From: Tubulanus polymorphus
Lineage: Eukaryota; Animalia; Nemertea
NCBI RefSeq assembly: GCF_964204645.1
Contig: NC_134033.1
Span: forward strand, 9,742,655-9,806,654
Direction of reading: 5' to 3'
Length of the DNA stretch: 64,000 nucleotides
How positions within the stretch are numbered: the first letter of the stretch is position 1; each line of letters starts with the position of its first letter. A program made the translations under genes and the position numbers. Under the pieces are notes generated by a model. It ran no database searches. It was not told the DNA's origin and saw only the letters and a program-made list of their open reading frames with translations. Of the stretch, positions 1-64,000 are shown piece after piece.

Positions 1-398
1 TATAGGCCTCACTTTCATTACCGCCTATAGATCTTTTTTTCAAATAGCGATTGGTTCCGTCAAATACACCGCATATATAAACCAGAGAGCCAAAAAACAA
101 ACGAAGCGTCAGTCAATTTCGATCGTCGCGTCATCTTGGTTTAATCATAGAACTATGTTCTATGGTTTAATCGTGTACTGCAGGGTTGTTGCCACTACGT
201 GGCAGCACAATACGGCTTTTTCGAACCCACTACGGAGCCGTCACGTTTTGATGTTTAGGGTCGAATCCCGAATTGATTTTATTTTTTTCGCGAAGTTTTC
301 TTTTGTGGTTATATGACTTCTCCCGAAAATCCGGAAATGAAATTGGATTTTTTTAAAATCCGGAATTCCGGAGAAATCCGGAGAAGTGGCAACACTGA

Positions 399-635
399 GG
401 GAGGGATGGTATTACAATGGAGGTCGACCCAGCGAGACAGATAGATTTCAAGCGAATCAATCTTATGATGAGTAAGTAATTCCTGGATGTTTTTAAACAG
501 TAATTGTGCCTGGAAAGTGATGCTAAAATCTAGTTTTATCTCTTTTTAGGGTACGTTAAAAAAGAGATTCCGGAAGCTAGTATTTCCGACATAAAAGTTG
601 CAATGCGTCAGAAATTGAAGAAGCTTCGGGCTTGA
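399..635 (+). pseudogene. Two candidate exons (399-471, 550-635) encoding a BEN-domain-like C-terminus, probably TE-borne
   Basis: GTAAGT donor at 472 and TTTTTAG acceptor at 549 splice in frame to ...RQIDFKRINLMMRYVKKEIPEASISDIKVAMRQKLKKLRA*, resembling BEN-domain ends (D..ri..i..yv....p.....ik.am.qKl). Confidence 0.4.
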
Positions 636-849
636 GATTATAGCATGGATTAGCTATGTGTTAACTATCTATATCTTACATATTAAAATCATAAAGATAA
701 CTTTTAAGTGTGTCTTGGTCTTCTGAGGTAAATTGGAGTTGGATATTTTTTTCAAGGTGAGCCAGGATTGGAATTCAGTATATTTTCAGACAGGAATTAG
801 ATGCGGCTGGACCTCTAATAGCTGAAATTGCTAATAACAGAATATAGAC

Positions 850-1095
850 AGACAGTGTATCTAGGATGAAGTACACGTTTAAGACACGTGTATTTAGGAT
901 GAAGGACCAGTGTATTTAGGATGAAGTACACGTGTAAGACACGTGTATCTGGGATGGACACATGTATTTTGATAAAGTAGCCTACACGTGTATTTAGAAT
1001 GAAGTACACGGGTAAAATTGGGCAAATTTTACACGTGTACTTAAAATACATGTGTATTTTCATTTATTATTACGCGTGTACAATTTTTGCTAGGG
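850..1095. mobile_element. Probable 3' end of a CMC/EnSpm-like DNA transposon with ACACGTGTA subterminal repeats
   Basis: Clustered ACACGTGTA/TTTAGGATGAAG repeats ending in TTTTTGCTAGGG (CCCTAGCAAAAA terminus); partner end not in window. Confidence 0.35.
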
Positions 1096-1292
1096 TATTA
1101 ACGAAATTACGGACCAAAACGTCGCAAGGAGAGCAGGTGTGACAGACAGTAGTGTGACAGATAGGCCTAGTAGACTATAGCCTAAAAGGAGGACCGGTAA
1201 AAGTGCAGATCTGCACCTCTCCGCGTAAACGGTTCAATCAATTAGGCCTACATTAAATATCATTGTTTCAGATTCAAAATGTCATCAGCAAT

Positions 1293-2095
1293 CGGTCATC
1301 CTTATTACCGAGATGATGTATTTTACCGAGATGAACCGAGATCAACCATGATGAAATTAAATATAACATATTTATTTATTCCATATCGATTTTAACCATT
1401 GAAATCATATTATATCAGTAATAAATGCCTGCTGGGTTCATATTTTACATATTTTGTCGGATATTTTTGGAAAAATAACTTTTAACTTTACCGAGATGAG
1501 ATCGTCGATCAATCAAATTCAATGAAATTTTATTGCTAACCGAGTTTACGTTTTCGAAGTGGCTACTCGTACGGACCCGTACGAATAATTCCGTAGGCTA
1601 TTCGTACACACCCGTCGGATAACTTTGGAATTATGTGTACGGGAAGGGATAGGGTTAGGGTAAGGTGAGGCTATATGTAGTTAAAACATTCGACCGACTG
1701 TCAGCGAGCTCGGTGGTCTAGTGGTACGATGCTGTGCTAGTAATTTACTGGCCCGGGTTCGAGTCTCGCTCTATCCGCTATTTTTCTCTAACCCTATTCT
1801 CCACACTTTCCTTGAATTTTCTAAGTCGTGCACCTCTGTATGCATGCGCAGCGTTAATCGGCCAATCAGCGACAGTTATTAGCGTACAGATCCTAGTCCC
1901 ATACGAATAGTCTCCAGAGTAATCAAAATTTTTTTTAATAAAAAAATATGTAAAATATGACTCTAGGAGGTATTTATTACTGATATAACATGATTTCAAG
2001 TGTTAAAATCGATAAGGAATAAATAAATATGTTATATTTAATTTCATCTCGGTTGATCTCGGTAAAATACATCATCTCGGTAATAAGGATGACCC
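1293..2095. mobile_element. Nested long-TIR element with 8-bp TSD (Merlin/MULE-like)
   Basis: ~110-bp TIRs (GGTCATCCTTATTACCGAGATG... / ...CATCTCGGTAATAAGGATGACCC); TSD TCAGCAAT at 1285-1292 and 2096-2103. Confidence 0.85.
1645..1875 (+). repeat. Dispersed repeat with tRNA-like A/B boxes and TTAGGG-like motifs
   Basis: TGGTCTAGTGG (A box) and GGTTCGAGTC (B box) at ~1714-1765; homologous inverted copy at ~49230-49475. Confidence 0.6.
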
Positions 2096-2390
2096 TCAGC
2101 AATTCATACATTGCCATTGGTTAATCTTAATATATCTTCACTAGAAAGATTTAGCCTGGATACTGTCATTCAGTAGATTGCGTCAATCACGAGAGGTGTG
2201 GATCTGCACTTTTACCGGAGGACCCATCGATCGTCGATAGGGCCTACTAAGATTTCAGAATCAAATTCACAACTTACGTAAAGTGTGTCATATCCTAGTC
2301 TTGCTAGTTCTGTACCCATTCCACCATCTAGTATTATGTAGTTCTGTTCTAGGAGTGACTGCATTCTCTAATTCAATCAGCAGGACTAGT

Positions 2391-2636
2391 TAGTTACCTA
2401 ATCGTTGGTGGTAAGCTTTTTATAATCGGATGGGCTTGTGGTTTGTGGAAATATCCGATCGTGAAACTAAAAACCACAGTCAGGACTCAGGTTACTGACT
2501 AGAGCAGGACCAGACCGGTCAATTAGTCAGTAACTTGTCTGTGGTTTAGTTTCACGATCAGATATTTTCACAAACCACAAGCTGGTATAAGCCCATCCGA
2601 TTATAAAAAGCTTACCACCAACGATTTAGGTAACTA
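2391..2636. mobile_element. Foldback/palindromic MITE
   Basis: ~100-bp inverted arms TAGTTACCTAATCGTTGGTGGTAAGC... / ...GCTTACCACCAACGATTTAGGTAACTA. Confidence 0.75.
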
Positions 2637-2841
2637 AGTCTAGGACCGGGCCCGACTAAACCCAGATGGGATATAACTAGAAAAAGGGACGGCTCGATCG
2701 ATAGCCTAGTGGTGTTGGTCAGGTTGTTCGAATCCCACAATACATCTTTATCCAATAAGGATTAGGATTTCATTAAACACTCAATATCATTTCTATGGAA
2801 AGTACAAATTCACTATCAACAGAAAATGATAAGCAATAGAT

Positions 2842-4340
2842 GTTTAACATATTTATAGATTTTGGCGGTATTAGCGAGTTATATCGTATGAAAGATCATA
2901 CAGATTTCTATAATATATAAAAAATGCAGAAACCTCTAGCTCAGTTCCCGTTTTTTAATAAATTAACTTTGAACATCTTAATTGCGGTCGCGTGTCTGTG
3001 ACACGTCTCTGACAATAGAATTAGATAAGTCGAATCTGGAATATGGGCTTTTTAATCATATTTATAGTTTTTGGCGGTATTAGCGAGTTATATCGTATGA
3101 AAGATCATAAAGATTTCTATAATATATAAAAAATGCAGAAACCTCTCAGTTCCCGTTTTTTAATAAATTGACTTTGAACATCTTAATTGCGGTCGCGTGT
3201 CTGTGACACGTCTCTGACAATAGAATAAGATTAGTCGAATCTGGAATATGGGCTTTTTAAACATATTTATAGTTTTTGGCGGTATTAGCGAGTTATATCG
3301 TATGAAAGATCATAAAGATTTCTATAATATATAAAAAATGCAGAAAACTCTCAGTTCCCGTTTTTTAATAAATTAACTTTGAACATCTTAATTGCGGTCG
3401 CTTGTCTCTGACACGTCTCTGACAATAGAATTAGATAAGTCGAATCTGGAATATGGGCTCTTTAATCATATTTATAGTTTTTGGCGGTATTAGCGAGTTA
3501 TATCGTATGAAAGATCATACAGATTTCTATAATATATAAAAAATGCAGAAACCTCTCAGTTCCCGTTTTTTAATAAATTGACTTTTAACATCTTAATTGC
3601 GGTCGCGTGTCTGTGACACGTCTCTGACAATAGAATAAGATAAGTCGAATCTGGAAGATGGGCTTTTTAAACATATTTATAGTTTTTGGCGGTATTAGCG
3701 AGTTATATCGTATGAAAGATCATAAAGATTTCTATAATATATAAAAAATGCAGAAACCCCTCAGTTCCCGTTTTTTAATGAATTAACTTTGAACATCTTA
3801 ATTGCGGTCGCGTGTCTTTGGTAATAGATTCAGCAAAGTCGAATCTGGAAGATGGGCTTTTTAAACGTATTTATAGTTGTTGGCGGTATTAGAGAGTTAT
3901 ATCGTATGAAAGATCATAAAGATTTCTATAATATATAAAAAATGCAGAAACCTCTCAGTTCCCGTTTTTTAATAAATTGACTTTGAACATCTTAATTGCG
4001 GTCGCGTGTCTGTGACACGTCTCTGACAATAGAATTAGATAAGTCGAATCTGGAATATGGGCTTTTTAAGCATATTTATAGTTTTTGGCGGTATTAGAAA
4101 GTTATATCGTATGAAAGATCATAAAGATTTCTATAATATATAAAAAATGCAGAAACCTCTCAGTTCCCGTTTTTTAATAAATTGACTTTGAACATCTTAA
4201 TTGCGGTCGCGTGTCTGTGACACGTCTCTGACAATAGAATTAGATAAGTCGAATCTGGAATATGGGCTTTTTAAACATATTTATAGTTTTTGGCGGTATT
4301 AGAGAGTTATATCGTATGAAAGATCATAAAGATATCTAAA
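2842..4340 (+). repeat. Tandem array, 205-bp unit, ~7.3 copies (left arm of MULE-NOF element)
   Basis: GGCGGTATTAG recurs at 2864, 3073, 3278, 3483, 3688, 3882, 4087, 4292. Confidence 0.95.
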
Positions 4341-4452
4341 GATAACATATCAAAAATGCATCATTTGAAAGCAAAGTCGAAAAGTAAGATAATCAATAAA
4401 AATGACATCTCTTTTCACAAAATTTAAAGAATCGTTACTTTATACTTTTTAG

Positions 4453-7400
4453 GTTGAACCACCGAGTCGAGCTGCAGAATTGGTTGAACAAGGACCACCA
4501 TTAAGGAAAGCCGACAATATTCGTCTGCCTCGTCAAAAAAGGCGACGTTTTACTGACTTCCAAACTCAAATCATGCCGCGTTTGAACAGTGGGAGTGTGA
4601 AGTACTGTTACTGTAAACAACCGGATGATGGAAATATTATGGTTCAATGCGCATACTGCAACGATTAGTTCCATCATAAATGTATCGAAAATCCACCGGA
4701 TACAGATACGATAAACAATGAGAGCTTCATATTTTGTTGCAATTACTGTGTTACTGGTTTAAGCAAGCGTGGAATGGTTAACAGGCGCAATACATGCTGG
4801 TTAATTGCATCGATTCAAGCATTTCTGTCAACACCATTGGCAGGTGACCTCCGCACTTTACAAAGCCAAAAAAATCATTTCAAGATCAAATGCTGTAGAG
4901 GAGCTTGCAAACAACCTGTCGAGAATTTGTCATAAACTGTGCGATGATTCACCCGAACCATACATTCCAGAACAGTTTATGTACTCGCTTCTTAATAGTA
5001 TGACCATACCGCAAGTAGCCAATGGACGAATGTTGGATTGCGATGATTTCATTCGTCACGTCTTGATTCCTATTTGTTCTGCATATGAAATCGATGACAA
5101 ACTCATAACTAAAACTGAGACTTATTGTCCGGAACTGGGCCACGCGCACAGTTACTTAAACCAGAACCAGAACTTCAACGAGATCATAATCGGGCGAAAA
5201 GCAATCCCGGGAGATGACATCATGGCTAGTCTGATTCGCTATTTTGAGCCTGAAAATCGCGAATGTAAATGCCCATGCAACCAATGTGATAGCGGTGAAC
5301 ACGATTGTAGGCCGCATTTACTTACGAAGTACAGCCAAAAGGTGCAAAAACTTCCAAAAACACTTATATTGAACATGGCCCGATGCCAGATTGATATCGC
5401 AAGTGGAGCTGTTTATAAAAATATGGACCCCATACAACTGTCTCCGGTCATTGATATGAGACGTTTCATCGCCGAATCAGCTGAACAGCCCTCATCGTGT
5501 AGCTATTGGCTCTCAGCTGTAGTGGTACATCGTGGTGCGAGTGCAAATGATGGTCATTACGTTACGTACCGATTTAACAGGGACAGTACCATAACCCTCT
5601 TCGATGACCATCTAAAGCAATCGGTCGATTTTGATGAAGCGGGGAGAGAAATTACCGAAAATGGACAGTTATTTCTGTATACGATTGACCATATTCAGCA
5701 TGATGTTGCGGTGAATCAACATCCTGTGACCAGAAACGAGACACCTGTCATTACGTCGCCAATTGAAATCCATTACAGCACGTGTTCCGACGATTATGTC
5801 AGCAATGACACGCCGCCGGCTCCATTGTCTTCCGAGGTGGAGACTAATGACAACGAATGTGATACGGATATCGCGACTATTGTGTTACCCACCAGTCCTA
5901 AAAAACTAGAGAGCAAAACAAAAGAACGTCTAGCTGGGATAATACTACCTGACGGAGATTTCCATGCAGATTTACCGTCATGTGGAGAATTCACCTTAGA
6001 AAAGATGGAATGGGACGTGCTAATCGAAAATAGCAAATTGTGCAAAACTAAATACAGCTGGCTGACCTTGCCTTCGAACTGGGTAAATGTCATCCACAAA
6101 CATGTACAAAAATTGAACCCATATTGTCCTATCCAGTATTCTAGACACAGGGTGAAATTTCCGGATTCCAGAAAGAAGAACAGTCCTTATTTTACGGCAT
6201 ATGGTTACTGCAACATGCCCGATTGTACGTGTAAGATTGTTGTCAAAACGGAAAGTCTTGATGAGTTGAAGTGCGTGGTAGAATTCTCCGGGAATATCAG
6301 TCATAAAAAAGGTGATTTTCGGAGACGATATTTCCGAGCTGATGAACGGGAAGAAATGAAAAAAAAAACTAATCAAAGAGAAAAACCCACGACGACTTCA
6401 AGACGAACATCTTAATAATCTAGATCCAAAGCAGATTGCATCCGGAAATTTAACGGGGATGTCAGCTAACGGCGATGTTTACCGAACCATGCAACATGAA
6501 GCCAGATTAGAATTGCAAAGGCACGACGATGTGCACATAAGCCTTGTGAAACTTAAAGACGAATTTATTGCTGACCCTTTCTTTGCCGAAAATGTGAAAA
6601 CAGGCTATATTCAATCGATATCAGTTTTACCTTCATGCGTCATAATGTTTTCGGAAGCCGGTGTACGTGCATTTCATGATGTGGCTGCGAAAAATACAAT
6701 ATTTTACGATGCAACCGGTTCAGTAGTTCGGAAAGAACCAGGAAAGCCAGATCATTTTTATCACTCTATTGTTTTGGCAAATCCGGTTCCAGGTAGAAAT
6801 ACTCCCCTGGCAGTAGCAGAAATGATAACTGACAATCAGACACAAGTAATGATGGAACAATGGTTGTCACAGTTTCGTTATGCAGAGAAATCGTTATATG
6901 GATATAAAAATACTGTAACGCCGAAAATGATTTCCTGATAGAAGTGTAGCTTTCATACAAGCATTTCTGAAAGTATTCAATTTCGAAACAATGGAGGATC
7001 ACCTGAAACGTTGCCATCGTATCCTTGAGGGCAAGGCAACGACAGACGACTTGCAAAAATCATTGATGCACGTCGGCGCCTGTCATTTGATGAAAGATGC
7101 GAAGGTACACTGCAAGAAAATACATAAATCAAATTATCAATATGGAATGTATTTGTTCAGTCTGCTGTTGAACTGTGCAAATCTCGATCAGTTCGTTAAA
7201 TTGTATTATAGCATATGCTTTGTCCTATTATCACCACATGAGTCGCAGCAAACGAAGAATAATCACAAAATCATACAAGAGTCAGTTGATAATATAGAAA
7301 CATTAAGTGACCTGAATGTTGAGACATCTACAGATGCTAATCCAACAGAATCTGACGAAGCAATTAAAGAAACTGGGCGCTTAACCGAGGAAGAATGTTT

Positions 7401-8735
7401 TCATGCATCTGTCCGATCACCGTTTTCTATGATTGGAAATTCTATTGTTGAGAAGGTTAAACGGGACATAGAAAGCGACAAAGTGAATTGTGCAACAAGC
7501 GAACCAAATCACAGACAGTCAACCGAATTGCTAATGAAAATAAACAAGTACTTCATACCAACGATCCCGATTTGGTCAAACATGCTAACCGGTAATTTAC
7601 AACGTCACTTCAAATCAGATGATCTCGCAATAAAATCGCTCCACAATGTTCCGAAAACTCAAGGTATCATGGAACAATATTGGAAAGACATGAAAGGTGC
7701 AATGACTACGTATGTCCGTTGGCGAATCGATGCTCTGGTTTTGCATGCCAAGGACTTTCACGTCAGCCGCTGCAAGAAATTTTTCATCCAAAATGCACAA
7801 AAATTGAGAAAGCGAAGGTGTCCGGGGAAAAAAGCAATCACTTTAGCGACCGAAAAATGGCAACACACACCTAAGGTGTTGGGGAGAGCGAGAACTGGCA
7901 ATGGAAATGCAAAGAAAGGTCACTTTCAAAAAGCTCCTGTAAAATCGCTGAATCTCACACCTGCAAGATGTAAAAAGAATACGATCGACGAAGCCAAAAG
8001 TGTTAAAAGAAAGAGATCAGTTATCCCATAACTGAAAACCACAAAAAGGTCAAAACCATCGAAATAGAATCCGATTGCGACGAAAATGTTATTGAAAACA
8101 CTGGTCGAATTGATAAGAAAAACCGACACGCAAGCCATCTTACAGATGAGATCATCGACCGAGTCGCTGAAACTACTACTTGGTTACAAGATGACCACAT
8201 ACATGCTTTCGCAGAAGCCATGTTCGTAACAAAGACATCGGACTTTCTTCCAAGTTTTTTCATCACGTCGCTCCTTTTGAACAGGAAAGAGCAGGTTGCA
8301 AGATACTTACAAGGCGAACTAGACCCGAATAGGTTCATGCTCGACCGTAAAAAGATTTTCATACCACACAATAAAGGTAACAACCACTGGGTCTGCATAA
8401 TTTTTGACGCTGGCAATAAAAAGATATATTACCTCGACCCACTAGAATCTACTACTTCGGAGTACGGTGTGTATCTAACCGAAAAAGTGGTTGCACTATT
8501 TTGCGAGAAAATGAAGATTAAAAATTTACACGGTGCATGGAGTTACTTATATAATCCAATACATAAACGGAATCAACATGACCTGAACAGCTGCGGAATT
8601 TATATTTGCGCGTACTTCGAAAGTTATCTTCAGCAAATTGATGGAGATTTCAGCCTCATCACATGGAGGCCGGACGCTTACCGAAGACGAATGAGGGAAG
8701 TGTTGAGGAAAGCAAAGATGAATGCCATGAAATAG
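4453..8735 (+). pseudogene. MULE/NOF-FB-type transposase polyprotein: PHD finger + USP (C19) peptidase + DDE transposase + Ulp1 (C48) peptidase; 1 nonsense codon and ~4 frameshifts
   Basis: Acceptor at 4452; PHD YCYCKQ..MVQCAYCND*FHHKC..CNYC; USP Cys box GMVNRRNTCWLIASIQ and His box VVVHRGASANDGHY..LFDD; NOF-type FYDATGSV..FYHSIV..AVAEMI, DRSVAF, ACHLMK (MULE CxxH-type motif), IMEQYWKDMK; Ulp1 WLQDDHI..HWVCIIFD..YLDPL..QHDLNSCGIYIC. Confidence 0.85.
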
Positions 8736-8774
8736 AGGATATAGAAGACAGAAGATTAGTAAAGATTCGTTACA

Positions 8775-9420
8775 GAGATTCGCAGCGGGCAAGGGGATAT
8801 TTAAGGCGATCATTGAGGATATCGCATTTCACGGGTCCTTTTAGGGCTGACTGTGGTGTCGGTGTTAAATAGAGAGATTCGCAGGTCTCCTGGGCAGGAG
8901 GAGATTTAACGCGATCGTTGTGTGGATATCGCATTTCACGGGTCCTTTTAGGGCTGACTGTGGTGTCGGTGTTAAATAGAGAGATTCGCAGGTCTCCTGG
9001 GCAGGAGGAGATTTAACGCGATCGTTGTGTGGATATCGCATTTCACGGGTCCTTTTAGGGCTGACTGTGGTGTCGGTGTTAAATAGAGAGATTCGCAGGT
9101 CTCCTGGGCAGGAGGAGATTTAACGCGATCGTTGTGTGGATATCGCATTTCACGGGTCCTTTAAGGGCTGACTGTGGTGCCGGTATTGAATAGAGAGATT
9201 CGCTGGTCTCCTGGGCAGGAGGAGATTTAACGCGATCGTTGTGGATATCGCATTTCACGGGTCCTTTTTGGGCTGACTGTGGTGCCGGTATTGAATAGAG
9301 AGATTCGCTGGTCTCCTGGGCAGGAGGAGATTTAACGCGATCGTTGTGTGGATATCGCATTTCACGGGTCCTTTTAGGGCTGACTGTGGTGTCGGTGTTA
9401 AAAAAGAGAGAGATTCGCAG
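8775..9420 (+). repeat. Tandem array, 107-bp unit, ~6 copies
   Basis: GATATCGCATTTCACGGGTCC recurs at 8818, 8925, 9032, 9139, 9244, 9351. Confidence 0.95.
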
Positions 9421-10699
9421 TCGAGACTGGTAAGTATAAGTAATAAGTGTTTTTTTCTTTTCATCATTTCAGGATTTCATATTTCAGTATTACTGGACGA
9501 TTCGAATTAGCGATGACTACATCTGAAAGAAAATTGCTATGACAATCGTGGAAAATAAAATTGAATACGTCTTTTCCGTAAAAACACCTAAATCAGCCTT
9601 CAGTCGATTTTACAGCAGTTCCTTGATGCATTTTGGATTGATTTTTTGCACAGACAAACGATATGAAATCTAATGAATACTATGATTACATTATATTGAT
9701 TGATTACGGTGTTGTGGTTGTTGGAAAAAATCCCTTTGTAAATGTCCCCTAGCTAATAATCCCAAAATCTTCAAAGTACCGGCAGGTAAAAATATATCCA
9801 CTCTACGATTGTGCAAGAGCATTTCAAAGCAAGATATTTCTCCAATATTTTTCATTCGCGATACTGCAACATATTTGAACTGTACAATTAACCCTTTTCT
9901 TCGTGATAAATCTTTAAATAAATTCTTAGAATTGATAGAATTAATTAACTTTTCATTTGGAATATTTCAGAATGAATTCATGCTGGTGTAAATTTTAACT
10001 GTATGATAACTCTTTTTAACTTGCGATAGGTTTGAGCTGTGCGATAAATTTTGATAATGAACTGTTTATTTGTAGTATTTTTCAATTGTACAATAATTAG
10101 TATGCTTATGATATTCTTTTACTATACAATAGAGTTGAATATATATAAATTGGATACCTTCATATGCATACATCACTTTCATAGATCTACTTGCACCCTA
10201 AGTCAAGAGATGGGGGATTTTTACTGAAAAATTTACTGAACAAATTTAATTATAATGAAACATTTTCGTAAGTGAATCGTTTGTATGTGTAACTGGGGTA
10301 GCTCTTGTGTGCTGTGTCTGAAAAAATAGAGAACATAGCCATTAGAGTTTATATCCTGGGGAACGCCGAATCATCAGTGGATAAGGATGATATATGATTA
10401 TTAAAAATGTAGGGACAATAATAATATTCAAAGTATTGATAAATCTATTGCATTTCGGAAACTGACCACCTAGAGATACGCGATGTAAGATTAAAGCAAA
10501 TTACCAATGGTATGTAACCTATCCAAAATGGCACAAAAGGCAAAAGTGTCCTTTGAAATTCAATCGAAATTTGTCTCATTATCTCGATCAAAAGGCGTAA
10601 CACAATACGCGTTAATTAATGTAGTTTCTATGTCGGTTTGATTATAGGCCAAATATGATTAGTCAGTAACATATCCATATAATGAAATTGAATAGGCGC

Positions 10700-11302
10700 G
10701 CGCCTGTTGTCAATTAAGATATTCAAAGATGTTCGATTAATTAAAAAACGGGAACTGAGAGTTTTCTGCATTTTTGATATGTTAGAGAAATCTGTATGAT
10801 CTTTCAAATGATCTAATTCGCTAATACCGCCAAAAACTAGAAACATGTTAAAAAAAAGCCCATATTCCAGATTCTACTTTGCTGAATCTATTATCAAGGA
10901 CGGGTCAGAGACACGCGACCGCAATTAAAATGTTCAAAGTCTATGTATAAAAAAACGGGAACTGAGAGTTTTCTGAGTTTTTTATATTTTTTGATATCTT
11001 CATGAACCTTCAAATGCCGCCAAAAACTAGAAACATGTTAAAAAAGCCCATCTTCCAGATTCGATTTTGCTAAATCTATTATCAAAGATGGGTCAGAGAC
11101 ACGCGACCGCAATTAAGATGTTCAAAGTAAAAAAATTACAAATATTTGTTCTTATTTCCATATATATGCTGAATAAAAAAGGAGCGACGGGGAACAGATA
11201 AAAATAAAATTCTTTTGTTTTACCTAGATCCGTAGTCAAGTTAATGATAAAAAACGGCCCTCCGGATCATTCATAATTCATAAGTTCTTTTTGTGTTAAG
11301 CT
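10700..11302 (-). repeat. Right arm of MULE-NOF element: ~2 inverted copies of the 205-bp unit plus candidate terminus
   Basis: AAAAAACGGGAACTGAGAG, TAATACCGCCAAAAA, CACGCGACCGCAATTAA are reverse complements of the left-array unit (10700-11130); candidate end AGCTTAACACAAAAAGAAC on - strand at 11302 is inferred only. Confidence 0.75.
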
Positions 11303-12572
11303 ATTTTGATAAAATGTCGTTTTACGCAGTCAATCGGGTTGATTCTGATAGCGATCGATAATCAAGATCAACAACAGGAAACAATCATAGTATTCGCCAT
11401 TTCAGCAGGGTAATGACACGAGTTTGCATTTTAAGTATTGCCGGCAGTGAGACACGTACGGGAGAACCGGAAATGAGTAACCTGAATCTGGTAGATCCGA
11501 ATAAAGTGATAGCTTCATGTAGGTCAATAGATGAGATCTAACTGACGGACGCCTCGTCACAGCTGAGAAGGGTCATTCTTAAGAATCCGCAGACCTGCCC
11601 TGAGAGGTGACATGGCTTCTCAGGGCAGGAACCTGCCCTGAGAGGCCATTGGCGCAATTAAGCAGTATAAATAGAAAACTCGGCTATAATTCTGATGAAA
11701 CGGCGAACTATCTCGCCGATGTTTGCATGCACATTGTCGAGTATCATGAAATTAAATGGAATAAAATGAAATAAATTAAATGTATTGATATATCGATACT
11801 TAACAAATAAAACGAAAGTAATATTTCAATTAAAATTCATTCATAATAAGACATGTATTTTTAAAAAGTCATGTAGTTAACCGACGACGGAAAGTTATGG
11901 AGATTATATAAATTTCAAAGCATTAATTTAATTATTCAAATATCCTATAGGCCTACATAAACAATTTGTGTCGTCCACTGATATTAGTGCGTTTCAATAT
12001 GCTGTATATTCTTATTCAACTGTGAATTTATTGGGGGTTTCTACTGCTTTCGCAGCAACTCTATTGTAATTCTGCTGATCATATTTTTCTTCGGGGTAAG
12101 GGTTGGTTGATCCAGGGAAGTGTGATGAGATGGAATACGGACGCTATTGTGCAGCTCTTGTCGAATGTGCGTTGTAATTGCCCTAAAGCCGATAACGGTT
12201 CGTCGGCGAGCGCTTTGTTACGTAACGCGCCGATAAGCGATAACCAGCGAGATCGGGAATCTCCGTAATAATTCAGTTGTTTCCGAATATCGGTTTTTCA
12301 TCCCATAATAAACTTATATAAAAATTCCTCTGTAAACTGGTTAAACTCAACACCTGATTTCCCCTCATCAATTTTAGTCGATCAACTTGTATTCACAATT
12401 GTCTTAAATTTAAGTGCCCCCTAGTTTGTCTCTTAACTGCTTCTCTTTAATCTGTTTTAGCGTGTAACTGTTTCTACGTTAATTTTCCTTTAGTTAGTAT
12501 CATCTCTGATTACTTGAATTAGTCTCTTTGTCTCTGGATTGTATATATCTCTCATAATTTCTGTAGTATTCA

Positions 12573-12618
12573 TTATTTCTGAAGATGACTATTAGGACAT
12601 AGACGAAACGTTGAATAA
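12573..12618 (+). ncRNA. Minimal type-I hammerhead ribozyme in a Penelope-like element remnant
   Basis: TTATTT-CTGAAGA-(imperfect stem II GACTAT..ATAGAC)-GAAAC-GTT-GAATAA; stem I TTATTT/GAATAA pairs; AATAAA follows. Confidence 0.6.
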
Positions 12619-13339
12619 ACTACTAACATTTTTGGACTTTTTCGTTATCATTGTGGGATTCTCTCTACATCGCTTCAGACGGATATAGTGTTTTATCAAT
12701 CGTGATATCGGTTCTTTCCGCTGTATTAAAATGGCAACGGTTGTCAACGAAATTATAAATGATGACGATTTTGACGATCTATTCTTTGATAGTGACGAAT
12801 TGGTTCAGATCCATACGGAAATATTACGGGAATCCTCTGGATCAGGATCAACTAATTCGGCCGATTCTAGTGAGTGTTATTCCTTTTGAATCAATGAAAT
12901 ATCGGAATAGTTTCCACCTAATTGCAGGCACTTTATTCTTTCCTTTTCTTTTTCATATAGGTACTTCTCAGGCTCAGCTGACCAGAGACTGCGATCTGAA
13001 CACGAGAAAACACACATACAGGTATTTTTTACATTTATTTTTATAATCAATACAATCCTTTTAGGTTATAAAATAATAAACGAATACAGAAAATAATATA
13101 TAAACATAATATAAAAAATCCAGATAAGTACATGTTAAAATAATAATCATTATTATTATTTTCGCAGGAACACTATATATTTGGAAAAGGCTATGACTGA
13201 AATGATTAACCATCGAGTATTTAAATTCAGTTCAAATGGAATGGCAGCAGTACATAATGGAAAATCGATCGATAAAATTTTGACTACAAATACGTCGCCG
13301 TCCAGACTTGGAATTAACCAGTGGTTTACAAAAATTCAA

Positions 13340-13641
13340 GATACATTATGTTCCGCCATTCACATAAGCACTGCGAAAGATTTGGATAAAATGTGGGCAA
13401 AGTTTCATGTTGTGATAGTCACAGGGACAGTTTTTTTAACGTTTTTGTTCTTACGCCATTTTTGTAATTTGACACGACACATATTACAGATATATATCGG
13501 GTACTGTTCAGTATCATCATCAAAATCAATGTTGAACAACTCCTTCACATGGCTTTTGAAATTATTTTTATCGATAGGACGACGATCCGGAGGTTTCGCA
13601 TTTTTTCCACACAATCGACAAAGATCCATGACTAAAAACAA
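13340..13641 (-). pseudogene. Chapaev/RAG1-N-terminal-like Zn-finger fragment
   Basis: LCRLCG...LFNIDFDDDTEQYPIYICNMC...; after a frameshift LPTFYPNLSQCLC. Confidence 0.55.
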
Positions 13642-14516
13642 GAAAAGGTTAATTAAATGAGATTGCTGATGCTATTTAGGCAACTTGGTTTATATGGGGG
13701 ACAATAATTTGTAGGCCTAATGTAAGCGTTATTAAGTAACATTATTATGTAGTAAATACACATTTTAAAGATCATACTTCGTGTATATGTTTGTGTCGTA
13801 ACATAGCAACATGACGTCAGAAACGAAAGCTGCGCGAGTCTGGGCCGAAATATTTGACATCTTCAAGGCCCAAATAACGCTAAACCCGGAATCGGAACGA
13901 ACTGGCAAAAACATATGTTTAACACATAAAAACAGACTTTAATCACAATATAAATACTTAATGTTCCGATTCCGGGTTTCGGAGATATAGAAGAATAAAA
14001 ATACATACCTTTTTGGACAAATTTTACGAGAAATTGTTGAATTTCAACCGATTTTCTAAAGAAAAATATGTGTATACACAGCCACTTCCACGTGGTTCAA
14101 TAAACTGCAGTGCGCATGCGTAGTATCGATCGCAGAACATTTATCGGGCTAAAACTATTGCGGGTTGTTCTGCGACCGAATCAAAGTTGATGTTGACTGG
14201 TGTTCAGCTGGTAACACACACTCGATAAGCGTAGCTTACTGCTGTTGCGGTAACCTTTGATGTACGGGCTGAATTGAATAGCCTACATCCGGCAATTAAA
14301 AGCGTCCGTATTCCATCTCATCACACTTCCCTGGTTGATCATATGTCATATTATTTTTTCGTTAGGTTAATTACCTAAGCGCAGGCCAACTTTAATCAGT
14401 TTTATACTTTATCTAATGACAATGGCATAATTATAGTTGCCACAAGCAATAAGGCATACACAATCAAATCTAATCTGATCAGCCCTGCGGGTGCAATTAT
14501 ATACGTAGTCTACTGT

Positions 14517-15490
14517 CGTCAACCTGCCCTGAGAGGCCAGTTTAACTACTGCAGTTTGAGTTCTGCAGATCACCTGCCCTGAGAGGCCAGTTCAACTGCT
14601 GCAGTTTGACTTCAGATATCGACCTGCCCTGAGAGGCCAGTTCAACTGCTGCAGTTTGACTTCAGATATCGACCTGCCCTGAGAGGCCAGTTCAACTGCT
14701 GCAGATTGACTTCCGATGTCAAGCTGCCCTGAGAGGCCACTTTCAGTCTGCAGAAATCAATCTGCCCTGAGAGGCCACTTTCATTCTGCAGAAATCAACC
14801 TGCCCTGAGAGGCCAGTTTCATTCTGCAGATATCACCTGTCCTGAGAGGCCAGTTTCATTCTGCAGATATCACCTGTCCTGAGAGGCCAGTTTAAACTGA
14901 TGCAGTTTGACTTCTGTAGATCACCTGCCCTGAGAGGCCAGTTTCATTGCTGCAGAAATCAACCTGCCCTGAGAGGCCACTTTCATTCTGCAGAAATCAA
15001 CCTGCCCTGAGAGGCAAGTTTAACTGCTGCAGTTTGACTTCCGATATCAACCTGCCCTGAGAGGCTAGTTCAACTGCTGCAGATTGACTTCCGATGTCAA
15101 CCTGCCCTGAGGCCAGTTTTGATTCTGCAGAAATCAACCTGCCCTGAGAGGCCAGTTTCATTCTGCAGATATCACCTGCCCTGAGAGGCCAGTTCAACTG
15201 CTGCAGATTGATTTCCGATATCAACCTGCCCTGAGAGGCCAGTTTAACTGCTGCAGTTTTAGTTCTGATATCAACCTGCCCTGAGAGGCCAATTCCATTC
15301 TGCAGATATCAACCTGCCCTGAGAGGCCAGTTTCGTTCTGCAGAAATCAACCTGCCCTGAGGCCAGTTTTGATTCTGCAGAAATCAACCTGCCCTGAGAG
15401 GCCAGTTTCACTCTGGAGATATCACCTGCCCTGAGAGGCTAGTTTAACTGCTGCAGTTTGACTTCCGATATCAACCTGCCCTGAGGGGCC
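14517..15490 (+). repeat. Minisatellite of ~39/54-bp units built on CCTGCCCTGAGAGGCCA
   Basis: ~20 copies of the same core that occurs in the host MULE TIRs. Confidence 0.9.
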
Positions 15491-17315
15491 ATTTGTTGCA
15501 AGTGCATTCATATTTATTGATGCAAACAATGTATAGAAATACGTATGCAATTGTAACACAAGAAAGTGAAGTGCAAAGAAATTGGTCGAAGAAACATAGC
15601 ACGTTAATTGTAAATTATAGATTACAAATAAAAACAGCGCCGCTTGGAATCATATAATTTAATTGTTACAAAAACTTGTATCATCGTTATCATTAATTAC
15701 CTAACATAGCAGCAAAATACTATTCCTGAGAATAATTGTGATTTTTCTTCTTCATTAAGTTATAGATGAAATTTTTGATGATGTTTTGATAAGAAATGTT
15801 CCCACAGAAAAAAGTTTTTTTCATTTCTTTATTTCTATGAAAAATATTAGTATTTTTTAATTTGTTTCTGAAAAATACCAATTCTAATTCTATTTTCTTA
15901 TATATTTCAACAAAAATTTTAAATATTTTGATTTTAGTTGTAACTTTTGTTTCCCTATCGTCTTGACTTTTTAACTGTTTTAGCTTAATATGATTAAAAG
16001 CATTTGTATTTCTTAATTTATTTCTATAGAATACAGCGTAGTCTTCTATTGTATGATCGAAAACTTTAGTTTGAATCTCGAATATCCCGATCACCTTGCC
16101 ACCATTTCAGCTCTCTGTTGAATGGGTTTTCATTTTCTATTGATTCAAACGACTGGCCTCTCAGGGCAGTTCCTGCCCTGAGGAGCCATGTGGCCTCTTA
16201 GGGCAGGTTCTGGAAATTCTGCAGAATGACTCATATGTCACAGCTTGATTCATTTTTCATATTAAGAAGAAATCATAGCGATTCGAAAACAAACTCATTC
16301 ATGTGGAGTAGAAAACACTCAAAATACATTAAATGTTTTGAATCAAACAGGAAAGAAAGTCAACTACAATATTGAAATTGTACTGTAGAGTGCCTAAGCA
16401 TTAAATTAATGAAGAAATTACCAATTCGTAGTTCAAATTTGGAAAATTGAAGACTTATGCCAGGGGGCGGGTGGAAAGAAGATGAAACTGAAACTCCAAG
16501 ATTTGATTCATTTCTGAAATTTTGGAAAGATAGAAAATTATGAGGTAGCACAAGATCAAATGGAATTTAATTTTCTGCGAGAAAAGAACTTGAGATATTT
16601 CTTAATTAGTCTCGTTACCACTGTCTGGTAAAAAGATAGTATTTCAACTTAGATAAACGGTGTATTATCAAGAATTTTTTTATGGTTCAAACCTTGTGGA
16701 ACCATAATGTAACCAATGACATTTCTATATGGTGAAACTGAGAGGGTTTTTGCAAGATAGAGGAATTTTGACCCGGTGATTAATCTAGAAATAGCTCCAT
16801 TTGAAAATAAATGGAAGTCGATAAAATTACATCGCATACGGTACCTCCTAAAAGAAAAAAATGGAATACGGTACGCGTTGAAACGCATCAATCGGAAAAT
16901 AATTTTCTGCCAGAAAAAAATCGAATTAGCAGGAAATACAAACGTCAGTTCAAAAAATTGATTTGTCTTGCGAAAAATATTCAGTTGTTTCGTCCACCGG
17001 GAATATCGAGTACCGGGGAAATTACAGTTCAAAATAAGCAGTGCACGTGGCCAGCGGTAAGCTTACCGAATTCCTTTGGCGAAAGATGGGACGGAGAATA
17101 TAATGTTTTTTGCCGCTTCTTAAGTCGTCATTATTTGAATAAATAACCGAATCGGGAACAAGTGGCGAACAACGATTTTTAGTAAGAAGGGTCAACTAAC
17201 TATAATCTGTAGAGGTCGATGTATGGTCAATGGGAATGAGCAGGTTCGGGAATATTGTCACGACTACCGTACGGTATGTCATAGTCGGTCCAGGTTTTGT
17301 ATTTCTTATGTTTTC

Positions 17316-20300
17316 GGGTCATTCTCCAAAAAAGTTGTTTTTTGTGTTTCACAAAATGGAAACGAGATTTGGACACAAGACGAACTCCAAGAAGTAACAT
17401 TTTACCTTGACAACATCAGTATATTCAACAGATTGTCCGAAGCAAATAAAATGTGAAAATTTCAACGAATAAATACAATCATTTATTTTTATCTATCAAG
17501 GCATAACACAAATTTCAATGTCCCAGATAAGGCTTCATGTAGTTCATCCACAGATTTTACGGCAATTAATGGATTAATTACACTTTTTTGTGTGTTATAT
17601 AGAAAAATGATGTGGCATATTTACATAAGTTGTGATATTTTAATAATAGTTACTGTTATAATGATAAACAAGAAAATTAACTTTAATAAATTATTTGACG
17701 CCTGCGAAAAAATGTAGAATTTCTGGGATAAGCTAATGTGGAATTGCAAATTTGAAATCGAAGTTTTAAGAAATTTGGGGAATTATGAGATTTGGCGATT
17801 GGGTAGATGATACAGTCTTCGACTGGTCTAATTTTAAAAAAAATTGTCAACTTGTGACCGATTTCGATTCACTTTTGCCTCTAAGCTGGTCTGCAACTTC
17901 ATTGCCTCCATGGTTGGAGAAAGAGCTCTTCTGATGTCTGCTTCATCATGACTTCGAGCATATCGTGTAGCCAGCCGGCCCGGTCGACCGGGATCCCGGT
18001 TTGGCTGTAACTCGATATCCTAGACTTGAGTCTGGGTTGAAGTAGACATTGTCATTTAAATAACTTATTCATGTTATTCTGTATGAATTACCCGTGTGTC
18101 TTGTATTTTGTATGTTCTTAGTTTAAAATTTGTAACTTTATTGAATTTGGGAATTTTATCCCGGAATTTCAATGAAATAAGGATCAATAAAGTATTGAAT
18201 TGAATTGTCACCTTATACACATGCCATCAGTGACAGTTATGCTATTATAAATTGCTAATCTCATGAAACCTGCATACCTCTAATATCGAACATATTTTCT
18301 AAAACATTTGAATATTGAAATTATATGTTTACACGTTTTTATATAGACCGCTTGTAGCCGCCGATGAAATTCACGCCGGCCCTACTCAGATCGTAGATAG
18401 CTTCGTCATTCCACTAGCATCCCCAAGTCAGGGTCTGACTTTTATATCAGACTTCCAAATCGTGTATACATCCGCCATTTAACCGAATAATCCGATTTAC
18501 TTATCATTTCTATCTATGCCTGACGCTCCTGATATAATCATACATCCTTTACTATTACAATACGTCTTCTCATGATATTCAACGCAATATAACATTTCGA
18601 CGTTCAAATATAGGTCATTATCTAATCACAGGGAGCCATTCTACATCTTTATCAATAATATTTTGCCAAATGGCTTGTATGTGTACGTTTTGCACATCGA
18701 TTTACGGTTGTCGTTTGTAAAATGACGCTGAATGGTTAGCATTGATTAGGTTTCATAATGGTAACGTTTTATAAGGCGTCAAAAAATCAAATCTCAACCG
18801 ATGTCCCTAAATAATTTGTCAACTCCGTGACATTGAACGGAAAGTGAGTATAACACTAGAAATATTGATTTAATTTTGGTTATTTCGCACACCATGGTTA
18901 CGTCATCGCACATTTTATGGATTATTAGCCACTATTGCGATGATCTGAAGTAGGCCGCGATAAAAAAGTAAGTTTGCCCGAACGTTTAACCTCGTATTCT
19001 TTCTACCTGTCAATTCCGAGACGACTGTTACGTAGACATATGTAGAATTGTAGCATTGACTTGTAACATTTCAGGAGAAATCTCCGCTTAGTACCTTATA
19101 ACAAAACAGTCTTCATGGGAATTGCGTGTGCTTATTAAGTGGCATATATTCTACTTTTCATGAAAATGTCAATTCCGTGACGGTCTATTCCGTGACAATT
19201 CCACTTATAACTTTTGTCACGAAATACATAATTTTTCGACGAAAACCTCCAGTTTTATCGGAGTGAATAGTTCTGCTTACATCGCTGCTGTATAATCTCT
19301 AATAATCTTGCATTATTTGATAGATAAAATCCTAAATTTACACTACCGGTATCTACGTATTCTAGCTGAAGCGGATCTAACTCAGTCGTGTCTAAAGAAC
19401 GGACACGGAAATGGCGGGATAATTTGAAATCAGATGCAATTCGTTATGCAGAGTATCTGGCAAAAGACAGAGCCCAAAAAAAGTTGATAAAGAAAAAGGG
19501 AAAATTAAACCAATTATACAGCTATATGAACGAGGAAAAAGAAAACAACTAAGCTAATGAAGCACTGAAATTTGCTGAGGCGCAATAGCCTCCAAATACC
19601 CCACCATATTTGCCTGCGGAACTGGGTGGTGTAGACGGTAGACAACGAGCTGCCCCCAAAAAAGAAAAATGCAAATTTCCAGACTAAATAGAGAGAATGT
19701 TCGGTTGGAAAAAGAGTCAGAAAACAAAGACAGATTTAACAAAGACAGAAAAGTACAGAAAGAGGGGATATTGAGGCCAGAAAAAGACTGAAATAAGCAA
19801 GCATACAACTCCAAGAACTAAGACGAAAGAACTATCAAAGAAAGCATTATGTTCACAGAAGGTGAGAAAAGCATAACGTATTGTTAGAAAGTCTGCGTCG
19901 GGAATACAAGAAAAATAAAAGTAACAGGAACAAGCAGAACTATAGACGGATTTGTGCTAACAAAATCATCAAGCATTATAAACTTTCGGTACGTCATGAA
20001 TTAGGGGTACACAAAAGACATACAAGAAACCCGGGAAGTCACCCTTAAACACTGAAGTTAAAGATGATGTTTCAAACTTTTCCTCAGAGAAGATAACAGC
20101 CATGCTACTGCTGGAAAAAAAGCAATCAGTTAAATTCGAGAAAGAAAAGAAACAGAAATATTTTCTGAAAGACACAGTACAAAATATTCATGCGAAATAC
20201 ATATCAGAAAACCCCCGCTGTGTCAATTTCCTATGAATCTTTCTGCCGGCTTCGACCATTTTATATGAAATATCCAACACTCAAGGATCGCGACGTATGC

Positions 20301-21706
20301 CTCTGCAAGATTCATGATAATATGGAGTTCATGTATGAAAAGCTACGAAAGCTACTCTGGTGCAGTAGAATATCATACGAATGTCGAGTATCTGATTGAC
20401 TCCCTCGTATGTGATACAGGAAATTTCGATTGTGCATACGGATAATGCAAACAATGTATAGATAAAGTAGTAAGAATTAACAAGGAGAAAATTGATAGAT
20501 CTACACAAGTCCAATGGTTTGTTTGGAAAAACCAGGTAGAGGAAAGATTTTTAAAAAAGACTCATGAACAAGTTGAATATAGCACAGTTGTGAAATCGCA
20601 TGAAGAAACAAGTCTTGATGTTTTGATAAACAAATTTGAGATTTCCATTAGGAAATCGGTAAAACAGGTATTCAACGTAAGAACACAGTATTCAGAGGAA
20701 TACGCAAGCGGCGTCAGAACCTGAGTAACGAATAGGCTTGGTGCATATGGATTTTTCGGAAAATAGGAATTGCAGATACAGTCGAGAAATAACCAGCGTC
20801 CACTTAGGAGCTTCTAGTAAATTTGCCAGTCTTCACGATCGAATCGTATATTTCAATGGCAGTTCGGAGTCATTTTGCTCTATTTTAGACTCAGACATGA
20901 TGCTGTCGGAATTTCTGGGCTCATTTGATACCCTAACTGAATGAAATTCGAGAAAATCATGAGACATCCGTCCTGCATTGTATATCCGGTTCTCCATCGT
21001 CGCAGTATCGTGGATGCAAGAATTTGTTTCTGATGAGCTATACCATTCAAACTGGGATTCAAGAAGGTCAGTGTTACTTAATGTAAAGTGATCAAATCAT
21101 TTCTATTCTTCCGTATTTTTGTAACAACAACAATAACGAACAAATTCTAGTGTAAACAGAATAGTGTATATTTCAGGCCTTATGGCACTTCTTGGAAGCA
21201 GGTCATGGAAAAGGTCCGGCTGATGGGGTAGGCGCTGCAATCAAAAGAAATTGAGATCGGCTTGTTTCGAATGGTACATACATACCGGATGCACAAACTC
21301 TTTACAAATGTCTTCAAGAGAACACAAGCGTCAAATTATTCTACGTTCCGGAATCAATTGTGGAGGACATTGACAAATACCTGCAACTAGAACTCCCTAC
21401 ATACAAAGGGACAATGAATGTTCATCAGGTATATACATGTATTGTATTTTCACAATTCTAAGGGATCTCCAAGATGAATCGACCAGAACTTTGAACCTAA
21501 AAATTGTGGATGGATTTTCCTTTCAGGCATTCTCAAGATACCTGTTCAATCTAAGCTGCAAAGAGGTATGTGTATGTGTACGTGTATGTGTAAAGGAAGT
21601 ACTGAATTCTGTAACTGTTTATCCCCTGGGGATATCCCCCAAAACTGAAAGATGAAAATGGAAATATTCATATTGAAGTAAACTTTATTATTTAAAATCA
21701 GTGCAG
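17316..21706 (+). mobile_element. Decayed Sola2-like DNA transposon, copy A (transposase remnant ~19388-21650, with introns)
   Basis: SYESFCRLRPF..RDVCLCKIHDN, HMDFSEN, SPSSQYR, WHFLEAGHGKGPADGVGAAIKR motifs; GT-AG introns ~21067-21176 and ~21429-21526; homology to copy B begins exactly at GGGTCATTCTCC (17316). Confidence 0.7.
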
Positions 21707-23582
21707 ATTATATACAGTAAACTCCGCGTAAGTCGGATCAATTAATACCCAATAATTTCGTCCGACATAGCCGGAATCCGACTTGGAAGACCAATTCTTT
21801 TTGATGGGTTTCGTCGTCATGTCTGTCTGTCTGTCTCTGTCCGTCTGTGGATGTTTCTTTATGACACGATTTAAGCTGTTTGTGTGGACCGACAATTCTG
21901 TAATTTCACACAGGTATTCTCTACTTGATGTAGATGGTGCAGCTTGGTTTATATTTGATTCCGATGGTTATAAGTGCTCTAATTTGGTTAAAAGATAATT
22001 AACGTTACTCGCTAGTTCAAGCCGCTGTATAGCGCGTTGCTACGACGACGCTCGATCAACATACTGGTACTCGCTGTGTAATACTGAACACGTATATACC
22101 TGTAGATATTGATCGTACTAGCACCGGTTTTAGATAGCGCGCGCGCTGATCGGTCTTAACACTTCTCGGAACTGCTGTGCTAAATGCTGAGAGGCCGAAT
22201 CTATGCGCAATCATTTATTGGGCTCGTCACATTTGATAGTGAATGGATAAATAACCGGTGTCGCCGTTTTATAAGCTTACCGATGATTCTTCTAGTATTT
22301 TCAGGGTCACAAGACATGACGAAGTCGCAAAGTTTTGTACAAATTTCACGAAACAAACAATTATTTAGGCGGCACCTGATCTATTGATTAATTATGATAA
22401 ATAATGTTTATTTCATTAAAAATTTGTTTTATTCAAACACTACTTTCATCGCACATAGCGTGATCGGTAGGCCCTACTATTCTACGGTAGGCCATGGACT
22501 CTTTCATGTGGTAGGCCTATTACAAATGATACAATCCGCGTGTCCGTGAATAAGTGACACGTGGTGGGGCGGGTTGTGAGGAGCATCGAAACTAATCCGT
22601 CACAAATAATAGATAGAAAACAATACCTTAAGAGGTTAACTTTTATTAACATCATTACCAAATCAAAACCTGCACATCCTATCATAAATAGAAATTCTAA
22701 GAATTTATTTCAAAGAATAATAAATTACGTCTTAATATTGGGATTCGAACTCGTAGCATCGATTCAGGTGCCTTTCCCAAAGCGGGTATCCCGCGGGGAA
22801 AACCCATTACTATTTATATCGAGAATCGCCTTTTTGACAGCGAGTTCGGTGAATGAAACAGAAACAATTACACAGAAACCCATCATGGAAAGTTTCTTTC
22901 TGGTTGATATTTTGGAACCATGGACTATGGTTGCTGATATAAGGTTTATTCACTGTAAAAACTGTTATATGCAGAAAACAAAACGTAACCAATAATCAAA
23001 TGTTTACTATTTGAATAAGTAACCTCAGTTTTTGTTTGTTTGCGGCTTGTATCATCTGTCTGTGCAGTCGGATACTGGACTTTACCGGTCCATCACACCA
23101 CCCCCCACTAATTTTTGTATCCGACAACAAACAATAATAGTCTATTCACATGAATACATAGTCCATTGAGATAAAATGAGAATGGAACGCTACAGACAAG
23201 AACAACCATTTGTAGGTTTCCTGTCTCGTAACGCCTAAGGAACATCAGGCCACCATATCGACGAATCACAGTTGTTGAACCGTGATTGTATCAGCAAAAA
23301 TATCTGCACCAGTAGGATGGACCGCAAAACCATTCACACGCGAGTTTGACAGCCAGTGGGACGTCTAGGTGGTAGTCGACAGCCAGTGTGGTATCCAGGT
23401 CAAGTCCGGTTGCTAGTGTGGCATCTAGGTTGCATACATATGACCTGAAAAACAAGAAAAGACAGAAACGGAGAGTACTCTGTTGATTTGAGTAAACAAC
23501 AACTTTTAGTTGTTATGACATTTGCAGTGGGTGGGGGGTAGTGAACCATTGATAGGTACTACTCCCGAACCATGATTCAGGA

Positions 23583-24412
23583 TTAACCGCGGGTTATATA
23601 GCACAGGATGTGCCTCATGATCCACTTCGGAACCTGACCCTTATAATGGATACCATTAAAATTGGTAGGTTTCAGCTCCGGGTGTGGTATCTCAATGAAG
23701 CCAACCTCTTCGCTTTGCGGTTAATTCAGTTGATGCGCCGCACAGCACCTGCGTTCCCTTCGAGACAGGGAGGGACAGGGCCTTCCAGGTGATACAGCGG
23801 AGTTTTTGGGTACCTCTTCCGCAACAAACTACGAAGCTCCTGGAGACCCATAGTGGTGTGTCTCTCAAACTCACGCGTGTGGTTCATACCGTGGTTGAAT
23901 ACGACGGCTGAACAGTTCACCTGGACTCCCTTGAGATAGTCCAGTAGACCGCTGACTCGCTCCCCTGGATGGCTGATCGGAGTCACCAGGGAGTCGGCTC
24001 TCAGATTCTTAAACATGGAGTCCGACAACAGTAGCACGGGCGGGCGTGTTCGGATTGCTCGAGACTCAATCTTTTGTAGTTTGCCGTCTAAGTCCTCCAG
24101 ATCACCACCGACTTAGTGTACCAAGGACTTCAACATTGTGGCCACCATGTCGAATCTGGGCCGCGTATTATTTGCTTAAAGCCTTGGCAAGGACCTCGAT
24201 AGGGCAGTCTTAATGCCCATCACCACGGCTCCTGTTACCAATGAAGCAGGATTCAAAAGTTCATCTTCTGCGGCTTCCACTAACTCATGACTGTCTGGTG
24301 GTGATGCGGTGTCAGGGCGTAGCAGAAAATCACATACGGCTCGACTGAATGCTCGATTCTTCCCGATTACAGCAGAACCACATTTTACTCGGTCTAATTC
24401 GACAGCTTCCAT
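23583..24412 (-). pseudogene. Gypsy ORF3, SGNH/GDSL hydrolase (3 stops, 1 frameshift)
   Basis: MEAVELD..VTGAVVMGIKT..VLLLSDSMF..SHPGERV..HGMNH..LYHLEGPVPPC..HPELKPTNFNGIHYK; collinear with ORF 44888-45721. Confidence 0.85.
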
Positions 24413-24716
24413 TTTGCTTTCTCAAGGGTTCACTATAATGAAGAAACAACAAATAATTCGTTTAATAAAATGTGTGGGTTATCGACTAAAAACGTCTTGA
24501 GTGTATACATATGGCTATACACAGATTTGATCCACCAGTCATCAAGTATGTGATCAGTTTCCCTTGTGGGCAAGTGCCAACTATCACAGTTGAACTATGC
24601 GGCACCTCGACAACCATTTGAGGGTACTCGAGAAACCAGTTGAGCTACTTTCTGCACAGGGGAAATCCCAAACCCAAGCCAACATTACTAAACCACTTAG
24701 GGTGAGCATTGTTTGC

Positions 24717-27700
24717 CTACTTGACTGGCGACCGATTCATTTTCAGGGCCCTCGAGATCTCTCTACCCTTTTTCAGCCAGAATGGATTTTGTTTCCGGAT
24801 CCGGTCCCAAGTTTCCATCCAGACATCATGGTTACTGGGAGCCACTGAGCACACAAAGTCCCTCTGCCATGTAGGAGCCTTTAGTGCAGCTCGCGGTCGG
24901 ATTCGTCCCCTGGCCGGTTGTCCCTCATCTACCGATTCTCCGTTCTGAGCTGGTTTCCTCAGCGAGAGTCGGTGGGTCAGCTCGAGCAGGTGTTTCGGCT
25001 CGAATCCTTACATTCTGAGGGTGCGGTTCCACCGGAATCAGCTGATCCTCTTCCTCCGCCTCCTCCGAGCTGGAAGGACTATGTCCTTGTGCGACCGGGT
25101 CGTGCTTCATGGTGCCGTGCCTAGTGGAGGGAGGTTTGTTCTGGGGAACCTGGGGCCGGTTGCATAGTCATGGCTTAGACTTAAGACAAGTCTAAGACCA
25201 ACTGAGTTCTATAGCCAATCTAACAACTTAAGACTGGTCTTAAGATTTAAGACCACTTTTTGACTTAAGTCACGACTGTGCAACTGGCCCCTGGAGGTTT
25301 TCACCACCATCAAACCTAACTATGGCCAGTTTCATGTCGTTGAAGTGGACAACTTTTGTCTTGGTCTTTCCTGACAGAGTCTCCACCCGATAATTTACCT
25401 CAGTCAGGCGCTGTGTGGCCACAAACGGGCCATACCACTTCTTATGGAATTTCGGGGCCTCCCCAGGCTTGACATAGTGACTGTATAGCCAGACTCTGTC
25501 ACCCACTTGATAGCCACCACGTGATGTGAATCTGTCATAATACTGTCGCTGGCGCCGTTGGGCAACAGTCAATTTCTCCCTGACTGCATCATAGGCAGAT
25601 TCAAGTCGGCCCCCGACACACCGGGCGTATTCTGTTGTGGACTGATCCGGCTCCGGGCTACCCACCAGATCAATCGGGTCATTTCACGTCCAAGTGTCAA
25701 AAAGGATGGAGTCTCCTGTGTTGATGACTGAACACTCGATCGGAATGACATTAAGCATCCCGGAAGGTGGTCATCCCAGGCTTTCTCATTCTCGTCAACC
25801 GTCACCGTCAGCATCGATTTGATCGATTTGTTGAAATTTGTCCGTTCCCTTGAGGGTGGAAAGCAGTGGTTAAAGTTCGATGGATGCCGAATAGCTGATT
25901 CATATCCTTGAATACCCTCAACGTGAAATTGGAGCCCTTATCTGAATGGAAGCTCTCTGGGCAACCATATCTGCAGATCCACTCATTGATGAGTAACCGT
26001 GCCACTGTTTTCACGTTCTGGTTCCGCATCGGCCCATTTTCACCCGTCAAGGGATTCGAACCCATTACGCTAAAGCTGTTCCCCGAACCCCTTGACCTCA
26101 CGAGTCGTTGGAGTCGTTACTAGCCGACCAGAATCCGGTCGTACCAATCACAGCGCTTGTAACAAACCGTCAGTAGACTTCTGTTGGTTTTCCCGTTAAA
26201 TTGACCAATCAGCGAACGTTTTATCGAACAAGGAAGTATTTCGCAAATCGATATATGACGTCACACGCAACAGCGCCAGTAATGAAATCACGCTTTGCGA
26301 GGCCAAGGGGCTGGTGGAAGCGAGTTCGGGAGTGATACCGGACCCCTGGCAAGCGAGGATGCATCGACCGGGCTTCCGGCCACTTGGTGAAAGCGTCCTG
26401 CACAACTAGTATATACTGGTTGCCTCTTCGTGTCCTAGGGTTTATCGGCCCTATCACGTCGATAAGCAGACGCTGGTTTGCACGGCCAATAGGTGTCGAG
26501 ATGAGTGGGGCCCTGGCCTTTCTAGGAGGGTTTTGCTGGTTTGGCAGGCCTTACAGCTCTGGACATATCTCCGCACCATACCTTTCAGGCCGGGGCACCA
26601 AAAACGTTCTTTGACTTTCTGGTCAGTTTTCTTTTCACCTAGGTGTTTCCCTGCAAAACCATCGTGTAACTCCCTCAGGGCGGTCTCATTAAACTTACTC
26701 GGAAGTACAATCCGGTTCCTGGTGTACCGAGTCCCTGTTATGGGTGTTACACACAGCACATTGTCCACAACTAACAACCGCTCATAAATAGCTAACAGAC
26801 TCCTACTTATACGACCGAACTGTCGCATCTCATTTGTGTTAGGTTTTGGCTGATTACCCAGCACCATTATACGGACGAGGTCTGTTTGTGGGTCTGCTGT
26901 CTGTGCACTCTCAATTTCTCGCATGTTCAAAACAGGCTTAACAGTTCCAGTCAGTTCCTGTATTCGTCGTATCGGTTTCGGTTCACAACTGGGGCAATCG
27001 CCATGACGTCTGACCTTTTTTGGGAAACGAGACATGGCATCTGCATTCCCATGCCTTCCGGGCCGATGCTGAATATCGAACTGGTACTCTTCAAGGCGCT
27101 CGTTCCAGCGCGCAATCTGACCCTCCTGCTCCTTAAAATTTCTTAACCACTTGAGGGCCGCGTGGTCAGTCCTTACCAGGAATCTTTGGCCGAGCAGATA
27201 ATGTCTGAAATGATGGATCATGTCTAATAAAGCAAGCATCTCTCGACGTGTCGTACAGTAATTTTCTTCACCTCCTTTCAGTGTACGTCCACTATAGGCA
27301 ATAACTCTCTCAACCCCCTGGTTATCTTCTTGTGAAAGGACACCGCTGATAGCCCAGTTGCTGGCATCAGTGTCGAGAATGAAGGTGTTTGCCGACGTAG
27401 TGAAATCAGGGAATCCGAGAATTGGTGGTTTAGCAAGGGCCATTTTCAATCGCTGAAATGCAGACTCCTGTGCCTCTCCCCAATGAAACGGTGTTCCTTT
27501 CTTGGTAAGAATGTAGAGCGGGTGAGCAATCGATGCAAAACCTTCAATGAAGCGAGAGTAATATGCAACGAGGCCAATGAAACTCCTAAGTTCAGTTAAG
27601 TTGGAGGGGGCCGGCCAATCAACCACTCGCTGTACTTTCTCCGGATCAGCCTGGATTCCAGCCCCGCTAACTATATGACCTAGGAATTTCAGCATCCTCC

Positions 27701-29460
27701 GAAACAAGTGGCACTTCTTGGGTTTCAGCTTCAAGTTAGCTGCTCGGAAACAGGCAAAAACTTCGACAAGTCGATTAAGATGACTTCCCAAGTCAGGGCT
27801 GAAAACAATAACATCATCCAGATACACTTAACAAGTTTTCCATGCTACGGGGTCCAAAACCAGAGCCATCAGCCGTGAAAACGACGTAGGTGCATTGGTT
27901 AGCCCGAATGGCATGACGTTCCATTCGAATAAACCCCTTTCTGTAGCGAAGGCTGTTTTCGCTTTATCTGCCTCACTCACGGGCATCTGCCAGTATCCAC
28001 TTGCAAGATCGAGTGACGAAAACCACGTTGATCCCGCAAGAGTCTCAAAGCGTTGAGTCAACCCTCGGTAATGGATGGGCGTCTTTGACCGTGGCCTCAT
28101 TAAGTTTACGGTAGTCCACACATAATCGAAGTGAGCCATCAGCTTTCTTTGCGAGAACTATCGGGCTTGACCAAGCTCAATGTGAATCACGTATGAAACC
28201 CTGTTCTAGAAGTTGATCAGTCGTGTCCGACACAAATTTCTGTCGATGAGGTGGTATTCGACGAGGGTTTTGCTTAATCGGACGAGTATCCTGGGTGTCA
28301 ATTTCGTGTTCTAATAGGCTGGTGGGCCCCAGATCGAAATCACCTGTCGAGAACACATCAATGTTGCTCCGGATTTCTCTGGTCAATTCCTTTTTGGTCT
28401 CCTCCGGAATCCCCATATCCGCAATCTGCAAGTCATCTAGCACGGACTGGACCTTTTCATCAGGGATCGGTCCCTGTGAGACTAAACGGTCTTGGTCACT
28501 CTTTTCGCCCTCATTAATCCGGGACAAAGTCAGGGATTCAATTGGACTAAACCAGGCGATGGGTTGGCCCCTTTTTATCCACTGTGGTGAATCGGTGAAA
28601 TTTGCTAGTCGCACCGGTGTGCGACTCTTCGATGGGGTTGCTACTACTTTGGCAGCCATCAGACCTGATGACTTTAAGTTCTCAATGGTACCTGAAGTCG
28701 AGTTATTACCCACGAATTTACGTCGCATTTTACCACTAGTGACTATCTTTGTTCCTGCCGGGATACACAAGGTCTTACTGGCGAATATCCAGCAGCATCT
28801 GGCCTTACTCTCTTGATTTCGAAGTGGAACGCTAGCCGTGCCAAAAGTAAGCTCATTTAATTCAAAATCAATCTTGCAGTGGAAGGACTCAAAGAAATCA
28901 GTACCAAGTAGACAATCTTGGGTAATATCATCTACAATAACCATGGAGATATCAAATTCACGACCCCCTAATGTAAGCCGCACTATCTCTATCACTCTTA
29001 GGTGAAGATCCTGTCCATTAGCTGTACTTAGGCATCCCTCGGCTTTTTGCAGCTGTTGGGTTACACGCTGCCCAGACTGAGGTCTTAAGGGCAGTGACTG
29101 CAGCACCCGTATCGAGAAAGGATACAGACCTCATCTTGGCTATTTATTTGGCCCGTACAATAAAGTCCTGAGTCGTGAATGATTACATCGCCCACGGTGT
29201 AAACACCTGAGCGCCCTCCGCTGGTTGTAGAGAGAGGTGAACCCTCCCCGGCCATTGTTGGTGGTGTGGCGTCCCTTGTCTTTGTTTCAATTTTCGATTG
29301 ATAGGTATGGGGGAGTGGTTCCAGTTCAGGTGATACCATTATACCAGCCATCTCGGTTAGGTTCGAGTCACCTGCAGGCACATCACCCAAAATCTGTTGC
29401 CTCATACGTCTTTGCGGTATTTGATATTTTCTTGACGCATCATGGGGCTGCCCAGGGTAT
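24717..29460 (-). pseudogene. pol: Gypsy pol (PR-RT-RH-IN), disrupted
   Basis: ORF pieces 28177-29106, 27828-28139 (LDLASGYWQ, MPFGL), 26454-27827 (YLDD, DTDAS, RTDH, H..H..C..C), 25808-26457 (QDAFTKWPEA, HSDKG), 25270-25665 (WYGPF). Confidence 0.92.
25153..25290. mobile_element. PIF/Harbinger-type MITE inserted in pol tail
   Basis: TIR GGGCCGGTTGCATAGTCATG / CACGACTGTGCAACTGGCCC; 3-bp TSD CTG. Confidence 0.8.
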
Positions 29461-29466
29461 GGTAGT

Positions 29467-30465
29467 CTAACTGGGTCGGGGTTCTCCTGCCCCTCTGAGA
29501 GCCCCTCCTGTCGTTTGACGGGAATAATGTCCTAGTTGACCGCAGTTGTAACACTGGACCTGGGGGCACTGACTTCCAGGATGATCAGGCTCGCGACAGC
29601 GCCAGCATATGTCGTCGTTCCGTTGTGACGATTGGTTCATCTTATCCATTCGTGCGGCTAAGGACCATTTGAAGGAGTTTAGTCATGTCATTATGAGACA
29701 CTGATTGCTGCAATCTGGCCCTCGATAGCCCCCTGCTGTACCACAGAAACTTTCTTTTTGCGGCTTTATGCCGAACTGGAGAGGGTTTCCGTGAGTTTTT
29801 TTCGCAGTGAGCCTACTCCTGGTATGTCGTACAGCGTCCGAAATTGAGGGCGGGTCCTCTATCATCAGCGACTCCCTGGCGGTATCCGGTAGGTTTACCC
29901 CCGCCAGGAACTGGTCCCTAGCCAGTTCATCCTGCACTTCCCTTGAAGTGGTAGGATATGCGCTCCGGGCCAGTTCTTGTAATTCATCTGCGTAATGTTC
30001 AAGGGACTCCCCTCCACGCTGAACCCGTGCTTTCAGCAACATTTAATAGTCTCTCACAGTACGAGACTGTTTAAAACGGTCATGCAGCCGGTCGCAGAAA
30101 TCCATATGTGACATATCAACTTGGAGCTGTAGATTCGACACTGCTTGATAAGCCTCATGATCGAGCCGCATTTTAAGGTTTTTCTTCCGAGTCGAACCCC
30201 CATCCCTGATGGCGCTTATTCCGACCTCATCTGCATAGTCATTAAACCGCTCCAACCAAATTCTAAAATTTTGCCCAATATTATAGGGTTTTGGTGGTGG
30301 AATGCTTGACCGGCTATCACTCAATCGACGACTCTCCTGGTCTTTTAACGACTTTTGGATCAGTTTATTAAGGTTGTCTAAAAACAACCCCTCGCCCGAT
30401 GTGCTTGGTTCATCGTCACTGAGGTAAGCCTCAGCTCCTTGGTCTACGTTATGCGGTACCGACAT
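29467..30465 (-). pseudogene. gag: Gypsy gag, disrupted
   Basis: PKPYNIGQNFRIWLERF..MRLDHEAYQAVSNL..QDELARDQFL..CWRC..H....C..QCYNCGQLGH; homologous to 38926-40044. Confidence 0.9.
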
Positions 30466-30749
30466 TATTGGATACGCGAAGTGATAAATAAAAATACAAT
30501 ATTTCAAATTTAGGCCTACACTGATAATTGCTGGCTGTATGGTGGGTTAGGGTCAGCAATCTGAGGTAAAAACACTGGAGGTTAACTCTACAGACAGTGG
30601 CAAACTAATAACCGACACCAGATTAATCTCAGTGGCCGTAAATAAACCGATAACTTTCCATCTCTCCGTGAGAGAATTTACACAGACTATACGTTCGCTT
30701 CGATTCAACTCAATATTTCCACAGTTTTAACGTTCTAAAAATCTCAGTA

Positions 30750-30760
30750 CGCTGCCACCA
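30750..30760 (-). promoter_or_regulatory. Primer binding site, tRNA-Leu
   Basis: TGGTGGCAGCG 2 nt inside the LTR end. Confidence 0.8.
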
Positions 30761-31529
30761 TTTGTGAAATCTCCTCTGTCGTTGGCTCAATCAAGAAAGG
30801 GGAAATAATCTTTTCCACAGAACCTCTACATTAATCAAAGACCACGCCGAGATTTACCTAAGGTCTTCTTTCTTTTATTACCACACCAAAAGAGAACAAA
30901 GGAATCCCCACACAATACGGGGTCACTAAAATACAGATTTGGACTCGGTAAAAGCCGGATACCGGACTTTACCGGTCCATCAAAATATCCTGGTTAGTTT
31001 TGCGGTGTATACACATTTCAAGACCTTTTCCACAGCCTAGAACAATGGCCTTTAGTCGTATTTCCCTTTTCAGGTTTAATTCAGGATGTGGATTTGTTTG
31101 ACAATATCATAGAAGTAAGTGTCATGCACTCAGTGGGAGTTAATCGATTCATGGGGGATATCCTGATATAATAAAGCTGCGCAGTTCATCGGGTTTATAA
31201 CAGAACCTGTCACTGAAAGCAAATCCGGAGGAAGTAGCCGGCATCTTATGGTAAAGAAGGATGAATACGAACGTTTATCGGCAAAGATTTAGGTTACATG
31301 TCCAATTAGATTAACTATAGTTTGTTTTGTCGTATTGGATTAAATCTAGTTCATTCAATTAAAGTAGAAAATATTCTATTAAATCGATTAAGACCCGTCA
31401 ACACGATTTAGTTAACTCGATTTATAAAACGAGTTTCACTAGAGGCTTAATCCAAAAAATTAACAAAATCGATTTAAGAGTGTCTTAAAACGATTTTTCG
31501 ACGACACAGCGCACTATTGTTCAAAATCA

Positions 31530-31920
31530 ATGGAATCTTAAGCCGTCGAGAAGAAAAGCTCACACAAGAAGAACTTTTCATCAAGTGAGTCATTGATGAT
31601 TACGCAGTTAGTTCGCGAAAACGAACATTTTTTGTTCGTGAAATTTAGCCCAACAGTAACGAATGCAAGAAAACAACGCGTCTGGGAAGAGATCGCAGAA
31701 AAAGTCAGCTCTTTGGGCGTAGATACGAGATCTGGTACGGAGATTAGGAGGAAGTTTAAAAACGATCGGGCATCAGAGCAGAAGAGCCTCGTCAAGACTG
31801 GAGGTGGACCGCCTGCCCAGAAAATGACGGAGCAAACCAGGCTCCTATTGGAAATGAATGAAACCAACTCTAGCTTTCATGGGATTCGCGAAACCGAAAC
31901 AGCGTCGTTTACCGTTGGTG
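31530..31920 (+). pseudogene. Myb/SANT-like DNA-binding exon of Harbinger accessory-protein type
   Basis: KKNFSSSE..LF.KFS..VTNARKQRVWEEIAEKV..RSGTEIRRKFKN..KTGGGPP; early in-frame TAA; GTAAGT donor at 31921. Confidence 0.75.
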
Positions 31921-32071
31921 GTAAGTTATATAGATACAAGTTTAAGCTCTATATGGTAGCGCACTAGACAACACTTTTACCACGTATGGAGAGCAGGTAT
32001 TGAATTTATCATATTATTCTGAATTATTATGAAGTTCAGTGATATTGGCATGATTGAATATAGGTTTAGGG

Positions 32072-32286
32072 TGTTGATATATTGTCCGTTGATCCATTCG
32101 TCTCCATGATCTGGGGGAACAATCCAGAGCGAAAACTAACACGTTGTTTCTACTTGAGATGCTAACTAACAACTAACCTTTATTTGAACTTATTGTAGCA
32201 ATTACAGTAGTACATAGATTAACAACAAGGTGGCGTAACATGTATAATTACATTAGGATAAGATCATACTCCAACACCCCCACTTG
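32072..32286 (-). mobile_element. 3' LTR (32072-32276) plus PPT of a Copia-like element remnant
   Basis: TGTTG...CAACA ends, AATAAA on - strand, TCAAGTGGGGG directly upstream on - strand. Confidence 0.55.
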
Positions 32287-32439
32287 ATCTTTACTTCACA
32301 GTCTGAACAAAATTAGCCTATCACGATGTTCATGCGACAATATTACTAACAATTTGGTATTGAGTTTTTAGAGTTATGTAAAAATACCCAAACGGTAATA
32401 CTAAACGGCATAGCTTTTAATGATAAGAATATAGGTCAA

Positions 32440-33990
32440 TACACGTGTTTCCAATCAGGAGGTAAAAGTTGTTTTTGTTGATTACTGCATCGTTAATTTC
32501 GATGCCCTTCGTACACTGAAAAGTTTCGATATCTCCGATTGCAAATATTTTTCAGACCACTCTATTCTATCAATTGCGATCGATAAACCTATAAACCCAT
32601 GCAACACTGTTCGAGGCAATTCCATTAACCAGTCATACCATGCATAACCAGCGCGTCACGTATGTAACAAACAAAAAGAAACAATATTCATTGAAAAGAC
32701 CCGTGGCCCAACCTGTGGCTTACATCTGCCTCCGTGTAATATGAGGCTCCTACTTTTAAACAATATCCCAATATTGAACATATAAACAGCGATACGGATG
32801 AAATATCGACTCTTTTACTTTCTCATTCGAACAATGAGATATCAAACAATGAGTCCAAGAAACCATTCATGCGTCGAGTGAGACGAAAATGGTTTAATAG
32901 AAATTGCTCAGTTTCCAGGAATAAATTTAGCAAAGCTAACCGTCTCTTTCACGCAGTTCCCAGCCCCGATTATCTGCGTAATCTGCAGACTAAAAGAAAA
33001 GAGTACAGGAAAACCATCTCTAAAGCCAAACTAAGCTATGAGAAATAAAATGCAAAGAAAATTTCAAATGCCCTTGCTCGGAATGTCTCAAAAACTTTCT
33101 GGAAACACCTCAAATCATTAGACTCTAAGAATACCCAAGAGGATTCTCCAAACCTAAATGAATTCGAAAATTATTTGGACATTTAAGTCAGGAAACACAA
33201 AATACTGAACAAGCTCTTTGATTCGAGGATAGTTATGTTCCTGGTATGCCCCACGATTTAGACTACCTGTAACCACCAATGAAATTAGGACAGCAATTAA
33301 AAAGCTAAAAAGAGGAAAATCACCCGGTCGCGACCATTATTACCAGAGATGTTAATATCTGCATCCGAAGTTCTTTCTCTTACACTTTCTATATTCTTCA
33401 ATACTATACTTCGAACTGGAAACTACCCTCAGAACTTGTGCATGGGATGTATTACTCCAATCCATAAAAAAGGAAAAGAACCTCAGAGATATTTCGGAAA
33501 ACTGTAACCAAATACACATCAGTGGTTAGGGCAGCATCAAATAGTTAACAGATCGCAAGCAGGTTTTAGGTCAAATAATGAGACAATTGATGAATCTTTT
33601 GTTTTATCATCTGTTACCAGTATAGACAATTGTATGAAGGAGAAAATAAAAAATGCATGTATGCCCTTTGTAGATTTCTCAGAAGCATTCGATTGCCTTA
33701 GTCATGACATCCTACTGAAAAAAAAACTTTTCGATGCAGGAATAAACGGAATGACATATAACATAATCAAGTCAATGTATAAAAGTAATATGTCTTGTGT
33801 TAAGAAGAATGGCTTTATTTCAAACTTTTTCAACTGTAACATCGGAATAAGACAAGGTGAATGTATTTCCCCTACACTTTTTAACCTGTATACTAATGAC
33901 TAAGAGCAATATTCTATTGAAAATGGCCATCCCGGTATCGATTTTGGACTACTTAAACTATATGTTCTTCTTCATGCAGATGACACGATA
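32440..33990 (+). pseudogene. Decayed LINE ORF2 (EN end + RT; RTE-X-like)
   Basis: FSDHS, KLKRGKSPG, ITPIHKKG, FVDFSEAFD..GIRQGECISPTLFNLYTND..LKLYVLLHADD. Confidence 0.8.
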
Positions 33991-36900
33991 TCTTATATCG
34001 TAAGGTAATTAGGCGCAGGGGCTATTGAAACTTTCGTCGCTTCGCTGTATCAGTAGTTTGTGGTCTCAGAAGTTACTCGCACAGATGACATATCAGCGTA
34101 CGTACAACATACAACATGACACCCCCTCCCCGTACACACTTGTACGCATCAGACATAATATCTTCCTAATAGATTCGAACCTAATAGAAACTTATTAAAG
34201 TTCACACGACCGCAGTATTTAAATACTAACATATTTTTGCTCTATCCAAAACATCGTGATGGGGGGGGGGAATTTAAAGTGTCCTGTCAAATAGAAACGA
34301 TTCTCAAAACCAGGGTATGTACGAACTCAGACGCGGTAAAGCATGGTGAAACGATACACATCCTACATATCGATGTTTTTACCCTAATCAACGTAGTGAC
34401 AAGAAATTTGAGAAAAATTCCTGGCTGTGAATTTTCTTTACGAATCATTATCCCTGGCAAAATCTAGAATTAGACTTAATCTCAATTAAGAAGGGTCATT
34501 AGGTCGTAGCTTATATCATTTTGATGAAATTAGGCCTAAATGATGAAGCGCGATACTGCCGACCACTTCGATTATTAACATAGACGACAAGGAAACATCG
34601 TTGGCAGTATTACGAAAGTTTTTTTCCCAGAGTTTGAAAAGGATTCTGATGATTTCATTGGCGTTCTGGCGGAGGGTGAGGACTGTACCAAATGAACTGT
34701 GCACACGGATCAAACGGATCTTGGCCATTAGAGACGCGGTCCCGCGCGAGGTGGATAGATACAGCTCCAGGAACCTGAAGGTGACGTGAACAGCATAAAT
34801 GTTGGCTTAGCAGGCGACCGTAAAAGAATGACTATATCCTTGGGCCATGCATCAACGACGTAACACGTTCCGTTACAATATGAGCTTAAAAACTGTTTTA
34901 TTGCGGGAAAACTACAAGCGCATATAGACAAAATGACGTCACAAAATAGATCCCAAAGAGAGGTTTAACTATTGTAGAGCAATGCTATTGGTTAGAACCA
35001 GTAAACAAACCAGAGAAAATTGACTATAGTTAACGCTAGTGCGACTTACGGTCGTGAAGCGTAATAATAAAGCTTGAATATGACTGTCAAAATATCGTGT
35101 ATAGAAATAACGTCACGCGGGACGTGACAATAAACTCAAAATGACTGAGGGCGTCTCCACGAAACAAAAAAGAAGCCCAAACACTGCATGAGCAGGATCT
35201 GTTTTTAAAGGAAACTTTGTTCTCTAATAAACCGTACTGTCCTTTCAATTTATATTAGCACGCATATGATTTTCCCCGGCAGAGATTCGAGCCTGTTGGT
35301 ATTGTGAAGACTCGGCCACAGCACGGAACCTTGCGCGGGTTTGAGCCCGAGCTCCATGTGACCGCTGCTATGTATCGAATAAAATGACAAATTTTATCGT
35401 ACTTTAGCTTCACCCAGTCCTGGCAGTGTGACTCCACAGTGATATATGATCTCCGTCGCTCTAAAATCCTAATGTAACCAAATACACATCAGACACTACG
35501 GTTCTTGGTGAAACTATAGCAGACCCGCGTAAGAATTGATTTCGTTTCGTATTTCGTGAATTTCGCCGTCTCGTACTTAAGAAGGAGCCAGACTCACCCA
35601 GAACTCTTCACCAAATCGCAAGCAGATAGTCACACTAGGATCGTAGAGCGACGGATATATTGTCGGAAGAAAGCCATTACCCAGACTATGGGTGAACCCA
35701 AAGCTCCCACCACAAGCCCCCATGATCAGAACTCTACGGACGACCCTCAACGGAATGAATCGGTTGATATCGGAACTGCGTTTTAATATAAATTGAGAAA
35801 TGGGATAGCCGAAACGAAATTTGTGAAGGCGATCCTGGACCATCCGATATAATCATATGAGATTTAAATCATATGAAGGACCAGTGGTTCACCAAACCAT
35901 AGTGTGAAGTAAAAAATGTGTCATGATAAAAAGGAATCGTTGTTTTGATGCCTCGATATGCACTCTGCAGATTGATTATGAATAATAAAGTTTACTTCGA
36001 TATGAATATTTCTATTTTCATCTGTCAGTTTTGGGTAAGTGATTTCCCCAGGGAATAAACAGTCACAGAATTCAGTACTTCCATTACACATACACGACCT
36101 CTCTGCAGCTTAGATTGAACATTTTTCTTGAGAATGCCTGAAAGGAAAATCCATCCACAATTTGTAGGTTAGAAGATCTGTTCGATTCGATTCATCTTGG
36201 AAATCCCTTAGAATTGTAAAAATACAATACATGTATATACCTGATGAGCATTAATTGTCCCTGTGTATGTAGGGAGTTCTAGTTGCAGGTATTTGTCAAT
36301 GTCCTGCACATTTGATTCCGGAACAGAGTTTGTGCATCCGGTATGTCTGTATCATTCGAAACAAGCCGATCTCCATTGCTTTTGATTGCAGCGCCTAACC
36401 CATCAGCCGGACCTTTTCCATGACCTGCTTCCAAGTAGTGCCATAAGACCTGAAATATACACTTATCTGTTTACACCAGAATTTGTTCATTATTGTTGTT
36501 GTTACAAAAATACAGAAGGATAGAAATGATTTCATCACTTTACATTAAGTAACACTGACCTTCTTGAATCCCAGTTTGAATGGTATATAGCTCATCGAAA
36601 ACAGATTCTTATGAACACGATACTGCGACGATGGAGAATCGGATATACAATGGCTATGCAGGACGGACGTCTTAAGGGTTCTCTTGAATTTCATTTAGTT
36701 AGGGTATCAAATGAGCCCAGATTCCGGCAGCATCATGTCGGAGTCTGAAATAGAGCAAACTAACTCCGAACTGCCATCGAATACGATCCCCACCGTGAAG
36801 ACTGGCAGATTTACTAGAAGCTCCAAAGGGGACGCTGGTTATTTCTCGACTGTATATGCAATTCCAAATTTCCGAAAAATCCATATGCACCAAGACTTAT

Positions 36901-38493
36901 TCGTTAGTCAGGTTCTGACGCCGCTTGCATATTTTTCTGGACTGTGATCTTATGTTGAATACGATTCCTAATGGAAATCTCAAATGTTTATCAAAACATC
37001 AAGACTTGTTTCTTCATGCGATTTCACAACTGTGCTATATTCAACTTGTTCATGAGCCTTTTTTGAAAATCTTTCCTCTAACTGGTTTTTCTATACGAAC
37101 CATTGGACTTGTGCAGATCTATCAATTTTCTCCTCGTAAATTCTAACTACTTTATCCATACATTGTTTGCATTTTCCGTATGCACAATCGAAATTTCCTA
37201 TATCACGCACGAGGGAGTCAATCAGATACAGTACTCGACATTTGCATGATATTCTACTGCACCAATATTTCGTAGCTTTTCATACATGAACTCCATATTA
37301 TCATGAATCTTGCAGAGGCATACGTCGCGATCCTTGAGTGTTGGATATTTCACATAAAATGGTCGAAGCCGGCAGAAAGATTCATAGGAAATTGACACAG
37401 CGGGGGTTTTCTGATATGTATTTCGGATGAATATTTTGTACTCTGTCTTTCAGAAAATATTTCTGTTTCTTTTCTTTCCCGAATTTAACTGTTTGCTTTT
37501 TCCAGAAGTAGCATGGCTGTTATCTTCTCTGTGGAAAAGTTTGAAACAGCATCTTTAATTTCAGTTTTTAAGGGTGACTTCTCGGGTTTCTTGTATGTCT
37601 TTTGTGTAACCCTAATTCATGACGCAAGCGTGCCGAAAGTTTATAATGCTTGATGATTTTGTTAGCACAAATCCGTCTATAGTTCTGCTTGTCCCTGTTA
37701 CTTTTATTTTTCTTGTATTCCCGACGCAGACGTTCTAGCAATACGCTTTGCTATTCTCACCTTCTGTGAACATAATACTTCCTTTGATAGTTCTTTTGTC
37801 TTAGTTGTTGGAGTTGTATGCTTGCTTATCTCAGTCTTTTTCTCGCCTCGATATACCCTCTTTCTGTACTTTTCGATAAGTTTGTCTTTGTTTTCTGACT
37901 CTTCTTTCAACCGAGCATTCTCTCGATTTAGTCTGGAAATTTGCGTTTTTCTTTTTTTGAGGGCGCCTCGTTGTCTACCGTCTACACCACCCAGTTCCGC
38001 AGGCAAATACGGTGGGGTATTTGGAGGCGATTGCGCCTCAGCAAATTTCAGTGCTTCATTAGCTTGTTTCACATTTACACGATGTTTCCTTTGCTGCGTA
38101 GTCCAATACCTGATATGTTGTTTTCTTTTTCCACGTTCGGATAGCTGTATAATTAGTTTAATTTTCCCCATTACTTTGTCAACTTTTTTTCGGACTCTGT
38201 CTTTTGCCAGATACTCTGCATAACGAATTGGATCTGATTTCAAATTATTCCGCCATTTCCGTGTCCTTTCTTTAGACACGACTGAGTTTGATCCGCTTCA
38301 GCTAGAATACGTAGATACCGGTAGTGTAAATTAAGGATTTTATCTATCAAATAATGCAAGATTATTAGAGATTATACAGCAGCGGTGTAAGGAGAACTAT
38401 TCACTCCGATAAAACTGGAGGTTTTCATTGAAAAAGTATGTATGTCAATTCCGTGACAAAAGTTATTAGTGGAATTGTCACGGAATAGACTGT

Positions 38494-38685
38494 TGTGATG
38501 GAATATGTCCATCAGTCGTTTTCTATGTTGTAACTGGAGGGTGCTGCCCTCTCTCTCGAAAATACAGAACAATAGGTGATTGTGTTAATATCTTTTGTCC
38601 GCCTTTTTACTGGTTTTTGGGCTCTCAGAGTCGATATTTGGAGGAAACTTCTACTGTCGAACAGGCAGAATAGGACCTCGTTACA
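38494..38685 (+). repeat. 5' LTR
   Basis: TGTGATGGAATATG...CCTCGTTACA. Confidence 0.97.
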
Positions 38686-38687
38686 TC

Positions 38688-38706
38688 TGGTGGCAGCGGT
38701 GGGATT
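38688..38706 (+). promoter_or_regulatory. Primer binding site complementary to tRNA-Leu 3' end
   Basis: TGGTGGCAGCGGTGGGATT. Confidence 0.88.
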
Positions 38707-38925
38707 TGATTGTGAAAAAACCAGTTGAAATTGAGTTGAAGCGGTGAACACGTTTTTCTCCGTTTAGTCTGTGTAAATTACTGTTACTTTTTGTGTGTAC
38801 TTAACGTATTTTTTTACCTACTTCGTAATTCCTAGTACATATTTAGTATTTTTAAGTGCCTGTTTCCCCTACATTTATTTGCGGTCCTGTATTTTCTGTG
38901 TCATTTATATAAAAGAATAGTAATT

Positions 38926-40044
38926 ATGTCGGATGTTGAGAATGATGTGTGTGAGCCCTTGGCCTTATCTAGGCCTATGTCACCAACGGCTGGAGCTGCA
39001 CATCATGACCTCCTGGTTAGTGGGGAGGGTAACCTCTCGTTAAAACCAAAACGTGGCCGTCCAACGAAGACAAAAGCCGAAAATTTGAAAACATCTGAGG
39101 ATTCCATCCTCCAGCGACTGACTGAAGTGATGGAGAGGGTCGTGACAAGAGATGCACCCACCCCGAAAATGCACAATATTCCGGCACCCAAGCCCTATAC
39201 CATGGGACACAATTTCCGCGTTTGGCTCGAAAGGTTTGACGCGTTCGCTGACCTGGCCCAGATTAGTTCTCGCATCAACGGGGGCGAACAGCGTAAATCA
39301 CACCTGATGATGCGACTTGACCATGAGGCATACCAGGCTGTCTCGAACCTACGTCTCGACTCGAGCCTGTCGTATGATGATTTCTGTCGGCGGCTATCAT
39401 CCCGTTTCCAACAAACAAAGACTGTGGATGACTTTAAGATGTTGTTGAAAGGGAGGGACCAAAAGACAACTGAATCTGTGGAACGCTATGCCGACGAGTT
39501 AGCAGAGCTGGCAAGGAACGCATACCCTGGCATTGCCTTCGAGCTGCAGGATGAATTGGCCAAAGACCAATTCCTTAAAGGTAATAGCCTACCCGTCTCA
39601 GCGAAGCAGTCAATGTATGCGGCCCAGCCAAGTTCGTTGGCTGCAGCAGTCGCTCAAGCACGGACTCTGGAAACAGCGAGACGGTTGACTGAGGGCACGA
39701 CTCATAAACAAAAAGTATCCGTTAACCAGACCCAGCTCGACTCGACTAGCTCAGCCATAACCAAACAACTCGACGAATTGAAGTCGATGATGGGAACGCT
39801 GATGACTCGAGTAGGCCATTTGGAAGCAGTTGTCTCTGGTAATGGCAATCGTCGACCACCCGCCGATGACAAATGTTGGCGTTGCAGGGATGCAGACCAC
39901 CCCAAAAACTTGTGCCCACAAGTTAAATGCTATAATTGCGGGGGGAGTGGTCACTATTCAAGTAACTGCCACCTACCTAAGGGAAACCAGGGAAACGAGA
40001 AGCGGGGTTTTCAGGGGGGCAGTGGAAACCCCATCAGGAAATAG
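38926..40044 (+). CDS. gag: Gag with Zn knuckles
   Basis: 372 aa; CWRCRDADHPKNLC and CYNCGGSGHYSSNC knuckles. Confidence 0.95.
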   Translation: MSDVENDVCEPLALSRPMSPTAGAAHHDLLVSGEGNLSLKPKRGRPTKTKAENLKTSEDSILQRLTEVMERVVTRDAPTPKMHNIPAPKPYTMGHNFRVWLERFDAFADLAQISSRINGGEQRKSHLMMRLDHEAYQAVSNLRLDSSLSYDDFCRRLSSRFQQTKTVDDFKMLLKGRDQKTTESVERYADELAELARNAYPGIAFELQDELAKDQFLKGNSLPVSAKQSMYAAQPSSLAAAVAQARTLETARRLTEGTTHKQKVSVNQTQLDSTSSAITKQLDELKSMMGTLMTRVGHLEAVVSGNGNRRPPADDKCWRCRDADHPKNLCPQVKCYNCGGSGHYSSNCHLPKGNQGNEKRGFQGGSGNPIRK

Positions 40045-40053
40045 TCCCCCCTG
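39981..40053 (+). promoter_or_regulatory. -1 ribosomal frameshift signal (two G GGA AAC heptamers + H-type pseudoknot)
   Basis: Heptamers 39981-87 and 39990-96; stem 1 GGGGTTTT/GAAACCCC, stem 2 CAGGGGGG/CCCCCCTG; pol frame (-1) open from 39981. Confidence 0.85.
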
Positions 40054-40094
40054 TACCGCTGTATATACCCCCCGCAAGACGTAGGAAAAATCGG

Positions 40095-43000
40095 ATGAAT
40101 ACGGCAAATGGTCTAACGTGCGATGCAAGTAGAGATGCACCTATTGATGGTTACCATCATACTAGCCCCACCACCGTGAGACCATCAAACCATATTCAAA
40201 TGATATCGAGACCATCAAACCATATTCAAACGACACCTCAAGATGGATATGTGGTTGCTGGCCCGGCATGTGATTCTAGTGGAGATACACCTACTGATGG
40301 TCCGCATCCTACTAGAACCATCACTGTTAGACCACCACAACATACCCAAAGTATAGAAGAAAATCGACGTGACCCTTCGGAGAACAGTGAGGCTCCCAGT
40401 CCGGCTACGGAAAACACTTGTCACAAGTTGCGCGACACCAAGGTTCAAACAACAGGGACAGAACCAGCCCAGACGAGCTTAGTTACAAACATCGGAACAG
40501 TGAGGCTCCACGCCTCGGGCCTTTTCTGTGATGCCGTAGTAAATGACCATTCGAAAGCGGTGGTACTCCTGGACACTGGTGCCTCCTGCACAATCATTAG
40601 AGGTTCGGTATGGGACTCTAGCAGCCCGACTGGTGAAGCCGCTGCACTGAGGCCAATCGAAGGAATCGTGACAACGGCTACCGGTCAGCCAATGGAGTTA
40701 CGTGGATTAGCTGATGTATGTCTGAGAGTTGGAACTGAAGAATTTCATGTCCCCATGATCGTCAGTGAGGATTTGGCACAAGACTGCTTGCTTGGAAGTG
40801 ATTTCTTCGAGAAATATGGCTGCAACATAGATTACCGTAACAAAGTGCTCCGCTTCGGAAGCCTCAGCGAGGTGCCTGTCCGCCAGAGCCCCAAACGCGC
40901 GAGCGCTTGCAGGGTGTTCATCAGTAAGAGCCAAATCATTCCAGCTGGATCCGAGGTGGTGGTAAATGGATACATGAAACGGAGTTATGCTCATAATAAT
41001 TCGACCTCAGGGATGATCAGCAGCTGTGGACGGAATAATTTTTGCACTGGGAAAACACTGGTGGTACCGGAGGCAAACCAGATACCGGTTCGGCTGGCTA
41101 ACTTCTCGGATGAGGCTTGTAGAGTCGACAGGGGCCAGACTATTGGTCTATTCTGCCCCCTACAGTCAGTTGACATCATGACTATCGACGACCATGCTCA
41201 AAACCCGTCAACTCCAAAAATCCAGCTGCAGGGTGGTGACAATACTGAATTCAAGGACCTCTTGAGAGAATTGAAAATCGACCAGCTTGAAATCCCCACT
41301 GACATGAAAACACAGCTTGTTGACATCATACGGGAGCTAAAGTCAGTATTCTCGATGGGAGACTTTGACATTGGTCGAACAGATTCGCTTGAATTCGAGA
41401 TTGACACCGGTGACCACCCACCGATAAAACAACATCCCCGTCGGCTACCCCCCGGTAGGAGAGCTTTTGTTGAGGGGACGACCAAGGAGCTTTTAGAACA
41501 CGACTTGATCCGGCCATCCACCAGCCCGTGGTCAAGCCCAATAGTTCTAGCGAAAAAGGCCGATGGTTCCCTGCGTCTATGCTGCGATTACCGCCGACTC
41601 AATGACGCAACAGTCAAAGACGCTCACCCATTAGGTCGAATAGACAGTACCCTAGAGGCTTTATCGGGCGCAACCTGGTTCTCGTCCCTCGATTTAACTA
41701 GCGGATACTGGCAGGTCCCAATAAAGGAATCAGACAAACATAAGACCGCAATCACGACTGAAAACCATCTATTTGAGTGGAATGTCATGCCGTTTGGAGT
41801 CTGTAATGCCCCGGCGTCATTCAGCAGACTGATGGCAATGGTACTGGATGATGTTGCATGGAAAACATGCCTTATCTACCTGGATGATGTAGTGGTGTTT
41901 AGTCATGATCTACCAACCCATCTGACGCGATTACAAGAGGTATTTCGTTGCTTTCAGAAAGCCGGTCTCAAGCTAAAACCGAGGAAGTGCTCGCTTTTCC
42001 AGCGGCGCCTCAAGTTTTTGGGGCATGTAGTAAGCGAGGCCGGTGTCGAAACCGACGGTGCCAAATGCGATAGAGTCAGGGATTGGCCGACCCCAACGTC
42101 AGTTACCGAACTGCGTAGTTTCCTTGGTCTTGTGACATATTACTCGCAATTCATCAAGGATTTCGCCGACTTGACAGCCCCGCTACACCGCCTTACGAGG
42201 AAAAATGAACCATTCGTCTGGACATTCAAGCAACAACTAGCGTTTGACGGACTGAAAGAAAAGCTGACCAGCTCCCCTATCCTGGCATTCCCAGATTTCT
42301 CGGAGGGTGCTGGAGAGTTCATTTTGGACTGTGACGCCTCTAACTGGGCTATCGGAGGGGTGCTGTCACAACTACAACACGATGGTTCTGAGAGAGTGAT
42401 CGAGTACAGTAGCCGCACGCTGAAAGGTGGAGAGGAGAACTATTGTGCCACCAGGCGCGAAATGTTGGCCTTGGTTGACATGATTGATCACTTCCGCCAC
42501 CATTTACTAGGCAGGAAATTCAAAGTTCGCACAGACCACGCAGCACTCAAGTGGCTACAAACCTTCAAAAACCCTGAGGGCCAAGTGGCTCGGTGGCTTG
42601 AACGCCTGTCGGAATATGATTTCGTGATCGAACATCGAGCTGGAAGCGAACATTTGAACGCAGACGCCCTGTCTCGCATCCCTAAGAGACAGAGGAAACA
42701 TGGGGACTGCCCAACTTGTGGTGACACTGGTCCATCTATATACCAGGTGACTGCAAAACATCAGGGCGATTTGACAGCGCACTCCACTGGCTTGTCCAGG
42801 AACAAAATAATCGAGGCGCAAGTAAATGACCCCGAAATATCAGAAATTAGGGAGTTCTTGGCCGGAGATGGGGTCAAGGACAAGAAACGGCTGCAACGGT
42901 GTGGTAGAACAGCGAGGAGCCTCTATAGTCTGGTTGAGCGACTAGAGCTTTTAGATGGCATTCTTGCGCTTAAACTACTTCCGGGGGCTACCTCAACGAG

Positions 43001-44639
43001 ACACCGAGTGGTACTACCCATTTCACTGACTGATGGAACCATAGGAGTCATACATCAGGGATTTGCCGGGAAACATCTCGGTACCAAAAAGACAGAGTGC
43101 AAAATTAGGGAAAGATTCTGGGTATTAGGCCTCTCAGCTAGGGTCAGGGATTTTGTTCGGGGCTGCAAAACTTGCCAAGAGTGCAAGTCCCCGTCCAAAC
43201 TACCAAAAGCCCCAATGATGTCTACACCGGTAGGGCGACGCTTCCAGCGTGTACATATAGACATCGTGGGCCCATTACCGAGAACCCGCCGCGGCAATGT
43301 CTACATTCTAGTGGCTCAAGATGCATTCACTAAGTGGCCCGAAGCATGGCCAATTCGCACGGAAAAGGCCTCCGTGGTGGCACGTGCCCTTGTGAACGAG
43401 TGGGTCACCCGTTACGGCTGCCCTGAATCCATCCACTCGGACAAAGGCACGAACTTCGAGTCGAAAGTTTTCATGGAGATGTGTAGGATCTTGGCTATTG
43501 AAAAGACCAGAACCACTGCCTACCATCCTATGGGCAATGGGCAGGTGGAAAATTTCAATAAGTCCCTGAAGGCCATGCTGACTACAGCCGTCAATGAGTG
43601 TGGAACAAACTGGGACGAGGAACTACCAGCGTGTTTGATGGCATTTCGTTCAAGCGCCCAGCACTCCACTCTTGAAACGCCGTTCTACTTGATGTACGCC
43701 GAGGAAATGTCACTACCAATCGACATCAGCGTAGGCTTGCCCGAGGACCACCAACCAAGGACTAAGTATGGCATGGACCTCTCTGACCGCCTCACTAAGT
43801 CACACAACATTGTTCGTGATCGACTAGTGATGGCACAAAGGCGTCAGAAAATGGACTATGACCGTTTCGCAAAACGCGGGGGTTACAAGGTCGGGGATCG
43901 CGTGTGGCTGATGAGCCATTTCTTGAAGAAGGACGAGGCATCTAAGTTCCACCGGAAATGGAAAGGGCCTTACGTCGTGACCGAGAGACTATCGGAGGTG
44001 AATTACAGGGTTGTCCTGGAACCAGGCGCCGATCCGAGGGCGGTGAAGAGAAAGCGGGTTGTGCACTTCAATGATATGAAACCGTGCTTCCTGTCTAGTG
44101 AGACCGTGACCATAGGTCATAAAAAACCTAGACAGGAACCGGTTAAAATGACCGATCCCGAGGAGCAACCAACCCTCAATGACGACGAGGGGGAGGAAGA
44201 TGAAGACTGTGTCTGGACACGGTCACACCCCGAGACAACGGCAGTTATTCAAGAACCTCTTGTAACAAACCCTACCCAAAACCATCGCGAGCCTCCTACT
44301 CAAAACCGCTCCAAGCCTGGGCCTTTGAACATTACAAACACTGAGGGGCACAGAAGACTCAGGCCCAGAGTAGGGATCAGGCGCCCTAGTCGGTTCGTAA
44401 ACTCATGTACAGTCAATAACGATGATTCGCTAGCCAACCAAAATAGGGCCTCAGACCCTTTGGTGGATCCAAACACACTTATAGGACCTCCAGTCGCCTC
44501 GGACAAGATTGAGCAGAACAACATTTTTGATATAGAACTGATCCAAAATTGCCAGAAATGTCGCGAAGTTCGGTCCCGGATTAACATGAGGAAAGGCTAC
44601 TGGTTAGAAATGGGCCGGTACCTTAAATCAAAGGGTTAA
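40095..44639 (+). CDS. pol: Pol polyprotein (aspartic protease, RT, RNase H, integrase with GPY/F); probably entered by -1 frameshift from gag
   Basis: LLDTGAS; LDLTSGYWQ, YLDD; DCDAS, RTDH; H..H..CKTC, DIVGP, SDKG, GQVENFN, KWKGPY. Confidence 0.97.
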   Translation: MNTANGLTCDASRDAPIDGYHHTSPTTVRPSNHIQMISRPSNHIQTTPQDGYVVAGPACDSSGDTPTDGPHPTRTITVRPPQHTQSIEENRRDPSENSEAPSPATENTCHKLRDTKVQTTGTEPAQTSLVTNIGTVRLHASGLFCDAVVNDHSKAVVLLDTGASCTIIRGSVWDSSSPTGEAAALRPIEGIVTTATGQPMELRGLADVCLRVGTEEFHVPMIVSEDLAQDCLLGSDFFEKYGCNIDYRNKVLRFGSLSEVPVRQSPKRASACRVFISKSQIIPAGSEVVVNGYMKRSYAHNNSTSGMISSCGRNNFCTGKTLVVPEANQIPVRLANFSDEACRVDRGQTIGLFCPLQSVDIMTIDDHAQNPSTPKIQLQGGDNTEFKDLLRELKIDQLEIPTDMKTQLVDIIRELKSVFSMGDFDIGRTDSLEFEIDTGDHPPIKQHPRRLPPGRRAFVEGTTKELLEHDLIRPSTSPWSSPIVLAKKADGSLRLCCDYRRLNDATVKDAHPLGRIDSTLEALSGATWFSSLDLTSGYWQVPIKESDKHKTAITTENHLFEWNVMPFGVCNAPASFSRLMAMVLDDVAWKTCLIYLDDVVVFSHDLPTHLTRLQEVFRCFQKAGLKLKPRKCSLFQRRLKFLGHVVSEAGVETDGAKCDRVRDWPTPTSVTELRSFLGLVTYYSQFIKDFADLTAPLHRLTRKNEPFVWTFKQQLAFDGLKEKLTSSPILAFPDFSEGAGEFILDCDASNWAIGGVLSQLQHDGSERVIEYSSRTLKGGEENYCATRREMLALVDMIDHFRHHLLGRKFKVRTDHAALKWLQTFKNPEGQVARWLERLSEYDFVIEHRAGSEHLNADALSRIPKRQRKHGDCPTCGDTGPSIYQVTAKHQGDLTAHSTGLSRNKIIEAQVNDPEISEIREFLAGDGVKDKKRLQRCGRTARSLYSLVERLELLDGILALKLLPGATSTRHRVVLPISLTDGTIGVIHQGFAGKHLGTKKTECKIRERFWVLGLSARVRDFVRGCKTCQECKSPSKLPKAPMMSTPVGRRFQRVHIDIVGPLPRTRRGNVYILVAQDAFTKWPEAWPIRTEKASVVARALVNEWVTRYGCPESIHSDKGTNFESKVFMEMCRILAIEKTRTTAYHPMGNGQVENFNKSLKAMLTTAVNECGTNWDEELPACLMAFRSSAQHSTLETPFYLMYAEEMSLPIDISVGLPEDHQPRTKYGMDLSDRLTKSHNIVRDRLVMAQRRQKMDYDRFAKRGGYKVGDRVWLMSHFLKKDEASKFHRKWKGPYVVTERLSEVNYRVVLEPGADPRAVKRKRVVHFNDMKPCFLSSETVTIGHKKPRQEPVKMTDPEEQPTLNDDEGEEDEDCVWTRSHPETTAVIQEPLVTNPTQNHREPPTQNRSKPGPLNITNTEGHRRLRPRVGIRRPSRFVNSCTVNNDDSLANQNRASDPLVDPNTLIGPPVASDKIEQNNIFDIELIQNCQKCREVRSRINMRKGYWLEMGRYLKSKG

Positions 44640-44887
44640 ATCCTATATATATATATTTAGTACCCTTGTATATAACCCTGCCTATATATTTACTTAGTTT
44701 TAGTAGACAGTTTATTATCACTTGTAACTGGTGGTGACTAGGATTTCAGACCCCTTGCACCTCCTGATGGTATGCTTGGGACCACCCACCTTGCATGATT
44801 CGGGTGGTATCTGAATGAACGGAATCTCCGCCATTTAGTCTTGTCGTTGCAGCCAACTCATGTTTTGAACTATTTATCGTTTCTAGC

Positions 44888-45721
44888 ATGGACTGTATCG
44901 AGTTAGACCAGTTATCTAGCCTCCACGAGGCGACACAGACCCTTAAACGGCAGGTCTCGAAAGAAGTCTGCTCCACCCTTCACAGACAGGACAAGACCCT
45001 CAGCGAATTGAGAGCCAAGATGGGCAGACTTTATAACTCTGCCGTAGAACAGTCGTTTGTGGAGGATCCTGGTCGCATAGTAACCGGTGCGGTAGTAACC
45101 GGTCTCAAGACGACAAAGACCCGACGTTTTAGGTCGAAGATGAGCACAGCTGCATTTGAGTACATCAGCCAGGAACTAGTGAACGCCCTGGCCGAATGTG
45201 GTGGTGACTCCTCGTACATCTGGTCGAAACTTGGAGACTTGAAACAGAGGGCAGTTGAGGACTTACCAATCGTGTTGCTGGGAGACTCGATGTTTACGGG
45301 GCTAAAGGCCAGCGGCGGTTTGATTCCAATTTGCCACCCTGGTGAACGACTCGGTGATTTGTTGGAGTACCTCCCACATGTATCCTTTAGGGCAAGAGCG
45401 ATTGTGGTCACGCATGGTATGAACCATGCCGGCGATTATGGCAGGACGACAGAGGAGTTGGCGGAAGTTTTGGCGCTACTCAAGGGCAAGCACCCTTCTG
45501 TTCCCCTTTTCCACCTACAGACCCCTGTCCCTCCTTGCTGGCGTGGTGACCACAATCGGGTAAACAACATCAACCGGGTTAACGTCTTCGCCCTCCGTGC
45601 CGGGTTCCAACAGGCCGACCATCCAGATATCCCGGATTCTGATTTTGTGGGGATCCACTACAAAAAGTCGGCCATGCACTATGTCTGTCGGGAAATAATC
45701 CGTGTGGTAGATCGCGCCTGA
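44888..45721 (+). CDS. ORF3: helical N-terminus + SGNH/GDSL hydrolase domain
   Basis: 277 aa; block I IVLLGDSMF, II CHPGERL, III IVVTHGMNH, V DFVGIHY; no signal peptide or TM segment apparent. Confidence 0.85.
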   Translation: MDCIELDQLSSLHEATQTLKRQVSKEVCSTLHRQDKTLSELRAKMGRLYNSAVEQSFVEDPGRIVTGAVVTGLKTTKTRRFRSKMSTAAFEYISQELVNALAECGGDSSYIWSKLGDLKQRAVEDLPIVLLGDSMFTGLKASGGLIPICHPGERLGDLLEYLPHVSFRARAIVVTHGMNHAGDYGRTTEELAEVLALLKGKHPSVPLFHLQTPVPPCWRGDHNRVNNINRVNVFALRAGFQQADHPDIPDSDFVGIHYKKSAMHYVCREIIRVVDRA

Positions 45722-46236
45722 ATGTGTTTCCTTCGGTACCTAACGATGGTTCACCTGGAGTCGCTTATTCTTTGTAATGTTAGTGACAAAAAGCCATTCA
45801 GTCCAAATACTACCACACGTGACCCCCCAGATGTAGCACACCCCATTGCGAACAGTTTCTTTCCGTTTTCTTTTGATTGTATTTTTCAGCTTCCCAGGAC
45901 GAGGAACAGTGGCAGAGGGGCAAGCCAAGTGCAGTGTCCATTGGCCGTATCTACCTTTTGATGGTATAGATATTTTTGGTTAGACACTACGCTTAGGTGC
46001 GCCCCGAAAACAAACCACAAACCATTAGTGGAGATCGAAAGCTGCATGTATTATCATCACTGAGATGCAACCCTAATGCGAAACAACGACTACGCCATGT
46101 TAGATGTCTACTGTATCCAGAGCCGAGAAGTTTGGAGCTTAATATACTATAATAAGGACTATAATTTAATTTGTGTAGATATTTTGACTATATATTCCTG
46201 TTCAAATAGGAGTTTGAACAAGTTGAAGGGGGGTGG

Positions 46237-46428
46237 TGTGATGGAATATGTCCATCAGTCGTTTTCTATGTTGTAACTGGAGGGTGCTGCCCTCTCTCTC
46301 GAAAATACAGAACAATAGGTGATTGTGTTAATATCTTTTGTCCGCCTTTTTACTGGTTTTTGGGCTCTCAGAGTCGATATTTGGAGGAAACTTCTACTGT
46401 GGAACAGGCAGAATAGGACCTCGTTACA
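46237..46428 (+). repeat. 3' LTR
   Basis: Near-identical to 5' LTR, preceded by PPT. Confidence 0.97.
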
Positions 46429-47409
46429 CTGTCACAGAATTGACATTTTCATGAAAAGTAGAATATAGGCCACTTCATAAGCCCATGCAATTCCCATGAA
46501 GACTGTTTTGTTAAAAGGTACTAAGCGGAGATTTCTCCTGAAATGTTGCAAGTCAATGCTAAAATTCTACATATGTCTAACAGTCGTCTCGGAGTTGACA
46601 GGTAGAAAGAATACGAGGTTAAACGTTCGGATTTGATTTTTTATCATTATTACAGTAACTATTATTAAGATATCACAACTTTTGTACATATGCCACATCA
46701 TTTTTCCATATACCGTAACCCACAAAAAAGTATAATTAATCAATTAATTGCAGTAAAATTCTGTGGATGAATACACGAAGCCTTGTCTGGGTCATTGAAA
46801 TTTGTGTTATGCCTTGATAGATAAAAATAAATGATTGTATTTATTCGTTGAAATTTTCACATTTTATTTGCTACGGATAATCTGTTCAATATAGGCCTAC
46901 TGATGCTGTCAAGGTATAAATTTTACTTCTTGTGAGTTCTTCTTGAGTCCAAATGTGGTTTCCATTTTGTGGGCCACAAAAAAACATCTTTTTTGGAGAA
47001 TGACCCACAGCCTACAAGTTGAACCAGCTCGAGGCTGAGTTTGGCAACGACAGACGGTTGTCAGTTGTCATACCCAGATAAACACTAATCAATAAAGAAA
47101 CTGATTAAATCATTTACGACTTGGTCTATATGGATGTCTATGTCTAAATAGATCCCTAATTCGCAGTTGTTACATTTTCTTCCCCATTCAATTTTTTAAA
47201 ATCTTAAAATAGTTAGATTGTCCCTGTTATTTATTTGGTTGGTAAATTTCGTTTGATTTTTTGATCGAGTGTCCCTTACAAACCCACCACACCTGCCGGG
47301 AGCGAAACAGGGGTTTGATTTTGAAATCATCGCGAAGTATTTAACTTTAGCAGGTAGCCTACCGGTATATTGCTTAAGTTGATGAAAAGAGAAAACTATT
47401 AAAGTACAG

Positions 47410-47518
47410 GATCCAGTTCCACAGTAGTGAGTTAAGATTTGCCTCTGAGTTAAAGTTAGTTCATTTTCAATGAGTTAACTCAGAGTTAACTCTTCACTCA
47501 CAACTGTGGAACTGGATC
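47410..47518. mobile_element. PIF/Harbinger-type MITE
   Basis: TIR GATCCAGTTCCACAGT / ACTGTGGAACTGGATC; TSD CAG. Confidence 0.75.
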
Positions 47519-48488
47519 CAGGTTCATACAAAACAATTTACGAACACAACACATTCTATTATGGAAAAATTAATACAATAAATCAATAATTAATACTATA
47601 ATTTTCTTTACCTGATCAAATTAAAAAACGCAATAAGGCAATGAATAACTAAATATAAATGAAAAGCACATATGCCGTCTATTAGAAGTAGTTTTGGTGG
47701 CGACTTTTTCCTCTCGAATTACTGCGCTGTCCATTGTTCGGGCAGTACATCGAACTATGTCCATATCGATTTTGATAGTCAGATGTGCTGTTCTAACAAC
47801 TGATCAATTTCCGCAAAATGGTAGTCTCTAAATTCACTGTATTCATGTACTCCTTTCTCCTCCTAAGTTATATATTGGATTTCATCGCGTGATATGAGAA
47901 AAAAATTCGCCAGTCTATTGCTTTTTGTATATCTTCATAGAAGTGTAAACTCAGTTTACACTCCTATGATTTCTTCTGCCGATGATGTTATGAAAAACAA
48001 AGATATCGAATTCAATTGAATTGAAAAACTTCGGGTAAGGAATCAGGCCAACGATTCAAACTTATGCGGGACTCGAACCCGAACGCTTTCGACAGTGGCT
48101 TCGCCGGATGAGAAATAGTATGTTTTGCGCATTTGAAGTAGGTGCTTGGAAATGTGGATTGCAAGGGGCGGGTCAAGCCCAAAGTTCAAAATCATGAATT
48201 CTAACAGGCCTAATCTAACATGGCAGTGACACAGCAAATGGTAGAATTATATCTGCGCTATCCTATCAAATTAAATACGATATTTACCGTCATTAAGTGT
48301 TACAAATTTTATAGGCCTAGGCCCAAGAAACGAACTCCTAAAAAAAGTCCATTTTTGATTGTCCACGATCTTTTTGTCGGGATATTACGCTTAGTTTTGG
48401 GTGTGCATACCTCAAATAGGTCTTAATCGAATCTGCAGAGTGGTGCAGTCCAGATAAATCGTCGTTTACATCCATTTGAAGGATTGAT

Positions 48489-48700
48489 GGGTGCGATTCA
48501 AGAATAGGGGACTATAGCAATATATAGGCCTATGTAGTGATAGTAATCAATTAAGTAATAATATTAGTAATTGATAATGATGATATATAATGATAGTAAT
48601 GTATATAGTAATTAATGATGATTAGGGAACTAAACCTAACCTCTATCTCTAAACCTAACCCTAATCCTAACCACTAGTCCCCTATTCTTGAATCTTACCG
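48489..48700. mobile_element. CGG-terminus MITE with CCTAACC repeats
   Basis: GATTCAAGAATAGGGGACTA / TAGTCCCCTATTCTTGAATCTTACCG. Confidence 0.6.
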
Positions 48701-49229
48701 GAATGTTCTTGAAAATTGAGCTTAAAATCGGCGAGAAAGATCGCCATTTTGTTCGTATTTCTTTATGCAATTTGCAAATGAGTCATTGCGCGACGAGGAT
48801 GCATCAATTAGCCTACATCATGGATGAAGCAGCTTCTTGTCGCCAAGAGACCAATTAACGACTCACAATATTACCCTAGTCAGTAAAAAAAGTGGATAAA
48901 AAAACCATGATTTATCTGGCCTGCACAACCCTGCTGATTCGATTAAGACCTATGTGAGGTTTACGCCGAAAATTAAGCGAAATATCCCTAAAAGATTGTG
49001 GACAATCAAAAATAAATAGACTTTAGACTCTAATTTCGTCACCACTACTGACGGCTGACCCAAACAACAATAACGCTTGATTTTACCATCTTCAAAAGCA
49101 AGTGCAATCGATCGGCATAGACCACAGGTGCTCGTATCAGATAATAGGCCTTACATAGATAATTTTTAGGCAGTCGATATTTTGCTGGGTCCGGTCACCG
49201 AATTCTGGACGATATTTTGCTGGATATCG

Positions 49230-49565
49230 TCGCTGATTGGCTGATTTACTCTGCAGATGCGCACTGATGTGCGACTTAGTAAATTCGAAGGAAGTGTGGA
49301 GAACAGAGTTAGAGAAAATGGAGTGGATAATGCAAGATTCAAACCTGGGCCTGTAAATTACTAGCGTAGCGTCTTCCCACTAGACCACTGAGCTCGCTGA
49401 AAACCAGCCGAATGTTTTTGACTATCTATACTAACTATAGTAGGCCTACCTCACCTTACCCTAATCCTATCCCTAGGGGTATAACGTAACCCTAACCCTA
49501 ACCCTCTTGACCATCTTCTCATCCTCTTGACACTAACCCTATCGAAACCCTAACCCTAAACCCAA
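49230..49565 (-). repeat. Second copy of the tRNA-like/TTAGGG-motif repeat
   Basis: CACTAGACCACTGAGCTCGCTGA matches 1700-1725 inverted; CCCTAA runs follow. Confidence 0.6.
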
Positions 49566-50659
49566 TATAATGATTTTATTGTTACTTTTATTAATCTATA
49601 TTATAATATATGGATCCGGCTTAATATCTTTATAGGCCTAAGTCGGTAACCGGATCCGGCTAAATATCCACTTCCTAATTAATTGTAATTAGAACTTAGG
49701 GCTAGAGTTTGTAAACTGCTGAGATAATGCATCGTAAAAAAAGAAATAAGGCCTAAACCTATTCATTTGTCGCGCTAGAATTCGAACCTGATGGCATTGC
49801 TAGACTCAACTGCGCCACAAAACCCTGTCACACTAGACCGGTTGCACGGATACATACACGGTTTGCCACTAGAAAACTTTTGGCACCGATCAGATTGCTT
49901 GTATGATTGCTGAGGCAAATGTCATGGTTGAACTAGGCATAGGCCTATAGGGCCTGAATGGAAAATGCTGGAATAACATCTTAGCACCTCCAAATAGCCC
50001 TATAAGATGTTTCAGGGGAGTGCTTCCCTCGGGATGAGTGCTCATGGTTTCGGGCGTCGGCACTCGTGGATTCTGCAGTCCTCCCTTAGAAATTTATTTT
50101 ACAATGGCAGGGTTCCTACAGCCCTTCAAATCCCATAAAAACCCCTCAAATTCCAAAATCAATTTTTGAGGGTACGATATCCCTCAAATTCTTTTTATCA
50201 GAGTTTTAGCCTTAGTCCCCTCAAATTATTCCTCTCTAATTCTGAAAATTCTGTATCAGAGAATTTTGTATCACCTAATCCAGAAGGACCTTTCTTCAAA
50301 CATTAATTGCATTGTGTTGTTTGATGATAATCACAGTTGTACTTAAAGTACTGTGTACACATTGGATTGGCATTTTATAAAAGTGCGTTTAAGTGCTTGA
50401 ATTTTTCCTATAGCAATACAACTATGAAGCCTCTTTTGGCCTTAGTCAAAGTTGGTTGTGACCCTGCTGTTTTACTTAACGACCTATAAAATTAAACTAC
50501 TGAAGAAATGAATATTGGGCCTACATGTATTGGAAGTTTAAAAATTCAGATCAGAATTCTTGTTAATAGCAATTGTTTATGTTAGGTGGTAGCACCGCAC
50601 GGAAATATTTGTTGGTGCTAGCGCAGGAATTTTGCAAGATGGCAGCACCATAGGGCATA

Positions 50660-51310
50660 CAGTTCTACATCTACATAGGATACTGCATCTGAACCTCGAT
50701 CGTATAACGATGCTGGGGGAAGGTGGTGCGATTAGGTGGTGCGTACTGAGGCAGCAGAACATATCACATGGATGATCTCCTGACTGCTCGGTCGATGTTC
50801 TAACCTGTAGCAGTTTTCAATCGTTCCGCCGTATAGTTCTTCCTGATCCTTGGTTGATGTAATTTTCCTTGTGGATTGCAGGGACTGTTCCGTTTACTAT
50901 TCTGGCCATGAGCGCTATGCGATTTTCTTGGCGGCGGGGGGCTAGGCTTGACCAATTCAGCTCCTCCAGCATTGTTGTGACGCTACTGATACGCTTATAG
51001 TTTCCGGTTACGAATCTCGCGGCTCTCCGCTGCACTTTCTCAAGATGTTCAATGTTCTTTCGGTGGTAGGGGTCCCAGACTGTCGACGCATACTCAAGCT
51101 TCGATCTGAGATGTACCTTGACCCAGATGATTTCAGCCTCTGAGTCTGCGTCGGTTAGGTGTTCATAAATATAGTTCTTGTTTACTGCCACAAAGACACC
51201 ACCCCTGTTGATGGTTCGGTCCTTCCTGAATACCTTATAACCCTTGGGGAATTTTTCGGCTGTATGGATCGTGCTTTCAAGTTTTGATTCAGCTGCCAAA
51301 AACACTGAAA
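50660..51310 (-). pseudogene. CR1/Daphne-type LINE remnant: endonuclease N-terminus joined to ORF2 C-terminus
   Basis: ESKL..GYKVFRKDR..GGVFVAV..EIIWVKV fused to RSKLEYASTVWDP..LEKVQRRAARFV..LNWSSL; TGTAGA tail repeats. Confidence 0.8.
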
Positions 51311-51773
51311 TGTGCGTAGTTGCGTAACTATTTGCAGTGAATTGCAGACGAAACATGAAGCCTAAACGGCCGTTTAAAAAAAAATTATACCAATCGCAAT
51401 TGTAATATAAAAATGGGATAGAACCTAAGTTAAAATTCTGGCCATTTCTAAAATGTTATTACTAATTTTTAGTCGGTGCCGAACGTTTAGTTTTCCAACA
51501 ATAATGAGGGGTGGTAGGTAGTCATGCAATTCAAGTCATCATTTATTACACGTTACTTCCGTGTTGTTGAAAATCTCGCGAGTCCTGGACCAAACCCCAT
51601 TGAACAATGTGATCTGTGTGCTGGCCACAAATGCACACAGATCACACTACACTACCCATTACACACTCCAGTACCCACAGCTTTCATATATCCATCCAAA
51701 TATTTAGTGTCTTTCTTCCACTGCGTCATGAAGGTATAAGGCCCGTGGGCCTCTTGTTTTCATTATTCAGCAA

Positions 51774-51946
51774 GGGGTCATTCATTTATTACGTACGCAT
51801 TTGGGGAGGGGGAGGTGGTAGGGGTCAGTGCAATTGCGTACTGTAATGCTTAAGGTATACGAAAAAATGGCCGATTTTGCATACGGAGGGGTAGGTGGGG
51901 TTGAAAAATTCAAATTTTATGGGTATGTAATAAATGAATGATCCCC
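51774..51946. mobile_element. Harbinger-type MITE
   Basis: TIR GGGGTCATTCATTTATTACGTAC / GTATGTAATAAATGAATGATCCCC. Confidence 0.7.
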
Positions 51947-53031
51947 AAAACTAATAGGGCCTAACAGTTCATGCAAGAAAAACCACAGTCAGTTGAGATT
52001 ACCCTTACAGTTGTACATTGAATACGAATCTTGTGTAGGCGAAAGTGGCGAAATTGTTGTATTTAAATGTGTTTTTGTGTAGGAATCTTGAGAGATATAA
52101 ATTGCTTGGCTGGGAAATGATGGAAAACATCAGAATAAACTAGTTTTGTCTATAACAGAATCGCATTAATGAGGTTTAAGAATAAAAATAGCGTAGGCTA
52201 AATCGGCGTTCGGCAGAAAAATGAAATTCATTCAATTCTTAAGTCTGTGGTCCTCCCAATCAACATCGTCATAGAACATTTTCCGGCAGATGTAAAGCAT
52301 TAAACACTGTATACCTTACCCCAGTATAATCTACCAATGCTTCAAGGCCCATGGGCCTCTTGTTCTAAATACTTTTCATTACCTATTGATAGGTCAATAA
52401 TGATCATCAATTGATTTCAGGGAGGAAACTGAATGGGGCCGCCAAAAAGGTTTATAGAAAAGTTTTGATGAAAAGAATTTATCATGGAAGTACCAACTAG
52501 TCAGTTTTGGTTGTCTTCATGTGGAAATGCTTCAAACATAGAGGTATGTATAGGCCTACATATGATTCATGAACAATAATGGAAATTCAAGGATTCATTC
52601 CATTTCAGTGTCAGACATTTTAGCTTAGGCCTAATGTAAAAATGATTCAATGAGGACCCGTTGGAGTCTATATTCCTACGAGGTTTCTTGCTTAACTGCT
52701 TGTTAACATTATTGCATCATTTGGTAGCTTTAACCCTAATCAATTTTAAAAACTTAATGCAGTTACAAAATCTAGGTTCTTTTAATTTTAGGTTAAGACA
52801 TAAGAGCCTAGCAATGTATTTGGGCGGCTTAACTCTTTTCATGCCTATTTTCAGATTGCTAGATTTCGTGGGATCAATTTTAGCCATTATTTAAATCTCA
52901 TGATTAAGCATTTCTGAGGGCTTTCAGCTCAATGAAACATTTTAAGACTATACATTTTCTGTTTCAGGATGACTTACTCTAGAAATCTATATTTGAAAAA
53001 CTTTTCTTCTCAGGGGTGTGATGGGGGAGTA

Positions 53032-53721
53032 CAGTAGAACTCGCTCACCTCGGGATTGAGCACCTTGGAATTTTGCCTGCCTCGGAAAAATAGAAAATCA
53101 TTTTTCATTTGTAACTGTTTTTCAATGAAAAATATGTGTTTAGCTCGGAATTGCCTTCCTCAGAAATTTGTTTAGCTCAGACTGATTACCGTGGGACAAA
53201 CGTCATTTTCTTTGATCACCTCGGAAAACTTAAACGACCTTCCGTGTTTTTTACCCATTGAGACATTTTTATACTGACGATCTATGCAATACATTTATCC
53301 ATACAATTTATTGATTTTGAATTGTGTTACCGGAAATCTAGAATGAGCTCCCAAATGATAATTGTGACAAATGCCACCATCTATTGGAGAAAATAGAAAG
53401 TATGTATAGTCAGGAAATCAAATCATGTACGTTTAAAAGCAACTTGGCTGGATTAAACTTTACTTAAGCCCTCTGAAATTCCCCCAGGAATAATTATTAA
53501 GAAAAGACTAAAAATTGGAAGTTTTCATTGGTCATTTGTTTGGATATGTCTTAAAACATTGGAGTTTACGCGCTTTATTGCAACAAGACATACATACATT
53601 GAAACATAGAGGAAACCATGTCTGAAAATATTCATATCCATTTCTGCTCCTGCCTCGGAATTAGTATACCTCGCAAAAAATTTTACGGTCCCCCGAGATC
53701 TGAGGTGAGCGAGTTCTACTA
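53032..53721. mobile_element. Tc1/pogo-type MITE
   Basis: TIR CAGTAGAACTCGCTCACCTC / GAGGTGAGCGAGTTCTACT; TA flanks. Confidence 0.75.
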
Positions 53722-54109
53722 TAATAGGTTAATAGCGTCAAAATAACTTAATCAGTTGACTTAATGAAATTGACTTAATCACCTTTCTGCCAACTACAAG
53801 ATATCCAATGATATAACACATGCAATATCTATGCCTAAATGTTCTTTTCAGGATTCTGATCTCAGGCATGCAAGTTATCAAAATTTCACTGAATGTTTCA
53901 ATAAAACCATATTACAATGGATTCCATGTGTTTACATGAACATAACATCGCCGTTGTATCTGTTGTTCCTGTGTCAGAAAAACAACGTTCAATCACATTC
54001 ATCCGTGTTGCTGAATCTTTCAAAAAGTGTAAGTATTGCCAATGATAAATGTTTTATTTTTTGGGAAGACCCATTACTTAAGGGCTGATTCATCTGTATA
54101 AGGAATCAT

Positions 54110-54895
54110 GTAATCGTCCCCCGTGCAGGCGTTGGTATCCGCCTCCGTCCGTCCGCATCAGCTTGTGAACGCGATTTTAGAAGAACTGTTGATCGCAGGA
54201 CTATGATATTACACAGTATGATTATCCCTAGGGGAGGATGTGCCCTCATTATTTTGGGGTCCAGGAATCGAAGGTCAAGGTCACTGCAGGTCATTCATGT
54301 GAAACCTTGTGAACGCAATTCAAGAAGAACCGTTGATCGCAGGACTATGATATTATGTATTATGATTACCCCTTAGGGAGATGATGTTCCCTATCAATTT
54401 TGGGGACCAAGGATGAAAGGTCAAGGTCATTTTATGTGAAACCTTGTGAACACGATTCAAGAAGAACCGTTGATGGTAGGACTATGATATTACGTATTAT
54501 GATGACACCTAGGGAGAGGATGTGCCCTTTTGATTTTGGGGTCTGAGGATCAAGGGTTGAGGTCACCTCAGGTCATTAATTTGAAACCTTGTTAAAACGA
54601 TTCAAGAAGAACCATTGATGACAGGACAATGCTATTTCATATTGTGATTACTCCTGGGGAGAGGATGTGCCTTAGTGATTTTGGAGTTCTAGGGCCAAAG
54701 GTCCAGGTTAGTAGAGGTCTTTCGCCCTGTAAACCTGTAAACCCTGTTAACTCAATTCTTAGATAACCATTGATAGCTGGACAACAATATTTCATAGTAT
54801 GGTTATCCCTGGATACACTTATCATTTTCCAATATTAAAGATCAGTGTCTTCAGGGGTCATTCCCTACTGGCTATTGCAGGGGACATAGATATGT
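54110..54895 (+). mobile_element. Helentron-associated (HINE/pearl-like) element with internal ~140-150-bp tandem repeats
   Basis: CGTCCCC start, CCGTCCGT microsatellite, ~4-5 units containing AAGGTCAAGGTCA, GGGGAC subterminal inverted motif. Confidence 0.65.
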
Positions 54896-55261
54896 AGTAT
54901 CAAATTGGCTTGCTAGATTTTTGAAATCCTTTCATCTCGGCCTACCGGAGATACAACTGGAGCCCTCAAATTGGTCTGATCTGATTCAAGGTGGCTGACT
55001 TACGGTCATGACATTATTATTCTTTATAGTCAGTACTTATCCTTCTTGGTCAACGGATGCTGATGAAAGGGCACACGAATAAAGTTGACACTTGCAGGGC
55101 TTCCAATTATCGACCAAGGAAAAAAATTTTTGGATCTTGCCGAAGTCCTCTGATATCAGTTAAGACTGGTGCCATGATGCCTGTTCTCTAACTTAGTTGG
55201 TTGCTAACTATGTAGTTAAACTATAGGAAGTAAGGAAAAAAAACTAGGCTTAGTTATTTTT

Positions 55262-55448
55262 ATGAGTCAGGGGGCGATAGTTTATGGTGGCATTTATCTT
55301 TATTGGATGATCGTAGTTAATTGTCATTTGAAGGAAATTCAACTTTTTCTTGCTTTATGTCTTTATCATTTAATAAGAAAAATGATGGCTCCTATCTATT
55401 TTCGTGTTTGCTTCTCTTCACATGAAGTCGCTCTAGGTAGTCACGCTT
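55262..55448 (+). repeat. Dispersed repeat (second copy ~62963-63140)
   Basis: CAGGGGGCG.TAGT.TATGGTGGCA..GGCTCCTATCT..TTTCGTGTT..GTCACG shared. Confidence 0.7.
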
Positions 55449-55779
55449 TTAGGCCACTTGGGACTTAAGTCCCAGCGGGCCATTGCGTTCACTTTTCGTC
55501 CGTCGTCCATCCGTAGATGGAATCCAGTTATTTTGGGAAGTTTTGAAGACGCTTCAATGTAACATCTTGGTATTTGGTTAAAACATGTATCTACCCTAGA
55601 CACATCTTCAGCCCAAAAACTGGCCCTATCAGAATCAAGATGGCCGACTGGTGGCCATTGTTGTTCGCCGAAATCAGCACTTTTTACACATTTTTGAAGA
55701 TTTTGAGTTCGGTGAGGAATGTATCAAATGGTTCAATTTGATGAGTGTTCCAGAATCGATGCGTCTGAAGGACTTTGTT

Positions 55780-56264
55780 TTTTCTGGGTTACCCCGATTA
55801 CCTTCGGCCCTGCACAGTGCAATATAATCGCTACCTTTGTTTCATCACTCGTACCCGGTGCCACTGCAATACTTAGGTAAATCTCCATTTGACTTTTCCA
55901 TCTTTCTAAATTATCTGGACATTGCCGTCTGCTAGATTCAGCTGCGGCGGTGGGCGAAACACACCCGGCGATGGACTTTGTAACCCGTCTACGTTTTCAG
56001 CCATTTTTCGTCATTCATTCAAACAATCAATCACTCACTGGTGAAATTAGAACGTACGGTCCTTAAATACCGCTGCCACCATGTTGGCGATGTCCTCAGA
56101 GTCGGGAGATGACGAACAAACACAGTTGATTTGCATGTATGAGAATTACAACCTTTTATTCAACAGCCATTGTATTCATAAACAATGCCACATAATACTA
56201 CATTATGACGACTTCCAGTTGTACTGAATACTCACTGTAACCATTTACGTCTAATACATCAACA
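55780..56264 (-). mobile_element. 5' fragment of a Mag-type Gypsy element: LTR 56082-56264, tRNA-Leu PBS, gag start
   Basis: TGTTG..CAACA LTR; TGGTGGCAGCGGT PBS; ATG at 56004 MAENVDG..PPPQLNLADGNV / NLERWKSQMEIYL..KVAIILHCAG. Confidence 0.7.
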
Positions 56265-56617
56265 TATAGCGTGTGTAGTGGATAAAAGAGAATTAATGAA
56301 AAGCTTAGATTTGTTTTCACCGACAAAAAACTGGCCATATCCTCACACATCCGCTACTACCGGTAGTCAATTTTAAACATCTGTATCCGAAGGTATGGAC
56401 CCCAGGGTCGATAAGATTCATAAGAAATAATACGATAATAATTAAATCATTTAACTGGGTTGTATCAAGTCATAATCATGTATGTGATTGAATTAATCAT
56501 TTGATGAAGACATACATAGCCATGAAATTATTGTAACTAACAAACTTCTCAAATTCAGAATATGGCTCTCTGGGTGGTAATGAATTCATGTATGCACAGA
56601 ATACACATCCGTCTCTA

Positions 56618-56976
56618 AACCTAGCGCACATCGACACTGCGATTGGAGACAACTAGTTGCAAGGCAGTTTTCGGCGCATGAGAGGAACTGGCTGGATACG
56701 ATCAGTTGCTTGAATGTGTCGATGTGAGCGAGCTTACGATTGGTAAGCGTCGATCTATCTCCAATTTCGTGCCAGTTGCCCATGTTCTACTTTTGAGCAA
56801 CTGGTTGTACTCAATCGCAGTCATATCCCTCGATGTGCGCGCTCTGGATCTCGACGATCGACACGCGCCATGCAGTTGCTGCAACTGACCGGTTATAACT
56901 AGATTTCGATGTGCGCGGGGTAATCGTTCGGTAGCAACTAGTTGTCTCCAATCGCAGTGTCGATGTGCGCTTGGCT
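56618..56976. mobile_element. Palindromic MITE (Harbinger-like)
   Basis: AGCGCACATCGACACTGCGATTGGAGACAACTAGTTGC repeated inverted at both ends. Confidence 0.75.
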
Positions 56977-57499
56977 TAAGTGGCGAAGTTATCAACTTAC
57001 CACCATTCAAGCCATGCCTAACCTATCTTAATGATTGGTCTATCGTTCAAGAGCAACTCATTTTTAATTGTTTTGATATGTTCATTTTACTTAACAGGTA
57101 ATAATATGCATCTTGGCTATGATCTCTGTGGCTGACCTATATTTGACATTGCAAGACTTAACTGAAAGTTCTTTGAAGCCAACTTTATCATTGCTTTCAT
57201 ACGTAAGTTCTTATTCTCACCTTGAAAAAATATTGTCAAAAGTTTTAAGCGTTACGCCGACCAGCATCATTGAATTTCAAAAACAAGTGTCATTTGGATT
57301 TTCTGCTGCTATCCCAGAAAAGCTTATTGTTATTCTCTGGATTACTATTTACATAGTCTTACAATACAATACAATTGCCATACTACTACCGTATGGCGTA
57401 CGGTACAAACAGGCAAGCTAGCATGCGTATGTGATACGGAATCGCTTATCCCTTCTCCTAGAAAGGTATATCGATCTATATCAGCCGGTGCTGCCATCT

Positions 57500-58162
57500 G
57501 CATAAAATCCAAGATGGCAGTAGCCAGGAAAAAACAATTTAGTTGGATGAAACGGTTTAGCAGCTCGTAAATGATGCTGACAATTTGAAATTTGGTAGTG
57601 AACATAATGAGAGTGACAACGAATATGACAGCAGTAGTTCAGATGATGAGACTTAGTCAGAAATAGGTATAGTGTCGGCAATGATTTCGATGATGATGAA
57701 AATGAAATCAGTGACAATTTTTTAGAATCTGTTGATCCGGTTGTCACATTATGCAAATTATTTGTATAATTTATCAACCCAATTATACTCCAATGAAACC
57801 CCTTTACATTTGGCCTTCTGACATATCGGCGGAAAAGTCAGTAAATGAGTGGAAAAATTAACTTTTGAGTTGTTTTATTGCTTTGAAATTTTTACTGTAT
57901 AAAGTAAGGATGTATGGTATACAATTTCATTTGAAATGGAATAGATCAGTGCATTTTCCTGGGAGACGGAGCAGTTTATCTGAAACTTTTTCATGAATTT
58001 TTTTCATGGCGGCCATCTTGGATTATGTGACCTTGACCTCAGGTTTACTTATATCCAAATTATTTATGTCTACTTCATAGGCCCAAAAGTCATCTCCTCA
58101 AATATACTCCCATAAACCCCTAAATTCCCTCCGGTACAGCACTACAGTATTGAAAGGATTAA
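57500..58162 (+). mobile_element. Possible piggyBac remnant
   Basis: Acidic MAVARKK..ESDNEYDSSSSDDE-like start and ..GAAAGGATTAA end; left TIR not found. Confidence 0.3.
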
Positions 58163-58919
58163 CTTGCTGCTATACCATCTGTATTTTGATGAATCAACAA
58201 TTTAAAAGCATTCTCGAGCTGTAAACGTTGATAATCCATGTTCACTGAACTAACACCCATGTTTTTCTTTGTCGCCATTCCTGTATTATCGATACTAGCG
58301 CTTTAAAAAAGGATGTCAAGTTGACTATCAATCGTGAAAGAAATGAATGTTGCGCATTATGGCAAATATGTTATCATTAAGTCAATGTTTTTATCTTCAC
58401 AAATTTACTATTCCTTTCGTTTTTACAATTGTCACAAAAGATTCAAGCACTTGTAAATGTTTAGATGAAGTGCACTGTGTCTTTACATACGTCATTGATA
58501 ATCAAGAGGTACAAATCTTGCCAAACCCTGACCATATTATCATCATTGATTACCCTTTTAGTGCTGGCCATTTTATATGGTATAATGCTGAGATGATTTT
58601 TGAGTGAAACTAGTGTCTCCAGTTAACTTAGCATTGCTCAGTTACTACTCAACCTATATTAACAAAATATACCCCAAATTTGAGATATGAAGCAGGGATA
58701 CATTTTAGAATCATTCCTTTAATCAGAATGGTGCGTTGATGTCATGTGACCAATGTCAGCCATCTTGGATTCAAAATCACCATGGAAAATTGCAATCGAA
58801 GCCTAGAAAAATAGTTATTCTAAAAAAAGGCCAATTTCCATACAGAAATAGATAACAACACTTCTTTTCTATGGTATGATTAGAAAAGAAATTTATGTGA
58901 ACAAAATATGTCATAGAAA

Positions 58920-59240
58920 TGTCACGGAGCGGATTTCCAAATGCCCGAGTCCCGCCTGTGCTACTGCCACTTGCAGTACTGCACTCAATGCAGCACCGAT
59001 CAGCTGATTCCTTTGTTACCACAGATGACTCCAACTAAATAAACAAACGATCAATTGGTAACACTGTAAGCATTTATTAACCAGATGTATTTCTCTAATG
59101 ATTCAGCACCACCAACTGAATATAAACAGGATATACATTTATATATACCCAAAGTAGAGGGCAAATGAACTGGAACTGGAATGCTCCAATAAAAATAACA
59201 CCATGTGACATCCTCCCCCACTTCAAAGATGTCGTCCCGA
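58920..59240 (-). mobile_element. 3' LTR (58920-59210) plus PPT of an LTR-element remnant
   Basis: TGTCAC...GTGACA ends, TATATAAA and AATAAA on - strand, PPT GAAGTGGGGGAGGA abutting. Confidence 0.65.
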
Positions 59241-62200
59241 TATCTTTAAATGCACTTACCAAATCAGGAAAGGTACTGACAGAGACTCCTCTAGTTTCCC
59301 TACAACAAATATGGTATTGTTTGATATGGTATGGAAATATAGAACTCGACCATAAACAATATTGTATTGGTGGGGTTATGTTTCATCTGAGTGATCCCTG
59401 GGCACCTCAGACTGCACAGATGATAATAGAATCTGCTATTTGTATTCTCTACTTCCTCAGAATCAGTCTATGAAAAGATTGAGAAACGATTTTTGTGTAA
59501 TTTACTTCAAATGAAATCCTAATTGCTTATCATACATGTATCTATGTCACTAGACCTGTAGTACCCCCCTAGACCTACTGAATCAAAACAATTATTGCTA
59601 TCTGTATGCATCAATACCTTCATAAACAGATTATACCTCTCCTTAGTCCATAACAGTGACTTTCTCGCCGTTGGAATTCAATTGAATATCGTCTTTACGC
59701 TTCACTGACTGTGAGTCGCAATTTCGGTGCCATTTTTCCTTTTGTTTTACCACAAAACTTACAAGAATTCATAACACTTAAAAATGTTCTCGCAGAATCT
59801 ACTGGAGCACCACCTGGTAGATGTTCACTACCACCAGGAAGCGTTCAAATGCAATAGGGTTCAAGTCCCAACATAATAATCTAACGTAAAGTGACCCCCT
59901 TCAAGAAATGGGGTGCGTTTATTCTGTATATGTTTTACTGGCTTCTCGGAAGGGGGTGCGTACTGAAAGGGTTAAGTCGAGCATAGTGAGAGTGGATAGA
60001 ATGGATTGTTTCCCCAAAAAACGGCAGCTGGTATATATCTACTGAAAGTCGCTTACTGACATGCAATGTAACCTTCAAAAGTGATTGTCATGCAAATTTT
60101 GATGTATTGTTTTCTTTTTGAGATTATATTAAAAGGAATATGCCATCTAAATTGTACATTCCATGATGGCTTTGAACACCCAAATGAAACATTTTAGAAT
60201 ACATAACAACCTGAGATCTGACTAATCATAAAAACATAATCTAAGTCTGCTGGCCTGATATGAAATCCTTGTCCATCGCTTGGTTTTAACCCTGTAGTGG
60301 CACTCGTGCTAGTTGATTTGTATCTGGTAAATTTTCTTTTTATTTACAGATATTATGTATATTATGCATACAGTTTGAACGTATAAAGAGTGTCAGATCA
60401 GCTTGGGTGATGTTTATTTTCTGGCTTCTTTCCCTGTGCGTTCAATTGGTTAGTGTATATTCAATGGTATTTACAGCTAAAGCCTATATGCCTACATTGG
60501 TAAGTCATTTATCATTCATCTTTTGATTTCAATGGAAATTAGTGTGACGGAGCTTTCACCCGACTTTTCCTCTGATGCCTCGTCCGTCAGGCTGGGGGTT
60601 GAGGGGGATGTGGAAGACTTACATCAACCAACAAGACAAACAGCCTACAGGCACAGTATAAATCACTGATAAGATTTATACACAGAGGCTACCTGAAATG
60701 TGACCGCCAACAAAATAACAGAATAACCCTCCAAAACTTCAAACTACATCAGACTACATCAAACTACATCAAACTACTTCGGACCACATGAAGGTGGCAG
60801 CGTTGAACTGATTATATTTGTATGTTTGTATATCCGATATACTGCTGGCATCATAAAGACCGTCTCTGGGCATAAGGTTACTGTAGGCCTAGTCATTAGA
60901 ATTTCACATATCATTGGTACAGTTTCAGTTTTGCTTATTACGCCACAAATTATGATTACATTGCACAGAGCAAAAAAAAGATAAGACAAAAATTTTAATT
61001 GCATAAGTACAATAGCTCATTAAGAGCATAACATGAAGCTCACCTTTTCATTGCAGACTTTTTCAAAAGGAATAGTGTTGTATTCGTTGATAATGACTAC
61101 TATCCATTTACTGGCTGTGCTGGTTGAGTTGATTTTGTCTTGTGTATCGGATGAATCCTGTTCTCAAAGTCATCGAAAAAAGGTAGGCCTATATCAAGTG
61201 AGCAACTGGGATAGCAGGATCATTGCCCTTATGGGTGGGGAACTAAGTGCTAAGGTCACAAGATGTTGGTGTGTTTCCATCCATATTTGATGCTCATTGG
61301 TCAATTTTAGACAATGGTTGACTACCCCAGGCACATGTTCTGCTCATAACTAATCCGATAGGAATCGAGAACGCTGCCTGACAGCCATTAATGTTCACCA
61401 AAATCGGTACTCTACATATCTTAGCCTACTTGGGACTTACGTGCGGGCGATTGCATTCACTTTGTATACATTATAGAGACAAAAAAATAAAAGCCAAAAA
61501 TCTTTCCTTGAGATGTTAGTTCATTTGATATATCGACTATATACTAATTTTTATCAGGAATACTAAGTTACAGCAGAAAATTATATATATATATTCCATC
61601 CAGCTCAAAGAGACTAGTTTAGTAATCAAAAGTGATATTGACTAAAGAATGATATAACATCGAAATGGTTACAAGCTAAAACCGGTTAAAGAGAAACAAA
61701 CTAAGGGGCGATCATAAAGTGAATATAAATATGAAATATAGCTGCAAAGCAGCAATAACGGGTTTCTGCGTTGCTGGAGTAAATGTCCTAATTGGAAGCT
61801 TGCCAAAGATTTCACTATAATCAGTTCATAACGTACCGCTATTTTGAAGGAGCACCACCGAGGGGTCAGCTCATGTGGATACGTTGACCGACATGGCTAC
61901 TAAGCGCAAAGTACTAATGTACCAAATTTAGGGAAAATAACTTCGAGAATAACGAAGATGTTTTTACCATTCCCTAGTGGCAGTTGTATGAACTAATTTA
62001 GCTGGTTAGGATACTTTACGTATGTATATGTACTTACACCAGGTTTTGTGATATCTATACTAAAATGGCTGATTTACATGCGAAAAACGGATGCTACAAT
62101 GAGTTTACAAAATTTATGCCCCTAGTGGTTAGAATAGGAACTAATTATGTGAGAGGTTTGTTGTATTCTATTGCTGCTTTAGTGGTCTAATTTGCTTCTG

Positions 62201-62394
62201 ATGTTTATTTAGTTCTTCTAAATCATACAGACGTATTTCAGTTTGGTGTACTTGTTTGTTGATTGTTTCTGAATGTTGCTATATGCGTTTAGACGAGAAG
62301 ATACACAATATCCGTGTATGATGATGAGGAGAGAAATCCCACAATAACAAAGCCAAAATAGAAAAAATAGAAAAAAAAATAGAGAAATCAGTAC

Positions 62395-62432
62395 GCCTGA
62401 TGATGGCTAACAGTTGTTAGCCGAAACGTCGC
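62395..62432 (+). ncRNA. Degenerate minimal hammerhead ribozyme (Penelope-like)
   Basis: CTGATGA-T-GGCTAAC-AGTT-GTTAGCC-GAAAC-GTC; stem I only 2 bp. Confidence 0.5.
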
Positions 62433-63864
62433 TCCTCAAATACAATCATTCTGATATAGAATTTTCATGGGCTTGCATGCTTGCAAGCCCATATTGCTAT
62501 CACACGGATTGGTAACTTGCTTGGGGAGTCGATAACTTTCGTTTGAAACTTTCTTGGGCTCTGATATTTACACAAATTTAATGCAGTAATAAAATCTAGG
62601 TTCCTTTCGAATATTGGCTATATCCGTTGTCGTTTTCATTGTTTTATGATTTTGTTTGATCGTTTTTGTTATTTCAGCAGCGCATACCAACCTTGGTTGA
62701 GTGTGTGTGATCAGTCTTGAAATTGGTATTCATGCGCAGCATAGTGCTGCTGACAATTCAATTCATTCTTCATTGATACAATTAAAATTTCACAATGAAA
62801 CATTAACTTTCACGTTAAAAAAAAATCTTTTACTTTCATTGGGTGCTTGCGTTAGCGGCCTTTTGAAAAATCTCTGTATGAACATTTATATTTTTCAGTT
62901 TAATAAAACTTTTCTGTAAAATAAATTCTGAATTGAATTGAAGACTGGTTCCCTGTCTCCAAAGAGCCAGGGGGCGGTAGTCTATGGTGGCAATAAATTT
63001 TATCGGATGATCGTTGTGGATTGTCATTTGAAGGAAATGCAACTTATTCTTGCTTAATGTCTTTAAAAAGAAAAATCGTGGCTCCTATCTTTTTTCGTGT
63101 TCGCTTCTCTTCACCTGAAGTCACTCGAGTTAGTCACGTTTTTTCTTTCAGTTGTAAATGTTTCTATGCAAAATCATTTCAACACAATCCGATAAGTAAT
63201 CTAGCAAGTATCAACATGATGATAGATTCCGTTAAGACACTACAATATTCAAATAACAACTATCCAAAAGCTTGCACTAACTTGCAGAGATGAGAATTCC
63301 CCGCGGATCCGCGGTTTCCCGCGGATTTCAGTATTGAAAAATATCAATTTTCCAAATAGTCCAAAAATGATGTAAAAGTATGGGGGGGGGGGGTGATGAT
63401 CTCACTCAATTGGTCCGGCGCGATCGGTAATCAGGTGAACCGTAAAAGCGTTCAGTGCCTGTTTTACTTATCGTCACGTAAAAGTATCGCATTTCAATGC
63501 ATATTCATTGCAACACAGTGATATTTCCATCGAGTACTGTACCCTTTCCTATGGTTTTTGCCAATATTTTCTAAATTTGGATTTATCGCCAATGGTTTTT
63601 CTATACGACCCGGCCCTGCGGTATTGCATTTAGCCACCGGCGAAATCCGCCATCTTTTTTCTTGGCGTTCTCGCAGTAGAACGCGTTGGATTTTTTCGCC
63701 GTAAAAATCTGGGAATTAGGATATTAGGGAGTTTTCACTCTCGTAACGGTGAGTCCGTTCGGTTTGGGGGTTATCCCTGATTTTTTTTTTTCCGTAAGAA
63801 TTTTATTTACAAATATAATTTGATTGAATTGAATTGAATTGTTTTGATTTGTAACAGGATAATT

Positions 63865-64000
63865 ATGCCACCCCCTCCTAAGGGTCAGCATCGTGGCGGG
63901 GAGGGATGCGGGCATTTGTTTGGCGCCTGGGACAACCACGATTCATGTGCGTCATGCAGGCGCAAATCCGGTCAAATATGTGCAAGGAGCAATCCTTGCA
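63865..64000 (+). CDS. Start of DIRS-type ORF1 (N-terminal Zn finger), cut by window end
   Basis: MPPPPKGQHRGGEGCGHLFGAWDNHDSCASCRRKSGQICARSNPC: CgH....D.H..C..CR.....C....PC pattern. Confidence 0.6.
   Translation, partial: MPPPPKGQHRGGEGCGHLFGAWDNHDSCASCRRKSGQICARSNPC

Follow-up and report, generated by a model that had tools for sequence, protein, structure and literature searches.

Remains of a transposon protein combining a PHD finger, a USP, a DDE transposase and a Ulp1 protease in Tubulanus polymorphus

The window, that is, the whole stretch of 64,000 nucleotides of Tubulanus polymorphus DNA that was analysed, contains a series of overlapping open reading frames that, when joined, appear to encode a PHD finger, a deubiquitinase (USP), a transposase and a SUMO protease of the Ulp1 type. 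This raises the question of whether these frames are the remains of one protein of one transposon and, if they are, to which kind of transposon a protein with two such proteases belongs. The conjugation of SUMO and ubiquitin plays a central part both in the silencing of transposons and in the repair of DNA, and transposons carrying single Ulp1, OTU or UCH domains are already known; to our knowledge, the purpose of these domains in transposons has never been shown.

The broken reading frame and the element around it

The region 4453–8735 is a former single open reading frame on the forward strand in which the domains follow the order PHD, USP, WRKY-type zinc finger, DDE transposase and Ulp1 (Table 1). 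The original protein would have had about 1,390 residues, and its frame is now interrupted by one in-frame TAG and four frameshifts. Because the reading frames overlap at every break, introns are not needed to connect them; a donor/acceptor pair lying upstream (4384/4452) was considered as an intron and dropped, as it does not preserve the frame. The ATG at 4573 is most likely the translation start. The window pieces are collinear, from end to end, with unbroken relatives, and on relative P0001 the end of piece A falls at residue 258, with piece B following at residues 258–442 and piece C from residue 444 onward.

The TAG occupies the position of an expected Trp codon, which is TGG in the sibling copy, and position 4667 is G in 9 of 10 X4 reads as well as in the contigs X1 and X2. 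At about 4868, a frameshift within the A7 run separates the Cys box of the USP (frame 1) from the remainder of that domain (frame 2); the sibling copy is one A shorter here, and the extra A is kept in 18 of 30 X4 reads. The A10 run has the same length in all reads and contigs. The transposase frame is lost at about 6935/6936 through a gap of 2 nt, and two extra bases are present at this point in the C1 copy, in 8 of 19 X4 reads and in one X2 contig. The fourth frameshift lies somewhere within 8007–8028, and the Ulp1 domain, which begins upstream of the first ATG of its frame, is reached only through that shift. Two frameshifts were seen in every read data set. The preliminary description had regarded the frameshifts in A-runs as possible sequencing errors and the TAG as a sign of real decay, and the reads point the opposite way, with the TAG being the worst-supported of the lesions and the A10 shift being solid.

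Table 1. Features of the element and of its reading frame, in window positions
Feature	Position	Strand	Basis or detail
Left 9-bp target-site duplication, CAATAGATG	2834–2842	.	adjoins left edge; same letters at 11525–11533
Whole transposon copy	2843–11524 (8,682 bp)	+	edges where sibling copies on C1, C2, C3 and C7 cease matching
Left arm, 205-bp tandem array, 7.3 units	2846–4338	+	TRF
Frame 1	4453–4665, TAG 4666–4668, then 4669–4932	+	
PHD finger, cut by TAG 4666–4668	4606–4749	+	intact sibling copy
USP (peptidase C19)	4771–5680	+	Pfam PF00443, E 4.6e-16 on 4805–6412
Frame 2	4805–6412	+	
WRKY/GCM1-type zinc-finger DNA-binding domain (predicted)	5960–6361	+	collinear with P0001 133–258
A10 run, shift from frame 2 to frame 0	6359–6368	+	frame overlap 6360–6412; relatives' consensus switches frame at Lys run
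Frame 0	6360–6935	+	
Catalytic core part 1: DATG motif, first Asp 6708–6710	6360–6935	+	26–41% identity to relatives, directly before piece C
Frame 1	6931–8028	+	
Catalytic core part 2: Asp 6937–6939, Cys-His 7081–7086, long helical insertion, Glu 7672–7674	6931–8028	+	255 relatives, E<=1e-3
Frame 0	8007–8732, stop 8733–8735	+	
Ulp1 (peptidase C48) and stop codon	8007–8735	+	Pfam PF02902, E 1.2e-11 on 8220–8735
107-bp minisatellite, 5.9 units, between reading frame and 3' arm	8787–9420	+	TRF
Right arm, about 2 inverted units of the 205-bp repeat	10711–11142	-	repeat pairing and blastn
Right terminal sequence (terminal inverted repeat)	11387–11524	+	inverted copy at far left end of C3 sibling
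Right 9-bp target-site duplication, CAATAGATG	11525–11533	.	

The reading frame is the single one of the element, and the copy is non-functional; no second open reading frame of at least 100 residues was found in 9400–11600, and an Rfam scan of 2500–12000 gave no match. With the edges of the element fixed by its sibling copies, the exact 9-bp match between its two sides has a chance probability of about 4e-6, and the copies on C2 and C7 end at the same base as the right terminus in the window. The segment 11387–11517 matches positions 11411–11540 of C3 with 95% identity, in the orientation opposite to the remainder of the C3 copy, so that a terminal inverted repeat of at least 130 bp is present on the C3 sibling; the window copy has no left terminal inverted repeat. 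The units of the right arm are 80–90% complementary to the left 205-bp array, which adjoins the reading frame in sibling copies as it does in the window. The flanks of the element are unique or part of other repeats: the sequence to the left is unique, and on the right another repeat begins after 40 unique bases, for which reason no paralogous empty site exists. Internally deleted derivatives of the element also occur, in which the USP and transposase parts are joined inside one element, and the joint between 4564 and 6481 is present in reads.

The protease domains and the transposase

The PHD finger, being split by the TAG, was not called by Pfam on the window pieces. In the unbroken sibling copy (L035:5517-6350:-), however, the Pfam PHD model (PF00628) scores 29.4 bits against a cut-off of 24 bits, and the start of the UCH match follows directly in the same open reading frame; PHD fingers are also present in relatives P0153, P0004 and P0011. 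The USP of the window keeps its catalytic Cys (4795–4797), His (5555–5557) and Asp (5603–5608), and its closest solved relatives are USP12, USP46 and USP28. A homologous-protein search with the window USP gave no matches, and the same search with the USP of P0153 returned one sea-cucumber paralog only, with no cellular USPs retrieved. The Ulp1 domain is matched by yeast Ulp1 (1EUV) at E 2.5e-5 with His 8385, Asp 8436, Gln 8574 and Cys 8592 all aligned. The catalytic residues of the USP, the transposase and the Ulp1 are thus all still present in this dead copy; the earlier reading of both proteases as intact in their catalytic boxes holds. By its family, the C48 domain is predicted to be a Ulp1-type SUMO protease, the substrate of which may be SUMO, NEDD8 or another modifier.

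The transposase begins with a predicted zinc finger whose Cys, Cys, Cys and His residues are conserved, and the corresponding part of the P0001 model matches the folds of WRKY18, WRKY33, WRKY1 and AFT2. In the alignment of relatives (A1), which retrieved 9 proteins in a homologous-protein search, D235 is near-invariant and A236 and G238 of the DATG motif are invariant. The catalytic Glu, E569, is kept in all 24 sequences, D235 and D315 are also conserved, and all three residues are present in the window, the spacing from the second Asp to the Glu being long at about 253 residues. After the second Asp, a C361-x2-H364 motif is found in 29 of 30 relatives; in the window and in the sea-cucumber clade the Cys stands directly before the His (7081–7086).

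The preliminary description had named this core a NOF/MULE DDE transposase, and the assignment stands by fold, at the fold or superfamily level only, the Pfam MULE profile having failed to match the core. The AF2 model of P0001 residues 130–775 has a pLDDT of 84, and its best solved match is the IS256-family transposase ISCth4 (Foldseek probability 1.0), with a VIA Z score of 11.8 over 274 residues as compared with 9.1 for Hermes and 8.9 for the P-element transposase. In the ESM Atlas, the best fold match (TM 0.65 over 486 residues) is to a cluster bearing the name '120.7 kDa protein in NOF-FB transposable element', in which 45% of the members carry PF02902 (Ulp1) and 34% PF00628 (PHD). The Atlas matches that follow this cluster are MULE clusters, and the language-model neighbors of the transposase are mostly PF10551 MULE clusters. 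By sequence profile, PF10551 gave no match in the window pieces at E<=10, Pfam identified no significant transposase family in the window pieces or in 30 relatives (MULE at E 0.11 in 1 of 30 and KDZ, PF18758, at 0.17 in 1 of 30), and a profile search of PDB sequences with the transposase gave no match.

The unmatched MULE profile, the single weak KDZ match, the Z scores of Hermes and the P element and the wide Asp-Glu spacing would also fit a transposase from another Ulp1-bearing superfamily (Zisupton/KDZ) or one related to hAT or P elements, in which case the MULE/NOF label would be wrong. We consider this very unlikely, since ISCth4 exceeds Hermes and P by about 3 Z units and has more residues covered, the zinc finger is of the WRKY type, and the Atlas neighbors are the NOF-FB cluster and then the MULE clusters. 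Membership in Zisupton/KDZ was rejected on the target-site duplication, which has 9 bp here and 8 bp in Zisupton (PMC12730594), and on the occurrence of PF18758 just once among the relatives. The duplication falls at the typical length for Mutator-type elements (8–11 bp, typically 9), a long terminal inverted repeat is present on the C3 sibling, and the tandem-repeat foldback arms and the 3' minisatellite expected of NOF/Rehavkus elements are found in the form of the 205-bp array with its inverted units and of the 107-bp array, respectively. The segment 2843–11524 is therefore probably the dead remnant of a cut-and-paste element that belongs to the Mutator (MULE) superfamily and, within it, to the foldback NOF/Rehavkus type, with a PHD-USP-transposase-Ulp1 protein; the link to NOF/Rehavkus is drawn from the fold, from the name assigned automatically to the cluster and from structural traits in the literature rather than from a sequence alignment with NOF or Rehavkus.

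The fusion elsewhere and the possible roles of the two proteases

Two paralogous copies, on contigs C2 and C4, each have one open frame of 1758 residues with all domains in phase, as judged from their coordinates, identity and open-frame length alone. The identity of these frames to the window is 50% in the half-PHD/Cys box, 43% in the USP with the zinc finger, 49% in the transposase and 38% in Ulp1. The sea-cucumber (Apostichopus) proteins have the same domain order as the window, whereas the cnidarian, shrimp, rotifer and metagenome relatives have these domains in a different order; in other animal phyla the usual sequence in this clade is transposase, USP, Ulp1. Among 156 transposase relatives, USP and/or Ulp1 domains were found in 42, the sources being Apostichopus, Palaemon, Clytia, Adineta and Rotaria; the transposase is followed by a USP in 34 (12 of these with Ulp1 too) and preceded by a USP in 3, and a relative from Actinia has the transposase with neither USP nor Ulp1. 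The relatives' proteins are very long, at 1,400–2,100 residues, with long linkers. In the tree, which included the window pieces linked by X at the two breaks, the order of the domains differs between clades and the set is retained. The clade is represented in at least 4 named animal phyla, or at least 5 counting that of the present genome.

The reading frames, the Pfam matches, the collinear relatives, the sibling copy and the 1758-residue paralogs all agree with the single protein of about 1400 residues that had been proposed at the outset. The weakness foreseen for that proposal was a USP belonging to a separate gene or insertion. Capture of host gene fragments by MULEs is established (PMC6446971), and the USP could in principle be such a fragment of a neighboring gene, or a chance insertion, in the window copy only. 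This reading is rejected as extremely improbable: the USP shares its frame with the PHD finger in the sibling, with all domains in the two paralogs (at 43% identity in this part) and in the sea-cucumber proteins, in the same order, and the deleted derivatives join the USP and transposase parts inside one element. The combination of USP and Ulp1 on one transposase had also been thought unusual, but it is a common one among the members of this transposase clade. A literature search found no paper describing it. Since the fusion is intact elsewhere in the genome and in several animal phyla, it represents a real but little-described transposon design. The retention of two deconjugases and a histone reader across phyla, despite the change in order, argues for selected parts and not captured debris.

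The conservation of both protease domains across phyla further suggests that both matter to the element. Their likeliest function would be to strip ubiquitin and SUMO locally from chromatin or from the transposition complex, with the PHD finger docking the protein on histone H3 tails. We tentatively propose that in this way the two proteases may have an anti-silencing role, counteracting silencing that depends on SUMO and ubiquitin, and/or may rid the excision and insertion site of modified factors. It is conceivable, if some way from probable, that this animal clade of NOF/Rehavkus type encodes a chromatin-docked double eraser, in which the PHD-guided USP and Ulp1 strip marks from the element's own chromatin as a counter-defence. 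In that case the intact 1758-residue paralogs would be a live and directly testable example.

A rather doubtful alternative is that the proteases serve transposition itself by removing ubiquitin or SUMO either from the transposase, which would stabilise itself, or from factors of repair and replication that act at the break, PCNA for example, and thereby help disassembly of the complex and gap repair. The description of Ginger elements proposes just such a role for the Ulp1 and OTU domains of transposases and points out that both modifiers regulate the pathways of DNA repair (PMC2836005). The fusion of the protease domains to the transposase, instead of their being encoded by a separate gene, speaks for a service in transposition, which leaves the PHD finger, a reader of histone tails, unexplained. 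A service in transposition and an anti-silencing role are not mutually exclusive. We consider it improbable that the USP and Ulp1 are self-processing proteases that cut a polyprotein after Gly-Gly-like sites into a transposase and accessory proteins. The USP-like and adenain-like proteases of some viruses do cut polyproteins, and the length of the relatives' proteins and linkers would suit such processing; however, the linkers yielded no conserved cleavage motif, a single protease would suffice, and the domain order shifts between clades while the set is kept. Whichever role applies, the window copy is a pseudogene that matters only as a pointer to the transposon family, and the intact paralogs provide the genes for biochemical and transposition tests.

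Comparison with known systems

The closest described elements are those named Rehavkus (Repbase; now placed under MuDR/MULE), which we take to be the MULE-NOF class of RepeatMasker; a literature search found no paper naming both Rehavkus and NOF. By their published descriptions, Rehavkus elements share with the window family the 9-bp target-site duplication, long terminal inverted repeats, subterminal tandem repeats, the PHD finger and a minisatellite before the 3' terminal inverted repeat, the last being a stated trait of Rehavkus (PMC6446971). They differ, again as compared by description, in that the literature found mentions no USP or Ulp1 and gives insects and annelids as the only hosts. 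The cluster of the Drosophila NOF-FB 120.7 kDa protein resembles the window family, through predicted structure, in its transposase fold, Ulp1 and PHD finger, and differs in that no USP is listed for it. NOF sits inside foldback (FB) arms that are built of tandem repeats.

The bacterial ISCth4/IS256 transposases provide the best solved match of the core, with the helical insertion included, but the sequence identity is about 10% and they are without the zinc finger and the accessory domains. Among prokaryotic elements, IS256 is the recognized relative of MULEs. In plant Mutator elements, Ulp1 is often a separate gene. Mutator elements with Ulp1, KI-MULEs among them, occur in plants, hydra and lancelet; they share the C48 domain (PMC2836005) and have Ulp1 alone, whereas the window family fuses USP, Ulp1 and PHD to the transposase. 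The theme of a ubiquitin-family protease recruited by a DNA transposon extends to Helitron-like elements with OTU, UCH or C48 domains (PMC11417382) and to Ginger1 transposases with OTU or Ulp1 and, in some, a PHD finger (PMC2836005), although the RepHel enzymes of the former and the integrase-like enzymes of the latter are unrelated to the window transposase. Ginger1 transposases carry OTU or Ulp1 but never both (PMC2836005), whereas in the family described here two deconjugases of different specificity are found on one polypeptide.

Reading frames and unity of the protein

The former coding region at 4453–8735 is divided among five overlapping open pieces (see the table), and since the reading always shifts where two open frames overlap, point lesions rather than introns account for the breaks. 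Pfam assigned a ubiquitin protease (USP; PF00443, E 4.6e-16) to piece 2 and a SUMO protease (Ulp1; PF02902, E 1.2e-11) to piece 5, while pieces 3 and 4 had no match at thresholds up to E 10. When piece 4 was searched against 1.84 billion representative proteins, 255 relatives were found at E≤1e-3, and on the unbroken ones the end of piece 2, piece 3 and piece 4 abut in series. On the sea-cucumber relative P0001 these occupy residues 133–258, 258–442 and 444–762, with Ulp1 next.

The preliminary description had proposed a single PHD-USP-transposase-Ulp1 protein, and its proposal is borne out by this collinearity and by near-identical loci on contigs C2 and C4 of the same genome, each holding one 1758-residue open frame with all parts in phase. 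These frames are the strongest sign that the window pieces belong to one protein. They are 50% identical to the window over the half-PHD plus Cys box, 43% over the USP plus zinc finger, 49% over the transposase core and 38% over Ulp1, and may represent an active family. A sibling copy on contig C3 (97–99% identity) has TGG at the position of the stop, its A run at 4868 is shorter by one base, and its 277-residue ORF passes uninterrupted from PHD (29.4 bits) into the start of the USP. Whether the USP is separate in other copies is thereby answered: it is in frame with PHD in this sibling and with all parts in the C2 and C4 frames. The window copy retains the full set of USP, transposase and Ulp1 catalytic residues, as had been claimed for the two proteases.

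The lesions were compared with reads and contigs from three sequencing runs of the same species (X4, Illumina reads; X1 and X2, contigs). The TAG stop is uncommon, confined to the individual that was assembled, or erroneous. The 2-nt absence in one X2 contig matches the decayed C6a sibling. On this evidence two or more of the frameshifts are real, which makes the copy a pseudogene and reverses the earlier guess that the A-run frameshifts might be errors and the poorly backed TAG real decay. The A10 frameshift is common to every read set; that polymerase slippage there gives some in-frame product is speculation.

Features of the element, its lesions, its paralogues and the neighbouring repeats
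Feature	Position	Strand, frame	Detail
Element	2843–11524	+	edges set by comparison with sibling copies
Open piece 1	4453–4665, TAG, 4669–4932	+, 1	
Open piece 2	4805–6412	+, 2	
Open piece 3	6360–6935	+, 0	
Open piece 4	6931–8028	+, 1	
Open piece 5	8007–8732	+, 0	
TAG	4667		G (Trp codon) in 9/10 Illumina reads and both contig sets
Extra A	4868		kept in 18/30 reads
A10 run	6359–6368		single length throughout, no alternative
2-nt gap	6935		in 11/19 reads; remaining reads can derive from sibling copies
Frameshift	8007–8028		X4 reads and X1 contigs show no other form; in X2, one contig is 2 nt shorter at 8012
205-bp tandem array	left arm		7.3 units
Inverted 205-bp units	10711–11142		about two
107-bp minisatellite	3' of ORF		5.9 units
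Paralogous PHD-USP-transposase-Ulp1 frame	G000:C2:~24201977–24207250		outside window
Paralogous PHD-USP-transposase-Ulp1 frame	G000:C4:~26323813–26329086		outside window
Inverted arms	1294–1455, 1943–2094		flank the 1553–1924 repeat
High-copy repeat, ~370 bp	1553–1924		at least 40 copies, 92–97% identity
Separate repeat family	11565–12112		~15 long copies, 91–98% identity; begins 40 bp past the element's right end
Very young high-copy repeat	12113–13400 and beyond		at least 40 copies genome-wide, 98–100% identity
GC-richer complex tandem array	14519–15445		nested periods 38, 50, 100, 175 bp

Element anatomy and class of the transposase

The same 9 bases, CAATAGATG, adjoin both edges of the element, in which neither a second ORF nor an Rfam match was found. 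At its far left end the C3 sibling repeats, in inverted orientation, the last ~130 bp of the window copy's right end, which is the terminal inverted repeat (TIR). The left end of the window copy falls within the tandem array. Compared with the siblings on C1 (L036/L043) and C3 (L035/L042), it is short of ~1.9 kb, and the left TIR is part of what is missing. The 9-bp duplication is perfect despite this, and the copy may have been mobilised with an array unit serving as transposon end. Other copies are internally deleted derivatives, and one such deletion (joint 4564 to 6481) is also present in reads of another sample. Outside the element, the whole of 1294–2094 looks like a MITE nested inside another inverted-repeat element.

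Thirty relatives were aligned, and the structure of P0001 residues 130–775 was predicted (pLDDT 84, pTM 0.73). Of the solved structures, the IS256-family transposase ISCth4 matches best (Foldseek probability 1.0), with a VIA Z score of 11.8 over 274 residues versus 9.1 for Hermes and 8.9 for the P element, and the N-terminal 110 residues of the model resemble the zinc-finger folds of WRKY18, WRKY33 and AFT2. Conserved positions run from DATG across ~79 residues to D, and on through C-x2-H and ~250 helical residues to E. In the ESM Atlas the top fold match (TM 0.65, 486 residues) is a cluster auto-named '120.7 kDa protein in NOF-FB transposable element', members of which bear Ulp1 and PHD; MULE clusters rank after it, and form the majority among language-model neighbours. 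Zisupton is disfavoured by the 9-bp duplication and by the lack of a KDZ match. The traits published for Rehavkus elements agree with this anatomy: kinship to MULEs, a 9-bp target-site duplication, a PHD finger, long TIRs that carry tandem repeats subterminally, and a minisatellite 5' of the 3' TIR. The earlier 'NOF-type' label is thus supported at the level of predicted fold and of anatomy as compared with published traits; the Pfam MULE profile is unmatched.

The protease fusion among relatives and its possible role

Those USP and Ulp1 segments that Pfam had confirmed were made into local profiles, with which 156 relatives were scanned. The order transposase-USP-Ulp1 was found in 12 proteins, transposase then USP only in 22 (many incomplete), transposase then Ulp1 in five and USP then transposase in three; Pfam confirmed the arrangements on 17 relatives, three of which (P0004, P0011, P0153) have N-terminal PHD fingers. 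The relatives with a named source come from Apostichopus japonicus, Palaemon carinicauda, Clytia hemisphaerica, Adineta steineri and Rotaria, and one more relative, from Actinia tenebrosa, has the transposase only. In P0004, P0011, P0013, P0019 and P0025 (transposase-USP-Ulp1) ~280–380 residues without a Pfam match separate USP from Ulp1, a stretch absent from the window family. A tree of the transposase core, from which P0153 (also USP before transposase) was left out as having too little core, places the window and the sea-cucumber proteins P0001 and P0151 in one clade (SH-aLRT 100) with the USP N-terminal of the transposase, whereas it is C-terminal in the sister groups. By the tree and the shared domains, the domain set is old and conserved, and the window's domain order is either a clade-specific rearrangement or a re-capture.

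Retention of the catalytic sets across phyla and through this reshuffling suggests selection on both proteases. They may act in a transposition or repair complex or stabilise the transposase, which is the main alternative, or, less probably, self-process a polyprotein. We prefer a reading in which deconjugation opposes heterochromatin: the PHD finger would dock the protein onto H3 tails, and the USP and Ulp1 would remove ubiquitin and SUMO locally, hindering the packaging of the element into SUMO- and ubiquitin-dependent heterochromatin.

In a search of papers other than Repbase reports, none was found to describe a transposase bearing both USP and Ulp1. Published cases are Mutator and CACTA elements with Ulp1, Ginger1 with Ulp1 or OTU, Helitrons with OTU, Helitron-like elements with UCH and C48, and an IS5-like transposase that carries a C19 domain (PMC2836005, PMC11417382). 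Ginger1 elements carry OTU or Ulp1 but never both (PMC2836005), whereas the present element carries USP and Ulp1 together.
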